IMG/VR virus record: IMGVR_UViG_3300020337_000002
DNA: 64,000 nucleotides
Reading direction: 5' to 3' (one strand)
From: an uncultured virus (IMG/VR IMGVR_UViG_3300020337_000002)
Taxonomy: Duplodnaviria > Heunggongvirae > Uroviricota > Caudoviricetes
The first letter of the stretch is position 1, and every line of letters begins with the position of its first letter. This document shows positions 1-64,000 of the stretch, in pieces. The notes beneath the pieces were generated by a model. The model did no database searches, was not told the origin of the DNA, and worked only from the letters and a program-made list of their open reading frames with translations. Both the position numbers and the translations under genes were made by a program.

Positions 1-321
1 AGTATCCTTTACATTTTTAGTAATTGTGATATCAGGATTATCAGCTTCTGTTGGTATGTCATATATTAAGTCGTCTACAAAGTAACTGTCTATGTCGTGA
101 TTACTACGTTGTCTAAGCTCATATGTTTTAGCTCTCTTAAGATAATGAACATAGTAAAAGTTCATACTTTCTCTACCTTCAAGTATACCTTTTACATCAT
201 CTTCACCTACTGGAATAAAACTACCTTCTGTAGGTTTTTTGTTTGGTAAAGATATTAGTTCTCCTGTGATAGGATCAAATACTGCATATCTTTCAGATGC
301 TACTGTAATACCTAGCTTCAT
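1..321 (-). CDS. hypothetical protein, runs off the left edge (absent from ORF track)
   Basis: Manual translation from ATG at 321, overlapping the upstream TGA as ATGA, gives MKLGITVASERYAVFDPITGELISLPNKK..., open for 107 codons to position 1. Confidence 0.8.
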   Translation of the reverse strand, partial: MKLGITVASERYAVFDPITGELISLPNKKPTEGSFIPVGEDDVKGILEGRESMNFYYVHYLKRAKTYELRQRSNHDIDSYFVDDLIYDIPTEADNPDITITKNVKDT

Positions 322-1154
322 ATATCTAATGCCTTTTCATATTTTTTAATCTTATCATCTGAAAGAAACTCTTTTTCTGTATAGTGAAAGATACCTGACT
401 GCAAATGATTACCTATCTTAAGTGTTAGGTCATCTGTAAGATATGATCCTACTCTGCTACGCCAAGTTGCACTACCGTTCTTCCACCCTTGTATGTGAGG
501 TTTCATGTGAGTGAACGTTGGAAACTTAACAAGTTTGTTTGTAATCTTATCTTCACAATCTAATATTTTTGTTACTATAGCTGTGCTTGTATCTACACTT
601 AAAAACTTTTGATATTGTTCTTTAGCATACTTTCCGTAAAATAGTTGCCAGTTATTCATTACAAGTTCTAGCAACGTATAAAATTCTTTTGCAAAATCAC
701 ACTTTTTAAAATAATGGAATCCTGCATAAACGTTTGGCAAGTTGTTTGCTACATAGGTTTTTCTATAATGGTTGTCTACAACCTTCTCTCCTCGATATGT
801 ATAAACATTAGAAGTATAAAATACTTCATAGTTACTTAAAAACTTCCACCATGTGTCTATGTTTTGCAATACTAACATATCAGTATCCAATACTATAGTT
901 TCATCATACGGACTTGCGTGATATAACTTCCAACGATTGTCTACCTTCCAGGCATTGTCCTTTGCATCATCTGACCAAGGTATAGGTTTAATGATATCAA
1001 ACAATTTTTCATACCTAGATGGCACTTTATCGTTGGTTATTAAACAAATCTTTGCTTCATTAGTAGCTTGTATGCTCATAGCTAACGCACACGCCTGTTG
1101 TACGTAATCGTATTCACTGTTTTGTGCTATTAATACAAATCCTTTGCTATGCAC
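318..1154 (-). CDS. GT-A fold glycosyltransferase-like protein
   Basis: DxD motif in SPYDETIVLDTDML and N-terminal KGFVLIAQN; paralogous to 1335..2189. Start placed at GTG 1154 because GGGAG lies 5 nt upstream (track start is 1166). Confidence 0.65.
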   Translation of the reverse strand: MHSKGFVLIAQNSEYDYVQQACALAMSIQATNEAKICLITNDKVPSRYEKLFDIIKPIPWSDDAKDNAWKVDNRWKLYHASPYDETIVLDTDMLVLQNIDTWWKFLSNYEVFYTSNVYTYRGEKVVDNHYRKTYVANNLPNVYAGFHYFKKCDFAKEFYTLLELVMNNWQLFYGKYAKEQYQKFLSVDTSTAIVTKILDCEDKITNKLVKFPTFTHMKPHIQGWKNGSATWRSRVGSYLTDDLTLKIGNHLQSGIFHYTEKEFLSDDKIKKYEKALDI

Positions 1155-1335
1155 TTTTGCTCCCAACTGGTTTACACACGTAATCTATTGTGTCCCATTT
1201 ACCATCTGGTGGTATATCTTTATATCGTTTAAGCATTAAGTTACACTCTTGTTGAGTTTCAAACCATTGTACATCTTGTGTTAAGCAATTACCTTTCAAG
1301 CAGACTGTAAGTAATATGTGCCAGATGATTTCCAC
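1147..1335 (-). CDS. small Cys-containing hypothetical protein
   Basis: 62 aa, AGAGGAG RBS, hydrophobic N-terminus, 4 Cys; overlaps both neighbours. Confidence 0.65.
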   Translation of the reverse strand: MEIIWHILLTVCLKGNCLTQDVQWFETQQECNLMLKRYKDIPPDGKWDTIDYVCKPVGSKSA

Positions 1336-2189
1336 TACATTTCTCCTCTATCTATGATTCTATTAAGACTAAACTTGTTCATAACATGAACATTACTTCC
1401 TTTAATACGCAATGGCGTATACTCTCCTAGATGATTTTCCTTTTCTAACAAAAATAAAAAGTTATCATCTTTTAAATCCCATAATATATCTCTATCTGCT
1501 GTATAATACTTCTTACCAGGTAGCTTACGAGCAAAATCTCCTGATTGATAACCATTCATTATGTGTATTGCTACACTAAACACATGGTCGTTACGGAAGG
1601 TACCTCTGTTTACTTGAAAGATACTGTTATAGTGATCCCAGTTTTCCTGTATGTGCTTTGTTAGGTCAAAAAATATTTTGTTTTCTTCTGACTTTCTAAA
1701 GAATATAACAGTAGCCCAATAAAAGTCTACACTTGCGTCACTTATCTTTTGAAATTCATCTGTGTTTCTATGTCCTGTTAGGTCTATTGCATTTTTAAAA
1801 ATTAAAAAATCATGATCTTGTTCAAAACAATGTTTGAATAATCTGTTTGCTATAATATAATCACTATCTAATAGTAAAGTTTCATCATACGGTGTTAGCT
1901 CATATGCATTTGTACGCATATCGTTCTTAAACTGTAAATGCTTTGCTACTCCCGACCCATCAAAGTATCTTTTAGTAGTCGAATTGTTTGTGAAAGGCAC
2001 TTCAATGACCTTATCAAATACTTCTTCATAGTCCTTATATGTTTCCTTTAGATAATCTACACTATCCGTAACTATGCTAGTGGGTATGTTTAGAAATTTC
2101 TTAATTCTTTTTGCTGAATAATGTGCTTGTTTGATATAATCTATCTGTGCATTATTTCTGGCAAATATTAAAGCACCTTTACTCTTCAT
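1335..2189 (-). CDS. GT-A fold glycosyltransferase-like protein
   Basis: DxD motif in TPYDETLLLDSDYI and N-terminal KGALIFARNN; paralogue of 318..1154. Confidence 0.65.
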   Translation of the reverse strand: MKSKGALIFARNNAQIDYIKQAHYSAKRIKKFLNIPTSIVTDSVDYLKETYKDYEEVFDKVIEVPFTNNSTTKRYFDGSGVAKHLQFKNDMRTNAYELTPYDETLLLDSDYIIANRLFKHCFEQDHDFLIFKNAIDLTGHRNTDEFQKISDASVDFYWATVIFFRKSEENKIFFDLTKHIQENWDHYNSIFQVNRGTFRNDHVFSVAIHIMNGYQSGDFARKLPGKKYYTADRDILWDLKDDNFLFLLEKENHLGEYTPLRIKGSNVHVMNKFSLNRIIDRGEM

Positions 2190-2538
2190 CGTACTCTACC
2201 AATCCAGAGACCTTGCGTTTAGACCTAATCTTTTCATACTCTTGATGGTATTCGTTTGAAGCTGTAAAATAGATGTCCAGGATATCATCATAAAACTCAT
2301 CTAAGTTTACGACTTTTATCGGTACGTCATTATCATCTATTATCGGAATGTTGGCGTTGTCTCCTTTGTCGCATAACTGCCCAACAAAAGTAAGTAGTTC
2401 TCTGGTTACAGAAAATTGTCCACCATTGAAATAGTGAATTCTTGATTCAAAGTATTTTTCTTTTAGCACCCTTTTTTGGTTATTAAGAGTAACCATGTAG
2501 TTTGAAAAATCGAGAGCTTTTTTTAATCGTTCGTCCAT
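2179..2538 (-). CDS. hypothetical phage protein
   Basis: 119-aa ORF, first gene after a TAAATA box, with AGGA RBS. Confidence 0.75.
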   Translation of the reverse strand: MDERLKKALDFSNYMVTLNNQKRVLKEKYFESRIHYFNGGQFSVTRELLTFVGQLCDKGDNANIPIIDDNDVPIKVVNLDEFYDDILDIYFTASNEYHQEYEKIRSKRKVSGLVEYDEE

Positions 2539-2562
2539 AACAGTAATCCTAATTCTTTATAC

Positions 2563-2570
2563 TATTTAGA
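2563..2570 (-). promoter_or_regulatory. T4-type late promoter box (tcTAAATA)
   Basis: TAAATA core about 25 nt upstream of the 2538 start. Confidence 0.55.
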
Positions 2571-2585
2571 CAAAAAATTAGTGGA

Positions 2586-3476
2586 CTATGTTAAGTTTGA
2601 ACTGCCGTTTGTGCTATGTGTTGGAGTTGGTACTTCTACGTATACGCCTGTTGCACGATATTGAGTAACTGTACTGTTTACAACACCCTGAACGTCTTCA
2701 TCGTAGTTTGGATTACCTGTGTTTGCGTCATTCCATTCAGCTCTAAATTGGACTTGAGTAGTTCCAACCAATTTAGCCTTCAATGTATAGTTGTTGGCCG
2801 CATATAATCCTGTACCATTTTTAGTAAAAAGTGTTTGGAAAGATGTTGTAAGATCATGGAATCCTGTAGTTGACCCTGATCCTGAACCAGTTGCCGCTGT
2901 AGAAGTATATCCCATCTTAACAGTTCCCATATTTACAAGCATACCCATCCAGTCAATAGTTTTTGCACTAGAGCCTAGGTATGTAATATTACTTGCAAAA
3001 CGGATTTCTCCACCTGCATTAAAGAATTGTCTACGGTGGTCCGCTGAACTAAATGTTACATCTAGTAAATGTACCAGTGTTCCGTTCCAAGCACTTGAGT
3101 ATTGAGCTGTTTTGGCCGCTTCTGCCGTTGCTTGAGAACTGTGTATTTGAAACTTTTCGTTCTCTAAGGTAGTTGTTAAATTTTCAAACTGTGCTACACC
3201 TTTTTTATTAACTGTATCACTATCTAAAATTGTTGAACCTTGTGTAATTATTGCTATTTCTGAAGGTGCTGTACCTGTTTGGTGTACCCTTCCGTTTGCA
3301 ACATCTGTATATAGTGTTGACATATGACTAGCAGTGATGTTAGTAGACACTCCAACTTGATTAGAGTTTAGTGTTTGACCGTATCCGTCATCACCTGAAC
3401 CCGTTCCTAAGATTGTTGCTACTCTTGATTGCAAGTTGTTATACCTTGCCGCTGTAATAATATCACCGATTGCCAT
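2586..3476 (-). CDS. virion structural protein (tail/fibre associated)
   Basis: Gly/Thr/Ser-rich 296 aa at the end of the baseplate-fibre operon. Confidence 0.55.
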   Translation of the reverse strand: MAIGDIITAARYNNLQSRVATILGTGSGDDGYGQTLNSNQVGVSTNITASHMSTLYTDVANGRVHQTGTAPSEIAIITQGSTILDSDTVNKKGVAQFENLTTTLENEKFQIHSSQATAEAAKTAQYSSAWNGTLVHLLDVTFSSADHRRQFFNAGGEIRFASNITYLGSSAKTIDWMGMLVNMGTVKMGYTSTAATGSGSGSTTGFHDLTTSFQTLFTKNGTGLYAANNYTLKAKLVGTTQVQFRAEWNDANTGNPNYDEDVQGVVNSTVTQYRATGVYVEVPTPTHSTNGSSNLT

Positions 3477-3481
3477 TTAAT

Positions 3482-4966
3482 TTAAACCTTCAAAAATACT
3501 TCGACTAGTTTTTCTTCTTCATCTTCTTTAGTTTCAAGTGCAATACCAATCATTTTACCGTCTTGTATAACTTGTGAACCTATACCATCAACGTTTGAAT
3601 AAATCGGCTCGCCTTTAAATGCTGGACCTACAACTCTTACTGGAACTTTACCTTTTAGTGCTACTGCTTGTCCTTCTGATTCAGCATTCATTAAGTATGC
3701 TGGTTTGTCGGATATAACACCTGTTGGTGTTCCAGCTAAATCACAAGCTATCATTTCACACTCAAACTCTCCATCTCTTAATGTAGGAATAGTCATAATA
3801 GTTCCTACTGGATGTTCTTGGTCAGTTGTGTATTTCTCTGCCAAGTCAGCGTATTGTGCCTGTGTAGCTGTACCTGTAAATAAGTTTGCTACTAAATTAC
3901 CTGATCCATCTCTAACTGCTACTGTGTTATTAGTTGCCGCTGTTGAGGCTGAACGATAATTTGCTCCAACGGCTAATGTTGAAGCCTGTGAAGCTGTACC
4001 ATTAAATGTTGTTGCATAAATTGTATTAAATTTAGTTCCTGCTTTACCTATATTGAATGTATTGTTTGTTGCAGGATGTAATCCTGTTGACTCAATAGTA
4101 AGTGCATGAGTGTTAGTACCTACTGAATCATCAACTTTAAATTCAATTTTAGTACCAACTTCATTTGAAATAACACCTTCGTTATCATTTTCAACATAAA
4201 TTTTAAGATCGTTTGAGTTACCAATTGAAATACCTGCGTCTGCAAAGCTAACAAGTGAAGTAAATGATCCTGATCCTGCTAATGCAAAGTCAGTAGCACT
4301 ATATCCGCCAAGTTTCAATGAGTTACTTGCTGTACCCCAGTAGTAATCTGTTGAACTTGTAACACCACCTGTTGCGTTTTGTGTATTTCTTAGGGTTAAT
4401 CCTTTTTTGATTACGTCAAATCCTGTAATTGCATTACTTGGATCTGTTGAATCAATAGTAAATGATACTGCACTAATAATATAAATTACTTCATCATTAA
4501 CAATGGCTTGAATGACTACTCTGTTTACACTAGTTGTATCACGTACTGAAACAGTTTTCATCTGTGTTACAGTAGTTCCTGAACCTTGTGGTCCAATTAG
4601 TACGTAACCTGTTCCGTTGTATGCGTATAATTGTTCGTTTGTGCTATCCCACCATAAATCACCAGTGGCTAAACCAGCCGGTTGTGTTGCACTTACTTCT
4701 GCTCCACCTGTTGTTCTAAACTTAGAACCATCATAAAATTTAAGTTTAGATGCTGTAGCATCAAACCAAATTTGCCCTGAAATTGCTTTAGGTGGTTGTG
4801 AAGTTCCGCTAAAGTTCTCTAGCAGATGTAAAAAATTCTCATTTTGTATTTCACCGTAACCAGCATAGTTTTTACCTACTAGCTTGATATCGGTAGTTTG
4901 GTCAACGGTACCATCTTCAACTGTTGTTAAAGTTACTCCGCTGTATCTATCTATAGTATATGCCAT
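3482..4966 (-). CDS. baseplate/tail fibre protein with C-terminal YADLAE (peptidase G2/chaperone-like) domain
   Basis: N-terminal module GKNYAGYGE..NENFLHLLENF..GQIWFD shared with the next two genes; C-terminal QYADLAEKY...VALKGKVPVRV. Confidence 0.65.
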   Translation of the reverse strand: MAYTIDRYSGVTLTTVEDGTVDQTTDIKLVGKNYAGYGEIQNENFLHLLENFSGTSQPPKAISGQIWFDATASKLKFYDGSKFRTTGGAEVSATQPAGLATGDLWWDSTNEQLYAYNGTGYVLIGPQGSGTTVTQMKTVSVRDTTSVNRVVIQAIVNDEVIYIISAVSFTIDSTDPSNAITGFDVIKKGLTLRNTQNATGGVTSSTDYYWGTASNSLKLGGYSATDFALAGSGSFTSLVSFADAGISIGNSNDLKIYVENDNEGVISNEVGTKIEFKVDDSVGTNTHALTIESTGLHPATNNTFNIGKAGTKFNTIYATTFNGTASQASTLAVGANYRSASTAATNNTVAVRDGSGNLVANLFTGTATQAQYADLAEKYTTDQEHPVGTIMTIPTLRDGEFECEMIACDLAGTPTGVISDKPAYLMNAESEGQAVALKGKVPVRVVGPAFKGEPIYSNVDGIGSQVIQDGKMIGIALETKEDEEEKLVEVFLKV

Positions 4967-4987
4967 TGTTATTAACCCCTATAATGT

Positions 4988-4995
4988 TATTTATC
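4988..4995 (-). promoter_or_regulatory. late promoter box (gATAAATA)
   Basis: In the short gap upstream of the 4966 start. Confidence 0.55.
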
Positions 4996-4997
4996 TT

Positions 4998-6815
4998 TTA
5001 CCATAGCCCGCCACTGCTACCTAGATTAGTGTCAAACACCCATGCTCCAGCCTGTACTTTGAACCTTTTTAGGCCCCTAGTAACAGATGAACTTACAGTA
5101 CCTGATGCCGCACTAAAGGCAACATCTTGTAATACACTCTGGTTTTGTACACCGTTGGCATCAACAGCTATAAAAGATTTGTTTGCTACGGAGTTTATGT
5201 CAATTCCACTAACAGTAGCACCCGTTAATGTGCTAGTTGGTACATAAGCATATGAACCCGTTTTCTTTGTTGCCGCCGGATAAATGTCCTCAATAATTGT
5301 TGCGATATTGGCATTTGATAAGCCTGTTATATCTAATGGAACAATTACTGGTTCATTATCAAGTGAATCGTCGACGTAAAATTTTGTTGCCGCATCTGTG
5401 TTGGTTGTTGGTTCAGCTAATCCTGTAATCTTCTGATTATTAGTAATAGTAATTGAACCATCACTTGTTAACTGTAATCCTCCACCTGATGTGCCAATAG
5501 CATAGTTGTTAAGTGTAATATTGTCAACTGCTAAACTAGTTAGTGTACCAACCTGTGTTAAGCCTGTTGCTGTTGTTACTGTTGATCCTATTGTAGTTTT
5601 GTTTAGTACTTCTGCTCCATCAACATAATATCCCATTGTTGGTGCTAGGTCAACGTTTACACTTGATGTCCATGCGTTTGTTGAGTTACGCCATATAAAT
5701 TCTTTATCATTGTCTGAAGATTTAAGAACAACACCACCAAGATCTACTGCGGCGTTATTGCCCACTGAACTATCTGATTGTATTGCAAGTTCAATCTGCT
5801 TATCTTCAACTCTTAAATTACCAACATCTACGTTAAATGTTGATCCTTTTACTACTAGGTTACCATCAATAGTTGCATCACCACCTACGTGTAAAGTTGA
5901 TGTTGGTGAACTTTTAAATATTCCTAAGCTAGAAATATCTGTATCAATAACAATAGCGTCTACGTATCCTGTAGTTTTTCTAACTCTAACTTTCCAATCA
6001 TGATTTGATAGTTGGTTCTCACTTACAAAAGCAGTTCCTACAATCTTTTGAATGTTGTTCTGAGCAGTACCAATAGTTACACCGCCAGTATTACTAACTG
6101 TTAATGCACCTGTTGTTGTTCCTGATGCGTCTGCAGGTAAAAACTGTGCCGCACTCTTTTCAACTCCTGCAGAGTTAACTAAATTAAGTGCCGCGTTTGC
6201 TACGCCTCTATAAACTGTTCCAGTTGATGTAGCATCAATAGGAGTAAATCCTTTTTTAATGTTACCTGTAAGTCCTGATACAGTATAACCTACTGCTGGA
6301 GTAAATTCTTCATTAGCCCATACACCCATCATTGTACCACCGATGTACATCTTAATAATAGTTTTACTATTGTTTTGTGTATCTAAAGCTGTAGTGGTTT
6401 CAAATCCTGTCTTACCTTGTTGAGCTGTGTATATTGGTCCAGCTAGTTCTAAGTCTGTACCATCATAAAAATATAGTTGATTAGTTAAACTGTTTAACCA
6501 AAGGTCACCACTTACAAGTGATGCTGGTTGTGAAGTTGATACAATAGGTCCACCACTTTCTCTAAATGTTGTACCATCGTAAACTTTAATTCTTCCCTGT
6601 GATTTATCATACCATAGTTGTCCAATCAATGGAACACTTGGTGCAGATGTGTTAGCAAAATTTTCTAACATCTTGATTTGGTTTTCGTTTAGTGTTTCAC
6701 CAAATCCTGAATAGTTTTTTCCTATTAATCCAATACTTGTTGTAGTAGTATCTAATGATCCATCAACTAAATCTACGAGTAATGTGCCGTCAGTTTTGTT
6801 TAGTTTATAACTCAT
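4998..6815 (-). CDS. baseplate/tail fibre protein
   Basis: Same N-terminal module (GKNYSGFGE..NEN..LENF..GQLWYD), beta-rich body, fibre motif PTTNTDAATKFYVD. Confidence 0.65.
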   Translation of the reverse strand: MSYKLNKTDGTLLVDLVDGSLDTTTTSIGLIGKNYSGFGETLNENQIKMLENFANTSAPSVPLIGQLWYDKSQGRIKVYDGTTFRESGGPIVSTSQPASLVSGDLWLNSLTNQLYFYDGTDLELAGPIYTAQQGKTGFETTTALDTQNNSKTIIKMYIGGTMMGVWANEEFTPAVGYTVSGLTGNIKKGFTPIDATSTGTVYRGVANAALNLVNSAGVEKSAAQFLPADASGTTTGALTVSNTGGVTIGTAQNNIQKIVGTAFVSENQLSNHDWKVRVRKTTGYVDAIVIDTDISSLGIFKSSPTSTLHVGGDATIDGNLVVKGSTFNVDVGNLRVEDKQIELAIQSDSSVGNNAAVDLGGVVLKSSDNDKEFIWRNSTNAWTSSVNVDLAPTMGYYVDGAEVLNKTTIGSTVTTATGLTQVGTLTSLAVDNITLNNYAIGTSGGGLQLTSDGSITITNNQKITGLAEPTTNTDAATKFYVDDSLDNEPVIVPLDITGLSNANIATIIEDIYPAATKKTGSYAYVPTSTLTGATVSGIDINSVANKSFIAVDANGVQNQSVLQDVAFSAASGTVSSSVTRGLKRFKVQAGAWVFDTNLGSSGGLW

Positions 6816-8839
6816 GTTGCTGTGTTCTCCCCGGCATACATGATATAGTTCAATGCCATATATGGATTCATAATATCAACTGCTGAACCTAATGCATTGT
6901 TTGTTAATACTCCTCCTGATGTAGGATATGCCTGGCCTGCCTGTGCGCCAGTTGGAGCATCATATTGAATACCTTGTGCGTCATTTGGAGTACCACTTAC
7001 ATCTCTAATAGTGTAATATTGATCTCCGCTTGGTCCTCTTAAATCGTGTTCGTGTTCTGGTAAGTTTGTAACTGCAATAGTTTGATTCTGTTGTCCTTCA
7101 ACACTTCCCATTGTATCTGCCGCCGCTGATGTTACAACGTTTGCTGATCCGCCACCCATGTTATCTTTACCTAGTGGGAATCTACCTCTTAAGTCAGGTA
7201 GTGCAAATTTACCTGCCGCTACCAATGATTGATCTTTAAAGTTATAACCAACCACATTAAATAAGTTTTGATACTCTGCAATAGTTACTTCCTGTCCATA
7301 ACACAATACCCAATCTTGCGGAGCAGTATCTCCACCATATGGTGATATCATTCCAATTGGTAATGTAGGAATAGCTTTAAATAAATTTGTTCTTGATACT
7401 TTGTAAACACCTGTATCGCCAGTTACTCTGTTAATTAAAAATTCATCTGTTGATAATGAGCTTGAAACTTCTGTTTTGTTAGCAACAAAGGCATTTGAAA
7501 TTGTTGTTGTAAATGTTTTAGTACTTGCGTCTTGTCCGTCAAATGTAAATGAACCAGCAGTAACATCTCCTTGCATTTGGAAAGTTGTTGAACTTGCAAG
7601 TTTGTCTGTTGATCCAGAACGTCCTGAAACTGTTCCTGTAACGTTACCTGTTAAGTTACCTATAAGGTTCTGTGCATAAACATTTAACCATTGTTCGTTA
7701 GCTGTACCTAAGTTACGTGATGTAGTTGTGTTAGGAACAATGTTTCCTGTAGTTGTAAGTCCTGCAAAATTTGTATCACCGCCTACAAATAATTTTTTAG
7801 CAATACCAACACCACCTTTAGTAATAATACTTCCTGTTGATATTGTTGATGCGTCTGTTGTACCGTCTACTAATAGTTGACTGTCTGTTTGAATATTACC
7901 TACAACGTCTAATGGTTGATCTGGTGATAAATTGTTAATACCAACTTTAGCAGTTGAATCAATTCTCATTACAGTTTGTGACACACCGTTATTGTTTACT
8001 CTAATGTCAATGTTTGAACCTGAAGTATTATGACTGATAAGTCCAGCCTGTCCTTCAACCCCAACACTTAAAGTACTTGATGCACCAACTGTTATACCAC
8101 CGTTATTTTTTACAGTGATAGGATATAAACTTTGTGATGTTGCATCGTTACGTATAAAGTTTGTTGCCGGAATAGTTTCTCCAGCAATTACTAATGCTTC
8201 TGCCTTTTCTGCAACACCGTAATATTTTCCTGCGCCAGCACCTGTAATATCTGCTGAACTTAAATTAAATCCAGGCTTGATTGATGTAAACCCTGTAAGT
8301 GTTGTCTTAGGTGTAAATGTCGCTGTTGAATAAATTGCTAATGTCTTTGCACTAACTTCTACAATTAAACAAGTGTAACTAACATTGTTAGTTCCAACTA
8401 TTGAAGTTGCTCTAACACCTGTTGAAAGTCCATCACTAAATTGTGGTCCTACTAGTACCCAACCTGAACCTGTGTACAAATATAATTGTTGGTTATCAGT
8501 ATCAACCCAAAGGTCTCCTGTTACTGATTGTGCCGCACCTGGTTGTGTTGTTGCTTTCTTTAAACCTGATGCACTAATCCAAGTAGTTCCATCATATAGT
8601 TTAAGCATATCAACACCTGGAGTATTATCGTACCATAGTTGTCCTTCGATTGGATTTCCTGGTGCTGTTGAATTTGTAAAGTTTTCTAGTAAGTGTAAAA
8701 AGTTTTCTGCAATAGCAGTTCCGTAGGCAGTTGTATTCCTACCTGGAAGAGACAAAGTAGTTGTTTGGTTGAGAGTATTATCTTCAACTGTTATGCTACC
8801 CTTGTTAGCTAGGTCTGTATGGTTTACCGTATAAGCCAT
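6812..8839 (-). CDS. short tail fibre/baseplate protein with phage tail collar domain
   Basis: Collar motif PIGMISPYGG..AP..W..C.GQ..Y..LF..VG..FALPDLRGRFPLG, plus LPEHEH and NPYMALNYIM. Confidence 0.8.
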   Translation of the reverse strand: MAYTVNHTDLANKGSITVEDNTLNQTTTLSLPGRNTTAYGTAIAENFLHLLENFTNSTAPGNPIEGQLWYDNTPGVDMLKLYDGTTWISASGLKKATTQPGAAQSVTGDLWVDTDNQQLYLYTGSGWVLVGPQFSDGLSTGVRATSIVGTNNVSYTCLIVEVSAKTLAIYSTATFTPKTTLTGFTSIKPGFNLSSADITGAGAGKYYGVAEKAEALVIAGETIPATNFIRNDATSQSLYPITVKNNGGITVGASSTLSVGVEGQAGLISHNTSGSNIDIRVNNNGVSQTVMRIDSTAKVGINNLSPDQPLDVVGNIQTDSQLLVDGTTDASTISTGSIITKGGVGIAKKLFVGGDTNFAGLTTTGNIVPNTTTSRNLGTANEQWLNVYAQNLIGNLTGNVTGTVSGRSGSTDKLASSTTFQMQGDVTAGSFTFDGQDASTKTFTTTISNAFVANKTEVSSSLSTDEFLINRVTGDTGVYKVSRTNLFKAIPTLPIGMISPYGGDTAPQDWVLCYGQEVTIAEYQNLFNVVGYNFKDQSLVAAGKFALPDLRGRFPLGKDNMGGGSANVVTSAAADTMGSVEGQQNQTIAVTNLPEHEHDLRGPSGDQYYTIRDVSGTPNDAQGIQYDAPTGAQAGQAYPTSGGVLTNNALGSAVDIMNPYMALNYIMYAGENTAT

Positions 8840-8844
8840 TTATA

Positions 8845-9459
8845 TTACGCCTCGTTAAATCCAGTTAAACTTTGTACTCTTACAGTATAGTCTATCTGGA
8901 TAAGTCTGTTTAAACTTTTTTGTACTGGGTGGAATATAACGTGTGTTAGTAATCTACCTGTACCACTTGTTGCATAGCTGACAAGTCCTAGTTCATCAAA
9001 TACATATAAACTACTTGAACTTGTTGCGTTATCTAATGCATCTTGTCCACTTGGCTCACCATAGTCTAGTAAGCAAGTTGCAACGATGTCTGTGTAATTT
9101 GTTCCACTAACGTGACGTGTTTCAATCTTGTTTCTTGTAGGATCTGTGTTGTTGATTGAATTATCGTCAATTACTTTAGTGTATGTTTGATTGTACAAAC
9201 TAGCATTTGTACCTGTGCTATTTGGTGATAGGTATGTAATAATACCCGTTGGATCGACGGATGTACCACCATTACCAAAGTTCATGGAATATATCATTCC
9301 TTGTCCTTGATTAGCTAAACTTTCTGCTAGTGAAATACTCATATTCTCATAATGGATAGCATTTCGCTTATCCACAAAGATTTCACCGCTTTCTGGGTTA
9401 TGTATCTTTATGTGTCCTTGCAAAAGAACTCCTGAATTATCTTTAAAAATGTCTGTCAT
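8845..9459 (-). CDS. baseplate structural protein
   Basis: 204 aa in the baseplate operon; FDELGL...HPVQKSLNRLIQIDYTVR resembles fibre-attachment/baseplate proteins. Confidence 0.55.
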   Translation of the reverse strand: MTDIFKDNSGVLLQGHIKIHNPESGEIFVDKRNAIHYENMSISLAESLANQGQGMIYSMNFGNGGTSVDPTGIITYLSPNSTGTNASLYNQTYTKVIDDNSINNTDPTRNKIETRHVSGTNYTDIVATCLLDYGEPSGQDALDNATSSSSLYVFDELGLVSYATSGTGRLLTHVIFHPVQKSLNRLIQIDYTVRVQSLTGFNEA

Positions 9460-9477
9460 GTTTATATCCTACAAGTG

Positions 9478-9485
9478 TATTTATT
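9478..9485 (-). promoter_or_regulatory. late promoter box (aATAAATA)
   Basis: Overlaps the stop codon of the giant ORF, upstream of the 9459 start. Confidence 0.5.
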
Positions 9486-12400
9486 TAGGTAACGTCACCT
9501 CTTTGTTCCTTAAGAACCTTCCAATGTCATTTTCTTGCAATCTCAATGGAGTTCCTGAGTCAGTCCATGTTTTACCAATGCGTCTAACCACCGTTATCCT
9601 GGTGTTAATCGCTGGTGTATCAGTTAGTGTTACTACTGGATTGACTCCATCAACACTAAATTCTGCTGGTAATGTAGAATCTCCCTCTGGACTGTCCAAA
9701 TCAGTGATTGGATTGAAGGAACTTATCGCATTTTTGCGTAATCTACGTCCACCTACAAAAATTTCAAATTCATTTACGTTGTTTGGTGTAAAGTCTACAG
9801 TTACAGCTCTAGTTGAGCCATCTGCTGTAAACGTTTGTGTTCTAGTTTCATCTTTATACGGTACAGTCTGGTAAACACTCTGATCAAGCACCTGTGCTCC
9901 TGCTTTGTGTATCGTTTTGATACCTGTTCCTAGTGTACCTCTGCGTAATTGTCTTAAAGTACCATCTTCTTTTAAGTAATATTCAATACGTTCTCCACCA
10001 ATGAATACAATACCTGGAATACCTCTATCTCTGTTTGGATTAGGTAAAGTATCTGCATTAGTTACAAATATCTTAGTATCGTACCAGTTTAAGTTTTCTG
10101 CTAGTGTGTACTCTACATTATCACCTAAACGTTTAAAGTGTGTTCTGTTTAACATATCTTTGAATTGTCTGTAACCAAACTTACCAACTATTGTACTGTT
10201 TGAGAAGTGTATCAACTCAAGACTATCATTAGCCGCAACATCTATTACCATTCTAATTGACTGCTTATCATCTTGTAAGTAATAATCAACACTTGGTGTT
10301 AACAATGTTCCGTTTTTAGTAATCCAAACATATTCAGCATCAATGGCCGCTTTACGTAATTTAATAATTCCATTTGTTAACTGATGGTATTCAGCATAAT
10401 TATCTGTACCAACTGTTACAGGATTTCTAGTAACAACATCTAAGTTCATTCTTTCAATTTTTCTAACATCATGATTAGTTAATTGATAAACTGTTACACT
10501 TTCATTATTAGCTGGAGCAGTACCAAGATAAACTTTATCTGTAGTTTCAACCCATAATCCGTTACCATCTAAGTAACCAAATGCATATTCACCATTGTCA
10601 ATTACATAAACATCTAGCACGTCACCGTCAACACCTACATCTGCAAAAAGATTTACTGTTGCGTTAAATGTATCCCAGTTCCAACTTTGTGTAAGAGTTT
10701 GTTCTACTCCATTTAGGAATACTCTTACTTGGTTAGCACCTACACCAGCTTGATTAATTTGATAATCTCTTAACTGGTATTGCCTGTTAGCTGTTGTTAT
10801 ATTAAATGACTGATTGTATCCTGCTCTTAATATCTTGTTTCCAACTTTAACAATTACATTATGTTCTAATGGTTTTTGATTCAATGGTGTTTGTGCAAGT
10901 GTAAACACTTTATTTGTTCCATCGCCTGTAAATGTATCTGTTGCAATTTGTGAGAATGATTTACTTGCACTATCAAATATTGCATATTGTATAACTGAAT
11001 TATCAGCTGGTGCTGTACCCATCTTAAATACGCACAATCCTTGTCCAACATTATAAGTTGCATCTGTTTCTGCCATGTCAACGTTTACTGTTCTTCCATC
11101 AACAGTTAAGAAGAAACTTAATGTAGATTTATATTTTATAGGAGTAACAAATTGTGCTGTTGACCCGTCACCTGTAAACTGATCAACATCTAGTATATGC
11201 TCACCGTTATTACTCATTGTAATAATGTGTACCTGTTGCTGATCTCCTGGAGCAGTAGTTAACTTGATTTTTTTATTTTGGTAGTCTACTGTAAATTCTG
11301 TATCAGATAAAATAGTGCCATGTACTTTTATCCATACATCCTTTTGACTCATCGGAACATAATTAATATCAAAGTCTTTGTTTGTTCCGTCACCTAAATA
11401 GTTATAACTGTGTAACACACTTGAACCATCTCCAGTTCTTTCATATACTTTAATATCAAGTGTATCTAATACCTGTCCTGGAACAAGTTCCTCAGGACCT
11501 TTTGATGTTAGTGGAGTAACAAACCCATCACCATCAACGACAATTTCTTCTGCTTTAATTCCTCTAGCACTTTCATAAGCTAGATTACCACCTTGTAATA
11601 ATGTGTCATAACCATCTGGATCTGGAATAAATGATCCATCGCTTGATGCTTTTCTAATTACAATAACATCATTTGCTACTGTAGGAATTAGTGTTTCGTC
11701 TAATTGAACTGAAGTTTGTCCTGAACCTGTAATCGGTAGCATAACTGCATTAGGATTATTGGCTGTTCCAATGCTACTTCCGTCCCATGTATCGTCATCA
11801 ATTCTTATTCCGTTTTTGTATACATTATATACTACACCATTTTCTAATGGTTTAGCAAGTGCAAATACATTTGTACTTCCATCAAGTGTAAACACTTCGT
11901 CTTCGTAGGTATTATCATATGTGTCCCAAGTAGTAGTGTAATAAGGATCACTTGACCAACCTGTTCCAGAACCAAACGTGAAACTCTTAACTTCAATTCC
12001 ACCATAGTCAACACCGTCCATTAACTGCGAAACATCATTACCTAACATTCCTGTTGTTGGACTATAAAATAAGTTAATCCTATCCTGTGCTTGTAGCATA
12101 TCAATAGACTTAGAATACTTAACAACAATCGCTGAACCCGTTGCTGGTGGTTCTGTAAATGTGATGCGACCTTTGTGTCTTACATAAGACTTGTCTGTGT
12201 ATTCTATATTGCTAACTGCATATTCACTCTGTAAACTTTCAACTCCTGCTACTGTAATTTCAACCTGTGTAGTTCTCAAATCCATTGGAAACTTAAGATT
12301 GAAAGTTGTTTGACTACCAGTACCAGTAAAGTTTTCTGTTTGTGATAATGTTGTAATTAAGAAAGTTCCAGTTGTTCTATCAAATCTTGAAACGTGATGA

Positions 12401-15400
12401 ATACTTCTTACTTTGCTATTTCCTATTTCAGCTGTTATTGTAGCTACACTATAACTTGATTGATTCTGTGTACCGTCAATAGTAATAGTTGGAGCAGATA
12501 AGTATCCAGATCCTGGATTTGTAACTGTAATATATTTTATCGATCCGCCACTACCAAGTGTAGCTGTTGCCTTAGCACCTGTGCCGCCACCGCCACTAAA
12601 TTTAATCTGCGGAACTTCTAAGTATCCTGAGCCACCGCTTTTAATATTAACTTTGGTAACTTCAAACCCAACGTTGTCTGCCCAGTATTTGTTAGGATAG
12701 CTTGTAATATTTGCATCTTGTCCATATATTAAATTATCTTTAACTTTTAAACTTGCAGGAACAATTTTACCATCGTCAACACTGAAAGCTGGTGGCATAT
12801 CAAAATCTGTTACGCCTGTGCTAGTTGGATCGGTTTTTGTATAAGAACTTATATATTCTCTAACCTTAGTTTTATAAGGTTTAGCTTCTTCAACAAATTT
12901 TTCATAACTTGGTAAGCTATCATTTTGGAAAGTAATTTTCTGTTGTAAATCACCAGCATTATGTTTTGCTTTTAAGAAACTAGTTTTAAATGCCCAATCA
13001 ACACTAGGTTGTTCTGCAAAAGCATAACGCATACTTGCAAAGAATAGGTTATTGTATTCAACAGCAAGAGTGTTTATAAAGATATGATCTCGTAACCCTG
13101 TTAAAATATTTCTTAATTCAAGAGTTGGTTGATCATCGTAAAATGAAGTATCATAACTTAATCCATCGTAACCAACATTACTATTTGCTGGATTATACAA
13201 TGCTGTTTTTAATTGTATAGTTCCGTTCTCTCTACCTACTGTTTTATATTTTGTAGTGTAGTCGGCTCCGTCATTACTAATCTTCTCAAGTAGTAACCAA
13301 CCACCTGATCCGATTGTAGATATTTTAACAATATCTCCTATAGTATCTGATAATCCTTCTAGCTCATATGAGTAGTCAACTAGGAAATCTACTTCAGTAA
13401 ATTCACTGTAACCTGTGTCATACCAATCTGCATAGTCCCACCAGTTAGTTGTATCATAGCTTGAACTTGAAGTTCTTTCCCAAATTTTAGTTAAATTGTT
13501 ATAGGCATATATTGCCCACTTGTTACTAACTGTTTCGTCTACACTAACTAGTACACTATATTTTCTTATTTCTAAACCAGTTGTCGTTGCATATCCTGAT
13601 CCTGAATTTTTAACAGTTGCACTTGTTACTGTACCTGCTGTATTAATTTCTAGAGTTACTTCTGCACCCGAACCATTGCCTACATTACTAAATGTATATG
13701 TTGGAACTGTTGTATATCCTTTACCTCCATTTGTAATTGTTAACCTGTCAAGTTTACCATTCACAAACACTGGTGTTATTACTGCTGGAATAACATTTGA
13801 TATTCCTACAAATCCTAGTTCAGCATGAGTTGTTACTGACTTATCAAACTTTCTACTTAATAAAGTAGGTATTGCATCTTTGCTTAAAAAGTTTGTTAAA
13901 TTATATTCATCAACAATTAAGTTTTTCTTTAATACGTCGTTGGCTCTTTCAACAGTTTGTTTTAGAGCTTCAACACGATTCTTAAACATACCTTGTCTTG
14001 GTCTGTCTAATATACCATATCTTTGTTTTTCACTTAATATTGGATCTGGAACTGGTCTGTCATTTTTATCAACACCAATTAAACTATCGTACCATTTGCG
14101 TTCTAGTTCTGCATTAGGCGTACTAGTGTCTAGTCCTTCAGATATAATCTGATACTGATTGTGTGCATTAATGTCTTTGTTATCTATCTTCCAATAACGG
14201 AAGTTAATAGCATTATCTGGACCACTTACTAATGATTGACAGTTGTATAATCCAAACCTGTTATTGGAATACATGGCAACAAATTTTTGTCCTTGTGCCG
14301 CTGGATCTGTAATCAACTGTGAAACATCATAAGCTGAAGTTTTTCTCCACTCTAGTGGTGGAATAATTTTCTTGTTCTTGACCCAATAGTAATACTTGTT
14401 AAAGAATCCTTTAGACACTTCATCGTATTTTTGTATTTGTGTAAATTCTGTTAAACTTCTAGGAGTACCACTTATACCTTTAACTAGTCCTTCTTCTGTA
14501 TCTGCTAATGCTGTCCAAGCCGTTGGAGATAATTGTGTTTCTACCCACTCGTATACATCAATACTTGCACCTGTAAATAATCTATTCCAGTTTGCAGTAT
14601 TGTAAACTATGTTTCCTTGATAAGGATTTACAAATTTAGCTGTGCTTATATCCCACCATAACTTACCAACATAACTATCAGCCCAATAGTTTTCTGGATC
14701 AATTACTGTGCTTGGTGATGCTGTACCTGTTGTGTAAACAGCAGGATCATAATGTGTTTTATAAGTTAATTCTTCTTCTGCCGCTCCTGCAATTTTTCCT
14801 TGTATAGGATCAATATAATCAATTGTTTGCGCCTTAGGATTAGAAGTTATGTTGTAAATGAATACACCTTTAAACTTACTTAGATCAACTTGCTCTGAAG
14901 GATTACGTAACTCTTGCCAAGGTTTAATTCCTCTTGTTGATTTGTAATCTAATAACGTTCCAATGTAGTTATTGTCTGTTACAGAAAGCTCTGGCATCGG
15001 TACATATACATGGTTCTCATTAAACAGCAAGTACTCACCGAATCTTTCTGTAGAAGCATTTTTATAATTAAACTTCTCTGAATAAAGTAATTTGTTTTTA
15101 ACTTTCTGATACATGAACACTTGTCCACTATCTGCATTAACACTTTCAAACTGTGTTAAGTTATTATCAAATGTAGTTGTTAGTGTGTCAAAAGATGTTG
15201 ATGTTACAAGATCACCACCTTTAGAACTTACTATTAAATCGTTACCTTCAAAGTCTAATGATGCACCAAATCGTTCAGCAACATCATTTTCAGGACTGTA
15301 TATCACCTGTGTATTTGTAAACGTACCAGCACTACTTGTATAAAGATAAACTTTACCATTGTCGTTTGAACGAGTATCGTCTAGTGGAGCACCTACGGCT

Positions 15401-18400
15401 AACATATCTCCGTCATCGTTAAGGCTTACTGATGTTCCGAAGCCAACACCTGTTGCAGGAGCAGTAATCATCTGTGAAAAATCATAATGACCATTGTTTA
15501 ATCTGTAAATTATTATCTTAGGATCACTATCATTAAAGTCTGCCACAGTTGCAATCAAGTCTCCGTATTTGCTAATTGCAAACGGATGTGCGTAATTTGT
15601 TAATGTGTTTTTGTCAAATGTGCTGTCGTCACTAACTGTTAAACTTGTATCATTAGGAACATAACCTATATAATCAATAGTTGAAGTTAAGAGTGTCCAG
15701 TATGTTATACTAAAAGCACCTGGTGTTAAGTTAGTTGTTGCCTCATAGAAGCTACCTTGATATAAAACAATATCATTAGTATAATAAGATAATGTGGCAT
15801 CATACTCACCTTTGAAGTTTAAGTTCTTACTTCTTGCCCACTCGTAAACTGTACCATCTGAATCTGTACCATGGTTAACAAGGTGTATTCTACCACTGTT
15901 ACTTACAGTACCGTCTCCAGGAGCACTTATGAATACTCTATAAAAAGTATCTAGTATATTAGATTTAGTTATTTCAATTTGAGTACCTAAGTTACGATTG
16001 TTATCTCTTTGTGGATTAGTGTAACCATGTTGGAAAGAATATAATCCAGTACCCATTCTTTCATATACAAAGTATACACCCTCGTTACTGTATGAACTTG
16101 CTACACCAGTTTCATCTGCTTTGATTGCCGAAACCTGTATCCAATCTTTATTAAGTGGATTAGGATAGTTTGGTGTTCTTGCAACACCACTTACTGTTCT
16201 ATTATTGTAAACTTGAATCTCAACTTCGTTTCTAAACGAAGGTGTTGTTACAGGTAACTGTGTTGAATCAGTAAATCTAACAACAACTAGTTTACCTGTT
16301 GTGTTACTTGACTGGTCAGTAGCATCTAGTCTTCCTGACAATCTATCAATACCAGCACTTACACCATTTTTAATTGCAATAGTACTTGTATCAGCATTTA
16401 GGTTTCCAAACTTAAACGCACCTGTTTTATTTTTAATGTAAAGTCTACAATCTAATAATTGTTCCTGTAAATATGCCACGTAGGCTTCTGCACCTGTTGT
16501 TTGATCAACGATTGTGTCGCCTACTTGTGGAATAAAAGGATTACCTTGGTTATCAAAATTTGTAAATGTTACATCAACGTAACCGTCCCAAAGATCATAA
16601 ACTTCATGTCCAAGTGCTTGATTAGTGTAAGTTAAATTTAAACCTAATGTTGCAGGATCAAAAACAGTACCTAAACTGTTTCTAATCTGATTAACTTCCA
16701 TTTTAAAAGTGTCACCAACAGTTAAAGTATCTGTCCAAGCCTTTGGACCTCTAAAGAACCAGTAAGGACTTAAATCAGGCATACCTTGTTTGTTGTAGAA
16801 ACTTAGATGTCCTAACTTACCGCCTTTGGTTGGATCTGTTATTTGATTTAGTGCATACACATCATCCATTGTGTTGTAGTATACTTCAGGACTTTTACTT
16901 TCCTGTGTTGTAATAATATCTTGCACTACAAATTGTGGAGTAGTAATATCTTTAACACTTGAAGTAAATGCTGTTAAGCCTGAAACCTTCCACCAGCCAC
17001 CAAATGATGCCGCGGAGTTTAAAGGATTAACTGCAACATAAGTTCCCATTGAAACTGAACCTATCTGTGCCGATCCACTGTCAGTAAACTGACCATTTGA
17101 ATCTTTAATATAAATTGTTGCTTGGTTTACGTTTTCAACGTGAATGTAATCAACTATACCTATTGCTGTAGCTGTTGATATAGTTTCGCCAACAACAGGA
17201 GTTCTTAATAAGTTATCAAAGTAAAGTATTGCATCAACTTTACTTGCAATAGTTTTGTTGCCTTCAAATTGTGCTACGCCTGGTCCGTTACTACCAAATG
17301 GTAATATTCCGTTTGGATAATTTTGCGAATACTGTTTCCAGTTTAATACAAGTGCATCACCAACAGCTGATCCTTCATACTGAGCCGTTGGAGCTCTAAT
17401 AAGCATATGATCTGTTGGAACATTAAAGTTGTAATTTCCTCTTATAGCATATACTACGTTTGGATAAGCTGTTCCATTCCAACTTGCTTCGGCAATATCG
17501 GCAGTATCATAAAAACTGTTAAATGTTAATGTACCTTGTGCCGCCGAAATAGGAAATTGTGCTTCCCAGAAATTTTCTTGGTAGTTTACAATGTCGCCCT
17601 TGGCATAACTTTGTGATCCACTAAAGTTTCCACTAAATTTAGTTTTTAAATTACTTGCCTGCGGTGCACCTACAACTAACCATTTGCTATCTCTTGATAG
17701 TGCTAGTCCTGTACCAAACTTACCGTTACCTGTGTATAACCCTGTTGGAGCAGTAATAGTCTGTGCGTGTTGGTATTGTCCTCCATCACTTGTTCTTTGA
17801 TAAACATAAACTTTGTTTGATTCAGAAGCACCTACCATTAATGTTGCGTTTCTTTCATCACAAGCAATTACCTTACCAAAGTTTGTACTTGCATCACCTG
17901 TTTCAACATTTGATATAACTTGATGTTGCGAGTGTGTTGGATTATTTTGTAGAACTACCCAACGACTGTTGCTATCGTCATCAACCCATATAGTTTCGCC
18001 TACTTTTAGTTGGCTATTAACTAATCTTGTGTTAGCTTCTTCTAAAGATGCTACCCTGGATGAAACAAAGTGAGTAACAAATCCAAAGTTAGCTGATGGA
18101 TCTTGTGCTTCTGCTAGATCTGGTGTGACACCATTTGCATAACAAACGATAGTACCCAAGACACATTCTTTTACTTTATAAAACTTCTCGGCGCCAGGGG
18201 CATCAATAATTCCAATAATATCATCAGCGGCAAAAGTAGCCATTTGTCCTGCTTTTAAGGCAAATGTAGTTGTACCTGCATTGGTATCTGAACTAATTGA
18301 TTTAAGTTGGAAATCTGTACGTGTGTATTTTAATACGTCCCAGCTTGTAGTTGATTTACCAGTACCAGTCCATATATAATCACCAATGTTATAGTTAGTC

Positions 18401-21400
18401 AATGTTAAGGCTAATATATCATCATACGTTGCTACTTGTGATTTAACATCTGCAGAATTTACGTATCCTGCTGTTTGAATGTAATCAACATCTTTATATT
18501 TTGTAGGGAATGGTTTATGGTCGTAGCCGTCTGGTTTTAAATAAGTTTCAAACGGTCTTTGTCTATAGATTAAATCTGTTTCTTGTCCTGTTATAGAACT
18601 TACAAGTTCTACAGGTTGAGGAGTTAATCTAAATTTAGCTTCGTCTAACTTGTATTCAACTTCGTCAAAGGACTGTGATGATCCTAGTTGGCCAAGTCTC
18701 ACTGCCCATTCTTCATAGAACTCTACACTATCCGTTGTAGTATTTGATAATGCATCAAACAGTTTAGTTAGTGAATTTTTTGTACCCTTGTCTTGAATAA
18801 ATCCTTGATAGAATTTGTACTGTGAAACATCATCATTAATAATATTTTCTAAGTATTGACGTTTTTGATAACCAATTAGATGTTGTGCAACTTTTTGTTG
18901 ACCTTCATCAAAGTTATCTGTGTCTAAGTCATAAAAGTCACCAAACTGTTTTGCTTTATAGTCTAGGTTTGCAATCAATCCAGACTGTGGTTTTGTACGT
19001 AAACGTTCCCAGCTAGACTCATCAAAAATTTCTGATCCGGGTACTTTTACTTTTGCAACATAATAAAATTCTTTATACTTAACTGTATCGCCAAGTGCGT
19101 AATCTGTCCATGTATCCCATTCAGTAATCTTAACATCATCAAAAACAAATCCTGGAATATTAAATCCACCAGTCCATTGATCAGTTCTATATCCTAATAC
19201 CTTAATTCTTTCTTGTCTATATCCTGGTTCTAAATCATAAATGTAATCTTTGAATACAGTGGTGTTGTCAAGTAATACAACGTGTTCAACTTGTATTAAA
19301 GGAATCTTAACAGCATAGATTCCATCTGCTGTATTCTTGGTAGTAATTTCCATATAGTTGTCGTTATCTCTATATGTGTTTACAAATGCTTGTAATAACT
19401 TTTTACCATCTGCTTTGAACATATTGTAACCGTAGAAGTTATCAAAAATATTATCTGCAACATGATTTTCTTTGTAAAAACAAAGTTTGTTAGCACCTGC
19501 ACTTAAAGTTATAACACTATTCTCTGCCCAGTTCTGTGTAGTCCAGAACATAAACTCTCTTGCACTTAGGCGCCAATCTTCAACTTGGTTTATTTCTGTG
19601 TTGTATTGTTCAAACTTAAACCCTTGTGCATTTAGATATCTTTCATATCCTAATAGAAAATCAACAACTCCTTGTATAGTCCTAAACATAGTACCATAAG
19701 CTAACTCTAACGGTTCGTCGTTGATTCCTTCATTCCATTGTTTATGGAATATTGCTGTTCTTCCTCCTGTTGTAGGTAGTTCAGCTAATTTAACAAATTT
19801 TGATTGGTCAAAATTATCACCAGCAACGTGTTGTGTTTCAGTCATATAATATTGACTTCCAAACTCAACAATTAGCCCTGGGCTATAACTTTGTCCACTT
19901 GACCAAGTTACAAAACTTTCTGTAACTCCGCCGACCCTTGCTACCGGATCATCTGCAAGTTCAACAGGTGAATAGTATTTGAAGTAAGGGTTATTATAGT
20001 TGTATCCTCTAACAATAAATCCAGCGGCAACTTTTTCTATAATTACACCACTGTATGGAATAAGATCAATTACGCTACTCTTATTAAGAAATACTTGATA
20101 GTTTTCTTCTGGAACAAAAACATTACCTTCATTATAAGGAGTTCTTGAATCTAGTGCTAGTTTAAATTTAGTTTTTTCTGTATATCCACCAATCTTTAAT
20201 CCTAGTTGGTTGGTAACATTTTTTAGATCAGTTTTGAATTGTGAATAATACTTAATTGTTTTGCTGTTCATGTATTCAGCAATATAGTTTACAAGTCCTG
20301 ATGTAGTTACTCTTGTTGTATCCTGATCCGTATTAGGAAATACTAAATCTTCTAATCTAAGTCTTTTGTTAGTTTCACTATAGATAACTTCTTTAGCAGG
20401 ATTACGTTTAATTCTTGCTCTATCATATCCTAGTCCTATAATTTTAGTTGGTTGGTTAAGCATCCAAGCTATTATTAATGCAAATGGATATTCAGAACTT
20501 CTACGCCAAGCAGTTTCAGTAGGTGATTGATCACCAAACACAAATGGATTTTGTGTTCTGTTACTAATGTAATCTTTTGCATAGTTTGAATCCAACGGAC
20601 TTAATAAGTTACCACCATCGTCAACTGGAATGTGCTTTGTTAAATTAGTTCTAGCATAGTTGCTATTATAAGTTACAGGTTGTCCTGGAATTCTAATTAC
20701 ACCATCTTCAAGATCTTTCCATAAAATTTTATTTTCACTTGTATAAGGAGCCGCACCGTAAACTGTATCCCACCAAGTTGGTTTTAAACTATATCCTAAC
20801 ATTTCCCATGGATGGGTATGAGGACGATCAGTATCATATGCTTCTTTGTATACTGCTCTCCAGTATCCTGCATTTTGTTTTCCGCTTGGGCTATTAGTAC
20901 TGCTATAGTTGTATGTAAAACTATTTGATCTAGTCCAGAAGCTATAGTCTGTGTAATCCGGACTTCCTAGTAAATTACTCCATTCTATAAATTCAGATAA
21001 TAGTGCTTTATCTCTTGAAGCTCTAGTAAATCCTGTATCTCTAGTTTCTCCGCCAATGTATTCGTGTATGTTAACCATAGTAGCATCATAGTCAACTTTA
21101 ATATTATTGTAAATTCTTTTTTCTAGTTCAAGTAATAAGTCGTCTCTGTAATCATTATAAGCAACAAATATATTTCCATCATGCCCTTGGATAACATTAA
21201 CCGGTGTTTGGTATGTTGTATCTGAAAACTTTTGAGGAACAAATTTAGGATACAATCCTAACTTGGTCGGTGTAGGTGGAATATATGATCCATCAGTATT
21301 GCTATATTCGTATATGTCAATAGTATCTCCGATAACCTTAGTTTTTGTAATAGTTACAAATCCACTATAGTTTGCTTCAAATATGTAATCAGTTCCTTCT

Positions 21401-24216
21401 ATAAGCTGTACTCCGTTAATATAAACGTTTACAGCTCTATTACCAACTGACGTAAGATCAAATGCTGTGTTCAACGCATAATATTGTGTGCTTGGATTCT
21501 GTACAATATGAGTTGATTTTTTAGAACTTAGGTAACCTATCATGTCACTAAAGTAAAACGGCATATCGCTAGTTTTACTGTCGTTAAGTTTTTCCATCAC
21601 TTTATCAAAGTGAATTTTATTTTGTCCATCAAATCCTAAAGTATCTGCTGTCTGTAAAAATAGCTTTCTAAACTTACCGTATTCTCTTTTAGCAAATTGT
21701 ACTGCTTTTATGATGTTAGCATCTTTATTAGTGATATGGTAGTTTGCTAAATTAAAAGGTCCACTATGTTGTAAAAATTTTGTACCATAAGCAGACAAGT
21801 TTCCTAAATCTCTTAGATTACCTGTACCTGGAAAATCACCTACAAAGTCATCACGCATCTCACAGATGCTTTCAACATGGTCATTAACTTCTCCTAGTGT
21901 AAACGATCCAATGTTATTATTAAGTGGATTGCTTTCTAAGTTTGATGCTATTTCATAAACACCATTTGCGTTTTTCTTTGTATCACTTTTTGTTTTAATT
22001 AAAAGTATATCGTCTTTTACTAAAGGTGTAGTAAAAGTAATATACGCAATCTTATTAATTCTGTTAACAGTATAATCTGTAAGAGGTTTTTTACGTTTAT
22101 TGTTTACATAAACTCTTACCCATAAGTCATTTAAGTTACCACTATCTTTATAAACGTCAACTGCAAAATCATTATATTGTGTATCTATGACATACTGTCT
22201 ATTAACTAATTGTTTACTATCTTCATATCCTTTAGTCCAACCTGAAGTATATGTAAATGTAGTTCTATCTGTATATCTTCTTAAAAGACCAACTTCTGTT
22301 TTTGCTGTGGCACTTGCGTTGCTAGTTTGATATGTAAATTCATCCTGTAATAAATTAAAATCAAATACAATATCACCTGTATTTTCTAATGCTCTATATG
22401 TTAAAGGAAAACCTAATACAGCATCGTTAGTTCCTGTACCTTCTTTGTAAGAAAATAATTTAGTTCCTGCAAAGGTTGAGTTAGGATAACTTGTTGTATC
22501 GTTAAAGTCTACTCCATTCTGATCATATAAGTCAAAGGTTGGAGATTGGTTAACTGCTGTTTTGTCTTGTCCAGCTTTCCATTTGGTTCCGTTATAAAAC
22601 CACATCTTTCCTTTATAGTCTGTACCATCTTTGATTAATACAGTTTCATTTAATAAAGGTGTTGTATCTGTTTCTTCTATTAAGCTGATTTGTCTTACAA
22701 AGTTATGTATAATAAATTTAACTTTAAAAATCTTACCTGCGACTCTTGTATCTGGATCAGCAGTAAATAAGATTCTCATTCCGTCAGCAACGTCTACGCC
22801 ATCAATGTTGTAACCTATTGCACCTTCAACAGTTGAAAATACATCAGCTGTAAATGTGTCTAGTAAGTCAACGTCTTGTTTTGCTTCAGTACCAAAGTTC
22901 CATAATTTAAGTGTTGGATCAAATTCAATAATTGGTCTTGTAGCTCTACCTGTTTGATTAATATCACTAGGTTCGTCATTGATTAATGCTGTAGCTTCTA
23001 GTACTGACTTATGAAACCACTTGTTATATCTTGACCAAGAACTTTTACTTGTTGAAGCTCTGTTTTGTACAATATAATCTTTTGTTGTTGCCCAAGCATT
23101 TGCATTACTAAAAGGTGCTCTATCAAACTTTTGACTGTCAAACAGGATTGGCTGATTTGTGCTTACTGTACCAGGTACTTCAATATCTTTTTCGTTAATA
23201 AGTTTTATTTCACTACCCACTCCTTCAACATACCAATTGCCTTCGGCATATTTTGTAGGCGTTACTGTACCTTGGAAGTTTACTTTCATACCGTTTGACA
23301 TTTCATATCCGTTTGTCATTGAGTATGTTTTCTTACCAACTATCTCTGCTTCAACATCAATAGCTGTGTTATCTAAAATATCATAAACTTGTATCAATCC
23401 ACTTGCATTAATATCATTACCATTTACATAATATAATGTATCTGGTGCAAGTACGTCAACTGTAAATTCAATAGTTCCTACGTCTGTTGTATGTGTGCTA
23501 TCGCTAATACCTACACTATAATTGTATGCACTATCTAACGTTCTAGCTGTCTTGATTGACATCGGCATACCTGGGGTATTGATATCAAACTTATACGTTT
23601 GTCCTCTATATAATTTAAGTGTTGGATTCTGTGTTTGTCCATCAGGTGTAAAAAGATATGCTTTATTATCTAAGTTATCTACACTTGTAACTGTATATGT
23701 ACTTGTTAATCCTTTTGCTTGTCCAACAACAGGAATACTTAATGGTCCATTTTCTAACCAGTAGTAATCTCTAAAGTTTGTAAACATATCCCAACAAATA
23801 CTGGGATTCCAAGCATAATACTCTTGACTGAATAATTTACTATCGTTATCAACAGTACCATTAAATGCTTTAACTTGATTTTTTAAATCGTTATAGTCTT
23901 TGTAAAAAGTTACGTTGTTTAACGTATCCTTAACGACTGTTGCAGGTTCTAATTGATAATTTTCTCTTTGTGTGCTAACATCACCTACGTAAGTATCAGA
24001 TGCCTTACGTGCTTTAGCAATTCTTCTACCATAGTAAGAACTAATCTTTTCTGCAACACCTGGATTTAATAACTGGTCAAGTGTAGCACTTAAGAATTTT
24101 TTATTATGTGAAGTCCTAAAATATCTTGGAAGGTGTTCAGCACTGGTCCTAGTGTGGCTAGTGTCTGATGTTCCACCTGGTAAAGGATATTCGTTTTGAT
24201 TATCATCATATGCCAT
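9481..24216 (-). CDS. giant 4911-aa baseplate wedge-associated structural protein (gp7 position)
   Basis: Follows the gp6-like gene; N-terminal HLPRYF..KKFL, FG-GAP-like repeats, NxGxGY repeats and repeated F(T/L)xDG modules. Confidence 0.7.
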   Translation of the reverse strand: MAYDDNQNEYPLPGGTSDTSHTRTSAEHLPRYFRTSHNKKFLSATLDQLLNPGVAEKISSYYGRRIAKARKASDTYVGDVSTQRENYQLEPATVVKDTLNNVTFYKDYNDLKNQVKAFNGTVDNDSKLFSQEYYAWNPSICWDMFTNFRDYYWLENGPLSIPVVGQAKGLTSTYTVTSVDNLDNKAYLFTPDGQTQNPTLKLYRGQTYKFDINTPGMPMSIKTARTLDSAYNYSVGISDSTHTTDVGTIEFTVDVLAPDTLYYVNGNDINASGLIQVYDILDNTAIDVEAEIVGKKTYSMTNGYEMSNGMKVNFQGTVTPTKYAEGNWYVEGVGSEIKLINEKDIEVPGTVSTNQPILFDSQKFDRAPFSNANAWATTKDYIVQNRASTSKSSWSRYNKWFHKSVLEATALINDEPSDINQTGRATRPIIEFDPTLKLWNFGTEAKQDVDLLDTFTADVFSTVEGAIGYNIDGVDVADGMRILFTADPDTRVAGKIFKVKFIIHNFVRQISLIEETDTTPLLNETVLIKDGTDYKGKMWFYNGTKWKAGQDKTAVNQSPTFDLYDQNGVDFNDTTSYPNSTFAGTKLFSYKEGTGTNDAVLGFPLTYRALENTGDIVFDFNLLQDEFTYQTSNASATAKTEVGLLRRYTDRTTFTYTSGWTKGYEDSKQLVNRQYVIDTQYNDFAVDVYKDSGNLNDLWVRVYVNNKRKKPLTDYTVNRINKIAYITFTTPLVKDDILLIKTKSDTKKNANGVYEIASNLESNPLNNNIGSFTLGEVNDHVESICEMRDDFVGDFPGTGNLRDLGNLSAYGTKFLQHSGPFNLANYHITNKDANIIKAVQFAKREYGKFRKLFLQTADTLGFDGQNKIHFDKVMEKLNDSKTSDMPFYFSDMIGYLSSKKSTHIVQNPSTQYYALNTAFDLTSVGNRAVNVYINGVQLIEGTDYIFEANYSGFVTITKTKVIGDTIDIYEYSNTDGSYIPPTPTKLGLYPKFVPQKFSDTTYQTPVNVIQGHDGNIFVAYNDYRDDLLLELEKRIYNNIKVDYDATMVNIHEYIGGETRDTGFTRASRDKALLSEFIEWSNLLGSPDYTDYSFWTRSNSFTYNYSSTNSPSGKQNAGYWRAVYKEAYDTDRPHTHPWEMLGYSLKPTWWDTVYGAAPYTSENKILWKDLEDGVIRIPGQPVTYNSNYARTNLTKHIPVDDGGNLLSPLDSNYAKDYISNRTQNPFVFGDQSPTETAWRRSSEYPFALIIAWMLNQPTKIIGLGYDRARIKRNPAKEVIYSETNKRLRLEDLVFPNTDQDTTRVTTSGLVNYIAEYMNSKTIKYYSQFKTDLKNVTNQLGLKIGGYTEKTKFKLALDSRTPYNEGNVFVPEENYQVFLNKSSVIDLIPYSGVIIEKVAAGFIVRGYNYNNPYFKYYSPVELADDPVARVGGVTESFVTWSSGQSYSPGLIVEFGSQYYMTETQHVAGDNFDQSKFVKLAELPTTGGRTAIFHKQWNEGINDEPLELAYGTMFRTIQGVVDFLLGYERYLNAQGFKFEQYNTEINQVEDWRLSAREFMFWTTQNWAENSVITLSAGANKLCFYKENHVADNIFDNFYGYNMFKADGKKLLQAFVNTYRDNDNYMEITTKNTADGIYAVKIPLIQVEHVVLLDNTTVFKDYIYDLEPGYRQERIKVLGYRTDQWTGGFNIPGFVFDDVKITEWDTWTDYALGDTVKYKEFYYVAKVKVPGSEIFDESSWERLRTKPQSGLIANLDYKAKQFGDFYDLDTDNFDEGQQKVAQHLIGYQKRQYLENIINDDVSQYKFYQGFIQDKGTKNSLTKLFDALSNTTTDSVEFYEEWAVRLGQLGSSQSFDEVEYKLDEAKFRLTPQPVELVSSITGQETDLIYRQRPFETYLKPDGYDHKPFPTKYKDVDYIQTAGYVNSADVKSQVATYDDILALTLTNYNIGDYIWTGTGKSTTSWDVLKYTRTDFQLKSISSDTNAGTTTFALKAGQMATFAADDIIGIIDAPGAEKFYKVKECVLGTIVCYANGVTPDLAEAQDPSANFGFVTHFVSSRVASLEEANTRLVNSQLKVGETIWVDDDSNSRWVVLQNNPTHSQHQVISNVETGDASTNFGKVIACDERNATLMVGASESNKVYVYQRTSDGGQYQHAQTITAPTGLYTGNGKFGTGLALSRDSKWLVVGAPQASNLKTKFSGNFSGSQSYAKGDIVNYQENFWEAQFPISAAQGTLTFNSFYDTADIAEASWNGTAYPNVVYAIRGNYNFNVPTDHMLIRAPTAQYEGSAVGDALVLNWKQYSQNYPNGILPFGSNGPGVAQFEGNKTIASKVDAILYFDNLLRTPVVGETISTATAIGIVDYIHVENVNQATIYIKDSNGQFTDSGSAQIGSVSMGTYVAVNPLNSAASFGGWWKVSGLTAFTSSVKDITTPQFVVQDIITTQESKSPEVYYNTMDDVYALNQITDPTKGGKLGHLSFYNKQGMPDLSPYWFFRGPKAWTDTLTVGDTFKMEVNQIRNSLGTVFDPATLGLNLTYTNQALGHEVYDLWDGYVDVTFTNFDNQGNPFIPQVGDTIVDQTTGAEAYVAYLQEQLLDCRLYIKNKTGAFKFGNLNADTSTIAIKNGVSAGIDRLSGRLDATDQSSNTTGKLVVVRFTDSTQLPVTTPSFRNEVEIQVYNNRTVSGVARTPNYPNPLNKDWIQVSAIKADETGVASSYSNEGVYFVYERMGTGLYSFQHGYTNPQRDNNRNLGTQIEITKSNILDTFYRVFISAPGDGTVSNSGRIHLVNHGTDSDGTVYEWARSKNLNFKGEYDATLSYYTNDIVLYQGSFYEATTNLTPGAFSITYWTLLTSTIDYIGYVPNDTSLTVSDDSTFDKNTLTNYAHPFAISKYGDLIATVADFNDSDPKIIIYRLNNGHYDFSQMITAPATGVGFGTSVSLNDDGDMLAVGAPLDDTRSNDNGKVYLYTSSAGTFTNTQVIYSPENDVAERFGASLDFEGNDLIVSSKGGDLVTSTSFDTLTTTFDNNLTQFESVNADSGQVFMYQKVKNKLLYSEKFNYKNASTERFGEYLLFNENHVYVPMPELSVTDNNYIGTLLDYKSTRGIKPWQELRNPSEQVDLSKFKGVFIYNITSNPKAQTIDYIDPIQGKIAGAAEEELTYKTHYDPAVYTTGTASPSTVIDPENYWADSYVGKLWWDISTAKFVNPYQGNIVYNTANWNRLFTGASIDVYEWVETQLSPTAWTALADTEEGLVKGISGTPRSLTEFTQIQKYDEVSKGFFNKYYYWVKNKKIIPPLEWRKTSAYDVSQLITDPAAQGQKFVAMYSNNRFGLYNCQSLVSGPDNAINFRYWKIDNKDINAHNQYQIISEGLDTSTPNAELERKWYDSLIGVDKNDRPVPDPILSEKQRYGILDRPRQGMFKNRVEALKQTVERANDVLKKNLIVDEYNLTNFLSKDAIPTLLSRKFDKSVTTHAELGFVGISNVIPAVITPVFVNGKLDRLTITNGGKGYTTVPTYTFSNVGNGSGAEVTLEINTAGTVTSATVKNSGSGYATTTGLEIRKYSVLVSVDETVSNKWAIYAYNNLTKIWERTSSSSYDTTNWWDYADWYDTGYSEFTEVDFLVDYSYELEGLSDTIGDIVKISTIGSGGWLLLEKISNDGADYTTKYKTVGRENGTIQLKTALYNPANSNVGYDGLSYDTSFYDDQPTLELRNILTGLRDHIFINTLAVEYNNLFFASMRYAFAEQPSVDWAFKTSFLKAKHNAGDLQQKITFQNDSLPSYEKFVEEAKPYKTKVREYISSYTKTDPTSTGVTDFDMPPAFSVDDGKIVPASLKVKDNLIYGQDANITSYPNKYWADNVGFEVTKVNIKSGGSGYLEVPQIKFSGGGGTGAKATATLGSGGSIKYITVTNPGSGYLSAPTITIDGTQNQSSYSVATITAEIGNSKVRSIHHVSRFDRTTGTFLITTLSQTENFTGTGSQTTFNLKFPMDLRTTQVEITVAGVESLQSEYAVSNIEYTDKSYVRHKGRITFTEPPATGSAIVVKYSKSIDMLQAQDRINLFYSPTTGMLGNDVSQLMDGVDYGGIEVKSFTFGSGTGWSSDPYYTTTWDTYDNTYEDEVFTLDGSTNVFALAKPLENGVVYNVYKNGIRIDDDTWDGSSIGTANNPNAVMLPITGSGQTSVQLDETLIPTVANDVIVIRKASSDGSFIPDPDGYDTLLQGGNLAYESARGIKAEEIVVDGDGFVTPLTSKGPEELVPGQVLDTLDIKVYERTGDGSSVLHSYNYLGDGTNKDFDINYVPMSQKDVWIKVHGTILSDTEFTVDYQNKKIKLTTAPGDQQQVHIITMSNNGEHILDVDQFTGDGSTAQFVTPIKYKSTLSFFLTVDGRTVNVDMAETDATYNVGQGLCVFKMGTAPADNSVIQYAIFDSASKSFSQIATDTFTGDGTNKVFTLAQTPLNQKPLEHNVIVKVGNKILRAGYNQSFNITTANRQYQLRDYQINQAGVGANQVRVFLNGVEQTLTQSWNWDTFNATVNLFADVGVDGDVLDVYVIDNGEYAFGYLDGNGLWVETTDKVYLGTAPANNESVTVYQLTNHDVRKIERMNLDVVTRNPVTVGTDNYAEYHQLTNGIIKLRKAAIDAEYVWITKNGTLLTPSVDYYLQDDKQSIRMVIDVAANDSLELIHFSNSTIVGKFGYRQFKDMLNRTHFKRLGDNVEYTLAENLNWYDTKIFVTNADTLPNPNRDRGIPGIVFIGGERIEYYLKEDGTLRQLRRGTLGTGIKTIHKAGAQVLDQSVYQTVPYKDETRTQTFTADGSTRAVTVDFTPNNVNEFEIFVGGRRLRKNAISSFNPITDLDSPEGDSTLPAEFSVDGVNPVVTLTDTPAINTRITVVRRIGKTWTDSGTPLRLQENDIGRFLRNKEVTLPK

Positions 24217-27200
24217 TAATAACCACTCCCAGAGCTTCCACTATTTGAACTTGAAGAACTTGAAGAACTTGAAGAACTTGAAACTGTTGATGCCGCTGTA
24301 TAACTAGATCCACTTGTAACACCACTTGAAGTAGTAGCTGTTGATGTAAGAACATTTCCTGATGCTTTTAATTTACTTGCCGTAATTGCATCAATAATTG
24401 CTACATCATCAACTGTTGCTCCGCTAACAAAAACTTCATCTGCTTCTGACTTGATTTCGTAAAGACTTCCAAATCCTTGAGAGTCTTGTTTAGGAACAAT
24501 TACAATGTTTACTAGATCAGGTGCAACTTCGTTCATAATATAAGTAGCCATCTCTGAGAAATGAAACGTATCACCGAAATCCCAATTTTCTAAAGCAAAG
24601 TAGCCATTCATTGCTGAAATAACTCTTGCCTTAATATCGTTATCGTTAACAACCTGATCTGGATTCTTAACTATTTTAATATTTGCTTGTACTTGAGCAT
24701 CTGCTTTTGATCCAAATAAAACTTTATATTTTACTGGATGATAAATTACATCATCACTAATAGATTTAATCTTATTAATTTCAGCACCGTAGTTGTTAAA
24801 CAGATTGTCACTGCTAGGTGGTAAAGGTTTATTTACAACCGTACCATCTAGATATCTTCTAAATTCTGTATCATAAGTTCTTGTTAATAAGTAACTGTCA
24901 ATTAAGTTACTTGAACTTGGATCAATTCTGCTGTCATCATCTGCTGAATGAACGTAATGGAATTTAAGTCCACTTCTACCTACGTATGCTTTATAATCAG
25001 TTGTTAATGATAGTGTGCCTGCTGTTGAGCTGTATACTTTAAATACGTCTTCAGTAACTAGATAAAATACCTGTCCATCTGTGTACGTGCTTAATGCACC
25101 AACAAGACTTTCACTTTGTTTTACTAGTACACTACCGGAACTATTATCCATATACTTGTAGTCATCAATACCATCTGATGATGTATATTTTTTCAAGAAA
25201 ACATATTTTGTTAAAGCATTAGTTGTTTCGTCAACTAGTGCAATAAAAGTTTCAGGATCATCTACAACTCCATCAGAGTCTGAATCATAAAAACTTACTT
25301 CAACTTTTTTACTGTCAATGTATCCGTCTCCGTCTCTATATTCTTTAGATATTTCCCATGGATAATCTATTGTAAAAGGACTTGTACTATCTGGTTGCGT
25401 ATTAATACTTAATACTGCAATCTTATCTTTAATAATTTTACCTGTTCTGTTATCAAATATTTTGCTTGTACTATCATAATAGAATCTAATTTCTTCATTA
25501 CTTTCAAAAACGTATCGTTGTGCTCTTGAAGTAACTGTATATTTTTCACCGTCTGTTTCAAATAATACTAACCAACTTGAATCTAATGCTTGATCTGTAA
25601 CATCACCTGTTTTACCTGTGCTAAAATCACTTGAAATATCTAAGTTAGTTGCAGTAATCATTCGCCATTGTCTTAACGCACTATCATATCTTAAACCAAA
25701 TGTTTTATAAGCAAAAATTTGATCTGTAATCTGTGATTGTACATCAGTTAACAACGTTTTACTAAACTTAGGTTTTAGTTCTGACAGGACAGCATTTGTA
25801 GGAATAATATCATTTAGTATAATAGGTCCTGTACCGTCTGTGTTATCAGTTCTTCCATCTCCAGTTACACTTACAACTTTTACCCATTTGTAAGTTATTG
25901 CGTTAGGATGATCTGCATTGCCAAGCATAAGTGCATGACTGTTGTTTGCCATAAAATGATATCCTGTTGGAGCAACAAATTTTAATAGTGTTCCTGGTTC
26001 AATAAACTTTAATGCACTAGCAGTAAAACTTCCTACTTGTAATGATGTACTGTTTGCATCAACAAATGATCCTGTTGATTGATTTGTTGTTGTAGTTTTG
26101 CTTGACCATTTTGCACCCAAGTCAGCAACAAGCGTCTTAGGAAAGTTAGTCAAATAATAATTCAACATCTGCTTCTGGCTTAATATTGGTGTTATAGTGT
26201 TTACTAGAACGCCCTGTACGTCTGTTTTAGTACTAAACGTAAAAGATGTTTTATCTGTGTAAGAGTCTTTATAAATGACGCCGTCAGCACCATATAAGTT
26301 AGTGCTAGAATATTTTCCTGTAGCATCTAATAAATCATAGTATCTTGAAATACCACTTGAAGTTCTGTTTACACTTTTTACTTTAATAATTTCTTGGCTG
26401 ATTCCTAAAGGACTTACTTGATAGTCTTCTCCAGTAACCATTCTGTTCTGTGTGTAATATGTACTTGGAGCATTCTGTCTAATACTTGCATTACTTTCTG
26501 AAATGGTTGCATTGTCAACAGTATATTTTAACTCCAACGAAATTGTAAGTGTTTCTTGATTTCCTGTTTTTGATGTGTAAGGTATTGACACACTGATGTT
26601 AACTAAATCTGCTGGAACAATATTGTATTGATCGTTTACACTTGTTCTATAATATGTTCTAAAGTTTCCTTGTGGTAAGTTACCAAACGTACCATCACTA
26701 AAAATTAAATCAACTGAGTCTTGTGATTTACTTAATACTCCAAAGATATTTCTAACATTTTTTCTTATGCTGTTGTATACAATGTTATTACCTTCTGTTG
26801 AATCAACCTTTGACCAAATTTCGTCCTCAGCCCCAATTGAATTTAATCTGTATAACCAAACATCTGTGTTGTTGATGTTAGTTGCTTCAAGTCCTATTGT
26901 TTGATTCGTGCTAGGAGATGTAATATTAAAAGTACCTGTATCTAATGTACCTTGTCTAAAATGTGAAAAGTATCCTGTGTTAGAACTTCCAGGTCCTCTT
27001 CCGTCATCTCTATATAAAAATCCTAAACTGTTTCCAGGTAGTGGTGCTTCTTCTGATATAACACCGTTATTAACATCTGTCGAAACAACTTGAAATTGTA
27101 AATTCTTTCCGTCAACGTTTTTACTAAAAGTATAAACAGGAACATCTGTATTACTTGCATCAAATCTGTATTGGTATGTTGGTACTCCTTCAACAGTATC

Positions 27201-27728
27201 TTTTTTGATAGGTTTACCTACAATGCTGTTTACTGGCAATGACGCATTTAAAACTTTTTCAAACTGTTCTCTCCAGTTTGTGTTTGCAGGGTCGTTCCAT
27301 AAAACTGTTTGGTTTGATAGGTTAGTACCATTTGAATCAACTATGTCCTCTGATGTACTTACACTTTCAAATTTAAGCAATCCGTTTGCTGTTTGATTAC
27401 GTTTTGGATTGTATGATAAGAGCCTAGCTAAACGTAAAACTGATTCTCTACGTTCAGCTAACTCTAAAAAGTTTTCTCTAGCATTTAAATCTACGCGGAA
27501 AGCAATATTTTGACCTAGGAAAGCTATAAGGTCAATTAATGCAAGGTACTCACTTGATTCAATATAATCGTTAAAATCTTCTGGATAATTTTGTCGTATA
27601 TAGTTGATCATTGTACGACGCAGATTATCAAAGTCATAAGACTTAAATTCTGCATTTCTAAATGACTGATAGACCTTTTTCCAATCTTCAGCTAACAATA
27701 ATCTGTTTTGTCTATTTGTTGACGACAT
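24216..27728 (-). CDS. gp6: baseplate wedge subunit, T4 gp6-like
   Basis: DFDNLR..MINY, F.DY..SS..LIDLIA, ENFLELAERRESV and ES..SIRQNAP..Y.TQNRMVTGEDY motifs; follows gp25. Confidence 0.85.
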   Translation of the reverse strand: MSSTNRQNRLLLAEDWKKVYQSFRNAEFKSYDFDNLRRTMINYIRQNYPEDFNDYIESSEYLALIDLIAFLGQNIAFRVDLNARENFLELAERRESVLRLARLLSYNPKRNQTANGLLKFESVSTSEDIVDSNGTNLSNQTVLWNDPANTNWREQFEKVLNASLPVNSIVGKPIKKDTVEGVPTYQYRFDASNTDVPVYTFSKNVDGKNLQFQVVSTDVNNGVISEEAPLPGNSLGFLYRDDGRGPGSSNTGYFSHFRQGTLDTGTFNITSPSTNQTIGLEATNINNTDVWLYRLNSIGAEDEIWSKVDSTEGNNIVYNSIRKNVRNIFGVLSKSQDSVDLIFSDGTFGNLPQGNFRTYYRTSVNDQYNIVPADLVNISVSIPYTSKTGNQETLTISLELKYTVDNATISESNASIRQNAPSTYYTQNRMVTGEDYQVSPLGISQEIIKVKSVNRTSSGISRYYDLLDATGKYSSTNLYGADGVIYKDSYTDKTSFTFSTKTDVQGVLVNTITPILSQKQMLNYYLTNFPKTLVADLGAKWSSKTTTTNQSTGSFVDANSTSLQVGSFTASALKFIEPGTLLKFVAPTGYHFMANNSHALMLGNADHPNAITYKWVKVVSVTGDGRTDNTDGTGPIILNDIIPTNAVLSELKPKFSKTLLTDVQSQITDQIFAYKTFGLRYDSALRQWRMITATNLDISSDFSTGKTGDVTDQALDSSWLVLFETDGEKYTVTSRAQRYVFESNEEIRFYYDSTSKIFDNRTGKIIKDKIAVLSINTQPDSTSPFTIDYPWEISKEYRDGDGYIDSKKVEVSFYDSDSDGVVDDPETFIALVDETTNALTKYVFLKKYTSSDGIDDYKYMDNSSGSVLVKQSESLVGALSTYTDGQVFYLVTEDVFKVYSSTAGTLSLTTDYKAYVGRSGLKFHYVHSADDDSRIDPSSSNLIDSYLLTRTYDTEFRRYLDGTVVNKPLPPSSDNLFNNYGAEINKIKSISDDVIYHPVKYKVLFGSKADAQVQANIKIVKNPDQVVNDNDIKARVISAMNGYFALENWDFGDTFHFSEMATYIMNEVAPDLVNIVIVPKQDSQGFGSLYEIKSEADEVFVSGATVDDVAIIDAITASKLKASGNVLTSTATTSSGVTSGSSYTAASTVSSSSSSSSSSSSNSGSSGSGY
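24247..24282. repeat. 9-bp tandem repeat (GAACTTGAA)x4 encoding poly-Ser
   Basis: Four exact copies read directly; encodes the Ser run near the gp6 C-terminus. Confidence 0.9.
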
Positions 27729-27747
27729 TTGCTTTCCTTAATATTAC

Positions 27748-27777
27748 TATTTATTGTAATCCGTAAAGTACGTACTT
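27748..27777 (-). promoter_or_regulatory. late promoter with upstream palindrome AAGTACGTACTT
   Basis: Minus strand reads AAGTACGTACTT-N10-AATAAATA upstream of gp6. Confidence 0.65.
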
Positions 27778-28207
27778 AATAAGAGCCTGACTCTTCATCA
27801 AAAGTCAACCTCAGTTTTTCTGAAATATTGTATGGCAAATACATCAGATCAACATCAATTATTATTCCGCTCTCATACGAATCAATTACTATACTTGAAA
27901 CAACTATACGTGGATCGCTGTTTACGACCGTTGTAACGTTCTTTGCAATAACTTCTTTCATATCCTCTGTTAAAGGTTCGTGTATTGCGTCCCATATCAC
28001 TGTTCCAAATTCTGGATTCATCAGCTTCTCACCCTGTCTAATGTGGAAGTGATTCAATAAATCTTGTTTAATAAGTCCTATGTCAAACAGCCTTTTGCTG
28101 TTATTATTAGGATTAACTGTACTTGTACCCTTATAGGCACGATTAGTAGTAACCGGTTGCTGGTTTACTCCTGAAGGTACTGTAATTTTTTTATATAAGT
28201 CTGCCAT
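27776..28207 (-). CDS. gp25: baseplate wedge subunit gp25-like
   Basis: IKQDLLNHF..RQGEKLMNPEFG..IWD..EP...DPRI motif. Confidence 0.9.
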   Translation of the reverse strand: MADLYKKITVPSGVNQQPVTTNRAYKGTSTVNPNNNSKRLFDIGLIKQDLLNHFHIRQGEKLMNPEFGTVIWDAIHEPLTEDMKEVIAKNVTTVVNSDPRIVVSSIVIDSYESGIIIDVDLMYLPYNISEKLRLTFDEESGSY

Positions 28208-28212
28208 AACAA

Positions 28213-28220
28213 TATTTACC
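28213..28220 (-). promoter_or_regulatory. late promoter box (ggTAAATA)
   Basis: Immediately upstream of the gp25 ATG, implying a near-leaderless transcript. Confidence 0.45.
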
Positions 28221-29785
28221 TATGCTTTAAATTCCTTTTTGAACACGTCAGCTGTGGTTGATGTTGGTAAAGGATTTGCTACTGTAGTCACTAAATCCCT
28301 ATCTGTAAGTGCAATTTTAAATGCTAACGGGTTTAAATTCTCATGATGTGTCCAAGGTTCAGCTTGTGGTGAACGTTGTGAAAGAACACCAAGTGTTGTG
28401 TGACCAGGTACGCGATGTACGGACAGAGCGGACGCGGTAGCGGCCGTAGCCGCCTGCGGTCCATTCATATGGATTTCGGAAGCGGTTTCTGTATGGTTGC
28501 CTCCGCTGAGTATATCAGTAGTTCCGCCTGCTGTAAGTTTGTTTGCTCCACCTGTGTTTATATCAAAGTCTGAAGTTGTTGTAATCTTGGTGCTACCGCC
28601 CACTAGTATATTTGTATTCTTGTTTGATTCTATCTGCACCCTTCCTTTGAGAATCTTATCTCCAACATAATCTCCTGATGCTTTTAGGCTTAGATTAGCA
28701 CCTGCTTCTATTGTAACGTTTCTGTCTGCTGTAAGATTAAAATCATTTGCTGTGTGCATACTGATTGAATCCTGTGCAAATATATCAATCTTACCATCTG
28801 AAGTTAATTCTATCCAAGCAGTACCTCTAGCATTTCCTAGATATATCAAGTCTTCCGTGTTGTGTAAAAGTATTTGGTGTCCTGTACGTGTACGCAATCT
28901 CACAAGTTCGTTGTGCAACAGACCTTTCTGACCTTCCATTTCACCTTGATTTACGTCTGCATAGTCAGGGGCTCCTTCACTTGCAGATTTCTTTCTTAGG
29001 TACTTGTCATTACCATCATCAAAAACAAAACTTGTTCCACCAAGTCTTGCCTTGAACACACTTGTATTGTCGTCCTTTGAACCTATCTTAACCTGTGGTG
29101 ATCCAGGACTCTTGTCTACAGGTCCAGGTGTGCTTATCCCAAATACTGCACTAGGCACTTCACGCCTTGCACTTGAACTTGTTATACCACGTGTTTCATC
29201 TTCCAACAATCCTTGTGCAACAAGGTTGTCAGTAAATGTTTTTTGATAGGGTTTTAAATATCTAGTAGGGTCTTGTTGTGTTCCAGGATTTAATACTTTG
29301 TTGTATTCACTTGCTGGTAACTTTTTACCTTTTAGGTTATCTGGAACATCTTCGTTAAGAAGTGTTGTTGCGGCATGACCCGGTACACTAAAGTTCATAA
29401 ACTTGTCTTGTACAACACCTAACCAGTAACACATATTAGGATTACCTTCTGCAAATATAACCAATACTGTCGTTCCTACATCTGGTGGAACCATCCACAT
29501 ACCGTAGCTCTGTTGGCTGTCTTTGTATCCTGTATTCTTTGTACTTCCAAACCCAGGAGTTGATCCTCCAAATGGTTGCAGATATTTTGCTGTATATAAT
29601 TCGCCGTCTGCAAAAGCAATACCTTGCGACTCGTTCATTTTTCTTAGTTGTACAGTTATGGCTCCATGGAATTCAGGATCTAAATTGTTTATAACAACAG
29701 CTTCAAACGGACCAGGTTTAAATTCAGGAGAGGTATACTTACTGGTCCTGTCTATGTTTTGATTTTTTTCTGGTAATCCAGCCAT
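28220..29785 (-). CDS. gp5: baseplate central spike, gp5/VgrG OB-fold-like
   Basis: V.NNLDP, GMWMVPPDVGTTVLVIFAEG.P..YWLG, RTRTGHQI and a C-terminal beta-helix-like repeat; no lysozyme domain recognised. Confidence 0.75.
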   Translation of the reverse strand: MAGLPEKNQNIDRTSKYTSPEFKPGPFEAVVINNLDPEFHGAITVQLRKMNESQGIAFADGELYTAKYLQPFGGSTPGFGSTKNTGYKDSQQSYGMWMVPPDVGTTVLVIFAEGNPNMCYWLGVVQDKFMNFSVPGHAATTLLNEDVPDNLKGKKLPASEYNKVLNPGTQQDPTRYLKPYQKTFTDNLVAQGLLEDETRGITSSSARREVPSAVFGISTPGPVDKSPGSPQVKIGSKDDNTSVFKARLGGTSFVFDDGNDKYLRKKSASEGAPDYADVNQGEMEGQKGLLHNELVRLRTRTGHQILLHNTEDLIYLGNARGTAWIELTSDGKIDIFAQDSISMHTANDFNLTADRNVTIEAGANLSLKASGDYVGDKILKGRVQIESNKNTNILVGGSTKITTTSDFDINTGGANKLTAGGTTDILSGGNHTETASEIHMNGPQAATAATASALSVHRVPGHTTLGVLSQRSPQAEPWTHHENLNPLAFKIALTDRDLVTTVANPLPTSTTADVFKKEFKA

Positions 29786-32403
29786 TATGTTAATCTTCCT
29801 TTGACTTCATTTACAGCTAAATTAACTGCTGAGCCTAAATCTTCTGTTATGTCTGCACCTGCATTAAACTGATCTATCAGTTCTTGTCCAATGTTTATCC
29901 GATTTTGATTTGCTAGTGCCATGGCTCTGAGTTCAGCTATCTTGGCTTGCATTGGAATAGGCTTCTTCTTGACAGCGGCAAAGTCATCAACCATCATCTG
30001 TGTTTCCATTGACTTATGGCTTTTCTTGTCTGGACCTTCACCCTTTGGAGCTGGCTTCTTCTCAGTTGGGTTAGCTATTCCAGTTGGTTTTTGATCTGTA
30101 TCTAGATTTGTTTGATTAGGCGCTCTGATAAGTGTTAGTTCCTGTGTAAACTGTCCGCCACTAAAGTCACTAGCAACTACAGTAACTCTGTATAATCCGC
30201 TAAAGGATTTAACTACCATTCCTCCCTTGGACGTAAGCAATCCGCCTTCACTAACCGGATCAATATCAAAAGGTGTTCTAAAGTTTAGGTAAATGAATAC
30301 CTGCTGTCTTACATAATCCATTTGCTTTTTTTCATCATCAAACATCATGAATCCAGATCTTGCTTGATAGTTTCCTATACCACTGTCTGACAGATACCAA
30401 GGATCTCCCATAATTTTTAAATTTACATTAACCAGGTCAACTGTACTGTTGATAAGTGCCTTGTGAAATTCTCTAGCTATCTTACCTTTGGTCGTGGCAT
30501 TGGCGGCTGTTACACCTGTTGTTATGTTTGCCATGTCAGACGCACCAACAACCTTTAACGGATTTACTTTTGGTGTTTCTGTTGATCCTGGAGCGTTGGC
30601 AATTATAGTACCTTCTTCATTTACTGATGCATTGGCAAGATATGCATTTGGTATTTCAGGTTTCTTGTCCATCGGGGTAGGAGTTAAGAATCTAGTTTCG
30701 TACTTGATGTCAAAGTCTAAAATATCTTTGTTCATTCCTGTGTAGATATAATTGTATGCTTTTCTTACTTTTCTTTTTATTTCCTCTTGTCCTTCGGTAA
30801 CAGTTTGTGGAGCCTGCCAAACACTTGAATGAACCTTGTATGGTATAACCTTGAACACATAAATCTTAGGCATTCTTGCTTTGGCATCTTCTACCTGCTT
30901 CACAGGAACATCGTACACACACCCTTGTATCGTAAACCAATTTCTGTAACCTTCTTTATCAAGGTCTTGTTTTGTTAATTCTAATCCATAACTACTAGTA
31001 ACAACTATCTCCTCAATAATCGTGTTCAGCGTTGTACCTTTGGTAAATTTAAAAGCTCTTTTGTCTGCTGGTATGGCTATCTGACCTTGTTCAAATACCT
31101 GTTTCTCTTTGTCGTAACTTGCATAGTAAGTTCCAGGTTTAATGCCTCCAGGATCTAGTTTTTGTTCTAGTAATGTTGCCTTACCTATTTCACTAATATT
31201 TTCTTGTTGTGTTGTGCTGGTTCTTATTGCATCACTTGTTTTTGATCTTTTAACACCAAAGCCTGTAACACTTTGAAACCATTCTTCATAGTTTAACTTC
31301 TTTACACCCTGGGATGCACCATATCTTGATTCATATTCTTTCTGCGGATCATATGTTGCTTTTCCTGTGGTCTCATCCGGTGATGTTGCAAAAGTCTTAC
31401 TTGCAAGGTCTTCTTCCTTAGGAAACATAATAATATATTCATCAGCAAACTGTTCTGTTTCTGACTCTTCTCTTTCAAGTAGTGTTGTGTTCATTACTCT
31501 TGTTAGACTTTGACTTCCACTCTGAAGTGCTTCTTCAACAGTTCCACCAATAACCGTTACATCTGTTTGTAACATCTGTATTGCATCTGTATAACAAGCA
31601 CCGTTTCTAGCAGTTGCTTGGATATCGTATTTGGTTCCTCCTGCGTCAGCAGTGATTGATGTAGTACTTAATTGTATAGGAAAATATCTTTTTGCAACTC
31701 TTTGGGTAGTGTTCTCATCTGTGTGTCCAATGAACTCACACATTAATAAAAAAGGTGCTGAAATATATTGTTTGTATCCGGCTGTAACTGCCGCTACCTG
31801 TAAACTTTCCATAAAGTTACCAAGACTGTATGGCTCTGTAACTTCAAAGTTAAATGTGTGAACCGCTGGCATCCTTGATCCCATACCGCCTGGTTGTAAT
31901 ACTGATTCTATACGGACATTGTCGATATAGTATTCTACCCTACCGAAGGTATCTTCGGTTAAAGTTGTTGCACGTCTACCTTCTTTAATATTCTGACTTC
32001 CGCCACCGCCCTTGATAACATTAATCATAGGTTCGCTTTGCATAAATGTTTCATCTGGCTTTGAAGCTTCGTCAACAGTTAAACAAAATAATGACCAAAT
32101 CTGACTGTGTGTACGGAACTGGTCCATTATGTTAGGCTCAACGGCTACAAGATCTGTATGAATATAAACTTTTGGTTTTGAAGGTTCTTCAGTGCCTTTT
32201 TCAGCACCGTCTTTGGTTGCTGTTTTATCGGCGTCTTTATCTTTACCTACCTTGTCAAGGTCACCTTGTAAATCAGTTGTGGCTTTGTTATTTTTACCTG
32301 TTATGGTATCGTCGAATTTTTCTGTTTTTTCTTTGGTAACAGCATCAAGTTTTTCTTGAAGGGTTAATTGTTTTTCTGCTTTTGAATTATTAGGTACAGC
32401 CAT
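29785..32403 (-). CDS. putative baseplate hub protein (gp27/GpD-like)
   Basis: Lies between gp53-like and gp5-like genes; LKIMGDP and FSGLYRV..V.SDFSGGQFTQELTL motifs. Confidence 0.6.
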   Translation of the reverse strand: MAVPNNSKAEKQLTLQEKLDAVTKEKTEKFDDTITGKNNKATTDLQGDLDKVGKDKDADKTATKDGAEKGTEEPSKPKVYIHTDLVAVEPNIMDQFRTHSQIWSLFCLTVDEASKPDETFMQSEPMINVIKGGGGSQNIKEGRRATTLTEDTFGRVEYYIDNVRIESVLQPGGMGSRMPAVHTFNFEVTEPYSLGNFMESLQVAAVTAGYKQYISAPFLLMCEFIGHTDENTTQRVAKRYFPIQLSTTSITADAGGTKYDIQATARNGACYTDAIQMLQTDVTVIGGTVEEALQSGSQSLTRVMNTTLLEREESETEQFADEYIIMFPKEEDLASKTFATSPDETTGKATYDPQKEYESRYGASQGVKKLNYEEWFQSVTGFGVKRSKTSDAIRTSTTQQENISEIGKATLLEQKLDPGGIKPGTYYASYDKEKQVFEQGQIAIPADKRAFKFTKGTTLNTIIEEIVVTSSYGLELTKQDLDKEGYRNWFTIQGCVYDVPVKQVEDAKARMPKIYVFKVIPYKVHSSVWQAPQTVTEGQEEIKRKVRKAYNYIYTGMNKDILDFDIKYETRFLTPTPMDKKPEIPNAYLANASVNEEGTIIANAPGSTETPKVNPLKVVGASDMANITTGVTAANATTKGKIAREFHKALINSTVDLVNVNLKIMGDPWYLSDSGIGNYQARSGFMMFDDEKKQMDYVRQQVFIYLNFRTPFDIDPVSEGGLLTSKGGMVVKSFSGLYRVTVVASDFSGGQFTQELTLIRAPNQTNLDTDQKPTGIANPTEKKPAPKGEGPDKKSHKSMETQMMVDDFAAVKKKPIPMQAKIAELRAMALANQNRINIGQELIDQFNAGADITEDLGSAVNLAVNEVKGRLT

Positions 32404-32404
32404 G

Positions 32405-32710
32405 TTAGACTCCTAGCATACTTTTTAACGGTCCACCTTTTGGTACGTATATGGTTGCACCTGACTTGAAATCGTATATAGGATCTTCCATAGTATCTAA
32501 ATTACGTTGACAAAATACCCACCATAGATTTGGGTTGTCATACATATCATATGCTAACAAGTCTGGTCTTTGATGGTACTGTGGTTCAATAGTATATGTT
32601 GCATCATCAGACTGTGCAGGTATAGTTCTAATTTGATAAAATCCTAAATGTTCTCCACTAGGATTCATTGAGGTTGCTTTGTAAGGACTTGACTGTTTAT
32701 ATGTTGCCAT
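32405..32710 (-). CDS. gp53: baseplate wedge gp53/LysM-like protein
   Basis: RPDLLAYDMYDNPNLWWVF..RN..DP motif. Confidence 0.7.
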   Translation of the reverse strand: MATYKQSSPYKATSMNPSGEHLGFYQIRTIPAQSDDATYTIEPQYHQRPDLLAYDMYDNPNLWWVFCQRNLDTMEDPIYDFKSGATIYVPKGGPLKSMLGV

Positions 32711-33651
32711 TAAATAAATCCTCCATCGCCAACATATCCACCATTAACATAATTGTTCAAGCTAAATTTCTCAACTTCTCTTCTGCTGTAGATCGGTTGT
32801 ACCGTAACAGTTATTAAGCTCTGTGAAGGTGCCCAACCAATGGGACCATCTCTTTGATCTATTGCCCCTTGTTTTGATTGAGGATGGCTTGGTGGAATAT
32901 CAGCAACACTATCAGGTTTACCTGTTGCAATATAGTCAACGTCCTGTGGAAGGTCAACTGTAAACTGTGTTATGATTACCGGAACATTATTAAAAATATA
33001 ATCACCGTAACCATTTAATTTTACTACTGGAGGAGGTGCTCCTATTGTTTTATCATCTCCACCATAAAACATTTTTGTCATGCTTCTTAGATAATGCAGG
33101 GCACCGACCCAATAAGAGGCTTCTGTACCATTCTGACAGAAAAAGTCGCCTGTGATAACCAACTGATCCACTTGTGAATTCTGGTAAGCAAAGTACGGAT
33201 AATTAGTATGTGTAGGGGCCATTGTATTGTAATTGGCGCTGTGTGCCACAATAATAGTTGGAGTATATGGAAAAACTAAACCGTTCGTTACTTTCAAAGG
33301 ATTTAACAGTTCTGCACTTGAAAAAGGTTCAATAGTGGGTATACTTAATTTAACACGCCAGTCTTGCTCAACTGCTTTTTTAAAAGAGGCTGTAGCACTA
33401 CTTTTAGGAAACCCTGCTAAACCGTCTTTTGGAATATTCTTACTACGTAATTCTTTACCAATTCCCATTTCATCCATAAACCGTTGTGCACCTTCTGGTG
33501 TACCTTTGGATGTATTCGCAGTTGGATCGGAACCACTATGTGGACCCATGCTAAATTCATTAGCACGTTCACGATCAGTAAAGCCGTCTTTACGAACTTG
33601 GTTATCAGACGAAATTACTGTTCTACCATTTACTGTTCTGAATGTTGTCAT
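32710..33651 (-). CDS. putative tail tube initiator/baseplate protein
   Basis: FPYTP.I, GAPPPVVKLNGYG..F.NVPVIITQF motifs; adjacent to the gp53-like gene. Confidence 0.55.
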   Translation of the reverse strand: MTTFRTVNGRTVISSDNQVRKDGFTDRERANEFSMGPHSGSDPTANTSKGTPEGAQRFMDEMGIGKELRSKNIPKDGLAGFPKSSATASFKKAVEQDWRVKLSIPTIEPFSSAELLNPLKVTNGLVFPYTPTIIVAHSANYNTMAPTHTNYPYFAYQNSQVDQLVITGDFFCQNGTEASYWVGALHYLRSMTKMFYGGDDKTIGAPPPVVKLNGYGDYIFNNVPVIITQFTVDLPQDVDYIATGKPDSVADIPPSHPQSKQGAIDQRDGPIGWAPSQSLITVTVQPIYSRREVEKFSLNNYVNGGYVGDGGFI

Positions 33652-33670
33652 TTTGGCTAACTCCTACAAG

Positions 33671-33700
33671 TATTTAGTTGACTTTTTTAACTACGTAGTT
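33671..33700 (-). promoter_or_regulatory. late promoter with upstream palindrome AACTACGTAGTT
   Basis: Minus strand reads AACTACGTAGTT-N10-ACTAAATA, then AGGAG RBS of the 33651 gene. Confidence 0.65.
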
Positions 33701-33706
33701 TATAAT
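33678..33706 (+). promoter_or_regulatory. sigma70-type promoter for gp55
   Basis: TTGACT (33678-33683), 17-nt spacer, TATAAT (33701-33706). Confidence 0.85.
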
Positions 33707-33738
33707 AATGTATTATTTAAGGTTTGGAGAAAACAAAT

Positions 33739-34572
33739 ATGAAAAGAGTGAATTATCTCAACAATAGAGATATACTGGCAGAAATACATAAATCAAAAAA
33801 CACGTTTTGTAGTTATACAGACGACGATTTTGCACAATATGATATAATTCTACCTAGTATAGATAAGATTAACATAAGAACTATAGCAGATGCTAAAAGA
33901 AACCAGGCTAAACGCATTGGTTTGAAGGAATATGAGTCAAGGAAAGAAGCCGGCGAAAAGGTTAAGCAGGCTGATTGTGCCGTAGACTACAGAAAAATAG
34001 CTAAAACCGATGTAGTATTCCGAATTATGATGTATGATCACATTCCAGAAGAAAAAGGTAGGAAGAAAAATCCTAAAACTATAGCAGATACTAAAACAAA
34101 ATTAAATTTTCCACCATTTCAGCATTATAAGTTCAACGAGAAGGACGAACTTGTATGTGTAGGTAAGAGCCACTGGGAAGGTGGTATGTCAAATGGTAAC
34201 TTTAACAAAGGTCACGGAATGGCAACCAATAAACTTGCTTTGATGTGGATGAAACTTTGTGAACGTTATGCAACAAGAGGTAACGTTAGAGGTTATACAT
34301 ATAACGATGAGATGAAAGGACAGGCTATTCTTCAATTGACACAGATTGGCTTACAGTTTGATGAATCAAAATCAAACAATCCTTTTGCTTACTACACCGC
34401 GGCTGTTACTAACTCGTTTGTAAGAATCATTAATATCGAAAAACGTAATCAAAACATACGTGATGATATTTTAGAAATGAATCATATGAATCCTTCCTTT
34501 ACCAGGCAGAATCAAGGTCAGTGGGAGAAGAGTGTGGAACGTCAAAACACAAAAGATACTTCGGACAAATAA
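33739..34572 (+). CDS. gp55: late-transcription sigma factor, T4 gp55-like
   Basis: NYLNNRDIL, RGYTYNDEM and FDESKSNNPFAYYT..NSFVRII..EK motifs; gene order 55-47-46 as in T4. Start at ATG 33739 after GGAGA. Confidence 0.8.
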   Translation: MKRVNYLNNRDILAEIHKSKNTFCSYTDDDFAQYDIILPSIDKINIRTIADAKRNQAKRIGLKEYESRKEAGEKVKQADCAVDYRKIAKTDVVFRIMMYDHIPEEKGRKKNPKTIADTKTKLNFPPFQHYKFNEKDELVCVGKSHWEGGMSNGNFNKGHGMATNKLALMWMKLCERYATRGNVRGYTYNDEMKGQAILQLTQIGLQFDESKSNNPFAYYTAAVTNSFVRIINIEKRNQNIRDDILEMNHMNPSFTRQNQGQWEKSVERQNTKDTSDK

Positions 34573-34575
34573 AGT

Positions 34576-34604
34576 TTGACTATTTTATCTTTATCGTGTA
34601 CAAT
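34576..34604 (+). promoter_or_regulatory. sigma70-type promoter for gp47-gp46
   Basis: TTGACT (34576-34581), 17-nt spacer, TACAAT (34599-34604). Confidence 0.75.
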
Positions 34605-34627
34605 ATAATAAATTGTGAGGATTAGGT

Positions 34628-35644
34628 TTGTTTAAGAAAGCGGCAGTATTTACAGACATACACTTTGGTTTGAAGTCAAACTCAAAGGTGCATAATGATG
34701 ACTGTGAAGAATTTATTGATTGGTATATAGAACAAGCAAAAGAAAACGGTTGTGAAACTGGAATATTTTGCGGTGACTGGCATCATAATCGAAACAGTCT
34801 AAACATTACTACCATGGATGCAACCATTAGAAGCCTTGAGAAACTAGGTAAGGCTTTTGAAAAGTTTTACTTCTTTCCTGGTAATCACGATTTATACTAC
34901 AAAGACAAAAGAGATATTAATTCCATCGACTTTGCAAGACACATTGAAGGCATTACAATGGTCAATGAGATGATGACCGAAGGTAACACTACTTTAATCC
35001 CTTGGTTAGTTGGTGATGAATGGAAAAAGATTCCTAAAATAAAAAGCAAATACATATTTGGTCACTTTGAACTTCCAAACTTTTATATGAATGCTATGGT
35101 ACAGATGCCTGACACGGGTGAACTACAAGCAGATCATTTCAAGAACCAAGAATATGTGTTTAGTGGTCACTTCCATAAGAGACAAGTAAAAGGTCCTGTT
35201 CATTATATAGGTAATGCTCTTCCTCACAATTACGCAGATGCCTGGGATGATGAACGTGGTATGATGATACTTGAAGATGGAGGTGAACCACAGTATATCA
35301 ACTGGTGGAACTGTCCTAAATATAGAACAGTAAAACTTTCCAGACTGTTAGATGAAAAAGATACACTAATAAAAAGTAAAATGTACCTACGTGTTACACT
35401 AGACTTGCCTATTAGTTATGAAGAAGCAAACTTTATCAAAGAAACTTTCATGAAAGACTATGAATGCAGAGAAATTTCTCTTATTCCTAACACACAGGAC
35501 GAAGAAATGAACTCAGACATAGATATTACGAAGTTTGAAAGTGTAGATGAGATTGTTGCAAAAGAAATTGAAGCTATCGAGTCGGATAGTTTTGATAAAA
35601 GCAAACTACTTTCAATATATAGAGATTTAAGCAAAGATGATTAA
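34628..35644 (+). CDS. gp47: Mre11/SbcD-like recombination nuclease subunit
   Basis: Metallophosphoesterase motifs DIH, GD, GNHD, GHFE and SGHFH. Confidence 0.92.
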   Translation: MFKKAAVFTDIHFGLKSNSKVHNDDCEEFIDWYIEQAKENGCETGIFCGDWHHNRNSLNITTMDATIRSLEKLGKAFEKFYFFPGNHDLYYKDKRDINSIDFARHIEGITMVNEMMTEGNTTLIPWLVGDEWKKIPKIKSKYIFGHFELPNFYMNAMVQMPDTGELQADHFKNQEYVFSGHFHKRQVKGPVHYIGNALPHNYADAWDDERGMMILEDGGEPQYINWWNCPKYRTVKLSRLLDEKDTLIKSKMYLRVTLDLPISYEEANFIKETFMKDYECREISLIPNTQDEEMNSDIDITKFESVDEIVAKEIEAIESDSFDKSKLLSIYRDLSKDD

Positions 35645-37409
35645 GATAAAAAGCCTTACAGTTAAGAATTTTATGAGTGTGGGTAACACTACACAGGGAG
35701 TAGACTTTAACAAACAACAACTAACGTTAGTGCTTGGCGAAAACTTAGATCAAGGAGGTGACGATTCTGGTTCACGTAACGGTACAGGTAAGACTACAAT
35801 TATTAATGCGTTGTCATATGCCCTGTACGGCCAAGCACTAACGAACATTAGAAGAGATAATTTAGTAAACAAGACCAACAACAAGGGTATGTTGGTTACA
35901 CTAGAGTTTGATAAAGATGGTAAACAATATCATATTGAAAGAGGACGTAAACCTAACACACTAAAATTTAAGATTGATAACAAGGAACAAGAGCTTACAG
36001 ATGAAAGCCAAGGTGATTCACGTAAGACACAGTTGGATATTAACAACCTACTAGGTATGAGTCATGATATGTTCAAGCATATTGTGGCACTTAATACGTA
36101 CACAGAGCCCTTCTTAGCACTCAAGAACAATGATCAACGTGCTATTATAGAACAACTGCTTGGTATTACACTACTTTCTGAGAAGGCAGAGTTGTTAAGA
36201 GAACAAATACGTATCAATAGAGATAAGCTAACCGAAGAAAATGCTAGAATAACAGCCGTTAAGGATAGCAACGAAAAGATCAAAGAGAATATTGAAAGAT
36301 TGCATAGTAGACGCAAGGCTTGGATTGCACAAAACAAACAGGACTGTGAGAAACTTGCAAAAGCAATCAAAGAACTTGAACAACTAGACATCGATCAAGA
36401 ACTAGAAGATCATGAGAAACTAGAAAAGTGGACTGAGAACAGTAAACATCTTACAAACCTAACAAAAGAAAAAGCAACTGTTGAACGTGCATTGGAACAA
36501 GCCGATAATAATGTAAACAAACTTGGTAAGGATCTTGATGATCTTGAAACTGCCAAGTGTTATGCTTGTGGACAAGACCTACATGATGACAAACTTGAAG
36601 AAATGAAAGACAAGCTACAAAAGGATTATGGTGATGCTCACATTTATCAAACTAGCATGGCAGAAAAAATGCAAAAGGTTGAAAAACTAATTGAAGACAT
36701 TGGTGACCTAGAGGCAAAACCAAATACCTTTTATGAAACAGCCAAAGAAGCATATCAACATAGAGGTAATGTTGAGAGCTTGACTAACAGTTTACGAGAA
36801 AAGACTGATGAACTTGATCCATATCAAGAACAAATTAAAGATTTAGAAGATACTGCAATACAAGAAGTGACTTGGGATACTGTAAACGATCTTAACAGTA
36901 CTAAAGAACATCAAGACTTCTTATATAAACTATTAACTAACAAAGATAGCTTTATACGTAAGAAGATCATCGATCAGAACCTTGCATACTTGAATAATAG
37001 ACTTACATACTACTTAGACAAGCTAGGACTTCCGCATACAGTGGTGTTTAAGAACGATCTAAGTGTTGAGATTACGCAACTAGGACAGGATCTAGACTTT
37101 GATAACCTAAGTAGAGGTGAACGTAATAGACTTATACTTGGTATGAGTTGGAGTTTCCGTGATGTATGGGAAAGTCTATATCAAAACATCAACTTATTGT
37201 TTATTGACGAATTAGTTGATAGTGGTATGGATGCAAATGGTGTTGAAAACAGTATGAGCATACTTAAGAAGATGGGTAGAGAACGTCAAAAGAACATTTA
37301 TCTTATATCGCACAAAGAAGAACTAGCAAGTCGTGTAACAAACGTACTAAAAGTTATAAAAGAAAACGGATTTACATCTTATGACAATGATGTAGAGATA
37401 ATGCAATGA
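35637..37409 (+). CDS. gp46: Rad50/SbcC-like recombination ATPase subunit
   Basis: Walker A NGTGKTT, coiled coil with CYAC zinc hook, LSRGE signature, Walker B FIDE, ISH. Confidence 0.95.
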   Translation: MIKIKSLTVKNFMSVGNTTQGVDFNKQQLTLVLGENLDQGGDDSGSRNGTGKTTIINALSYALYGQALTNIRRDNLVNKTNNKGMLVTLEFDKDGKQYHIERGRKPNTLKFKIDNKEQELTDESQGDSRKTQLDINNLLGMSHDMFKHIVALNTYTEPFLALKNNDQRAIIEQLLGITLLSEKAELLREQIRINRDKLTEENARITAVKDSNEKIKENIERLHSRRKAWIAQNKQDCEKLAKAIKELEQLDIDQELEDHEKLEKWTENSKHLTNLTKEKATVERALEQADNNVNKLGKDLDDLETAKCYACGQDLHDDKLEEMKDKLQKDYGDAHIYQTSMAEKMQKVEKLIEDIGDLEAKPNTFYETAKEAYQHRGNVESLTNSLREKTDELDPYQEQIKDLEDTAIQEVTWDTVNDLNSTKEHQDFLYKLLTNKDSFIRKKIIDQNLAYLNNRLTYYLDKLGLPHTVVFKNDLSVEITQLGQDLDFDNLSRGERNRLILGMSWSFRDVWESLYQNINLLFIDELVDSGMDANGVENSMSILKKMGRERQKNIYLISHKEELASRVTNVLKVIKENGFTSYDNDVEIMQ

Positions 37410-37410
37410 T

Positions 37411-37815
37411 ATGATACTAGATAAGATCAAAGAACGTGGTGAGGAAATGGCTCCTTTAGAAGGACATGACCGATTACAGTACTTGGTTGATCTAGCAAGA
37501 GAAGTAGAACCATTAAGTGCCGAAGATAAAATAGACGAAAACAAAATAAGAGGGTGTGCAAGTAATTTGTGGGTAGTAGGTAAGATGAATAAAGACGGAA
37601 CAATGTCTTATAGACACGACGGAGATGCTTGGATTACAAAAGGTACTGCAAAAGTAATAGTTGATCTAGTAAACGGTGCACACAGAAGCGAGATTGCACA
37701 CCTTACAATAGAAAGTTTCCAAGGATTAGGGATAAGAGAGTTACTAACCATGCAGAGACAAGTGGGGTTTGGCAGTTTAATTGAACGTATTATAGGTATA
37801 GCAAAACATGGATGA
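37411..37815 (+). CDS. sufE: SufE-family sulfur acceptor protein
   Basis: RLQYLVDLA, NKIRGCASNLW (active Cys), DGDAWITKG and LT.QR..GF match the SufE pattern. Confidence 0.85.
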   Translation: MILDKIKERGEEMAPLEGHDRLQYLVDLAREVEPLSAEDKIDENKIRGCASNLWVVGKMNKDGTMSYRHDGDAWITKGTAKVIVDLVNGAHRSEIAHLTIESFQGLGIRELLTMQRQVGFGSLIERIIGIAKHG

Positions 37816-38014
37816 TACACACGATAAATTAACCAAAGCATACTTGGAATATTTCAAAGCCAACGAGGCTTGGGAAGTACGCAAGAGTGAACGTACTAAA
37901 AGATCCTCAAGAAAATGGTTAAGTGAGATACGTAGACTGTGTACAGAACGTAGAAAAGAAATAATAGAAGAGTACAAAGCCAAAAATGGTAGCCCTAGCG
38001 ATGATACTGAGTAA
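37808..38014 (+). CDS. small basic hypothetical protein
   Basis: 68 aa, overlaps the sufE stop codon, helical and basic. Confidence 0.7.
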   Translation: MDDTHDKLTKAYLEYFKANEAWEVRKSERTKRSSRKWLSEIRRLCTERRKEIIEEYKAKNGSPSDDTE

Positions 38015-38022
38015 GTATCACT

Positions 38023-38445
38023 ATGCAATGGACATATCAGGGTAAAAAAGTAGACGAGCTACCAGAAGACTGCGAAGCATTTGTTTACTTAATCACAAAT
38101 ACAACCAACAATCGTAAATACGTCGGCAAAAAACTAGCTAAATTCAAAAAGACTAGGCCACCTCTGAAGGGTAGGATAAACAAACGTAGAAGCAAAGTAG
38201 AATCAGACTGGAGAGACTATTGGGGCTCCTCAGATCAACTACAAGAAGACGTGAACCAGATAGGCGAAGACAAATTTACAAGAGAGATATTATACTATTG
38301 TCCAAGTAGAGGCGTAGCAAGTTATTTAGAGGCAAGAGAACAGTTCGAAAGAAGAGTCCTAGAGAAGGACGAGTATTACAATGGTATCATCAACGTCAGA
38401 GTAGGCGGATCCAAAATATTACGTGAAGCATTAAAAGGCAAATAA
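38023..38445 (+). CDS. small GIY-YIG superfamily (Seg-like) endonuclease
   Basis: AFVYLITN..N.RKYVGKK, YWGSS, YLEAREQ and YYN motifs; catalytic domain only. A TAAGTA box at 38012-38017 lies just upstream. Confidence 0.75.
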   Translation: MQWTYQGKKVDELPEDCEAFVYLITNTTNNRKYVGKKLAKFKKTRPPLKGRINKRRSKVESDWRDYWGSSDQLQEDVNQIGEDKFTREILYYCPSRGVASYLEAREQFERRVLEKDEYYNGIINVRVGGSKILREALKGK

Positions 38446-38461
38446 CATAACAACATTGTTT

Positions 38462-38815
38462 GGTCGGGGTAGCTCGACCCGTATTGAGGTCACGAAGTAT
38501 GACCGGAACTTACGAGTTGTAAGGGTAAGCTAACTAAAGGCTTAAAAGATGTGGCTCTGTGAAACAGATACAACCACAGCATTAATATATTTTGCTTAAC
38601 AAGGGTATATTGGTGTTCCGAAACTATGCGAAGGCTAGGGTAGGGAGTTGGCGGGTTTCCGCTTCCGTACATATTATAATGTAATCCTTTTTGTTAAGAT
38701 GGTAATTCTCATCTCACATGATGTAACCAATCTTTGCCCGGAGACGGGCGAAGTATGGCTCAACTATCTACATGATGCAAAGTGCTAACGCACTAATTGT
38801 TATCACATACAATAA
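38462..38815 (+). ncRNA. candidate large structured ncRNA, family unassigned
   Basis: About ten consecutive stems with G-U pairs on the + strand, a GAGA tetraloop and a loop-to-downstream pairing CTTAACAA/TTGTTAAG; no convincing ORF. Confidence 0.6.
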
Positions 38816-38841
38816 AATTGTTTGAGTGTTAACGAAAACAA

Positions 38842-38861
38842 AGTTGAGCTTTAGCTCAACT
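38842..38861. terminator. inverted repeat between convergent units
   Basis: AGTTGAGCT-TT-AGCTCAACT perfect inverted repeat next to the stop of 38863..39057; T-rich run follows on the minus strand. Confidence 0.55.
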
Positions 38862-38862
38862 A

Positions 38863-39057
38863 CTAATGCAGTTCCGGATCGCGTCCGTAACGAAATGCAT
38901 CACTATCGTATACAGCAACTTCTTCCACTTTATATTCTTTTTGTGGATTAGCGTCCTTTAACTGTTGTACTGTGAGATCAGCTTCAAGCTCGTCACTGCA
39001 TTGAGTTAAGGGTTCAGAGTTGCCTATCTCAAAAACATTATATCTCGTCTGAGGCAT
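38863..39057 (-). CDS. small acidic hypothetical protein
   Basis: 64 aa with a minus-strand TAAATA box at 39063-39068. Confidence 0.65.
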   Translation of the reverse strand: MPQTRYNVFEIGNSEPLTQCSDELEADLTVQQLKDANPQKEYKVEEVAVYDSDAFRYGRDPELH

Positions 39058-39091
39058 AAGAGTATTTACGGGGTATGTTCGATGAATTATG

Positions 39092-39099
39092 TATAAATA
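39092..39099 (+). promoter_or_regulatory. T4 late promoter consensus TATAAATA
   Basis: Exact consensus followed by AGGAG RBS and ATG 39122. Confidence 0.8.
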
Positions 39100-39121
39100 T
39101 AAAGTAACAGGAGACTAAACC

Positions 39122-39685
39122 ATGAAAATAACACAAATAACAAGCGAAAATATAGTTAGCGAAGCTCCTGGTGGTTCTGCGTTAGGCAATATAGCACGTA
39201 AGGTAGGCGCAAAAGTGGCTGGCGCCGTTGGCGCAAAGGCTACCGCCGCAGGAATGACGGGAAAAGCTGATGCTAACGACAGATCAAAAGAAATGTTTAC
39301 ACAGTATAGAGCATTTATGGGTCAAACAGGTGGTAATCCAAAAGCACCAACAGTTGACCAAGTACAAGACTTTATGCAAAAGCAAGGACTTTCAACTACA
39401 CATCTTAAAGGGTTATCAGGACAGATGACACCTAAGCAGGTTGACGATGTTTTACAAAAAACTGCACAGGATACTTTTAAAGGCGACCTAGGAAAACAAC
39501 AAGCAGGGTCGGCACCAGCAACACTAGGACAAAAATATAGTGGAGGCGGTGATGCACCAGCAGGTGGTACTGATCAAGCAGGCGCTCCAGCTAAAGCTGG
39601 CGGTAAAGCTGTGCCAGGTGACATACAAAAAGCAGTTGATAGTTTAAGTCCAGCACAGAAAAAAGAATTAGCACAGTTGTTATAA
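39122..39685 (+). CDS. putative internal head protein
   Basis: Late promoter; N-terminal MKITQITSENIVSE resembles a prohead-protease-cleaved leader; Ala/Gly/Gln-rich. Confidence 0.45.
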   Translation: MKITQITSENIVSEAPGGSALGNIARKVGAKVAGAVGAKATAAGMTGKADANDRSKEMFTQYRAFMGQTGGNPKAPTVDQVQDFMQKQGLSTTHLKGLSGQMTPKQVDDVLQKTAQDTFKGDLGKQQAGSAPATLGQKYSGGGDAPAGGTDQAGAPAKAGGKAVPGDIQKAVDSLSPAQKKELAQLL

Positions 39686-39695
39686 GGATAGAGTA

Positions 39696-42002
39696 ATGAA
39701 GTTAGGCGAAGTTACAAACTATAATTTAAAATCACAAACAATACTAGCAGAAGGCTGGCAGGATCTTAACGAAGCACAACGTATATACGTTGGCAAATGG
39801 GAAAGAGAAGTTTGGCCATTAGTAGAAGGCATTAACAAACTTTTTGAAGCTGAACTTACTGCTAAACAGATTGATGGCATCTTTGGTAATGCAGAACAAG
39901 TTGCTATGGATAGTGGTGATAATAAAACTGCACTTGGTAAAGCGGGTGGAGTTGTAGGTGACCAAGCTAAAAAATTACAAACACAAATTGACCAATTACT
40001 TAAGGCCGCACAAGATAGCGGACCTGTTAAAAACTTTGACGCACAATTTGAAAAACTTAAAGCACAATTAAAAACAAAACTTGAAGGCAATCCAATGGGT
40101 CAAAAGATCCTTAAGACTGTCGAAGGTTACGGAGACTTTGCAAAAGGAAATCCAGCCAAGGCGGCTTTTGTTATTGGAGCAATGACTTCAGTACTTGCAT
40201 TTGCAAGTGGTGGTATTGTTTCAGGTGCGGCAATTGGTTTCTTTTTAAAATTAGCTAACAATACATTAAAAGGCGATAAACTTTCAACAGCAGTTGCTAA
40301 AGGTGTTAAAGGCGCGGCAATTGGTGCACTTGCAGGTGCATTAGGCGATGCGATGGGAGATGCTGAAGCATCTGAACTGATACCTGGAGTTGATGCAGAT
40401 GAAGCCGCTGAGGTTAGTTCAACAATGGACGGTGATGAAGTTGAAGCCGCGGTTGGTGCCGATGCTGATGCTGATGGCGGAGGTGAAACTCCTGAACTTC
40501 CTGATGTTGACGAATTCAAAGAAAATTATATTAGAGGAATGATTGAGAAAGGTAGATTTGCCAATCAAGAGTTTACTGACGGCATGGTCCAAAAGATGGC
40601 CAACGAAGTTAATATAGTAGGAACATATCCAGATGATATCCAAGGCGTAGACTTTAAAGGTACTATTGTTAAAGGAAACATTTATCTTACTCCGGAAGAA
40701 CAAGCAGACTTTAGTGCTTACTTAAAATCACAGCCTGGAAGTGATATGGCTAAGATAATGAGTAAAGAAACTGATGAGTGGTTAAGTGCGAATGTTAGTG
40801 AAGCAGATAACACATTTCAAGTAAGAGATGATGCATTTGCGGCCAAGCAGGCGGCCATTGAAGCAGATAAAGTATTAGATGCGGCTGAAGTTGAAGGAAT
40901 GGCTGAAACAGATATCCAAGCCAGAATGAACGAGATCCAGAAATCAACTAATCCAGTTACTGGAGGAAAAATTGATGTTGAGAATGGTAAAGATGCACTA
41001 GCAAGAGAGTATAGACAACTTCAAAATGAACTTAATCGTAGAGAAGAATTAAACTTTTCAGGTGCAACAACAGATCCAACAGGACTTATACAAGAGTATA
41101 CAGATTACCTAGACGACACAATGGTTGAAGGGCCAGTTCTTGACAAAATGAAAGCACTTGCTAAATCAGGTGCAGTAGCAGTTGGCAAGGGCATGGATAA
41201 AGCAGGTGAAAAAGTTGCAGGTGGAATTAGCAAAGCCGGAGCCGCAGTTAAAGGTGCAGGTAAACAACTTGGAAATAAAATTACAAAAGAAAAATTAATG
41301 AAGTCTTGGACTAAGATGGGCAAACCAACTGACCTAGGATCAATAACAAACATATTAAGCGATGCAGGGTTATCAGATGAGTCAATAGGTACAGTTGCAA
41401 CTAACACAAAGGTTCCTTTAAAACCTACAGCAAAACCAGACGCAGGTGAAGAAGATCCTAAAGCACCAACACCGGGAGGAGCAACAGCTAAACCAGGAGC
41501 AGAACCAACTGACACTGATGCAGTTGCTAAAGGAGTTGATGCAAACAAAGATGGTAAAGATGACAAGACAGGTAAAGTAATTCAGATGCCCGGCACGACA
41601 CCAGCTGACGGAGTTGACGCTCCTAAGAGTGGAATAGCAAAAGGTGCCGCAGGTGCAAGTGCACCAGCAGGTGATAAGAGTATTAAAGTTACAGGAATGC
41701 CTGGACAAGGTTCAGGAGGTTCAACAACTTCAACAACTGGAACTAAACCAGGTGCAACAGCAAAACCTAAAGCAGGTGCAACAGCAGGTGCAGGTGCAAA
41801 AGTTGATATTCCGGCACTAGCTAAACAAATAAGTGATGCAGGAATAGGTGCTGAGATAAAAGGTCAGCTTACAGGACAGGGTGGCGGAAGTGATCTTGGA
41901 TCAGGAATGCAAATTGATATACCTACACTAGCACAAAAGATTAGTGATGCTGGTATGCAACAACAAATTAAACAACAACTTTCACAAAAACAAACAGCCT
42001 AA
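39696..42002 (+). CDS. putative internal/ejection protein with hydrophobic Gly-zipper segments
   Basis: MKLGEV...DLNE leader, hydrophobic AAFVIGAMTSVLAFASGGIVSGAAIGFFL, acidic middle and duplicated C-terminal motif. Confidence 0.45.
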   Translation: MKLGEVTNYNLKSQTILAEGWQDLNEAQRIYVGKWEREVWPLVEGINKLFEAELTAKQIDGIFGNAEQVAMDSGDNKTALGKAGGVVGDQAKKLQTQIDQLLKAAQDSGPVKNFDAQFEKLKAQLKTKLEGNPMGQKILKTVEGYGDFAKGNPAKAAFVIGAMTSVLAFASGGIVSGAAIGFFLKLANNTLKGDKLSTAVAKGVKGAAIGALAGALGDAMGDAEASELIPGVDADEAAEVSSTMDGDEVEAAVGADADADGGGETPELPDVDEFKENYIRGMIEKGRFANQEFTDGMVQKMANEVNIVGTYPDDIQGVDFKGTIVKGNIYLTPEEQADFSAYLKSQPGSDMAKIMSKETDEWLSANVSEADNTFQVRDDAFAAKQAAIEADKVLDAAEVEGMAETDIQARMNEIQKSTNPVTGGKIDVENGKDALAREYRQLQNELNRREELNFSGATTDPTGLIQEYTDYLDDTMVEGPVLDKMKALAKSGAVAVGKGMDKAGEKVAGGISKAGAAVKGAGKQLGNKITKEKLMKSWTKMGKPTDLGSITNILSDAGLSDESIGTVATNTKVPLKPTAKPDAGEEDPKAPTPGGATAKPGAEPTDTDAVAKGVDANKDGKDDKTGKVIQMPGTTPADGVDAPKSGIAKGAAGASAPAGDKSIKVTGMPGQGSGGSTTSTTGTKPGATAKPKAGATAGAGAKVDIPALAKQISDAGIGAEIKGQLTGQGGGSDLGSGMQIDIPTLAQKISDAGMQQQIKQQLSQKQTA

Positions 42003-42238
42003 AAGAAAGGCATACTTGTCTTTTTAGCAGTTTCAAGATTTTCTTTAACGAGTGTAGCAAAAATTTCTCTATCCTCAGGACCACAGGCATATATTTCGTC
42101 AAGGGTTACACCTCCACGCATATACCAGCACAATCTAGCTAGTTCTAGTTTGAAATTTTTTGTCTCGTTATCAAGGTCATCAACTAATTTTAGGATCTCT
42201 TCGAGAGACTTACTTAAGATCCTTATCCGAAAAAATTT
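41999..42238 (-). CDS. -1 frame extension of the tail-assembly chaperone (gp51/GT-like; absent from ORF track)
   Basis: Open frame KFFRIRILSKSLEEILKLVDDLDNETKNFKLELARLCWYMRGG...KKTSMPFF fills the gap exactly, has no 5' start with RBS and begins at a slippery site. Confidence 0.7.
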   Translation of the reverse strand, partial: KFFRIRILSKSLEEILKLVDDLDNETKNFKLELARLCWYMRGGVTLDEIYACGPEDREIFATLVKENLETAKKTSMPFF

Positions 42239-43086
42239 GACTGATCAAACGTAATAGGAACATCAAAACTCTCAGGTGCTCCTGCTTCTCGTTCTTCAGC
42301 AGTCGTTTCAACCTTAAAAGGCTCCACGTCGTATTTTTTCTTTTGAGCTTCCATGTGTTCAGTGATTCCTGCATAGAAGTCTTTATCACCTTTGGTAATA
42401 AATTCCATTATGTGATTTTGATCTACAACAACTTGGTCGTCTACTTGTATTTGTACAATACCATGTACAACCATATCAATAGTTACCTGTGTTAGTTTGT
42501 TAAATGAATCAGAGAATCTATCAAGTTTTTCACCATCACTTAATTTTGAGTTACTTACTGTTTCAGCAATTCTTTGTTCTTCAAAGGTTTTAATTGCTGT
42601 TCTAGTAAACTCTCTATAAGTTTGTGGTTTCAATGTAATTTTCATTCCACCGATCTCAACTACGTTTTCGTATTCAATTCCTTGATATCTGTCTAATAAC
42701 AATCTTAAGTCTAGATCAAATTTACGCATTGTTGCCGCTGTGGGCACTCTTGTTTCAATTTCCATCTTCTCACCATATGTAGCAATTCTGATAGCAATTA
42801 AAATTGCGTCAACATCAATACTTGGCATCAACCAAGGGTCTTTGATGTTAGGTACACAACTTTTAACTACGTCTACAACAGACTGCCCATTTAATAGTGC
42901 ATCTGGAGTTTTGAAAGCAAGTTCGTCTTTGGCCGTCATAGCATACACAGGAAGTTCGCCATTTTCGGTCATTTCGATGGCTCCCTCTGGATACCAGTGA
43001 CCTTTACTCGGCAAAGACAAGTATATTTTAGGTTGCCTAAAATATTTCTGTAACGGGTTTGGTCCCGTTTGTTTTATATCTGGCAT
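42223..43086 (-). CDS. baseplate hub assembly/tail-assembly chaperone (gp26-like)
   Basis: LPSKG.WY, MTAKDE and DVDAILIAIRIATYGE motifs, ending NFFG; divergent from the tape measure gene. Confidence 0.7.
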   Translation of the reverse strand: MPDIKQTGPNPLQKYFRQPKIYLSLPSKGHWYPEGAIEMTENGELPVYAMTAKDELAFKTPDALLNGQSVVDVVKSCVPNIKDPWLMPSIDVDAILIAIRIATYGEKMEIETRVPTAATMRKFDLDLRLLLDRYQGIEYENVVEIGGMKITLKPQTYREFTRTAIKTFEEQRIAETVSNSKLSDGEKLDRFSDSFNKLTQVTIDMVVHGIVQIQVDDQVVVDQNHIMEFITKGDKDFYAGITEHMEAQKKKYDVEPFKVETTAEEREAGAPESFDVPITFDQSNFFG

Positions 43087-43098
43087 GATTTTCTCCGG

Positions 43099-43153
43099 CT
43101 AAATAATAAAGTATTCATATTGATATTTATGGTACGGAGTTAACTAGGTATAT
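43099..43153. promoter_or_regulatory. face-to-face late promoter boxes for the chaperone and tape measure genes
   Basis: Plus strand cTAAATA at 43099-43105; minus strand CATAAATA at 43124-43131 with degenerate element ATATACCTAGTT 10 nt upstream. Confidence 0.6.
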
Positions 43154-43158
43154 AATAT

Positions 43159-45780
43159 ATGGTTCAAGTCACTTATCAAGGCGGAGGAATGGATGGCGTT
43201 ACATCAAATGCCGCCTCAGAAGCCACACTACAGCTACTCGTAAAGTCCCTGGGTGGGGGCTCTGGTGGAGCAGGTGCCGGTGCGAGTGCTGAATACAGTA
43301 AAGCCCAAAAAGCCGGAACTGTTGGACAGAAAGCGGCCAATAAAGCACAAACAACCACAACCAAATCAACCACAGCATTAGGAAAAGCGGCCAATGTCGC
43401 AGGTAAAGGCCTTAAAATGGTTGGAAATGCGGCCAAGGGTGTCATGGGAATGGCCATTGGAGCAATTGGTAATGTAGCCAACACAGCGGCCAATCTAGGT
43501 AAAGAACTATTAGTAGGCGGAAACAGATTAACAGATTTTTCAAAACACATATCAGGACTAGCACAGACAATACCATTAGTTGGAGGTTTACTAGGTGGTG
43601 CTATAGAAACCATGACCGGAATGATACAAGGTCAGGTAGATGTATTCCGACAACTCTCTAGTACTGGTATTGACTTTGGTGGATCTATGTTTGAAACCAT
43701 GAAAATAGCAACTGAAACAAATTTATCATTAGAACAATTTTCAACTGCAATAGCACAGGGTAGTCAAAACCTATCAATGATGTTTGGTGGAGCAACAGCT
43801 GGTGCCAGAGCATTTGCAGGCATACAAAAAGAACTTAAAGGATCAATCGGAGAGTTAAACAGACTAGGTATTACCATGGATGAGGTTGGCGAATTTACCA
43901 ACGACTATCTAGAAATCCAAAGAATATCTGGACGTTACAAACAAATGGATGATAGAGCACTAGCGGCAGGAACAAAAGATTATATTATGCAACTTGATCA
44001 ACTTGCTAAAGTTACAGGTATGTCAAGAAAAGAAGCGGCCGCGGCTTTAAGAGAACAAGCTAATGATAAGAGACTACAGGCATTGTTTGCAACAATGTCA
44101 GACGAAACTAGAAAAGTAGTTGACAATTCATTGGCAATGATGGGCAACGTTGGTCCAGAGTTTAAAGAAGGTATTACAGAATTAATTGCAACAGGTGGTG
44201 CTCCGTTAAGTGAATACTCAAAAGGTTTAGTAGCAACTATGCCAGAGATAGGTGAAGCGGCTCGTAAGTTGAAAGAAGGTGGAATAACCAACGAAGAATT
44301 TGTTGCTACTGTTAAAAGAGCTCAAGCAAAACAACAAGAATTTGTAAAAGCCAACGGGGCAATGATATCAACTGTTACAGCTCAAGGTAACAACATTTAT
44401 GCTAGTACACTTGACTTGGTCAAGGCAGGTGAGATAGCTGGAGATCTGCCAGAAGCTGTAAAACAACAACGAGATGCGGCCAAGACGGCAGGTAGAGGAT
44501 TAACAGAGTTTGAAGGTAAGATTCAAAACATTAGAAACAAAATTACAAACGCATTAATAGATAGCGGAATATTTGATAAGTTAACTATAGTATTTGAAGG
44601 TGTTGCTGACACATTTACAAAACTGTTTGCACCAGGTGCCCCAGGAATGGTAGCATTTGATGGTGCCATGAAATGGATTTCTGATACTATTACAAAATTT
44701 ACAGATGGTATGAAGAATATGTCGTTTGGAGCAATGATTAAAGAATACATTTGGGAACCACTTAAAAAGGCAATTGGTGGTATGTTGTTTGGTACAGCAG
44801 GAACACCAGACAAAAAAGACCAAAGAGGAAGAACAACAGAAAAAGGCACAGAAGGTTCAAGTGGATTATTAAGTCCTATAGTTGACGGATTAAAAAGTGT
44901 AGGAAAATACTTACTCATAGGCGGAGTTGCCATGGGAGTATTATTCTTAGGACTAGGATTAGCAATAGGTAAACTAGCAATACCACTAGGACTTGCGGCA
45001 CCAGGATTCTTAGCACTTGGTGTAGCAATGGCTGGTATTGGAGCCGCTGGTGCTGGTATATCCATGTTGATAGACAGTATATTCAACTCTGTTGGTAACC
45101 TTGCTGATGGTGTTAAAAAGTTTGAAGACATGGACGGAGCCAAACTTGCACTTGTTGGAGGTGGATTAAAAGAAATTACAGGACCAATCGCGGCCCTTGC
45201 CGCAGGTGGTATAGTTGCAAACTTTGTAGGTAAAGATGCACTTGGTTCTTTAGCAAGAGGCGTTAAGGCGTTTGAAGATCTTGATCCTGCTAACTTACAC
45301 GCAGTTGGACCTGCATTAACAAGTTTACACAAAGGTATGAGTGCATTTACAGGAGATGGTGTACTAGATAGTATTGGTAAAGCATTAGGAAGTTTATTTG
45401 GAGGAAGTTCGGGCGGAATAGCAGACTTGGCAGAAGACGTAAAACTATTTGCTGATGTAGATGCCGCAGGACTACAAGCAATTGGTGATGGATTACAAGG
45501 TATTGCTAACTTCTTAGAAGCAATGGATGGAGCCAATTTAAAAAGTGTATCAAAATCTCTTACAGAACTAACAAAACAATTAGGTGATTACCAAACTCAA
45601 TATAGTAAAATGGATGCAGATGCTAAAGCAAACCTTGTTAGCAACTTCACAAGTTTTGGTGAAGGCCAGAAGGGTGCCGCAGATAAGTTAGATCAGTTAA
45701 ATAGTAGTGTACAGATGATGCTCGTTGAACTAAGAAAACAATCAAGAAGCGGTCAAACAGTAGCAGACAACCTCGTATAA
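43159..45780 (+). CDS. tape measure protein
   Basis: 873 aa, Ala/Gly-rich helical sequence, LAKVTGMSRKE motif, hydrophobic segments, next to a frameshifting chaperone. Confidence 0.75.
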   Translation: MVQVTYQGGGMDGVTSNAASEATLQLLVKSLGGGSGGAGAGASAEYSKAQKAGTVGQKAANKAQTTTTKSTTALGKAANVAGKGLKMVGNAAKGVMGMAIGAIGNVANTAANLGKELLVGGNRLTDFSKHISGLAQTIPLVGGLLGGAIETMTGMIQGQVDVFRQLSSTGIDFGGSMFETMKIATETNLSLEQFSTAIAQGSQNLSMMFGGATAGARAFAGIQKELKGSIGELNRLGITMDEVGEFTNDYLEIQRISGRYKQMDDRALAAGTKDYIMQLDQLAKVTGMSRKEAAAALREQANDKRLQALFATMSDETRKVVDNSLAMMGNVGPEFKEGITELIATGGAPLSEYSKGLVATMPEIGEAARKLKEGGITNEEFVATVKRAQAKQQEFVKANGAMISTVTAQGNNIYASTLDLVKAGEIAGDLPEAVKQQRDAAKTAGRGLTEFEGKIQNIRNKITNALIDSGIFDKLTIVFEGVADTFTKLFAPGAPGMVAFDGAMKWISDTITKFTDGMKNMSFGAMIKEYIWEPLKKAIGGMLFGTAGTPDKKDQRGRTTEKGTEGSSGLLSPIVDGLKSVGKYLLIGGVAMGVLFLGLGLAIGKLAIPLGLAAPGFLALGVAMAGIGAAGAGISMLIDSIFNSVGNLADGVKKFEDMDGAKLALVGGGLKEITGPIAALAAGGIVANFVGKDALGSLARGVKAFEDLDPANLHAVGPALTSLHKGMSAFTGDGVLDSIGKALGSLFGGSSGGIADLAEDVKLFADVDAAGLQAIGDGLQGIANFLEAMDGANLKSVSKSLTELTKQLGDYQTQYSKMDADAKANLVSNFTSFGEGQKGAADKLDQLNSSVQMMLVELRKQSRSGQTVADNLV

Positions 45781-45789
45781 GGATAATAA

Positions 45790-47541
45790 ATGAGTTGGAA
45801 AAGATATTTTAACCCCGTAGATACAGAACAAGGCGGTTCTGGAAGTTACTCACCTTTGGGTGGTCCGGGTAATAATGGAATGGGTCCTGCTCAAGCTAAT
45901 TATTCTTCTTATCTACCAGATGTGTATGTAGGTAGTCCAAATCGTGTTGAACGTTATGGACAATACAACACAATGGATTTAGATTCAGAAGTAAATGCCG
46001 CACTAGATATTCTTGCAGAATTTACAAGTCAAAAAAATAAAAACAATCAATCACCTTTTATTATTGATTACAAGCAAGATGCAACAAACACAGAAGTACA
46101 AACTTTAAAACTATACTTACAACAATGGTGTAAGATACAGAATTTTGAAACTAAGATGTTTCGTATATTACGTAACATTTTTAAATATGGTGATGCCTTT
46201 TTCATTAGAGATCCTGAAACTAAACGTTGGTTCCATGTTGATCCAGCAAACGTTTCACGTATCATTGTAAATGAATCACAAGGTAAAACACCAGAACAAT
46301 ACATTGTTAAAAATGTAAATTTAAACTTTAAAGATGCAGTAGCAACTACACCACATCAAACTAACGGAAACGTTACAGGTGGCGGTGACGGATACTTAAC
46401 AGGTTCAGTTCGTGGACAAGTAGGTGCACCTAATCAATCAATGAGCGGTGGGCGTTTTCAAAAAGACGCAATGGAAATTGCCGTTGATGCAGAGAACATG
46501 GTACATTTAAGTTTAAGTGAAGGACTTGATGGAAACTTTCCATTTGGTAATTCATTGCTTGAAAGTATTTTTAAAGTTTACAAACAAAAAGAATTACTTG
46601 AAGATGCAATTATAATATACAGAGTACAAAGAGCGCCTGAACGTAGAGTGTTTTATGTAGATGTAGGTAATATGCCATCGCACTTGGCTATGCAATTTGT
46701 TGAACGTGTAAAAACAGACATTCACCAAAGACGTATTCCTAGTGCAACAGGTGGCGGACAAAACGTTATTGATAGTGCATACAATCCATTATCAATCAAC
46801 GAAGACTACTTCTTTCCACAGACTGCTGAAGGGCGTGGCTCTAAAGTTGAAACATTACCAGGTGGTACTAACTTAGGTGAGATTGATGATCTTAAATACT
46901 TTACTAACAAACTTGTTAGAGGATTACGTATTCCAAGTTCATACTTACCAACAGGACCAGACGATGGAGCAACACAGTTTCAAGATGGTAGAGTAGGTAC
47001 TGCATACATTCAAGAACTAAGATTTAATACATATTGTGAAAGATTACAAAACCTAGTTATAGAACAGTTTAGCCAAGAGTTTAAACGTTACTTGCTAGAA
47101 AAAGGTATCAACATTGATACTGCTATGTTTGATTTAAGATTCCAACCACCACAAAACTTTGCAAGTTACAGACAAAGTGAAATTGATAATGCAAGAGTAC
47201 CAACTTATACACAAATGAGTGCTATACCTTACATTAGTAATAGATTTGCACTTAAACGTTTCTTAGGAATGACAGAAGAGGAACTTGCAGAAAACGAAAG
47301 ACTATGGCGTGAAGAGAATGATGAAAATATTACTCCAGTGCCAACAGATTCAGCAGGTGAGTTAAGAGGAGCAGGAATTTCAAGTGCAGGTATGTCAGCA
47401 GACATGGCCGGTGACGGAGCAGGAGAAGATGTTGCGGCAGGAGATGAGCCTGCACCAGTAGACGGAGGAACAGCACCTCCAGTAGATACAACAACGGGCG
47501 GAGGAGCACCTGGCGGCGGAACACCACCACCTCCAGCATAA
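45790..47541 (+). CDS. gp20: portal protein, T4 gp20-like
   Basis: LLEDAIIIYRVQRAPERRVFYVDVGNMP and EDYFFP..GRGSKVETLPGG motifs. Confidence 0.95.
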   Translation: MSWKRYFNPVDTEQGGSGSYSPLGGPGNNGMGPAQANYSSYLPDVYVGSPNRVERYGQYNTMDLDSEVNAALDILAEFTSQKNKNNQSPFIIDYKQDATNTEVQTLKLYLQQWCKIQNFETKMFRILRNIFKYGDAFFIRDPETKRWFHVDPANVSRIIVNESQGKTPEQYIVKNVNLNFKDAVATTPHQTNGNVTGGGDGYLTGSVRGQVGAPNQSMSGGRFQKDAMEIAVDAENMVHLSLSEGLDGNFPFGNSLLESIFKVYKQKELLEDAIIIYRVQRAPERRVFYVDVGNMPSHLAMQFVERVKTDIHQRRIPSATGGGQNVIDSAYNPLSINEDYFFPQTAEGRGSKVETLPGGTNLGEIDDLKYFTNKLVRGLRIPSSYLPTGPDDGATQFQDGRVGTAYIQELRFNTYCERLQNLVIEQFSQEFKRYLLEKGINIDTAMFDLRFQPPQNFASYRQSEIDNARVPTYTQMSAIPYISNRFALKRFLGMTEEELAENERLWREENDENITPVPTDSAGELRGAGISSAGMSADMAGDGAGEDVAAGDEPAPVDGGTAPPVDTTTGGGAPGGGTPPPPA

Positions 47542-47544
47542 ATA
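47537..47544 (+). promoter_or_regulatory. late promoter box (CATAAATA)
   Basis: Overlaps the portal stop codon, 5 nt before ATG 47550. Confidence 0.55.
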
Positions 47545-47549
47545 CTAGC

Positions 47550-47795
47550 ATGATACTACGTGAACTATTTTATTTTGATAAAGAAACTTTGGAGCCTACT
47601 GAAAATAAAGGTTACGATCCAAGTTATGACGATTCTATTGTCTCAAAAGATGATACACGTAAAACAAGATTAACTCTACGCCAAATTAACAAAATTCGTA
47701 AAGCATCTGAACTACATAAAGAAGAGCAACAAAAAGAATTGCACTTTGTTCGTCAGATGTACGGTTTAGCCGCTAACGCCGAAGAAGCAGTTTAA
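47550..47795 (+). CDS. small head-module protein
   Basis: 81 aa between portal and scaffold; starts MILREL. Confidence 0.7.
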   Translation: MILRELFYFDKETLEPTENKGYDPSYDDSIVSKDDTRKTRLTLRQINKIRKASELHKEEQQKELHFVRQMYGLAANAEEAV

Positions 47796-47813
47796 ATTTT
47801 ACGAGGAAGTTAA

Positions 47814-48452
47814 ATGTCCACAGCCTTTATAATAGGTAATGGAAAATCAAGAAACCCAATCCCATTAGAAGCATTAAAGCCACACGGTAAGATATATGCC
47901 TGTAATGCTGTGTATAGACACTTTGAACCAGACTATCTGGTAGCTGTTGATACTAAGATGATACAAGAGATCAATAGACATAAGTGGCAATACAACAACG
48001 AAGTATGGACTAATCCTAATAAGATATACAAGGAAATGAATCTTTTTAACTTCTTTGACGAGCCATTGGGTTGGAGTAGTGGACCTACAGCATTATGGTT
48101 AGCCACATACGGAGATCCTAAAAACCCACAAGCACATCAGAATGATACTATGTATTTGCTAGGGTTTGACTTCATGGGCACTGATGCAGAAAACGTAAAG
48201 GGTGAAGGCGGATCACTTAATAACATATACGCAGACACAGAAAATTATAAAAAATCTAATGACCCTGCTACATACCACGGTAATTGGGCCAGACAGGTTG
48301 GTATCGTTTGTCAGAAAAATCCTCAAAAGAGATATATAAGAGTAGTACAGAACAAAGAGGATTACTGTCCGGACAATTTAGTGCAATTAGTGAACTTTTC
48401 ACACATGACAACGGCAGAATTCACAGAAAACTTTAAGATTTTACAATCTTAA
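47814..48452 (+). CDS. Maf/DUF115 (sialyltransferase-like fold) protein
   Basis: AFIIGNGKS, ACNA.YR...PDYLVAVD, SSGPTALWLA and YLLGFDF motifs. Confidence 0.6.
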   Translation: MSTAFIIGNGKSRNPIPLEALKPHGKIYACNAVYRHFEPDYLVAVDTKMIQEINRHKWQYNNEVWTNPNKIYKEMNLFNFFDEPLGWSSGPTALWLATYGDPKNPQAHQNDTMYLLGFDFMGTDAENVKGEGGSLNNIYADTENYKKSNDPATYHGNWARQVGIVCQKNPQKRYIRVVQNKEDYCPDNLVQLVNFSHMTTAEFTENFKILQS

Positions 48453-48478
48453 TGTAAAACCGGCGCATTTAAGCCTAT

Positions 48479-48510
48479 ATCTACGTACTTTTCTTCAAAA
48501 TCCATAAATA
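48479..48510 (+). promoter_or_regulatory. late promoter with upstream element ATCTACGTACTT
   Basis: ATCTACGTACTT-N12-CATAAATA upstream of the scaffold-protease-capsid operon. Confidence 0.65.
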
Positions 48511-48551
48511 CAATTGACAGCCTTACCATATCTAAACAATAGGAGAGAAAA

Positions 48552-49586
48552 ATGGCAAACCAATCTAAATTTGAAGCGATGCTTGAAAAGTTAATCGCAG
48601 AAGACAAAGCGGGAGCTGAAGAGCTATTTCACGAAATAGTTGTTGAGAAATCTCGTTCAATATACGAAGACTTACTTGAGACTGATACAGCAGAAGTTGA
48701 AGTGGATGAAGCCGCTAAAGACGATGCTAAAGACGAAAAAGTAGAAGAAAAAGAAGAAGCTAAAGACGAAGACAAAGTTGAAGAAGCATCAAAAGAAGAC
48801 GATGCAGAAGACAAAGTTGAAGAAAAAGCTGACGCTGACAAAGACGAAGACGTTAAAGAAGCTACTGACGAAGACGAAAAAACTGACGAAGCTACTGAAG
48901 AAAAAGACGTTGAAGAAAACTTTGCAGACCAAATTACACCAGAAGGTGATGATGAAATGGGTGGCGATGCCGCTGATGACATGATTGCTGACATCGAAGA
49001 TGATGGCGAAGGTGAAGAAGATAAAGGCGACGACGAAGACTTAGAAGACAGAGTTGTTGACCTAGAAGATGCTCTTGATGATCTTAAAGCTGAATTTGAC
49101 GGAATGATGTCCGACAAAGACGGTGACGAAGACAAAGGCGAAGATGACATGGAAATGGACATGGACGCTGGAGACGACGAAGGTGATGAAGAGAAGGAAG
49201 ACGAAGCAGTAGTAATTGCTCCGGAATCCGACCTTGAGCAACCAGTTGCGTTTGAAAATGCTGAAAAACCAGTACAATCAAGTGCAGAGCTAATGAGAGA
49301 GTACGTTTCAAAAGTAGCACCTAAAATGGGTGATGCTGGAACAGACGGTACTAAATCTCCAGTAGCTGGTAAAAACGACATGGGCGGAGAAGCTAGTAAC
49401 ATCGCACAAGGTGGCGAAGAAACTGGTGGAAAAGCACAGGCTCCAAAAGAAGATTCAGCTGGTAACGTAAACGTTCCAGGTGGAAAAGCAAGTAAGAGTA
49501 TGTCGAAAGACTCAAAAGGCCACGGCGCAGAGAAAAAAGGCGCAGGCGAAAGTGGAGCAGATAGTAAATCTACTATCGGTTCCTAA
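48552..49586 (+). CDS. acidic prohead core/scaffold-like protein
   Basis: Very Asp/Glu-rich, many (V/L)xE-A motifs, directly before the prohead protease. Confidence 0.6.
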   Translation: MANQSKFEAMLEKLIAEDKAGAEELFHEIVVEKSRSIYEDLLETDTAEVEVDEAAKDDAKDEKVEEKEEAKDEDKVEEASKEDDAEDKVEEKADADKDEDVKEATDEDEKTDEATEEKDVEENFADQITPEGDDEMGGDAADDMIADIEDDGEGEEDKGDDEDLEDRVVDLEDALDDLKAEFDGMMSDKDGDEDKGEDDMEMDMDAGDDEGDEEKEDEAVVIAPESDLEQPVAFENAEKPVQSSAELMREYVSKVAPKMGDAGTDGTKSPVAGKNDMGGEASNIAQGGEETGGKAQAPKEDSAGNVNVPGGKASKSMSKDSKGHGAEKKGAGESGADSKSTIGS

Positions 49587-49609
49587 TAGTTGTTGTTAAG
49601 GAGAACTAG

Positions 49610-50242
49610 GTGATAAACTTAAGAGAGAATTTGACATTCGACCAAGCTAAAATGGTCATTGAGACTACTGAAAACGACAAGGGTGGAAAGGACCTTTTTT
49701 TAAAGGGAATTTGTATCCAAGGCGGAGTAAAAAACGCTAACCAGCGAGTTTACCCTGTTACCGAGATAGGTAGAGCTGTCAACACTCTTAACGATCAGAT
49801 TACGGGAGGATATTCAGTTCTCGGCGAAGTTGATCATCCAGAAGGACTTAACATAAACTTAGACCGAGTTTCGCACATGATTACAGAAATGTGGATGGAC
49901 GGACCAAACGGTTACGGGAAACTTAAAGTATTACCTACGCCAATGGGACAACTAGTTAAAACAATGCTGGAAAGCGGAGTTAAACTAGGTGTTTCATCGC
50001 GTGGTAGCGGAAACGTCATGGAAGATGGTTCCGGACAAGTAAGCGATTATGAGATTATAACAGTCGATGTAGTTGCTCAACCCAGTGCTCCAGGTGCCTA
50101 CCCGACACCAATATACGAGCATTTATTAAATGCCCGTGGGGGGTACAAGGCACTAGAATTAGCACGAGAAGTTCGAGGCGACAACAAGGCACAAAAGTAT
50201 TTGAAGGAATCTTTGGTTAATATAATCAAAGGCCTCCAGTAA
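49610..50242 (+). CDS. gp21: prohead protease, T4 gp21-like
   Basis: NANQRVYP, GEVDHP, GVSSRGSG and DVVAQPSAPGA motifs. Confidence 0.95.
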   Translation: MINLRENLTFDQAKMVIETTENDKGGKDLFLKGICIQGGVKNANQRVYPVTEIGRAVNTLNDQITGGYSVLGEVDHPEGLNINLDRVSHMITEMWMDGPNGYGKLKVLPTPMGQLVKTMLESGVKLGVSSRGSGNVMEDGSGQVSDYEIITVDVVAQPSAPGAYPTPIYEHLLNARGGYKALELAREVRGDNKAQKYLKESLVNIIKGLQ

Positions 50243-50255
50243 TAAGGAGAAAAAT

Positions 50256-51359
50256 ATGTTGGAAGCACTGAAATCACTTTTTGAAAACAACGCAATTTCA
50301 GAAGAAATCAGAGCAGACATCCAAGAAGCATGGGACAAGCAAGTAAGTGAAAACAAACTGGCTGTCACTGCGGAACTTCGTGAAGAGTTCGCTAGTAAAT
50401 ACGAACACGATAAAGCTACTATGGTTGAAGCAATTGATACAATGGTAACTGAAAAACTTCAAGAAGAAATTTCCGAATTTGCTGAAGATAGAAAACAATT
50501 AGCAGAAGCTAGAGCCAAGTATGCTGTAGCTATGCGTGAAAACGCAGGTTTGTTAAAAGGTTTTGTATTTGAACAGCTTAAGAAGGAAGTGGGTGAGTTA
50601 CATGAAGACCAAAAAACTATGTCAAGTAAATTTGGCAAGTTAGAGGACTTTGTTGTAGAAGCTCTTGCTAAAGAAATTGCAGAGTTCCACGAAGACAAGA
50701 AAGATTTAGCTGAAACTAAAGTTAAACTAGTTAGAGAAGCTAAAACACATTTAGCAAAAGTACGTAAGTCTTTTGTTGAGAAAAGTGCAAAAATTGTATC
50801 TGAAGGAGTTAGTAAAAAACTTTCAAGTGAAATTACTCAACTTAAAGAAGATATTGATTCAGCACGTAAAAATGATTTTGGTCGCAAAATTTTCGAAACA
50901 TTTGCAGGCGAGTATGCAAATAGCTACTTAAACGAAAAGTCCGAAACAGCTAAACTATTAAAAGTAGTTAATGTTAAAGACAAAGCAGTTGCAGAAGCTA
51001 AAGCAGAAGTCGAAGAAGTTAAGAAAATCGTCGAGAGTAAAGACGCAGAGATTGGAAAAATTTCTGATGCGGCTAAACGTAAAGAAGTAATGCACGAATT
51101 AACTGGACCTTTGAGCAAGGACCAGCGTGAGATTATGGTAGACTTACTGGAAAATATACAGACAAGCAAACTGCAAAGTGCGTTTGACAAGTATATTCCG
51201 GCGGTAATAGACGGTAAAACTCCAGCGAAGAAGAAGGCTACTCTTACAGAGTCCGAGGCAAAAGAAATCACAGGCAATAAAGAATCTAACGTTAGTAGAG
51301 TAAGTCAAGAAGAGAATAATAATATTATTCATATTCAAAAACTTGCTGGATTGAAATAA
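50256..51359 (+). CDS. gp22: prohead core scaffold, T4 gp22-like
   Basis: Coiled-coil protein between protease and capsid genes, ending KLAGLK. Confidence 0.75.
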   Translation: MLEALKSLFENNAISEEIRADIQEAWDKQVSENKLAVTAELREEFASKYEHDKATMVEAIDTMVTEKLQEEISEFAEDRKQLAEARAKYAVAMRENAGLLKGFVFEQLKKEVGELHEDQKTMSSKFGKLEDFVVEALAKEIAEFHEDKKDLAETKVKLVREAKTHLAKVRKSFVEKSAKIVSEGVSKKLSSEITQLKEDIDSARKNDFGRKIFETFAGEYANSYLNEKSETAKLLKVVNVKDKAVAEAKAEVEEVKKIVESKDAEIGKISDAAKRKEVMHELTGPLSKDQREIMVDLLENIQTSKLQSAFDKYIPAVIDGKTPAKKKATLTESEAKEITGNKESNVSRVSQEENNNIIHIQKLAGLK

Positions 51360-51369
51360 GGAGAAAACA

Positions 51370-52536
51370 ATGTCAGAACTACTAGAAAGTCGCTGGCAGG
51401 ATACCAAAACTGCACTTTTAGAAGGCCTAAATGGTAATAAGAAAGCTGTAATGGCAAGTACTCTTGAAAACACACGCAAGTGGTTGAATGAGACTGCTAC
51501 AGCTGGTTCTACAAGCGCCGGTAATGTTGCAACTCTAAACAGAGTTATCCTACCAGTAATCAGACGTGTCATGCCGACTGTAATAGCCAACGAATTAGTT
51601 GGTGTACAGCCTATGACAGGTCCAGTGGGTCAAATCCACACATTAAGAGTACGTTACGCTGATTCGTCAGATGGTAACGAAGTTGGTGAAGAAGCATTAT
51701 CACCATTTAAGATCGCGGCGGCATACTCAGGTAACGCCACTGATGCAACACCTAAAGGATCTGCTACAGCGGCTCTAGAAGGTCAAGCTGGAAAGAGAAT
51801 GTCTATCCAGATCTTAAAGCAAACTGTCGAAGCAAAAACTAGAAAGCTATCAGCTAGATGGACTTTTGAAGCGGCACAAGATGCTCAAGCACAGCAAGGC
51901 ATCGATATTGAAGCAGAAATTATGGCGGCATTAGCCCAAGAAATTACTGCTGAGATCGATCAAGAAGTATTAGCTTCTTTGAGAGCTTTAGCTGGTACGC
52001 AAAACCAACAAGCATACGACCAGAACGCTGTAAGCGGTACTGCAACATTCGTAGGTGATGAACACGCGGCTTTGGCTGTGATGATCAACCGTGTTGCTAA
52101 CAATATCGCACAGAGAACTAGACGTGGTGCTGGTAACTATGCTGTGGTTTCACCACACGCATTAACTATCCTACAAAGTGCAACAACTTCAGCGTTCGCA
52201 AGAACAACTGAAGGTGCATTTGAGGCTCCTACAAATACTAAAATGGTTGGAACATTGAATTCAGCTATGAAAGTATATGTAGATTCATATGCCACTGATG
52301 CAACTGCAATTCTTGTAGGTTACAAAGGTTCAAGTGAATCAGACGCACCTGCGTTCTACTGCCCTTACATTCCTTTAATGTCAAGTGGCGTAGTACTAGA
52401 TCCGTCTAGCTTTGAGCCAGTAGTTAGCTTTATGACAAGATACGGTTATGTTGAGTTAAACAACACAGCATCATCTCTTGGTAATGCGGCAGACTACTTA
52501 GGTACAGTTACTATTGCGAACGTAACATTTAGCTAA
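51370..52536 (+). CDS. gp23: major capsid protein, T4 gp23-like
   Basis: RRVMP..IANELVGVQPMTGPVGQI, AKTRKLSARWT.E.AQD, YCPYIPL and MTRYG motifs. Confidence 0.97.
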   Translation: MSELLESRWQDTKTALLEGLNGNKKAVMASTLENTRKWLNETATAGSTSAGNVATLNRVILPVIRRVMPTVIANELVGVQPMTGPVGQIHTLRVRYADSSDGNEVGEEALSPFKIAAAYSGNATDATPKGSATAALEGQAGKRMSIQILKQTVEAKTRKLSARWTFEAAQDAQAQQGIDIEAEIMAALAQEITAEIDQEVLASLRALAGTQNQQAYDQNAVSGTATFVGDEHAALAVMINRVANNIAQRTRRGAGNYAVVSPHALTILQSATTSAFARTTEGAFEAPTNTKMVGTLNSAMKVYVDSYATDATAILVGYKGSSESDAPAFYCPYIPLMSSGVVLDPSSFEPVVSFMTRYGYVELNNTASSLGNAADYLGTVTIANVTFS

Positions 52537-52571
52537 TCCATAGGGTTAGTTACTTAATGTAACAAAGTATT

Positions 52572-52601
52572 AGAAAGGCCCTTCGGGGCCTTTCTTTTTT
52601 T
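52572..52601 (+). terminator. intrinsic terminator after the capsid gene
   Basis: AGAAAGGCCC-TTCG-GGGCCTTTCT followed by a T run. Confidence 0.92.
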
Positions 52602-52645
52602 ATGGATATTCTTTCTATTTTGGTAAACCTTTTTGCATTTTCTGG

Positions 52646-52674
52646 TTGCTTTTTGTAACTAGAGGTGCTATATT
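52646..52674 (+). promoter_or_regulatory. sigma70-type extended -10 promoter
   Basis: TTGCTT, 17-nt spacer, TATATT with TG-n directly upstream; predicted start near A52681. Confidence 0.7.
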
Positions 52675-52680
52675 AGTAAC

Positions 52681-52897
52681 ATAAGCATTAGTAGAGTAAT
52701 TAACTACTAATTATAGTGCAAGGAAGAGGCTCCTACCAAAAGAGTCGAACTTGACGGTCCAGGGGTGGTACCCAGGGTTTGTAGTAGAAATACGCAGGCT
52801 CACATCGCACTAACCCGCGGGGATCGGTTGTACGGTTTAGAAATGGTATTTCGGTCCGTGCTTGTAGGTGTACCCAAGTCCTACCTATTTTGCTTAT
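52681..52897 (+). ncRNA. candidate ~217-nt structured ncRNA, family unassigned
   Basis: Ends pair (ATAAGCA/TGCTTAT), nested stems, GAAA tetraloop, own promoter, no ORF with RBS. Confidence 0.65.
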
Positions 52898-52924
52898 ACT
52901 TTCTTTCCCCATTCCCAAAACTTT

Positions 52925-53010
52925 GATAAATACTTGTGTCTATAGAGCGAGTCGCCATACAGCGGCGGACTTATGCGGAATACCATCCGCGTAGACCTAG
53001 AACGTCAAAG
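52925..53010 (+). promoter_or_regulatory. late promoter box plus structured 5' leader
   Basis: GATAAATA at 52925-52932, hairpins at 52950-52971 and 52972-52993, then AAGGAG RBS. Confidence 0.55.
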
Positions 53011-53020
53011 GAGAAACAAA

Positions 53021-53638
53021 ATGGGAAGACCAATTAATAAAAAACACATTGGTGATGGAGCAGGTAAAATCCAAGTAACTGCGGTTAAATTCGCGGCAGG
53101 TGGAGAAATTACTACTGAGTCACACATTGTGAATCAAAGATCAGCAAATAAATTTACTGTTACAGACGGAAGTAAAACTGAAGTATGTACACTTGTTAAC
53201 AAGTCAATCGGTGGTTTAGGTGCTAGTGAATTTTGTATCAACGTTACAGACAGTGATGGTGTTACAAAACAAGTAACTAAAATGTTCAACAGAAAAATGC
53301 AACTTGAAGGAGCAACTAGACATAAATGGGCTAGAAACTCTGCAGGTGCATCTACGGCAGTTGAGAAAGTTATTTCAGGTGCTACAGCGGCAGATCCAGT
53401 TGTTATTACAGCAACAGGACACGGCTTCAGCAACGGAGATAAAGTATCTATCCGTGGCGTAGTTGGAATGGTTGAGCTTAACACTGAAACTGCATATACA
53501 GTGGCAAACAAAGCAACTAACACATTTGAATTATCAGGTGTTGACGGTAGTGGCTTTACTGCATACGGTAGTGCTGGAGTGGCAACTAAAGCGGCGGCTG
53601 AAGCTGGCGGCATTGTTGTTGACGCACAGGCATCGTAA
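53021..53638 (+). CDS. virion structural protein with E1-FCCH-like beta domain (possible head decoration)
   Basis: Start revised to ATG 53021 (AAGGAG RBS); ISGATAADPVVITATGHGFSNGDKV.I.GV.GM.ELN...Y motif. Confidence 0.6.
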   Translation: MGRPINKKHIGDGAGKIQVTAVKFAAGGEITTESHIVNQRSANKFTVTDGSKTEVCTLVNKSIGGLGASEFCINVTDSDGVTKQVTKMFNRKMQLEGATRHKWARNSAGASTAVEKVISGATAADPVVITATGHGFSNGDKVSIRGVVGMVELNTETAYTVANKATNTFELSGVDGSGFTAYGSAGVATKAAAEAGGIVVDAQAS

Positions 53639-53647
53639 TTGAATTAA

Positions 53648-53674
53648 TGTTGTGGGGACTTGTTCCCCACAATA
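53648..53674 (+). terminator. stem-loop after 53638 (weak terminator or stabiliser)
   Basis: TGTTGTGGGGA-CTTGT-TCCCCACAATA with no clear U tract. Confidence 0.5.
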
Positions 53675-53690
53675 GTTCAAGGAAAACACA

Positions 53691-54662
53691 ATGGCAAAAA
53701 ATTTAGTAGTAGACGGAGATTACAGAATCAAGACAGGAGATGCAGGAACCATCTTCCTTGATACTGGTACTCAGATAGGTCAAGTTTATATGACCGGTAA
53801 CCTTGTCGTTAAAGGTACTACAACTCAAGTTGATGCAACAGATTTAAATTTAAAAGATAACATCATTCAAGTTAACGCAGGAGAACAGGGTGCAGGTGTA
53901 ACACTTGGTACTGCTGGTATCCAGGTTGACAGAGGTAGTTTAGTTGATACACAAATTGTTTTTGATGAAAGTGTAACATGGAATGATCCTGTTACCAACA
54001 CAGTAAAAACAGGTGGATTTAAACTAAGAGATACCAATGGTAGTAACATTGGATTAGAAGTTAGAAGTATTGCAACAGGAGGTGGAGACTTATTTTTAAT
54101 TAACACTGGAACAGGTGTTATTAGTGTAAGTGGAACTAACCAATACGAAAATCAAATTACTGATGACGATGACATACCAAATAAAAAATATGTTGACGTG
54201 CAAATTGCGGCACAGGTTGCCGCGGCAGACTTCCAAAAGATTAGAGATGGAAGTTCAAGTTTTACACAGGTAGTTGTAGCTGACTTTGAAACTACAAGTA
54301 ATCCAAGTGTAGCGGCAATTACAGTTGATGGAAATAATCACGTAAACTTTTACGATAACAGAAGTGAACTACATGACCTAAGAATTACAGGTTCAAAAAT
54401 TGAAACTACTGTAAGTAGTGCAGATCTTGTTTTATCAGCACCAGGTACAGGTTCAGTAGTTATTGACGATCAACTACAAATTTTAACAACACCTAGTCCA
54501 GATGACGCTGGTGTAGATCCTGCACAACCAACAGATGGTTTAAAGATTTATGCAAAGAGTCAAGGTGTAGGTAAAACAGGCTTATATTATGTAAATAGTA
54601 GTAATGTAAGAGACGAACTAATTAGTAAAAATAGATCATTGCTTTTAAGCATGATCTTTTAA
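53691..54662 (+). CDS. virion structural protein (fibre-like)
   Basis: GNLVVKGTTT..KDNII.VN..E motif similar to one in 4998..6815; IPNKKYVD. Confidence 0.6.
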   Translation: MAKNLVVDGDYRIKTGDAGTIFLDTGTQIGQVYMTGNLVVKGTTTQVDATDLNLKDNIIQVNAGEQGAGVTLGTAGIQVDRGSLVDTQIVFDESVTWNDPVTNTVKTGGFKLRDTNGSNIGLEVRSIATGGGDLFLINTGTGVISVSGTNQYENQITDDDDIPNKKYVDVQIAAQVAAADFQKIRDGSSSFTQVVVADFETTSNPSVAAITVDGNNHVNFYDNRSELHDLRITGSKIETTVSSADLVLSAPGTGSVVIDDQLQILTTPSPDDAGVDPAQPTDGLKIYAKSQGVGKTGLYYVNSSNVRDELISKNRSLLLSMIF

Positions 54663-54671
54663 GGATAGAAA

Positions 54672-55004
54672 ATGGCAATAGCACAAGCGGCAATAGGAAA
54701 CACAGATACAGTAGTACTAACGGTACCTGCAAGTACATCTTATGCAATTACAACTGTTATGGTTTGTAACCATGCAGGTTTCAATTCCGGCGGAACTAAT
54801 GATACATCATTTGATTTACACTTTGTAAAAAGTGGACAAGCAAAGTCCAACACTAACATGGTAGTAAAAGAAATGCCAGTACCAGGTGGAGAAACATTTA
54901 CATTTGATACTGAAAAAGTAGTGTTAGAAGCTGGTGATAAAGTAACTGTATTATCACAAGCACCGTTGAACTTGAGTATAACTGTAAGTTACTTAGAGGT
55001 ATAA
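54672..55004 (+). CDS. small beta-sandwich structural protein
   Basis: EKVVLEAGD...VSYLEV; paralogous to 58846..59175. Confidence 0.6.
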   Translation: MAIAQAAIGNTDTVVLTVPASTSYAITTVMVCNHAGFNSGGTNDTSFDLHFVKSGQAKSNTNMVVKEMPVPGGETFTFDTEKVVLEAGDKVTVLSQAPLNLSITVSYLEV

Positions 55005-55007
55005 TAG

Positions 55008-55511
55008 ATGAGATATCTAAGAAGACAATCAACTAATGCTCGTGGGATCTATGGAAACAAAGATATCCGCAGAGATATCAACGGACAAGTTGTCTTAGAT
55101 AGTACGGATATGATGTTAGTTCCTACAGGAACAACAGCACAAAAACTTACTAGTCCTGTAAACGGCCATATGAGATATAACACAACAACTAATGTGTTTG
55201 AAAATTATCAAGCAGGTAGTTGGGCACCTATTAGAAGATTTGAGCCAGCAAGTATTGTTATGCAAAGTTTAGGCAACGGTAACGATGTTGAAACTAAATT
55301 TGGTCCATTAAACAATGGAGACTCTTATAACCCTGCACCAGCGGCGGCACAAAATTTAATCGTATTAGTTGAAAACGTATTTCAACTTCCAACAACAAAC
55401 TATACTCTAGAACAAAACCCAAGTGGTTATGCGGCAGGTTGGTATGTAGTATTTGGTACAGCAGTACCTACAGGAAAACCAGTCACAGTTCTACACAACT
55501 TTGACAAGTAA
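55008..55511 (+). CDS. structural protein
   Basis: VPTGTTAQ..G.MRYNTT...FE.Y...W module shared with 55755 and 57367 genes. Confidence 0.6.
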   Translation: MRYLRRQSTNARGIYGNKDIRRDINGQVVLDSTDMMLVPTGTTAQKLTSPVNGHMRYNTTTNVFENYQAGSWAPIRRFEPASIVMQSLGNGNDVETKFGPLNNGDSYNPAPAAAQNLIVLVENVFQLPTTNYTLEQNPSGYAAGWYVVFGTAVPTGKPVTVLHNFDK

Positions 55512-55723
55512 TGTCCGATAACGGTATATCACACTTAGAATTTAAAAGACAACGCCAAGAGCAAAAGTTAAAACTTGCGGCTGAAAAACGTGCGGCTACA
55601 GGCAAAAGAGCTACACTTAAAAAGGGCTTAATGCCTACTATGTATCAAGCAGGTAATAACGATACATCAAAGAAAAAAGAAATCACAACAGGAACATTAA
55701 AAGCTGGCCGTCCTTGGACATAG
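55511..55723 (+). CDS. small basic hypothetical protein
   Basis: 70 aa, coupled by a TAATG overlap, ends GRPWT. Confidence 0.6.
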   Translation: MSDNGISHLEFKRQRQEQKLKLAAEKRAATGKRATLKKGLMPTMYQAGNNDTSKKKEITTGTLKAGRPWT

Positions 55724-55729
55724 TATTCC

Positions 55730-55737
55730 GATAAATA
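55730..55737 (+). promoter_or_regulatory. late promoter box (GATAAATA)
   Basis: Precedes AGGAG RBS and ATG 55755. Confidence 0.6.
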
Positions 55738-55754
55738 TAGTATAGGAGTACAAC

Positions 55755-57224
55755 ATGGCAATAGCTAGAATTTCAGGACCATTATTAGCGGCTAATTTAA
55801 AGAGAACGCTCAGTAATCTTGCGTTCGAAACTGATCTATTATACATCGGTGCTTTAAATGGCAGAGTGGGTGTTAGAACTGATAGTCCTAATGCTGAACT
55901 TAATGTTAACGGTCAAATTAATGCTCCTACTGTTTATGCCACAAGACTAACAGGTGGTAATTTAGAATTTAGTACAACAGGTGTTAGATCCATAACAGGT
56001 GATATCATCTTAAATGCTGTTGAAAATATTAAAATTGACAGATTACAAACTACCGGTGTAAGAAATCTAGAAGTAAACGGCAACGACATAAAAACATTTC
56101 AAAACAACGATGATATTGTTTTTGATCCTAACCAAAGTGGTAAGACACATTTCTTAAAAAATACAAAAGTTACAGGTAACGCAACAGCAACTGGTAATGT
56201 TACTATTCCAGGTAATGTAACAGTTGGCGGAAACTTTGACTTAGGTAACCAAGAAACTGATACAGTTGATTTTGACTTTGTAAAATTTACACAAGATTTA
56301 GTTCCAAGAGCAACAACAGATTTATTAAACTTAGGTAGTGCTACTAAAAAGTGGAACGATATAAACAGTGGCATGGCAGACATTGGTGATATAAACATTG
56401 ATACTAATGTTATAACTACAAAAACATTTAACAATAACTTTTACATTAGACCATCAGGTACTGGTGCTATTGTAGTTGAGGATTTGCGTTTTAGTGCAAA
56501 TGTATTATCATCTACAGGTTCTAACGATATAGAATTTAAGCCAGGTGGAGAAGATATAAGCATCACGGTACAAGGTGCTATGAGAGTTCCGGCTGGTACA
56601 GAAGCACAAAGACCTAGCTCATATAGAGATGTAAGATACAATACTACAACTAATTTCTTTGAATTGTTTTCAACTGCATATACTCCTTTGAGAGGTATAT
56701 GGAGTGAAGATAGACAAACTTATGTACTAGCAAATAACGACAATACTTTTAGTTTTGTTACAAATAATGCTACAAATACTACACTTACATCAGATGGATT
56801 AGTAACAAATAAACTAATTTCTCAGGATAATATTACTATTGATAATGCAAATATTACAAGTGCTTCAACAAACGCAAACATCAATCTTACAGCCAACGGT
56901 ACAGGAACAGTTAACATAGGTGACTTAAAAATTAACGGAAGTACTATTACAAATACAGGTTCAGGGGACATGACCATGACAACACTAGGATTAGGCAACG
57001 GAGGAGTTGTTCAATTTGGTGGTACTGGTGGATTTGTTATACCAGCAGGTTCAGTTGCTGATAGACCCATTGGACAATTAGGTGCAACCAGATATAATAC
57101 TGTACTAAAATACCTAGAAACTTGGGACGGTACGCAGTGGGCTAACGTATCTGGTGCTGGTGATTCTGTAACAGTTGAGTATATGGAAGAACTAGTTAAT
57201 ATCTATACCTTAGCACTGGGTTAA
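55755..57224 (+). CDS. fibre-like structural protein
   Basis: RISGPLL.ANL.R...LAFETDLLY N-terminus, beta repeats and two P.G..A.RP..RYNT modules. Confidence 0.65.
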   Translation: MAIARISGPLLAANLKRTLSNLAFETDLLYIGALNGRVGVRTDSPNAELNVNGQINAPTVYATRLTGGNLEFSTTGVRSITGDIILNAVENIKIDRLQTTGVRNLEVNGNDIKTFQNNDDIVFDPNQSGKTHFLKNTKVTGNATATGNVTIPGNVTVGGNFDLGNQETDTVDFDFVKFTQDLVPRATTDLLNLGSATKKWNDINSGMADIGDINIDTNVITTKTFNNNFYIRPSGTGAIVVEDLRFSANVLSSTGSNDIEFKPGGEDISITVQGAMRVPAGTEAQRPSSYRDVRYNTTTNFFELFSTAYTPLRGIWSEDRQTYVLANNDNTFSFVTNNATNTTLTSDGLVTNKLISQDNITIDNANITSASTNANINLTANGTGTVNIGDLKINGSTITNTGSGDMTMTTLGLGNGGVVQFGGTGGFVIPAGSVADRPIGQLGATRYNTVLKYLETWDGTQWANVSGAGDSVTVEYMEELVNIYTLALG

Positions 57225-57235
57225 TATCCAAAACG

Positions 57236-57360
57236 TATAAATACATATAACATAAAGCAAGACCATCTGAGGGAGAGAAGCCCGAAGACGTTTTATGGGA
57301 CATACTGTGGTTAACCGGCAATGTAATTAGGTTAGAGGGACAAGATCCCCGTATTAGGAG
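57236..57360 (+). promoter_or_regulatory. TATAAATA late promoter plus structured 5' leader
   Basis: Exact TATAAATA at 57236-57243, stem 57251-57297 and a three-way junction 57302-57354 abutting AGGAG. Confidence 0.6.
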
Positions 57361-57366
57361 AAACAA

Positions 57367-58842
57367 GTGGCTGTAGGTCGTATATCGGGTCCGCTTTTAA
57401 AGGCAAATCTTCTGCGTAATGGCGTAGATTTAGCATTTGAAACCGACCTTCTTTATCTGGATGTTAATAACAGTAGAATAGGTGTTAAGACTGCATCTCC
57501 TCAATACGATTTAGACGTCAACGGAACAACAAGATCAACAGATTTAATTACTACAGGAACATCATATATAGGTGATGTTAGAGTAAGTGGTAATACAATT
57601 ACTACAGTTTCAAATACATTAAACTTAACAACTGTAGGTTCAGACAAAGTTACAGCATTAAAGACTCTTGATATTGACGATTTAAGATTTGACACAAACG
57701 TAATTTCAAGCACAGTTTCAAACTCAGACATTGAAATACTTCCACATGGTTCGGGTAAGGTTGACGTACAAGGAAATTTAGCAGTTACAGGTAATATAGA
57801 TATTACAGGAAATTTAGTTGCTGATGGTGACATTACAATTTCAGGTAACGTACAGATAGGTGACGAAGCTACTGATACAATTAGTATCACAGCAGGTATT
57901 ACATCAGATCTAAAACCAGATGCAACTGCAACATATAATTTAGGTACTCCAAGTAAAAAATGGAATAGCATACACTCATCAGCGGCCTACATAGACGACA
58001 TAGTAATTGATAATAACATAATTCAAAATACAGTTTCAAATGCAGACTTAGAATTAAGAACAAACGGGTCAGGTTACATTATTGTAGATGACTTCTTAAT
58101 GAAGAATAACAGATTAGAAACAGCTACTTCAGACATGGTATTCAATCCAGGTAGTGGTGTTGTTAATGTAAATGCTACGGGCTCGGTTAGAATACCTGCA
58201 GGTACTACAGCTCAAAGACCAAGTGTACCAGCAACAGGAATGATACGTTACAACACCACTACTTCAAAGTTTGAAGGTTATGATGGTAACTGGATTGTAC
58301 TAACAGGTGTGTATGATTTAGATGCTGACACTTATATTACAGCAGAATTAACACCTGGTGCAAATGATAACACTATTAGATTTTACTCTAATGGTAACTT
58401 AATTGCAAATATTACAGAAACAGAATTTAATGTTGCTAAGATTAACGTAGATAGCATACAAATTGACGGCAACACTATTAGTACAACTACTGCAAATACA
58501 GACCTTAATTTAACACCAAACGGCACAGGCGGTGTACAAATAGATAATTTTAATATCAGCGGAAGTACTATAAATAACACTAGTAGCGGTGCTACAAGTG
58601 TGTTAGATCCAGGTACTGGATTCTTTAAAATTGAAGGTACAGATGCATTTATAGTTCCAGCTGGTACAGGTGCCCAACGTCACGCAAGTCCTATTTTAGG
58701 AATGACACGTTGGAACACAACAGATGGAAGACTAGAAATATATGATGGAACAGTATGGGACACAGTTGCAGGTAGTTCTGGAGCAGTTTCTCAAACAGAT
58801 GCACAAAACATCGCATTAGAATTAGTATTAAGTTTAGGATAA
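57367..58842 (+). CDS. fibre-like structural protein, paralogue of 55755..57224
   Basis: GTG start with AGGAG RBS; same N- and C-terminal motifs and near-identical length. Confidence 0.65.
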   Translation: MAVGRISGPLLKANLLRNGVDLAFETDLLYLDVNNSRIGVKTASPQYDLDVNGTTRSTDLITTGTSYIGDVRVSGNTITTVSNTLNLTTVGSDKVTALKTLDIDDLRFDTNVISSTVSNSDIEILPHGSGKVDVQGNLAVTGNIDITGNLVADGDITISGNVQIGDEATDTISITAGITSDLKPDATATYNLGTPSKKWNSIHSSAAYIDDIVIDNNIIQNTVSNADLELRTNGSGYIIVDDFLMKNNRLETATSDMVFNPGSGVVNVNATGSVRIPAGTTAQRPSVPATGMIRYNTTTSKFEGYDGNWIVLTGVYDLDADTYITAELTPGANDNTIRFYSNGNLIANITETEFNVAKINVDSIQIDGNTISTTTANTDLNLTPNGTGGVQIDNFNISGSTINNTSSGATSVLDPGTGFFKIEGTDAFIVPAGTGAQRHASPILGMTRWNTTDGRLEIYDGTVWDTVAGSSGAVSQTDAQNIALELVLSLG

Positions 58843-58845
58843 AGC

Positions 58846-59175
58846 ATGGCAACGTTTTTTAAAAATAAAGTAGTAAAGCAAGTAGGAGTAGTACCAGTAG
58901 AAATACTATCTGTTCCTGTAGGCTCCAAGGTTACTGCTATTGGTTTATCGATTGCAAACTTATTAGATGGTAATACTAGAGTTAGTATTCAAGTCAAAGA
59001 CGAAACTAGTGTAACGGGATATTATGTTAAAGACGTTATGATAGCCCCGAACGCCAGTTTAAGAGCAATCAATGGAGGCGAGAAATTAGTCTTGCCGGCA
59101 ACAAATGGAGTTATTATCACAGCAGATCAAAATGATGCTGTAGATGTAATTCTAAGTTATGTGGAGATCGTATAA
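58846..59175 (+). CDS. small beta-sandwich structural protein
   Basis: GEKLVL...ILSYVEI; paralogous to 54672..55004. Confidence 0.6.
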   Translation: MATFFKNKVVKQVGVVPVEILSVPVGSKVTAIGLSIANLLDGNTRVSIQVKDETSVTGYYVKDVMIAPNASLRAINGGEKLVLPATNGVIITADQNDAVDVILSYVEIV

Positions 59176-59576
59176 TGAGTTTTAATTACGTAGGACAAGC
59201 ACCATTACAAGGTGATACAGACGAACGTTATTTCTACGCATTACGTAGAGATGATGATGGACAAATGTTTATTCAAAAAGTAGACATGGCATCTCCAACA
59301 GATTCAGCACAAATTAACAGACCAGGTGGTACTGATGGTAACTATACAGAGTTTCAATCAGGTGAGGACTTCTTTGAGGGAAGAAATCCAAACCATGTAT
59401 TAGTTTTTGATAACTTACTTTACGAACAAATGCGTTGGGACGATAAAAACATTTACTATTATGTAAACAGTGAAGGCGAACTTGTTTTAAGAGTCAATAC
59501 AAAATACGAATATGACAACGGTCTTTCAAGTGATCATTTAGAATTTGGTCAGAACGCAACAGGATACGCAGGGTAA
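59175..59576 (+). CDS. hypothetical structural-module protein
   Basis: 133 aa, coupled on both sides by TAATG overlaps. Confidence 0.7.
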   Translation: MSFNYVGQAPLQGDTDERYFYALRRDDDGQMFIQKVDMASPTDSAQINRPGGTDGNYTEFQSGEDFFEGRNPNHVLVFDNLLYEQMRWDDKNIYYYVNSEGELVLRVNTKYEYDNGLSSDHLEFGQNATGYAG

Positions 59577-62500
59577 TGGCACAATTTAATTTAGCAAGAA
59601 TACGTTATAACTGGAAAAATGTTTGGTTACCAGGTGCAACATATATCAAAGATGATATTGTTCGTAATGGTGGTAACACTTACATCTGTATGGTTGGACA
59701 CGTTTCCGATCAAACAAGTTTTAAAACAGACTTAACTGCAACCCCAGGTAAGTGGTTATTAAACGCAGAAGGTTATGCTTGGAAAAACAACTGGCAAGTT
59801 AACGTAAGATATGCTGTAAATGATTTGTTCAAATACAATGGTGTAATTTATAGGGTATTAGAAGAACATCTTTCAAACTCAAACGCAACAACAGGTATCT
59901 CAGCTGACTTAGGTAAGTTACAAGCCTATGCAAAAACTCCTAACTGGAGAATAGATTGGACACCTGCAACAAGATACAGAGTAGATGATTTAGTTAAGTA
60001 TGGTGGAATTTTATATCAGTGTTTAGAAGAACATACTTCATCAACTACAGTAGCAGGACTAGAACAAGATCAATCAAGATGGGACATCGTTGCAAGAAGT
60101 GACGATTGGAAATCTAATTGGACAGTAAGTACAAGATATGTAAAAGATGATCTTGTAAGATATGGAGCAACACTTTACAGATGTAACACAGGACATACTT
60201 CAGCAACAACAACTATATTAGGATTAGAACAAGATTCAGCTAAATGGGATACCGTACTTGAAGGTATAGTTTACAAAGGTGAGTGGCAAGGTAATTTAGA
60301 CTCGTCAGGTATTAGATATAAAGTTGGAGATATTGTAAAATATGGTCCTACATTATGGAAATGTAAAACTGCTCACAGTTCATTAGCAAGTTTCGACGAA
60401 GCAAAATTTGACATATGGTGTCCTGGATTAGGTTATGAAGCTGTTTGGAATAGTGCGGCAGTTTACCAACCAGGTGACATTGTAATATACGGAGGATACA
60501 CTTATGTATCAATGACTAATAACACATCTAGTCCTCCAAGTGTTACTGGTGTGTTCTACGAAGGTGAAAGTTTACAAGGTTTATACGACTGGGAATTAAT
60601 GATAACCGGTTACCAAATGAAAGGTGAGTGGGATAATGGTACTGCTTACAGAACTGGTGACGTTGTTAGAAATAAAGGTTTTGTTTATATTGCTGTTAGA
60701 GATAGTACTGGACAACAACCAGATGCATTAGATCCAGAGTCAAGAGGATATTACGATCCAGGTTCAACTAGATCAACTGAAGGTTCAGTTAATATGTACT
60801 GGCAGTTATTGATCACTGGTATCTATTACAGAGGAGAGTGGTTAACTAGTCAAGCATACGTACTTGGAGATATTGTTGCACACAAAGGAACTACTTATAA
60901 ATGTATACAAGCACACGCAGGTGATGATTCATCACTTGTTACTCCAGACTTAGATACAACAAACAGTTATTGGGTCACATACATTGGAGGTACGCCAGGT
61001 AACGTATTACAATATAGAGGTGACCTTAGAACACATGATGGCAGTAACCATACAAAATTAGCAATTGGTTCACCAGGACAAGCATTAAAAGTTGTTAATG
61101 GAACAGGTACTTGGGAAAGACTTGGAGAAGTTGCAAAAGTTTATTATGTTGCTCCAGGTGGAAAAGACGATGCAGGATTTGGATTAACAATTAGTGCTCC
61201 ATTTGCCTCAATCAAATATGCAACACAATATATTTTACAAGATGAAGCCAACAGAGCTCCTGCAACAATTTTTGTTAGCACAGGACTTTATGAAGAAATT
61301 ACTCCGATTAATGTACCGGCTGGAGTTGCTATTGTTGGAGATGAATTAAGAAGTACAACTGTTAAACCTAGAGTAGGTTATGAAACTCTTGATATGTTTA
61401 GAGTTAGAAATGGTTGTGGAATAAGAAACATGACACTACAAGGTATGAGTGGTGTACTAGGAAGTGCTGATAACTATGGTGCACAGGTTCCTAACACAGG
61501 TGCTTACGTGGCACTTGATCCAGGATCAGGACCAGCAGACACTAGTGTATGGATTACAAACAAATCAACTTATGTACAAAACGTTACAACAATAGGAACA
61601 GCTTGTATCGGAATGAAAATTGACGGTGCATTACACAATGGTGGTAACAAATCAATTGTTGCTAATGACTTTACACAGGTTATAACTGATGGTATTGGTA
61701 TGTGGTGTAACGCAGATGGTAAGTCAGAGCTTGTATCAGTGTTTACATATTATTGTCACATTGGTTACTATTGTACAGCAGGTGGTAAGATACGTGCTAC
61801 AAACGGTAACAACTCATATGGAAAATATGGATCATTTGCAGAAGGAGAACTTGCAAGTGAAACACCTATTACTTGTACATTGAACAATAGATATTATGAT
61901 GCAGAAGCACCAGTTGTTTACAACAACGCAAATAAGATTTTTGGATTAGGTTACACACACGCAGGTGAGGCTTATGATGATGCAACATTTACAGTTACAG
62001 GTTCAGGTTCAGGTGTTGAAGTTGATAACGATTTCATTGAACAACGTAACGCAAGTATTTCAGAAATAAGAATGCTTGATCCAGGTGATTCAAGTTTACC
62101 TGGAGGTAGAGGACACTTAACAGGTATAAGAAACTCTGCACAAAGCGGAACTAACCTTAATATTAAGATTGCACAATCAGATGCTGAAACTACTCCTGCA
62201 AAATATGTAGGTAGAGCAATACTTACAGTAAGTAATATTTCAGCGGCAGATCCAACTAGAGTAGGTAATCCATTAGATGCACCTTACACTTATACGGGTG
62301 TTACAGGAACTTCAAACAATCCGTTTGCAACTACATCACTAATGACGTTTACTGTTGTTATTGATAACACAGGCGCCGCGTCAGTTACAGTAACCAATGG
62401 CGGTGACAGTCATAGAATTGGAGATACAATTACAATCTTAGATTCAGCATTAGGTAACTTTGGAGCGGCAAACTTAACATTCCAAGTTGGAACAATAAGT

Positions 62501-64000
62501 GAATCAATGCTAATCTTTATTGAAGAAGGTAAAGGTGTTGGACAATATGCAATCATAGATGAATACTTTATAACTACTAAACAAATTAACTGTATTAGAC
62601 CATCAGATGGTAAACGTGGTTGGGATCATATTGTTCCAGGTACTGCTATTGAAACAAGTTTAGATGGTTCAACAACTTATAGAATTGAACCAAGAATTGA
62701 AGTTGCAAAACCAACTTATGCAACAGCATCAAACAACACAAATATTACAGACACATGGCAACCAGTTGCTGGTGGTGTTGGAACTACTATGGTAGCCTTT
62801 CCGGCAACACATTCCAACAAAGCACTTTACAGTGACGCAGGAGGATCAAGTTGGTCAGCGGCAATAGTTGATAACGATTTTGTAAGACCAACGTGTATGG
62901 TAAAATGTAAAGGTAAATTAAAATACTTTATTGCATTAGGTAATGGAACTAAAGCTAACTTATCAACAGCAGGTACAGCCTGGGGTTCAACAGCTTATAA
63001 TATTACTCAACGTCCTTGGGTTGATATTGCAGAAGGACCTTTTAGTGCTACATCACATACTGTCTATGCAATAGCAGACGATTCAGATGAATTAGCAAAA
63101 TCAACGACAGACGGAACATCATGGACTTATGTAAGTTCAGGTATGGGAACAGGACTAAAACATATTAGATACGGTAACGGTAAATGGATGGCTGTTAAAG
63201 CAGACGGTACCGCTTACGAAAGTATTGATAACGGAACAACTTGGACATCAACAACAAGAGTTTGTCCAACAACTTATAACGTAACAGACTTTGCATACGG
63301 TAATGGATTATTTGTAGCGGCAGTAAAACCAAACGGAACTGCTTCGTTTCCATTTAATCCTGCAACACCGTCAACAGCAATTAGTGATGGAACGTCAGCA
63401 ACTACAATGACGTTTGGTTTACCTTCAACTTTTTATATTAGTGATACTAATTCTTCAGAAGGTGCCAACAATGCAACTTGGAGACCAGTAGCAAGTTCAG
63501 GTATTATTAATGAACTTGAATGGGGATTAGATTATAGCGATGGTGTTTTCTGTGCAGTTGATACAGCAGGAAATATAAGAACTTCAGATGGTGGCGATGT
63601 TTGGGTAACACAAAGTCAAATTACTCCTCCAGCTGGTGCGTTTAGACCAAAAGTAAATCCAATGACAGGTGGTGCAGGACCTAAGTTCTTAGTTATAGAT
63701 TCAAGTTCTACTGCAACTGTTAACAGTATTAAGACAGGTGCTCAAGCACAAATGAGAGCAACCACAGACACAGGTAGAATTACAAAATTTGTAATGACAG
63801 AAACTGGATCAGGATATGACTCAGCTAACCCACCTGTGATACATATTCACGATACACAGAAAACACAAGAAGCTAACATTCAAGTTAGAATAAAAGATAG
63901 AGTACTTGGACAACCAATATTTAAAAACAGAGGTGCATTGTATACTAAATTTAATGCAGTAACAATCGTAGGTAACGGATTTATTGACAAGTATCAAACT
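59576..64000 (+). CDS. large adhesin/tailspike-like protein, runs off the right edge (absent from ORF track)
   Basis: ATG 59576, MAQFNLARIRYNWK...; CBM5/12-like repeats W....Y..DD.V.YGG..Y.C...H.S, a beta-helix-like region (YYVAPGGKD, VAIVGDELRST) and Asp-box-like SxDxGxxW repeats. Frame spot-checked at start, middle and end, not every codon. Confidence 0.8.
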   Translation, partial: MAQFNLARIRYNWKNVWLPGATYIKDDIVRNGGNTYICMVGHVSDQTSFKTDLTATPGKWLLNAEGYAWKNNWQVNVRYAVNDLFKYNGVIYRVLEEHLSNSNATTGISADLGKLQAYAKTPNWRIDWTPATRYRVDDLVKYGGILYQCLEEHTSSTTVAGLEQDQSRWDIVARSDDWKSNWTVSTRYVKDDLVRYGATLYRCNTGHTSATTTILGLEQDSAKWDTVLEGIVYKGEWQGNLDSSGIRYKVGDIVKYGPTLWKCKTAHSSLASFDEAKFDIWCPGLGYEAVWNSAAVYQPGDIVIYGGYTYVSMTNNTSSPPSVTGVFYEGESLQGLYDWELMITGYQMKGEWDNGTAYRTGDVVRNKGFVYIAVRDSTGQQPDALDPESRGYYDPGSTRSTEGSVNMYWQLLITGIYYRGEWLTSQAYVLGDIVAHKGTTYKCIQAHAGDDSSLVTPDLDTTNSYWVTYIGGTPGNVLQYRGDLRTHDGSNHTKLAIGSPGQALKVVNGTGTWERLGEVAKVYYVAPGGKDDAGFGLTISAPFASIKYATQYILQDEANRAPATIFVSTGLYEEITPINVPAGVAIVGDELRSTTVKPRVGYETLDMFRVRNGCGIRNMTLQGMSGVLGSADNYGAQVPNTGAYVALDPGSGPADTSVWITNKSTYVQNVTTIGTACIGMKIDGALHNGGNKSIVANDFTQVITDGIGMWCNADGKSELVSVFTYYCHIGYYCTAGGKIRATNGNNSYGKYGSFAEGELASETPITCTLNNRYYDAEAPVVYNNANKIFGLGYTHAGEAYDDATFTVTGSGSGVEVDNDFIEQRNASISEIRMLDPGDSSLPGGRGHLTGIRNSAQSGTNLNIKIAQSDAETTPAKYVGRAILTVSNISAADPTRVGNPLDAPYTYTGVTGTSNNPFATTSLMTFTVVIDNTGAASVTVTNGGDSHRIGDTITILDSALGNFGAANLTFQVGTISESMLIFIEEGKGVGQYAIIDEYFITTKQINCIRPSDGKRGWDHIVPGTAIETSLDGSTTYRIEPRIEVAKPTYATASNNTNITDTWQPVAGGVGTTMVAFPATHSNKALYSDAGGSSWSAAIVDNDFVRPTCMVKCKGKLKYFIALGNGTKANLSTAGTAWGSTAYNITQRPWVDIAEGPFSATSHTVYAIADDSDELAKSTTDGTSWTYVSSGMGTGLKHIRYGNGKWMAVKADGTAYESIDNGTTWTSTTRVCPTTYNVTDFAYGNGLFVAAVKPNGTASFPFNPATPSTAISDGTSATTMTFGLPSTFYISDTNSSEGANNATWRPVASSGIINELEWGLDYSDGVFCAVDTAGNIRTSDGGDVWVTQSQITPPAGAFRPKVNPMTGGAGPKFLVIDSSSTATVNSIKTGAQAQMRATTDTGRITKFVMTETGSGYDSANPPVIHIHDTQKTQEANIQVRIKDRVLGQPIFKNRGALYTKFNAVTIVGNGFIDKYQT

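What the first reader, a model, noticed from the sequence alone, without database searches (positions are those of the whole stretch)
38023..38861. Minimal GIY-YIG nuclease directly followed by a ~400-nt multi-stem, pseudoknotted non-coding region: candidate nuclease-RNA system
Seen: after the stop at 38445 the + strand folds into back-to-back stems at 38462-38479, 38488-38504, 38509-38523, 38526-38544, 38551-38577, 38578-38617, 38640-38670, 38732-38753 (GAGA loop) and 38781-38794. The loop CTTAACAA (38595-38602) is complementary to TTGTTAAG (38691-38698). The many G-U pairs favour a + strand RNA. It is one of the two largest non-coding gaps in the window, and no terminator separates it from the nuclease gene. 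The 140-aa protein has a catalytic domain with a basic insert (KFKKTRPPLKGRINKRRSK) but no appended DNA-binding domain. Known: compact nucleases with adjacent large RNAs occur in IscB/HEARO and TnpB systems. Inference: a ribonucleoprotein, possibly RNA-guided. Alternatives are an independent phage ncRNA or a replication origin/packaging site.
Basis: partly seen in the sequence, partly recalled or inferred. Interest (0 to 1): 0.82.

Follow-up and report, generated by a model that had tools for sequence, protein, structure and literature searches.

The report
New pseudoknotted RNA beside phage nuclease
A roughly 415-base, intricately folded RNA that matches no catalogued RNA family lies directly after a small DNA-cutting enzyme gene in abundant uncultured marine phages, but nothing yet shows that the two work together.

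Summary
Window 38446-38862 (+) is non-coding and encodes a conserved, covarying RNA. On 41 distinct homologues my 102-pair model is 89.4% paired (slid controls 37-48%), and 58 pairs change on both sides (controls 7-21). A second pseudoknot was found.

No Rfam family, tRNA or tmRNA matches.

ORF 38023-38445 is a stand-alone GIY-YIG catalytic domain: Pfam SegE_GIY-YIG 5.8e-35, fold nearest to I-TevI at Z 8.3.

RNA and nuclease are always adjacent: 75 of 75 loci picked by an RNA motif, 66 of 66 picked by the upstream Rad50-like gene. All of these share one syntenic block, so adjacency is not independent evidence of partnership. The nuclease family, basic insert included, also occurs without the RNA in phage Melnitz, in cyanophages and beside nrdB. 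No guide-like variable end was seen.

Best reading: a new family of large structured phage RNA made at the 3' end of the nuclease operon, function unknown. A nuclease-RNA complex is neither supported nor excluded.

The parts
38023..38445 (+). 140-aa stand-alone GIY-YIG nuclease (SegE-like catalytic domain, no DNA-binding domain)
   Evidence: Pfam PF19835 SegE_GIY-YIG 5.8e-35 over profile positions 1-123 of 123. PHROG 447, 2.5e-37. AlphaFold2 model with mean pLDDT 96. Best folds: I-TevI catalytic domain Z 8.3, PD-T4-3 Z 7.1, UvrC GIY-YIG Z 5.7, T4 EndoII Z 5.6. Invariant Y22, Y33, G35, K37, E103 and N120 in 45 relatives.
38446..38862 (+). Whole structured non-coding RNA (type A), 417 nt
   Evidence: Fold z -5.0. 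Covariation on 41 sequences. Non-coding: only 75 of 953 gap runs are multiples of three, and there is no 3-base periodicity. No Rfam, tRNA or tmRNA match.
38450..38520 (+). 5' three-way-junction domain: P1 38450-54/38516-20, P2 hairpin 38462-68/38473-79, P3 38480-83/38511-14, P3a 38488-92/38500-04
   Evidence: helices 1-4: 90-99.5% paired. Pairs changing on both sides: 2 of 5, 3 of 7, 4 of 4 and 4 of 5.
38527..38543 (+). P4 hairpin with conserved CUAAC-containing loop
   Evidence: helix 5: 3 of 5 pairs change on both sides, 84% paired.
38551..38577 (+). P5 stem enclosing the near-invariant loop GCUCUGWGAAAAAG..CAAC
   Evidence: helix 6: 100% paired, 3 of 4 pairs change on both sides.
38580..38615 (+). 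P6 hairpin, whose loop 38595-38601 forms pseudoknot A
   Evidence: helix 7. The upper six pairs (38588-93/38602-07) are well supported. The lower eight are poorly paired in the alignment.
38595..38698 (+).
   Evidence: helix 8: 97.2% paired, 6 of 7 pairs change on both sides.
38620..38659 (+). Pseudoknot B: 38620-38625 pairs with the loop of P8 at 38654-38659
   Evidence: helix 9: 100% paired, 4 of 6 pairs change on both sides.
38637..38689 (+). P7 (38637-40/38686-89) enclosing P8 (38643-48/38661-66) and P9 (38668-72/38679-83)
   Evidence: helices 10-13: 95-100% paired. P7 has 4 of 4 pairs changing on both sides.
38713..38723 (+). Box 1, CUCACAUGAUG
   Evidence: Its last 8 nt equal those of box 2 in 72 of 75 sequences where both boxes were found, across five lineage variants.
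38732..38753 (+). P10 hairpin with a GNRA-type loop (GAGA here, GCAA in others)
   Evidence: helix 14: 98% paired. Mostly invariant or changed on one side only.
38768..38777 (+). Box 2, CUACAUGAUG, inside the most conserved stretch UGGCUCAACUAUCUACAUGAUG
   Evidence: Used as the search motif.
38781..38794 (+). P11 hairpin (UUCG loop in most relatives)
   Evidence: Covaries by eye: AGUGC/GCACU, GUUGC/GCAAC, AUUGC/GCAAU. The formal count was poor because the alignment is shifted there (helix 15).
38818..38841 (+). P12 stem with the conserved loop GAGYGNNARCGA, which holds a 2-bp mini-hairpin. Shared by RNA types A and B.
   Evidence: helix 16 (86% paired).
38842..38861 (+). P13 terminal hairpin. 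Terminator-like for the convergent minus-strand ORF; there is no U-run on the + strand.
   Evidence: minus-strand terminator-like site 38861-38842. helix 17: 6 of 8 pairs change on both sides.
37808..38014 (+). 68-aa basic ORF upstream of the nuclease. Part of the conserved block, no family match.
34628..37409 (+). Mre11-like (gp47-type) and Rad50-like (gp46-type) recombination nuclease genes that head the same-strand block
   Evidence: Pfam Metallophos, AAA_23 and a sub-threshold Rad50_zn_hook match (E 0.0018, 18.5 bits against cut-off 24.3). Synteny.
38863..39057 (-). Convergent 64-aa ORF whose end abuts the RNA's terminal hairpin

Best explanation
Window 38446-38862 encodes a real, + strand, roughly 415-nt non-coding RNA of a family that no current catalogue holds.

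Shown: it has at least a dozen covarying helices and two pseudoknots. It has GNRA- and UNCG-type hairpin loops and long invariant single-stranded stretches.

Inferred: it is made as the tail of the same-strand block Mre11-like, Rad50-like, (SufE), 68-aa ORF, GIY-YIG nuclease, because there is no room for a promoter and no terminator before it. It ends at the hairpin 38842-38861.

Inferred, my commitment: it acts as a folded RNA in its own right, as a compact tertiary scaffold. Its two co-evolving 8-nt boxes (38716-38723 and 38770-38777) are paired recognition sites for one partner that differs between phage lineages, whether a protein dimer, a repeated site or copies of the RNA itself. It does not act as a guide for the nuclease.

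The neighbouring nuclease is a conserved stand-alone GIY-YIG enzyme. Its family works without this RNA in other phages. Their adjacency here is a fixed gene order of one lineage of abundant, uncultured, probably very large marine phages.
For: Structure: 89.4% paired, 58 of 102 pairs compensatory, slid controls far lower. G-U 446 against A-C 76 cells. Fold z -5.0.

Non-coding.

New family: no Rfam match at the gathering score in the window or in 20 related loci, none at E up to 10 or 5 in the type A or type B regions other than chance snoRNA-like rows, and no tRNA or tmRNA. No blastn match in 50,697 phage records.

Fixed block: 72 of 81 nuclease-picked loci have the RNA; 75 of 75 RNA-motif-picked loci with room have the nuclease 305-390 nt upstream; 66 of 66 Rad50-like-picked loci with room have nuclease then RNA.

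Nuclease without the RNA: Melnitz at 73% identity, with a 148-nt gap; cyanophage Bellamy, followed by tRNAs; 35 loci at 38-68% identity, 21 of them with an nrdB match upstream of the nuclease, with no downstream RNA-profile match (two weak opposite-strand rows ~2 kb upstream only). The covariance model R1 finds nothing in the Melnitz or cyanophage loci. The basic insert is also present in Melnitz.

Two RNA body types follow nucleases about 80% identical, and both types are structured.

Boxes identical in 72 of 75 sequences, in five variants.

RNA-library contigs span the whole RNA in 2 of the 4 runs laid (X1, X5).
Against: No natural case separates RNA from nuclease inside the lineage (66 of 66), so a functional tie cannot be ruled out.

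The function is entirely inferred; no assay was possible.

Expression rests on assembled contigs from RNA libraries. These cannot show strand, ends or freedom from DNA, and 2 of the 4 runs laid covered the nuclease gene but not the RNA body.

The 3' third of the fold is unsolved. The candidate helices 38697-703/38763-69 and 38457-61/38824-28 are compatible (88% and 100% paired) but show no change on both sides.

One of the five covariation measures did not beat the shuffles.

The sequences are related, so counts of cells overstate the number of independent events.

The supplementary lists of a paper reporting over ten thousand candidate viral RNAs could not be searched fully, so 'uncatalogued' applies to Rfam 15 and to my searches only.
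Confidence: 0.55

Rival explanations
1. Nuclease-RNA partnership. The RNA binds the GIY-YIG enzyme and guides, activates or restrains it, for example as an RNA inhibitor that keeps a toxic DNA nuclease quiet until needed, or as a targeting cofactor.
For: The two are strictly adjacent on the same strand with no terminator between them. The nuclease has no DNA-binding domain and has a basic beta-hairpin insert. The nuclease is more conserved than the Rad50-like neighbour: 76-100% against 51-100% identity across the loci.
Against: All cases lie in one syntenic block, so adjacency counts as one event. The family, with its insert, works without the RNA in Melnitz, in cyanophages and in nrdB-linked loci. 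RNA body types A and B differ strongly behind similar nucleases. No hypervariable end was seen. I recall no GIY-YIG enzyme known to use an RNA.
Confidence: 0.2
2. A cis-acting 3' untranslated region. The fold only stabilises or terminates the operon transcript and buffers convergent transcription from the 64-aa minus-strand gene.
For: It sits at the end of the operon, ends in a hairpin shared with the convergent gene, and has no promoter-sized gap before it.
Against: About 415 nt, two pseudoknots, GNRA loops and long invariant single strands conserved down to about 63% overall identity are far more than a stabiliser needs. In two of the four RNA libraries laid, single contigs cover the RNA with only 42-48 nt of the nuclease gene's 3' end (X5: 38404-38925; X1: 38398 to beyond 39100).
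Confidence: 0.15
3. A very divergent member of a known class: two-piece tmRNA (as in phage Melnitz), RNase P RNA, a group I intron or another large catalogued RNA.
For: Related marine myophages carry a two-piece tmRNA (PMC9004378, passages read). The RNA is pseudoknot-rich and of similar size.
Against: ARAGORN found no tmRNA or tRNA. No Rfam family reached even E 1 apart from chance snoRNA-like rows. I saw no tRNA-like end, no tag reading frame and no split host gene around it. The Melnitz tmRNA lies elsewhere, at gene 86.
Confidence: 0.05
4. A DNA-level element (replication origin, packaging site or nuclease target), not an RNA.
For: The two direct-repeat boxes change in the same direction, as protein-bound DNA sites would.
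Against: 446 G-U cells against 76 A-C cells, and compensatory changes that keep RNA-type pairs, point to selection on a + strand RNA fold.
Confidence: 0.03

Closest known systems
IscB with omega RNA (HEARO) and TnpB with its guide RNA
   Same: A compact nuclease gene has a large structured RNA next to it on the same strand.
   Different: The nuclease here is GIY-YIG, not RuvC/HNH. There is no HEARO or other Rfam match. No transposon ends and no variable guide end were seen. The gene order is fixed synteny. The nuclease family occurs without the RNA.
Large ornate RNAs of unknown function, often phage-linked: GOLLD, ROOL, OLE (PMC12286853, abstract seen in the listings; the rest recalled)
   Same: Large, many helices, pseudoknots, strongly conserved single strands, carried by phages, no known function.
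   Different: No covariance-model match to any of them. About 415 nt, which by recall is shorter than GOLLD or ROOL. No tRNA genes in this 64-kb window. Oligomer formation is untested.
T4 Seg endonucleases and the I-TevI catalytic domain (GIY-YIG homing endonucleases)
   Same: Pfam SegE_GIY-YIG 5.8e-35. The best structural match is the I-TevI catalytic domain: Z 8.3, rmsd 2.6 over 82 residues.
   Different: Only the catalytic domain is present: 140 aa, and most relatives are 135-150 aa. It is present in every locus of the lineage that could be checked and is better conserved than the Rad50-like gene, unlike a sporadic selfish gene.
T4 endonuclease II (DenA; size and gene position recalled)
   Same: A small stand-alone GIY-YIG enzyme. 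In Melnitz, Bellamy and 21 of 35 distant loci the homologue follows nrdB, which is where I recall denA lying in T4. Fold match to 2wsh: Z 5.6.
   Different: No sequence match to the PDB, even with a 45-sequence profile. The fold is closer to I-TevI. In this window the gene lies after the Rad50-like gene, not after nrdB.
Two-piece tmRNA of phage Melnitz (PMC9004378)
   Same: A large pseudoknotted RNA carried by a marine myophage whose nuclease is the closest isolate homologue (73% identity).
   Different: It has a different locus in Melnitz. There is no ARAGORN or Rfam tmRNA match here.

Membership tests
IscB/HEARO or TnpB-type RNA-guided nuclease system | Nuclease with a RuvC (and HNH) fold | tested here: not met
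   Pfam SegE_GIY-YIG; the top folds are all GIY-YIG.
IscB/HEARO or TnpB-type RNA-guided nuclease system | RNA matches HEARO or another described guide-RNA family | tested here: not met
   No Rfam match at the gathering score in the window or in 20 loci, and none at E up to 10 in the region.
IscB/HEARO or TnpB-type RNA-guided nuclease system | Variable guide segment at one end of a conserved scaffold; mobile element ends | tested here: not met
   Both ends of the RNA are conserved (P1 region and P12/P13). The variable parts are internal hairpins and an AU-rich linker. The locus is in fixed synteny.
IscB/HEARO or TnpB-type RNA-guided nuclease system | Protein binds the RNA and cleavage depends on it | not testable with these tools
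   Needs biochemistry.
GIY-YIG nuclease superfamily | GIY...YIG motifs with the conserved Glu and Asn; GIY-YIG fold | tested here: met
   Invariant Y22, Y33, G35, E103 and N120 in 45 relatives. Pfam match. Fold Z 8.3 to I-TevI.
Seg-type or I-TevI-type homing endonuclease | C-terminal DNA-binding domain joined to the catalytic domain | tested here: not met
   The protein is 140 aa and the Pfam domain covers residues 3-123. Relatives are mostly 135-150 aa. The stretch downstream shows no coding signal.
Seg-type or I-TevI-type homing endonuclease | Sporadic, selfish distribution among related genomes | tested here: not met
   78 of 80 Rad50-like-picked loci have it; the two without have under 300 nt of DNA after that gene.
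T4 endonuclease II (DenA) | Detectable sequence or closest structural similarity to EndoII | tested here: inconclusive
   No PDB sequence match. 2wsh scores Z 5.6, below I-TevI at Z 8.3. The nrdB-adjacent position holds in relatives only.
tmRNA (one- or two-piece) | tRNA-like domain, tag reading frame, match to tmRNA models | tested here: not met
   ARAGORN found 0 genes. No Rfam tmRNA family at E up to 10.
Group I intron | Interrupts a host gene; match to the intron model | tested here: not met
   No split gene: the next gene is on the other strand. No Rfam match.
GOLLD / ROOL / OLE / raiA large RNAs | Match to the family's covariance model | tested here: not met
Type III toxin-antitoxin (nuclease plus repeated RNA; recalled) | Tandem repeats of a short RNA unit next to an endoribonuclease toxin | tested here: not met
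   No tandem array by eye in the alignment: a single complex fold; no repeat-finding tool was run. The protein has a DNA-nuclease fold. Only two 8-nt boxes repeat.

The most novel reading that the evidence does not exclude
The RNA is the obligate partner of the minimal GIY-YIG enzyme. The lineage moved the nuclease from its ancestral place beside nrdB and gave it a large RNA that supplies the nucleic-acid recognition that the missing DNA-binding domain would have given, with the two co-evolving boxes setting specificity. That would be the first RNA-dependent GIY-YIG nuclease.
Probability: 0.12. Interest if true: 0.92.

Novelty: categorically new. Interest (0 to 1): 0.72.

Why it matters
Large RNAs with many helices and pseudoknots are rare. 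By recall, those whose roles became known turned out to be ribozymes or cores of ribonucleoproteins.

This one has no relative in Rfam 15. It is carried by phages that are common in ocean data: the exact nuclease protein was seen on 318 contigs, and parts of the locus are held by 15 RNA runs (the 22 holder rows of all kinds come from 11 studies). The phages are uncultured and probably very large: the nearest record is 104 kb and is estimated to be 30% complete.

The RNA offers a clean new target for structure determination and for asking what large phage RNAs do. If it does work with the neighbouring minimal GIY-YIG enzyme, that would open a new class of RNA-dependent nucleases. The parallel evolution of its two boxes is a concrete handle for finding its partner.

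The label 'categorically new' refers to the RNA family. As a kind of thing, a large phage RNA of unknown function, it has precedents.

Tried and rejected
- **Known RNA families.** Rfam at gathering score on the window and on 20 loci, and at E-value on the type A and type B regions. Only chance rows appeared, for example SNORD105 at 17.5 bits, E 1.1, caused by the UGAUG box.
- **tRNA or tmRNA.** None.
- **Isolate phages.** blastn found no match to the RNA. The covariance model R1 found nothing in the Melnitz, Bellamy or S-SRM01 loci.
- **Decayed coding sequence.** I asked whether the gap is the remnant of a lost C-terminal domain. There is no frame signal, and gap runs are mostly not multiples of three.
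- **Own assembly.** Not held.
- **EndoII identity by sequence.** None.
- **Antisense target for the boxes.** The complement CATCATGT occurs 4 times in the window against 2.98 expected by chance. Two of the four are the boxes themselves and none is on the + strand.
- **Pairing between the two boxes.** Rejected, because they change in the same direction, not as complements.
- **Extra helices.** 38697-703/38763-69 and 38457-61/38824-28 are compatible but have no change on both sides. A hairpin at 38711-14/38720-23 counted 35% paired, possibly because of misalignment.
- **Gaps after distant nuclease homologues.** By eye they look protein-coding (no frame or coding test was run), not RNA.
- **Literature.** Four searches found no description of this RNA. 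Of the supplements of PMC10690425, three files could not be searched, and the rest did not contain the motif.
- **Earlier findings of this scan.** Nothing by place or by sequence.
- **Reads.** Runs X2 and X12 gave no cover over the RNA body, which proves nothing.
Full report
**What is there.** The window is a stretch of an uncultured marine phage. On the + strand lie, in order:
- an Mre11-like gene (34628-35644)
- a Rad50-like gene (35637-37409)
- a SufE-like gene (37411-37815)
- a 68-aa basic ORF (37808-38014)
- the 140-aa ORF of the finding (38023-38445)

After that comes 417 nt without a credible ORF, up to a convergent 64-aa ORF on the minus strand at 38863-39057.

The Rad50-like protein is at most 48.5% identical to any isolate. 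The best matches are Pseudomonas jumbo phages of the PA5oct group. The nearest held virus record is 104 kb and is estimated to be 30% complete. A very large genome is therefore likely.

**Check of the observation.**
- The + strand of 38446-38862 folds to -129.8 kcal/mol, z -5.0 against dinucleotide shuffles. The minus strand gives z -4.0.
- I collected relatives (see the linkage section) and aligned 41 distinct copies that are 63-99% identical to the window's copy.
- I wrote a structure of 102 pairs in 17 helices from column covariation and counted it with the tool:
  - 89.4% of cells are paired, against 36.6-47.5% with slid partners.
  - 58 pairs have changes on both sides, against 7-21.
  - The covariation score is 0.402, against 0.054-0.122.
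  - No shuffle in 500 reached the observed value for four measures. The fifth, further pair types, was not above the shuffles (119 against 127.5).
- Because the sequences are related, cells do not count independent events. The slid controls keep relatedness, however, and they are far lower.
- The stem at 38509-38523 is not supported: 72% paired, with the middle pair failing in 37 of 41 sequences. It clashes with two covarying helices.
- A second pseudoknot joins 38620-38625 to the loop of the 38643-38666 hairpin. It is 100% paired and 4 of 6 pairs change on both sides.
- G-U pairs outnumber A-C 446 to 76, which sets the strand as +.

**It is not coding.**
- The longest stop-free runs differ in strand and frame between copies.
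- Only 75 of 953 alignment gap runs are multiples of three.
- Variability by phase is flat: 0.208, 0.191, 0.210.

**Linkage with the nuclease.**
- Picked by the nuclease (80 loci at 76-100% identity, plus Melnitz), 72 of 81 loci matched a profile of the RNA directly after the stop codon.
  - Four of the nine misses have under 320 nt of DNA after the gene.
  - Three belong to a second RNA type.
  - L075 and Melnitz have room but no recognisable RNA.
- Picked by a 22-nt RNA motif, 119 loci came back and 75 had at least 760 nt upstream. All 75 carry the nuclease on the same strand, ending 305-390 nt before the motif. The other 44 lacked the DNA needed to tell.
- Picked by the Rad50-like gene alone, 80 loci came back.
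  - 78 show the nuclease; the two without have under 300 nt after that gene.
  - 66 have a whole nuclease and at least 300 nt beyond it.
  - 66 of those 66 have the RNA starting within 400 nt.

The pair is therefore never separated. Every case, however, lies in the same gene order, which makes this one conserved block rather than many independent associations.

**The nuclease family elsewhere.**
- In phage Melnitz the homologue (73% identity) follows the ribonucleotide reductase genes and a small ORF. It is followed by a 148-nt gap and then small genes.
- In cyanophage Bellamy it follows nrdA, nrdB and a small ORF, and is followed by a tRNA cluster.
- Of 35 further loci at 38-68% identity, 21 have an nrdB match upstream of the nuclease (one more has it downstream). 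None matched either RNA profile downstream of the nuclease; two had weak opposite-strand type B rows (E about 3e-4) some 2 kb upstream. The stretches after the gene look protein-coding.
- The covariance model of the central domain (R1) found nothing in the Melnitz or cyanophage loci.
It is a family trait and is not tied to the RNA.

**What the protein is.**
- Pfam SegE_GIY-YIG at 5.8e-35, covering the whole 123-position profile.
- PHROG 447, whose label 'NAD synthetase' looks wrong.
- A search of 1.84 billion representatives found 2037 relatives, and most of the 150 listed are 135-150 aa.
- A 45-sequence alignment keeps Y22, Y33, G35, K37, Y66, S69, E103 and N120 invariant.
- The model has mean pLDDT 96.
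- Foldseek ranked the I-TevI catalytic domain first (E 0.03, probability 1.0).
- The wide structural search gave I-TevI Z 8.3, PD-T4-3 Z 7.1, the UvrC GIY-YIG domain Z 5.7 and T4 EndoII Z 5.6.
- No PDB chain matched by sequence, not even with the profile.

It is thus a stand-alone GIY-YIG catalytic domain. Across the loci it is better conserved (76-100%) than the Rad50-like gene (51-100%), and it is present wherever it could be checked. That does not fit a selfish homing endonuclease. Its position beside nrdB in relatives recalls T4 denA (recalled), but membership is not established.

**What the RNA is not.**
- No Rfam 15 family reaches its gathering score in the window (other than freshwater-2 at 52951-53023) or in 20 related loci.
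- At E up to 10 the region gives only chance rows. A type B copy gives none at E up to 5.
- ARAGORN finds no tRNA or tmRNA.
- blastn finds nothing in 50,697 phage records.
- The two-piece tmRNA reported for Melnitz lies at another locus (PMC9004378, passages read).
- Four literature searches found no description.
- A paper listing over ten thousand candidate viral RNAs does not mention GIY-YIG in its text. Its searchable supplements lack the motif, but three files could not be searched.

**Anatomy.**
- A 5' three-way junction (38450-38520).
- A hairpin with a CUAAC loop (38527-38543).
- A stem around a near-invariant purine-rich loop (38551-38577).
- A central double-pseudoknot core (38580-38698).
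- A 3' third with:
  - a GNRA-looped hairpin (38732-38753)
  - a UNCG- or UAAC-looped hairpin (38781-38794)
  - a stem whose loop GAGYGNNARCGA holds a 2-bp mini-hairpin (38818-38841)
  - a terminal hairpin (38842-38861) that scores as a terminator only for the minus strand
- The longest invariant run is UGGCUCAACUAUCUACAUGAUG.
- Two boxes, 38713-38723 and 38768-38777, share their last 8 nt. Among 96 distinct downstream sequences my pattern found both boxes in 75, and in 72 of these the 8-mers are identical. There are five lineage variants: ACAUGAUG in 35, GCAUGAUG in 23, ACAUGAAG in 8, AGAUAAUG in 5 and ACAUAAAG in 1. The pattern missed one or both boxes in 21 sequences, among them copies whose second box ends in AUA.
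- The change is parallel, not complementary, so the boxes do not pair with each other. I found no complementary site in the window. This remains unexplained.

**The family is mosaic.** Clustering 95 distinct downstream stretches gave:
- type A: 65, including the window
- type B: 21
- two clusters of 3
- three singletons, of which Melnitz is one

Type B has a different 5' and central body but shares the boxes, the UUCG hairpin, the GAGCG..GCGA stem-loop and the terminal hairpin. A subgroup combines a type-A-like 5' hairpin with the type B body. On 12 type B copies RNAalifold predicts 86 pairs, 28 of them with compensatory change. R1 finds the type A core weakly (E 2e-6 to 1e-3) in the two small clusters and not in type B.

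**Expression.**
- Fifteen runs on record as RNA hold part of 37800-39100; the 22 holder rows of all kinds come from 11 studies. All named ones are labelled marine or seawater.
- Four runs from four studies were laid, all as assembled contigs:
  - X5, an oligo-dT library, has a single 521-nt contig over 38404-38925.
  - X1 has a contig from 38398 to beyond 39100.
  - X2 and X12 cover the nuclease gene up to 38481 and 38446.
- Contigs cannot show strand, true ends or freedom from DNA. This is only a hint that the region is present in RNA preparations. Two contigs starting at 38398 and 38404 in two studies are a weak hint of an end there.

**Explanation.**
- Shown: a conserved, + strand, pseudoknotted RNA fold; its fixed place after the nuclease; its absence beside the same nuclease family elsewhere; no match to any known family.
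- Inferred: it is co-transcribed with the operon, and it has a function of its own that uses the two boxes as paired recognition sites.
- I put 0.55 on an independent structured RNA, 0.20 on a real nuclease-RNA partnership, 0.15 on a purely cis-acting 3' end, 0.05 on a divergent known class and 0.03 on a DNA element.

**Limits.**
- No binding or activity test was possible.
- The 3' third of the fold is unsolved.
- The helix counts use an alignment that I partly tuned by eye.
- P11 and the lower part of P6 counted poorly.
- Statements about IscB/HEARO, TnpB, denA, GOLLD and ROOL beyond the abstracts listed are recalled, not tested.

Noticed in passing
window 52951-53023 (+), with the ORF-poor stretch 52537-52972 before it: An Rfam freshwater-2 RNA match (RF02980) at 52.5 bits against a gathering score of 49.9, ending in AAGGAGAAACAAAAUG. 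The second large ORF-free gap of the window lies just upstream of it.
   Followed up: no
window 37411-37815 (+): A SufE-like Fe-S assembly gene (Pfam SufE, 1.2e-27) sits between the Rad50-like gene and the 68-aa ORF. It matched in only 7 of the 80 nuclease-picked viral-contig loci, one of them weakly (32%) and some of them placed elsewhere, so it is an accessory insert.
   Followed up: partly
window 38023-38445 compared with 35637-37409, across loci L002-L081: The small nuclease is better conserved (76-100% identity) than the Rad50-like recombination protein (51-100%) in the same loci.
   Followed up: partly
L001 (Melnitz) 4442-4490: Just after the Melnitz nuclease stop, the sequence CAUAGCAAC...GUUGU resembles the first and last strands of the RNA's 5' domain (P1) with the interior missing. 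It may be a remnant or chance.
   Followed up: no
loci L059, L061, L062, L067, L069, L072, L081, downstream of the nuclease: These RNAs are mosaic: a type-A-like 5' hairpin domain joined to a type-B body. This suggests recombination between RNA types.
   Followed up: partly
window 39696-42002 (+): A 768-aa protein rich in Ala, Gly and Lys, with long low-complexity runs. It was not searched against any family library. It is conserved in part of the related loci.
   Followed up: no
window 35637-37409; record G001: The nearest isolates for the Rad50-like protein are Pseudomonas jumbo phages (PA5oct group, 48.5%) and a 469-kb Sinorhizobium phage. The nearest virus record is 104 kb and is estimated to be 30% complete. 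The phage is probably a jumbo phage rather than a typical T4-like cyanophage relative.
   Followed up: partly
PHROG 447 and many GenBank phage records: Homologues of this GIY-YIG protein are widely annotated as 'NAD synthetase', which neither the Pfam match nor the fold supports.
   Followed up: partly

Follow-up and report, generated by a model that had tools for sequence, protein, structure and literature searches.

Structured noncoding RNAs of phages and mobile elements that form RNA-only multimers include ROOL, GOLLD, OLE, and ARRPOF. The manA RNA has been an orphan “riboswitch candidate” since 2010. In the available portion of the work of Weinberg et al. (2010; PMC2864571), manA is classed as cis-regulatory and lies mostly in potential 5′ untranslated regions, and the available text of the S-CREM1 paper treats it as a putative cis-regulator. 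The canonical manA copy of cyanophage S-CREM1 starts one base after tRNA-Leu, and its end falls on the first base of tRNA-Asn; lying flush between tRNAs, it should also be released as a free RNA. The surrounding 900 nt of this phage (OP535465, 9745-10643, corresponding to positions 246-1144 of L141) are annotated with wcaG, manA, and abiF RNAs among four tRNA genes. A cryo-electron microscopy preprint (bioRxiv 10.64898/2026.07.01.735769) reports, in its available part, that manA RNAs form decamers and a 60-subunit cage built from pentamers. The pentamers are held together through L5-L7′ and L8-L9′ kissing-loop contacts, or through L3-L8′ and L5-L7′ contacts with an L6 GNRA-receptor contact. 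These assemblies consist of RNA only, contain 10 to 60 subunits, and were obtained in vitro, and the text available deals with structure only.

The window, a 64,000-nt stretch of DNA from an uncultured virus, carries a structured RNA in a 484-nt intergenic gap on the plus strand, between the major capsid protein gene and a gene for a protein of 205 amino acids (Table 1). As judged from sequence and consensus structure, this RNA is a divergent member of the manA family (RF01745), and its subfamily occurs widely among uncultured marine phages and also in the cultured Pelagibacter phage Mosig. What is new here is a manA core with a terminal helix and a promoter of its own, which in the window has no terminator and stands in tandem with a freshwater-2 leader. 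No description of the layout of promoter, closing helix, and terminator was found in the available manA literature, supplements aside.

Table 1. Features of the locus and loops of the RNA (positions are those of the window; R1 is a covariance model built from 82 distinct copies of the RNA)
Feature	Position	Strand	Evidence or remark
Major capsid protein gene	51370..52536	+	PHROG phrog_138 major head protein, E = 4.5e-103
Intrinsic terminator of the capsid gene	52572..52602	+	Terminator scan: 10-pair stem (52572-52595) with 6 G-C pairs, tetraloop, T run
-35-like hexamer TTGCTT	52646..52651	+	Read from sequence; 3/6 consensus matches
Extended -10 TGCTATATT	52666..52674	+	Hexamer at 52669-52674, 17 nt after the -35
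manA-family RNA including the extra closing helix P0	52681..52897	+	R1 scores 52679-52900 at 227.8 bits
Core matched by Rfam RF01745 (manA)	52689..52894	+	Model positions 1-192 of 192
C-rich, G-free spacer	52898..52922	+	10 C and 0 G in 25 nt; occupies the place of the relatives' terminator
Late-promoter-like element TTGATAAATAC	52923..52933	+	18 nt upstream of freshwater-2
freshwater-2 RNA (RF02980)	52951..53023	+	52.5 bits, cut-off 49.9; holds AAGGAG and the ATG at 53021
Downstream gene, 205 aa	53021..53638	+	E1_FCCH domain, Pfam PF16190, E = 1.4e-12
Loop L3			UACCAAA
Loop L5			GUGGUA
Loop L6			GAAA
Loop L7			CUAACC
Loop L8			UGGUA
Loop L9			UGUACCCAAGU

The RF01745 model aligns with the window core over its full length at 50.3 bits, under the curated cut-off of 55.2, with E values of 6.2e-12 in a 601-nt search and 6.6e-10 in a search of the whole window. 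A default Rfam search at gathering cut-offs lists only freshwater-2 in the window; manA appears when matches are reported by E value. In the cmscan alignment, the conserved blocks of manA are found in place: the first hairpin is followed by AGUG, GGUGGU forms a loop, and the 3′ end reads GGU...UCC...CCU. In phage Mosig, an intergenic region that lacks annotation is 74% identical to the window RNA by blastn and scores 64.0 bits with RF01745, above the cut-off; this copy lies at 108158-108381 of MT647606.1. Two blastn queries against 50,697 phage records retrieved no other relative. Of 20 representative relatives searched with RF01745, 17 match at an E value of ≤0.001, and 4 of the 20 exceed the cut-off (L003, 57.9 bits; L019, 57.5 bits; L012, 56.4 bits; L016, 55.5 bits). 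The setting also fits manA, with a phage capsid gene on the flank, relatives on viral contigs, and presence in marine or seawater RNA libraries.

The likeness to manA thus spans the whole core with its conserved blocks and extends to the marine phage setting, whereas several features set the window RNA apart. Its score lies below the cut-off, and it has a 7-bp closing helix outside the model, which is absent from the canonical S-CREM1 copy (96.6 bits). It has a sigma70-type promoter of its own, while canonical manA lies within a tRNA array or immediately precedes a gene, and it is carried by a relative of jumbo phages rather than by a T4-like cyanophage. ROOL, GOLLD, OLE, and ARRPOF are different families of much larger RNAs and gave no significant match in the window, and ARAGORN detected no tRNA or tmRNA there. 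A weak partial match to ARRPOF was recorded at 52605-52785 on the plus strand (20.1 bits against a cut-off of 127.2, E = 0.012); it has the GCAAGG and GGUGGUA blocks in common with the manA core.

The gene order 5′ of the RNA is protease, scaffold-like protein, and capsid, and the best tblastn matches of the capsid protein are the major capsid genes of jumbo phages of 349 to 469 kb, at 67 to 71% identity. The DNA of the window is therefore that of a large marine myophage. By capsid identity, it appears to be a relative of jumbo phages. The cultured jumbo phages closest in capsid sequence (Vibrio phage 2.275.O and Sinorhizobium phage Phosso) have a gap of only about 100 nt after the capsid gene and no match to R1, and in the nearest related record (G001), R1 detects a manA copy. 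The product of the downstream gene matches the PHROG “major tail protein” (E = 1.5e-8) and, by tblastn, a portion of the Pelagibacter podophage genes for “tail tubular protein B” (42 to 44% identity), and is probably a virion protein. The region around the capsid terminator (52550-52602) gives a weak Rfam match to the terminator part of sbrA.

A single exact pattern, made up of two invariant core motifs, was used to gather relatives of the RNA and yielded at least 119 viral contig stretches; sampled in this way, the relatives represent one subfamily and include many close kin. Each of the 81 sources searched with R1 yields a single copy (81/81), with scores of 86 to 234 bits. In the R1 alignment of 79 distinct rows, standard pairs fill 91.2% of cells (71.1% when columns are shuffled), and both sides have changed in 56 of 67 pairs (42.5 in shuffles), although these cell counts overstate the number of independent events because the rows are related and were chosen by one pattern. 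When the partners are slid by 1 to 3 columns, 35 to 47% of cells are paired and at most 31 pairs show double changes. The R1 alignment is fitted to the structure model; a plain MAFFT alignment that is not so fitted gives 90.7% paired cells and double changes in 49 of 67 pairs. In each of the 12 helices of the alignment, 68 to 100% of cells are paired, and the core fold comprises a 5′ hairpin, a long-range helix, a UACCA-loop hairpin, a stem around three hairpins, and two 3′ hairpins. The aligned sequences show this manA core fold to be maintained by compensatory changes. The structural support, drawn from these alignments, is comparative and does not come from single-sequence folding, which is unexceptional (z = −1.69 on the plus strand, where 13 of 200 shuffles fold as well, and z = −0.88 on the minus strand).

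A scan of 596 Gb of genome contigs with the same pattern gave 16 matches, only 2 of which (L136 and L139) contain the RNA; about 8 chance matches are expected by estimate in 596 Gb, so that the remaining 14 fit chance. L136 and L139 are contigs of 153 and 335 kb from one marine metagenome-assembled genome, which carry the manA and freshwater-2 pair with identical scores and, at this size, probably represent jumbo-phage DNA that was binned into a bacterial genome.

Most of the helices proposed in the preliminary description are borne out by the R1 alignment. The closing helix, ATAAGCA (52681-52687) with TGCTTAT (52891-52897), covaries in 7/7 pairs with 89.6% of cells paired and lies outside the RF01745 model, which begins at the first hairpin. 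The comparison shows this helix, P0, to be a 7-bp addition of the subfamily, in which the first base of the RNA pairs with the last. The TTAGTAG/CTACTAA hairpin likewise covaries in 7/7 pairs, and the GTA-GAAA-TAC tip belongs to a helix with 10/11 covarying pairs. Six of seven pairs covary in GTACGG/CCGTGC, though 81% of cells are paired; the inner GAAA/TTTC helix covaries in 4/4 pairs, though 68% of its cells are paired; and GTAGG/CCTAC is paired in 100% of cells, with covariation in 3/5 pairs. Two of the proposed helices fail in the relatives. The middle pairs of TAGTGC/GCACTA are standard in only 31/79 and 30/79 sequences, and the true enclosing helices in its place are TATAG/CTAT and CGGTCC/GGATCG, while one pair of AACC/GGTT forms in only 30/79 sequences. 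The pairing proposed between ACTTG (52749-52753) and CAAGT (52875-52879) is compatible in 69 to 79 of 79 sequences, a count in which the 5′ strand is fixed by the search pattern, and it stands in competition with a helix of two pairs in the Rfam model.

The composition of the element also stands as first described, with a G+C fraction of 0.456 against 0.367 for the window, and no open reading frame is conserved among the relatives. A coding reading was considered and rejected: the variability of alignment columns has no 3-base periodicity (0.81/0.74/0.81), and for the longest open stretch, the frame of the window is kept in only 16/79 relatives.

The promoter is most clearly seen in the relatives. 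At the position of the TTGCTT hexamer, these have TTGACA (45/82) or TTGACT (23/82), followed by a −10 hexamer of TATATT (42/82) or TATAAT (28/82) and, in 68/82, by way of a 17-nt spacer. Both hexamers have at least five of six consensus matches in 71 of the 82 distinct relatives with enough upstream sequence, most relatives have TG one base 5′ of the −10, and the distance from promoter to AGTGC core is 39 to 41 nt in 70 of 82. The promoter of the subfamily ends 5 to 7 nt before the closing helix. In the window, TTGCTT, the 17-nt spacer, and TGCTATATT place the +1 at about 52681, where the closing helix begins. A consensus promoter scan of the window called no plus-strand promoter at this site because the −35 matches at only three of six positions. 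The host-type promoter with its +1 at the first base of an RNA of about 217 nt, as proposed in the preliminary description, thus gains comparative support from the near-consensus promoters and fixed distance in the relatives. These features suggest that host RNA polymerase transcribes the RNA as an autonomous unit, and the promoter type points to expression early in infection.

At the 3′ side, a strong intrinsic terminator begins 10 to 16 nt after the core in 38 of 83 relatives, and a terminator scan of 52898-52950 in the window found none. The stand-alone character claimed for the RNA therefore holds in part: the comparative evidence supports a promoter of its own, but its own terminator, present in 38/83 relatives, is missing here. 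This is a difference from the stand-alone relatives (such as L003, L008, L075, and L077), which have a near-identical RNA (210 to 234 bits with R1), the same promoter position, and the closing helix but end in such a terminator, where the window has the G-free spacer. The five closest relatives (L018, L033, L079, L086, and L119) also have no terminator, their spacers are G-free in the part compared, and their −35 hexamers are weaker than those of the terminator-bearing relatives. The G-free spacer, from its composition, may be a Rho loading site.

The RNA lies, as first described, behind the terminator of the capsid gene (52572-52595 and T run) and ahead of the late-promoter-like TTGATAAATAC. 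Among the relatives, GATAAATA precedes the downstream gene in 22/83, mostly before the freshwater-2 core, and TATAAATA overlaps the 3′ arm of the closing helix in 31/83. By analogy with what is generally known of T4-type phages, these A-rich elements are likely to be late promoters. The freshwater-2 RNA is the immediate leader of the 205-amino-acid gene, contains its ribosome-binding site and ATG, and follows the RNA in 20/83 relatives (core). It shares the intergenic region with the manA-family RNA and recurs with this manA subfamily, but it is a separate, smaller motif with its own late-promoter-like element and lies outside the RNA described here. A literature search on freshwater-2 returned unrelated papers only.

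Sequences from the locus are present in marine RNA libraries. Among the 24 runs listed (10 studies), 17 RNA-library entries contain half or more of the words sampled from 52400-53300, and all 17 are marine or seawater. Contigs cover the RNA in 4/4 marine RNA libraries compared, from four studies; these data are assembled contigs, which carry no transcript ends, strand, or level and may include carried-over DNA. One contig (X1, 52874-53432) bridges the 3′ end of the RNA into the next gene, where there may be read-through, and another (X2, 52615-52876) also covers the promoter region, while 52596-52683 is uncovered in 3/4 runs. Contig starts at 52938 (X2) and 52955 (X3) and adapter-like loose ends at 52696 (X1) and 52885 (X3) would fit separate transcripts, but contigs cannot show ends, and these are not counted as evidence.

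The explanation that best accounts for the whole, and that is held with moderate confidence, is that of a manA-family RNA made as an autonomous early transcript by host RNA polymerase and acting in trans by self-assembly. A cis-regulatory leader or riboswitch, in which the RNA would sense a signal and control the gene at 53021-53638 on the same transcript, is an unlikely alternative that draws on the arrangement in the window itself: the RNA lies on the same strand, 124 nt upstream of the gene with no terminator between them, the bridging RNA-library contig joins the two, and Rfam classes manA as cis-regulatory. Its closing helix ends those 124 nt before the ATG with no riboswitch expression platform at the window RNA, and a late-promoter-like element and the freshwater-2 RNA with its ribosome-binding site lie between RNA and gene. 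A leader of this kind would be expected to precede a coherent set of genes, but the first downstream genes of the relatives fall into at least 12 unrelated groups. The largest are gp32 (28 loci), the freshwater-2 gene (at least 15), and two unnamed groups of 6 and 5; rubrerythrin and a cold-shock domain protein occur twice each, and radical SAM, redoxin, and others are single cases, in a census made with a simple open reading frame finder that returned nothing for 19 rows. A cytidylyltransferase/mannose-6-phosphate isomerase gene is downstream in three loci, behind a terminator, and these copies are among the 38/83 in which the terminator, constitutive in appearance, directly follows the RNA. 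The canonical cyanophage copy lies between tRNA genes and not before a gene. The unrelated downstream genes, the terminators, and the tRNA-flanked canonical copy together speak for an RNA produced as a free molecule.

The RNA could also be a transcript-end or insulator module, whose fold would stabilize or terminate early read-through or shield the late promoter with no role in trans. Its position between a terminator and a late-promoter-like element, the overlap of TATAAATA with the closing-helix arm in the relatives, and the U-rich, G-free stretch after the closing helix in the window are in keeping with such a module. A core of 200 nt with nine helices and conserved loops, however, goes far beyond what stability or insulation needs, this core is common to tRNA-flanked cyanophage copies that lack such a context, and loop-loop complementarity is enriched over shuffles (see below), so that this reading is considered quite improbable. 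A new RNA class unrelated to known families, as put forward in the preliminary description, is refuted beyond reasonable doubt: the default Rfam search gives no family at gathering score for this RNA, but RF01745 matches it at full length and its homologues in Mosig and in L003, L019, L012, and L016 are above the cut-off. That description had called the class unknown and had itself held that a match to a known Rfam family in cmscan would remove the novelty; run here, cmscan returns manA, and with it the claim of a new class falls. The earlier observation is largely right in other respects; the outcome for the window is chiefly corrective, placing the RNA in a known family instead of a new class.

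The loops of the window were matched to L3 to L9 of the preprint by counting helices from 5′ to 3′ in its available text. Within the window, L3 with L8 and L3 with L5 can form 5 bp, L8 with L9 and L5 with L9 can form 4 bp, and L5 with L7 only 3 bp. Across the 79 rows, at least four contiguous pairs per row were scored against shuffled loops, 6 to 15% of which reach this length. L3 and L8 do so in 58/79 sequences against 8% of shuffles, L8 and L9 in 44/79 against 6%, L5 and L7 in 26/79 against 6%, and L3 and L5 in 42/79; L6 is a GNRA loop in 43/79. Assigned in this way by helix order, the loops appear to carry the complementarities expected for the published kissing-loop interfaces. These complementarities are taken to act between molecules, although they could also be intramolecular. 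Outside the model, a screen by mutual information turned up mostly correlations at the level of clades, and the only suggestive pair is 52847 (loop 8) with 52872 (loop 9), which is U-A in 58/79 sequences and A-U in 13/79.

In the proposed mechanism, the closing helix would shield both ends of the primary transcript, and the RNA would act in trans by self-assembly, with its loops used as in the solved manA oligomers. The contacts would be made by UACCA of the third helix (52734-52738) with UGGUA of the eighth (52844-52848), by GGUA with UACC between the eighth and ninth helices, and by the GAAA tetraloop on the sixth helix. Since the window has no terminator, early transcripts would either stop in the G-free, C-rich spacer, possibly in a Rho-dependent manner, or continue through the freshwater-2 leader into the gene that follows.

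The comparative picture favors an RNA produced as an end in itself, given a strong early-type promoter placed exactly at its first base, a covarying helix that joins its ends, a terminator in almost half of the relatives, and unrelated neighbors. Phage Mosig offers a cultured carrier for expression and assembly work. A bolder generalization, put forward as speculation with little confidence, would be that manA RNAs are not cis-regulators at all but early trans-acting phage RNAs that assemble closed RNA particles, and that the window RNA may gather virion-protein mRNA. If true, the subfamily would define the ends of its RNA by a +1 promoter, a terminal closing helix, and usually a terminator, and the cyanophage copies would do so by tRNA processing instead. 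The loss of the terminator in the subclade of the window would then leave the assembling RNA joined to the virion-protein mRNA, and the attached message could be drawn into the RNA particles.

Two further features were observed among the relatives. In the gp32 clade (L005, L006, L022, and 25 other loci), TATAAATA overlaps the 3′ arm of the closing helix, and the gene for gp32, a single-stranded DNA-binding protein, follows after a leader of about 60 to 70 nt; with the element in this position, early and late gp32 transcripts would differ by the whole manA RNA. Rfam finds no glutamine riboswitch in the whole window, and close relatives have one (RF01739, 43 to 60 bits, above the cut-off) about 150 to 300 nt upstream of manA, at 1863-1912 (−) in L018, 1120-1169 (+) in L079, 1846-1895 (−) in L003, 1270-1317 (+) in L045, and 1708-1754 (−) in L040. 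With these riboswitches nearby, the region looks like a collecting place for RNA modules.
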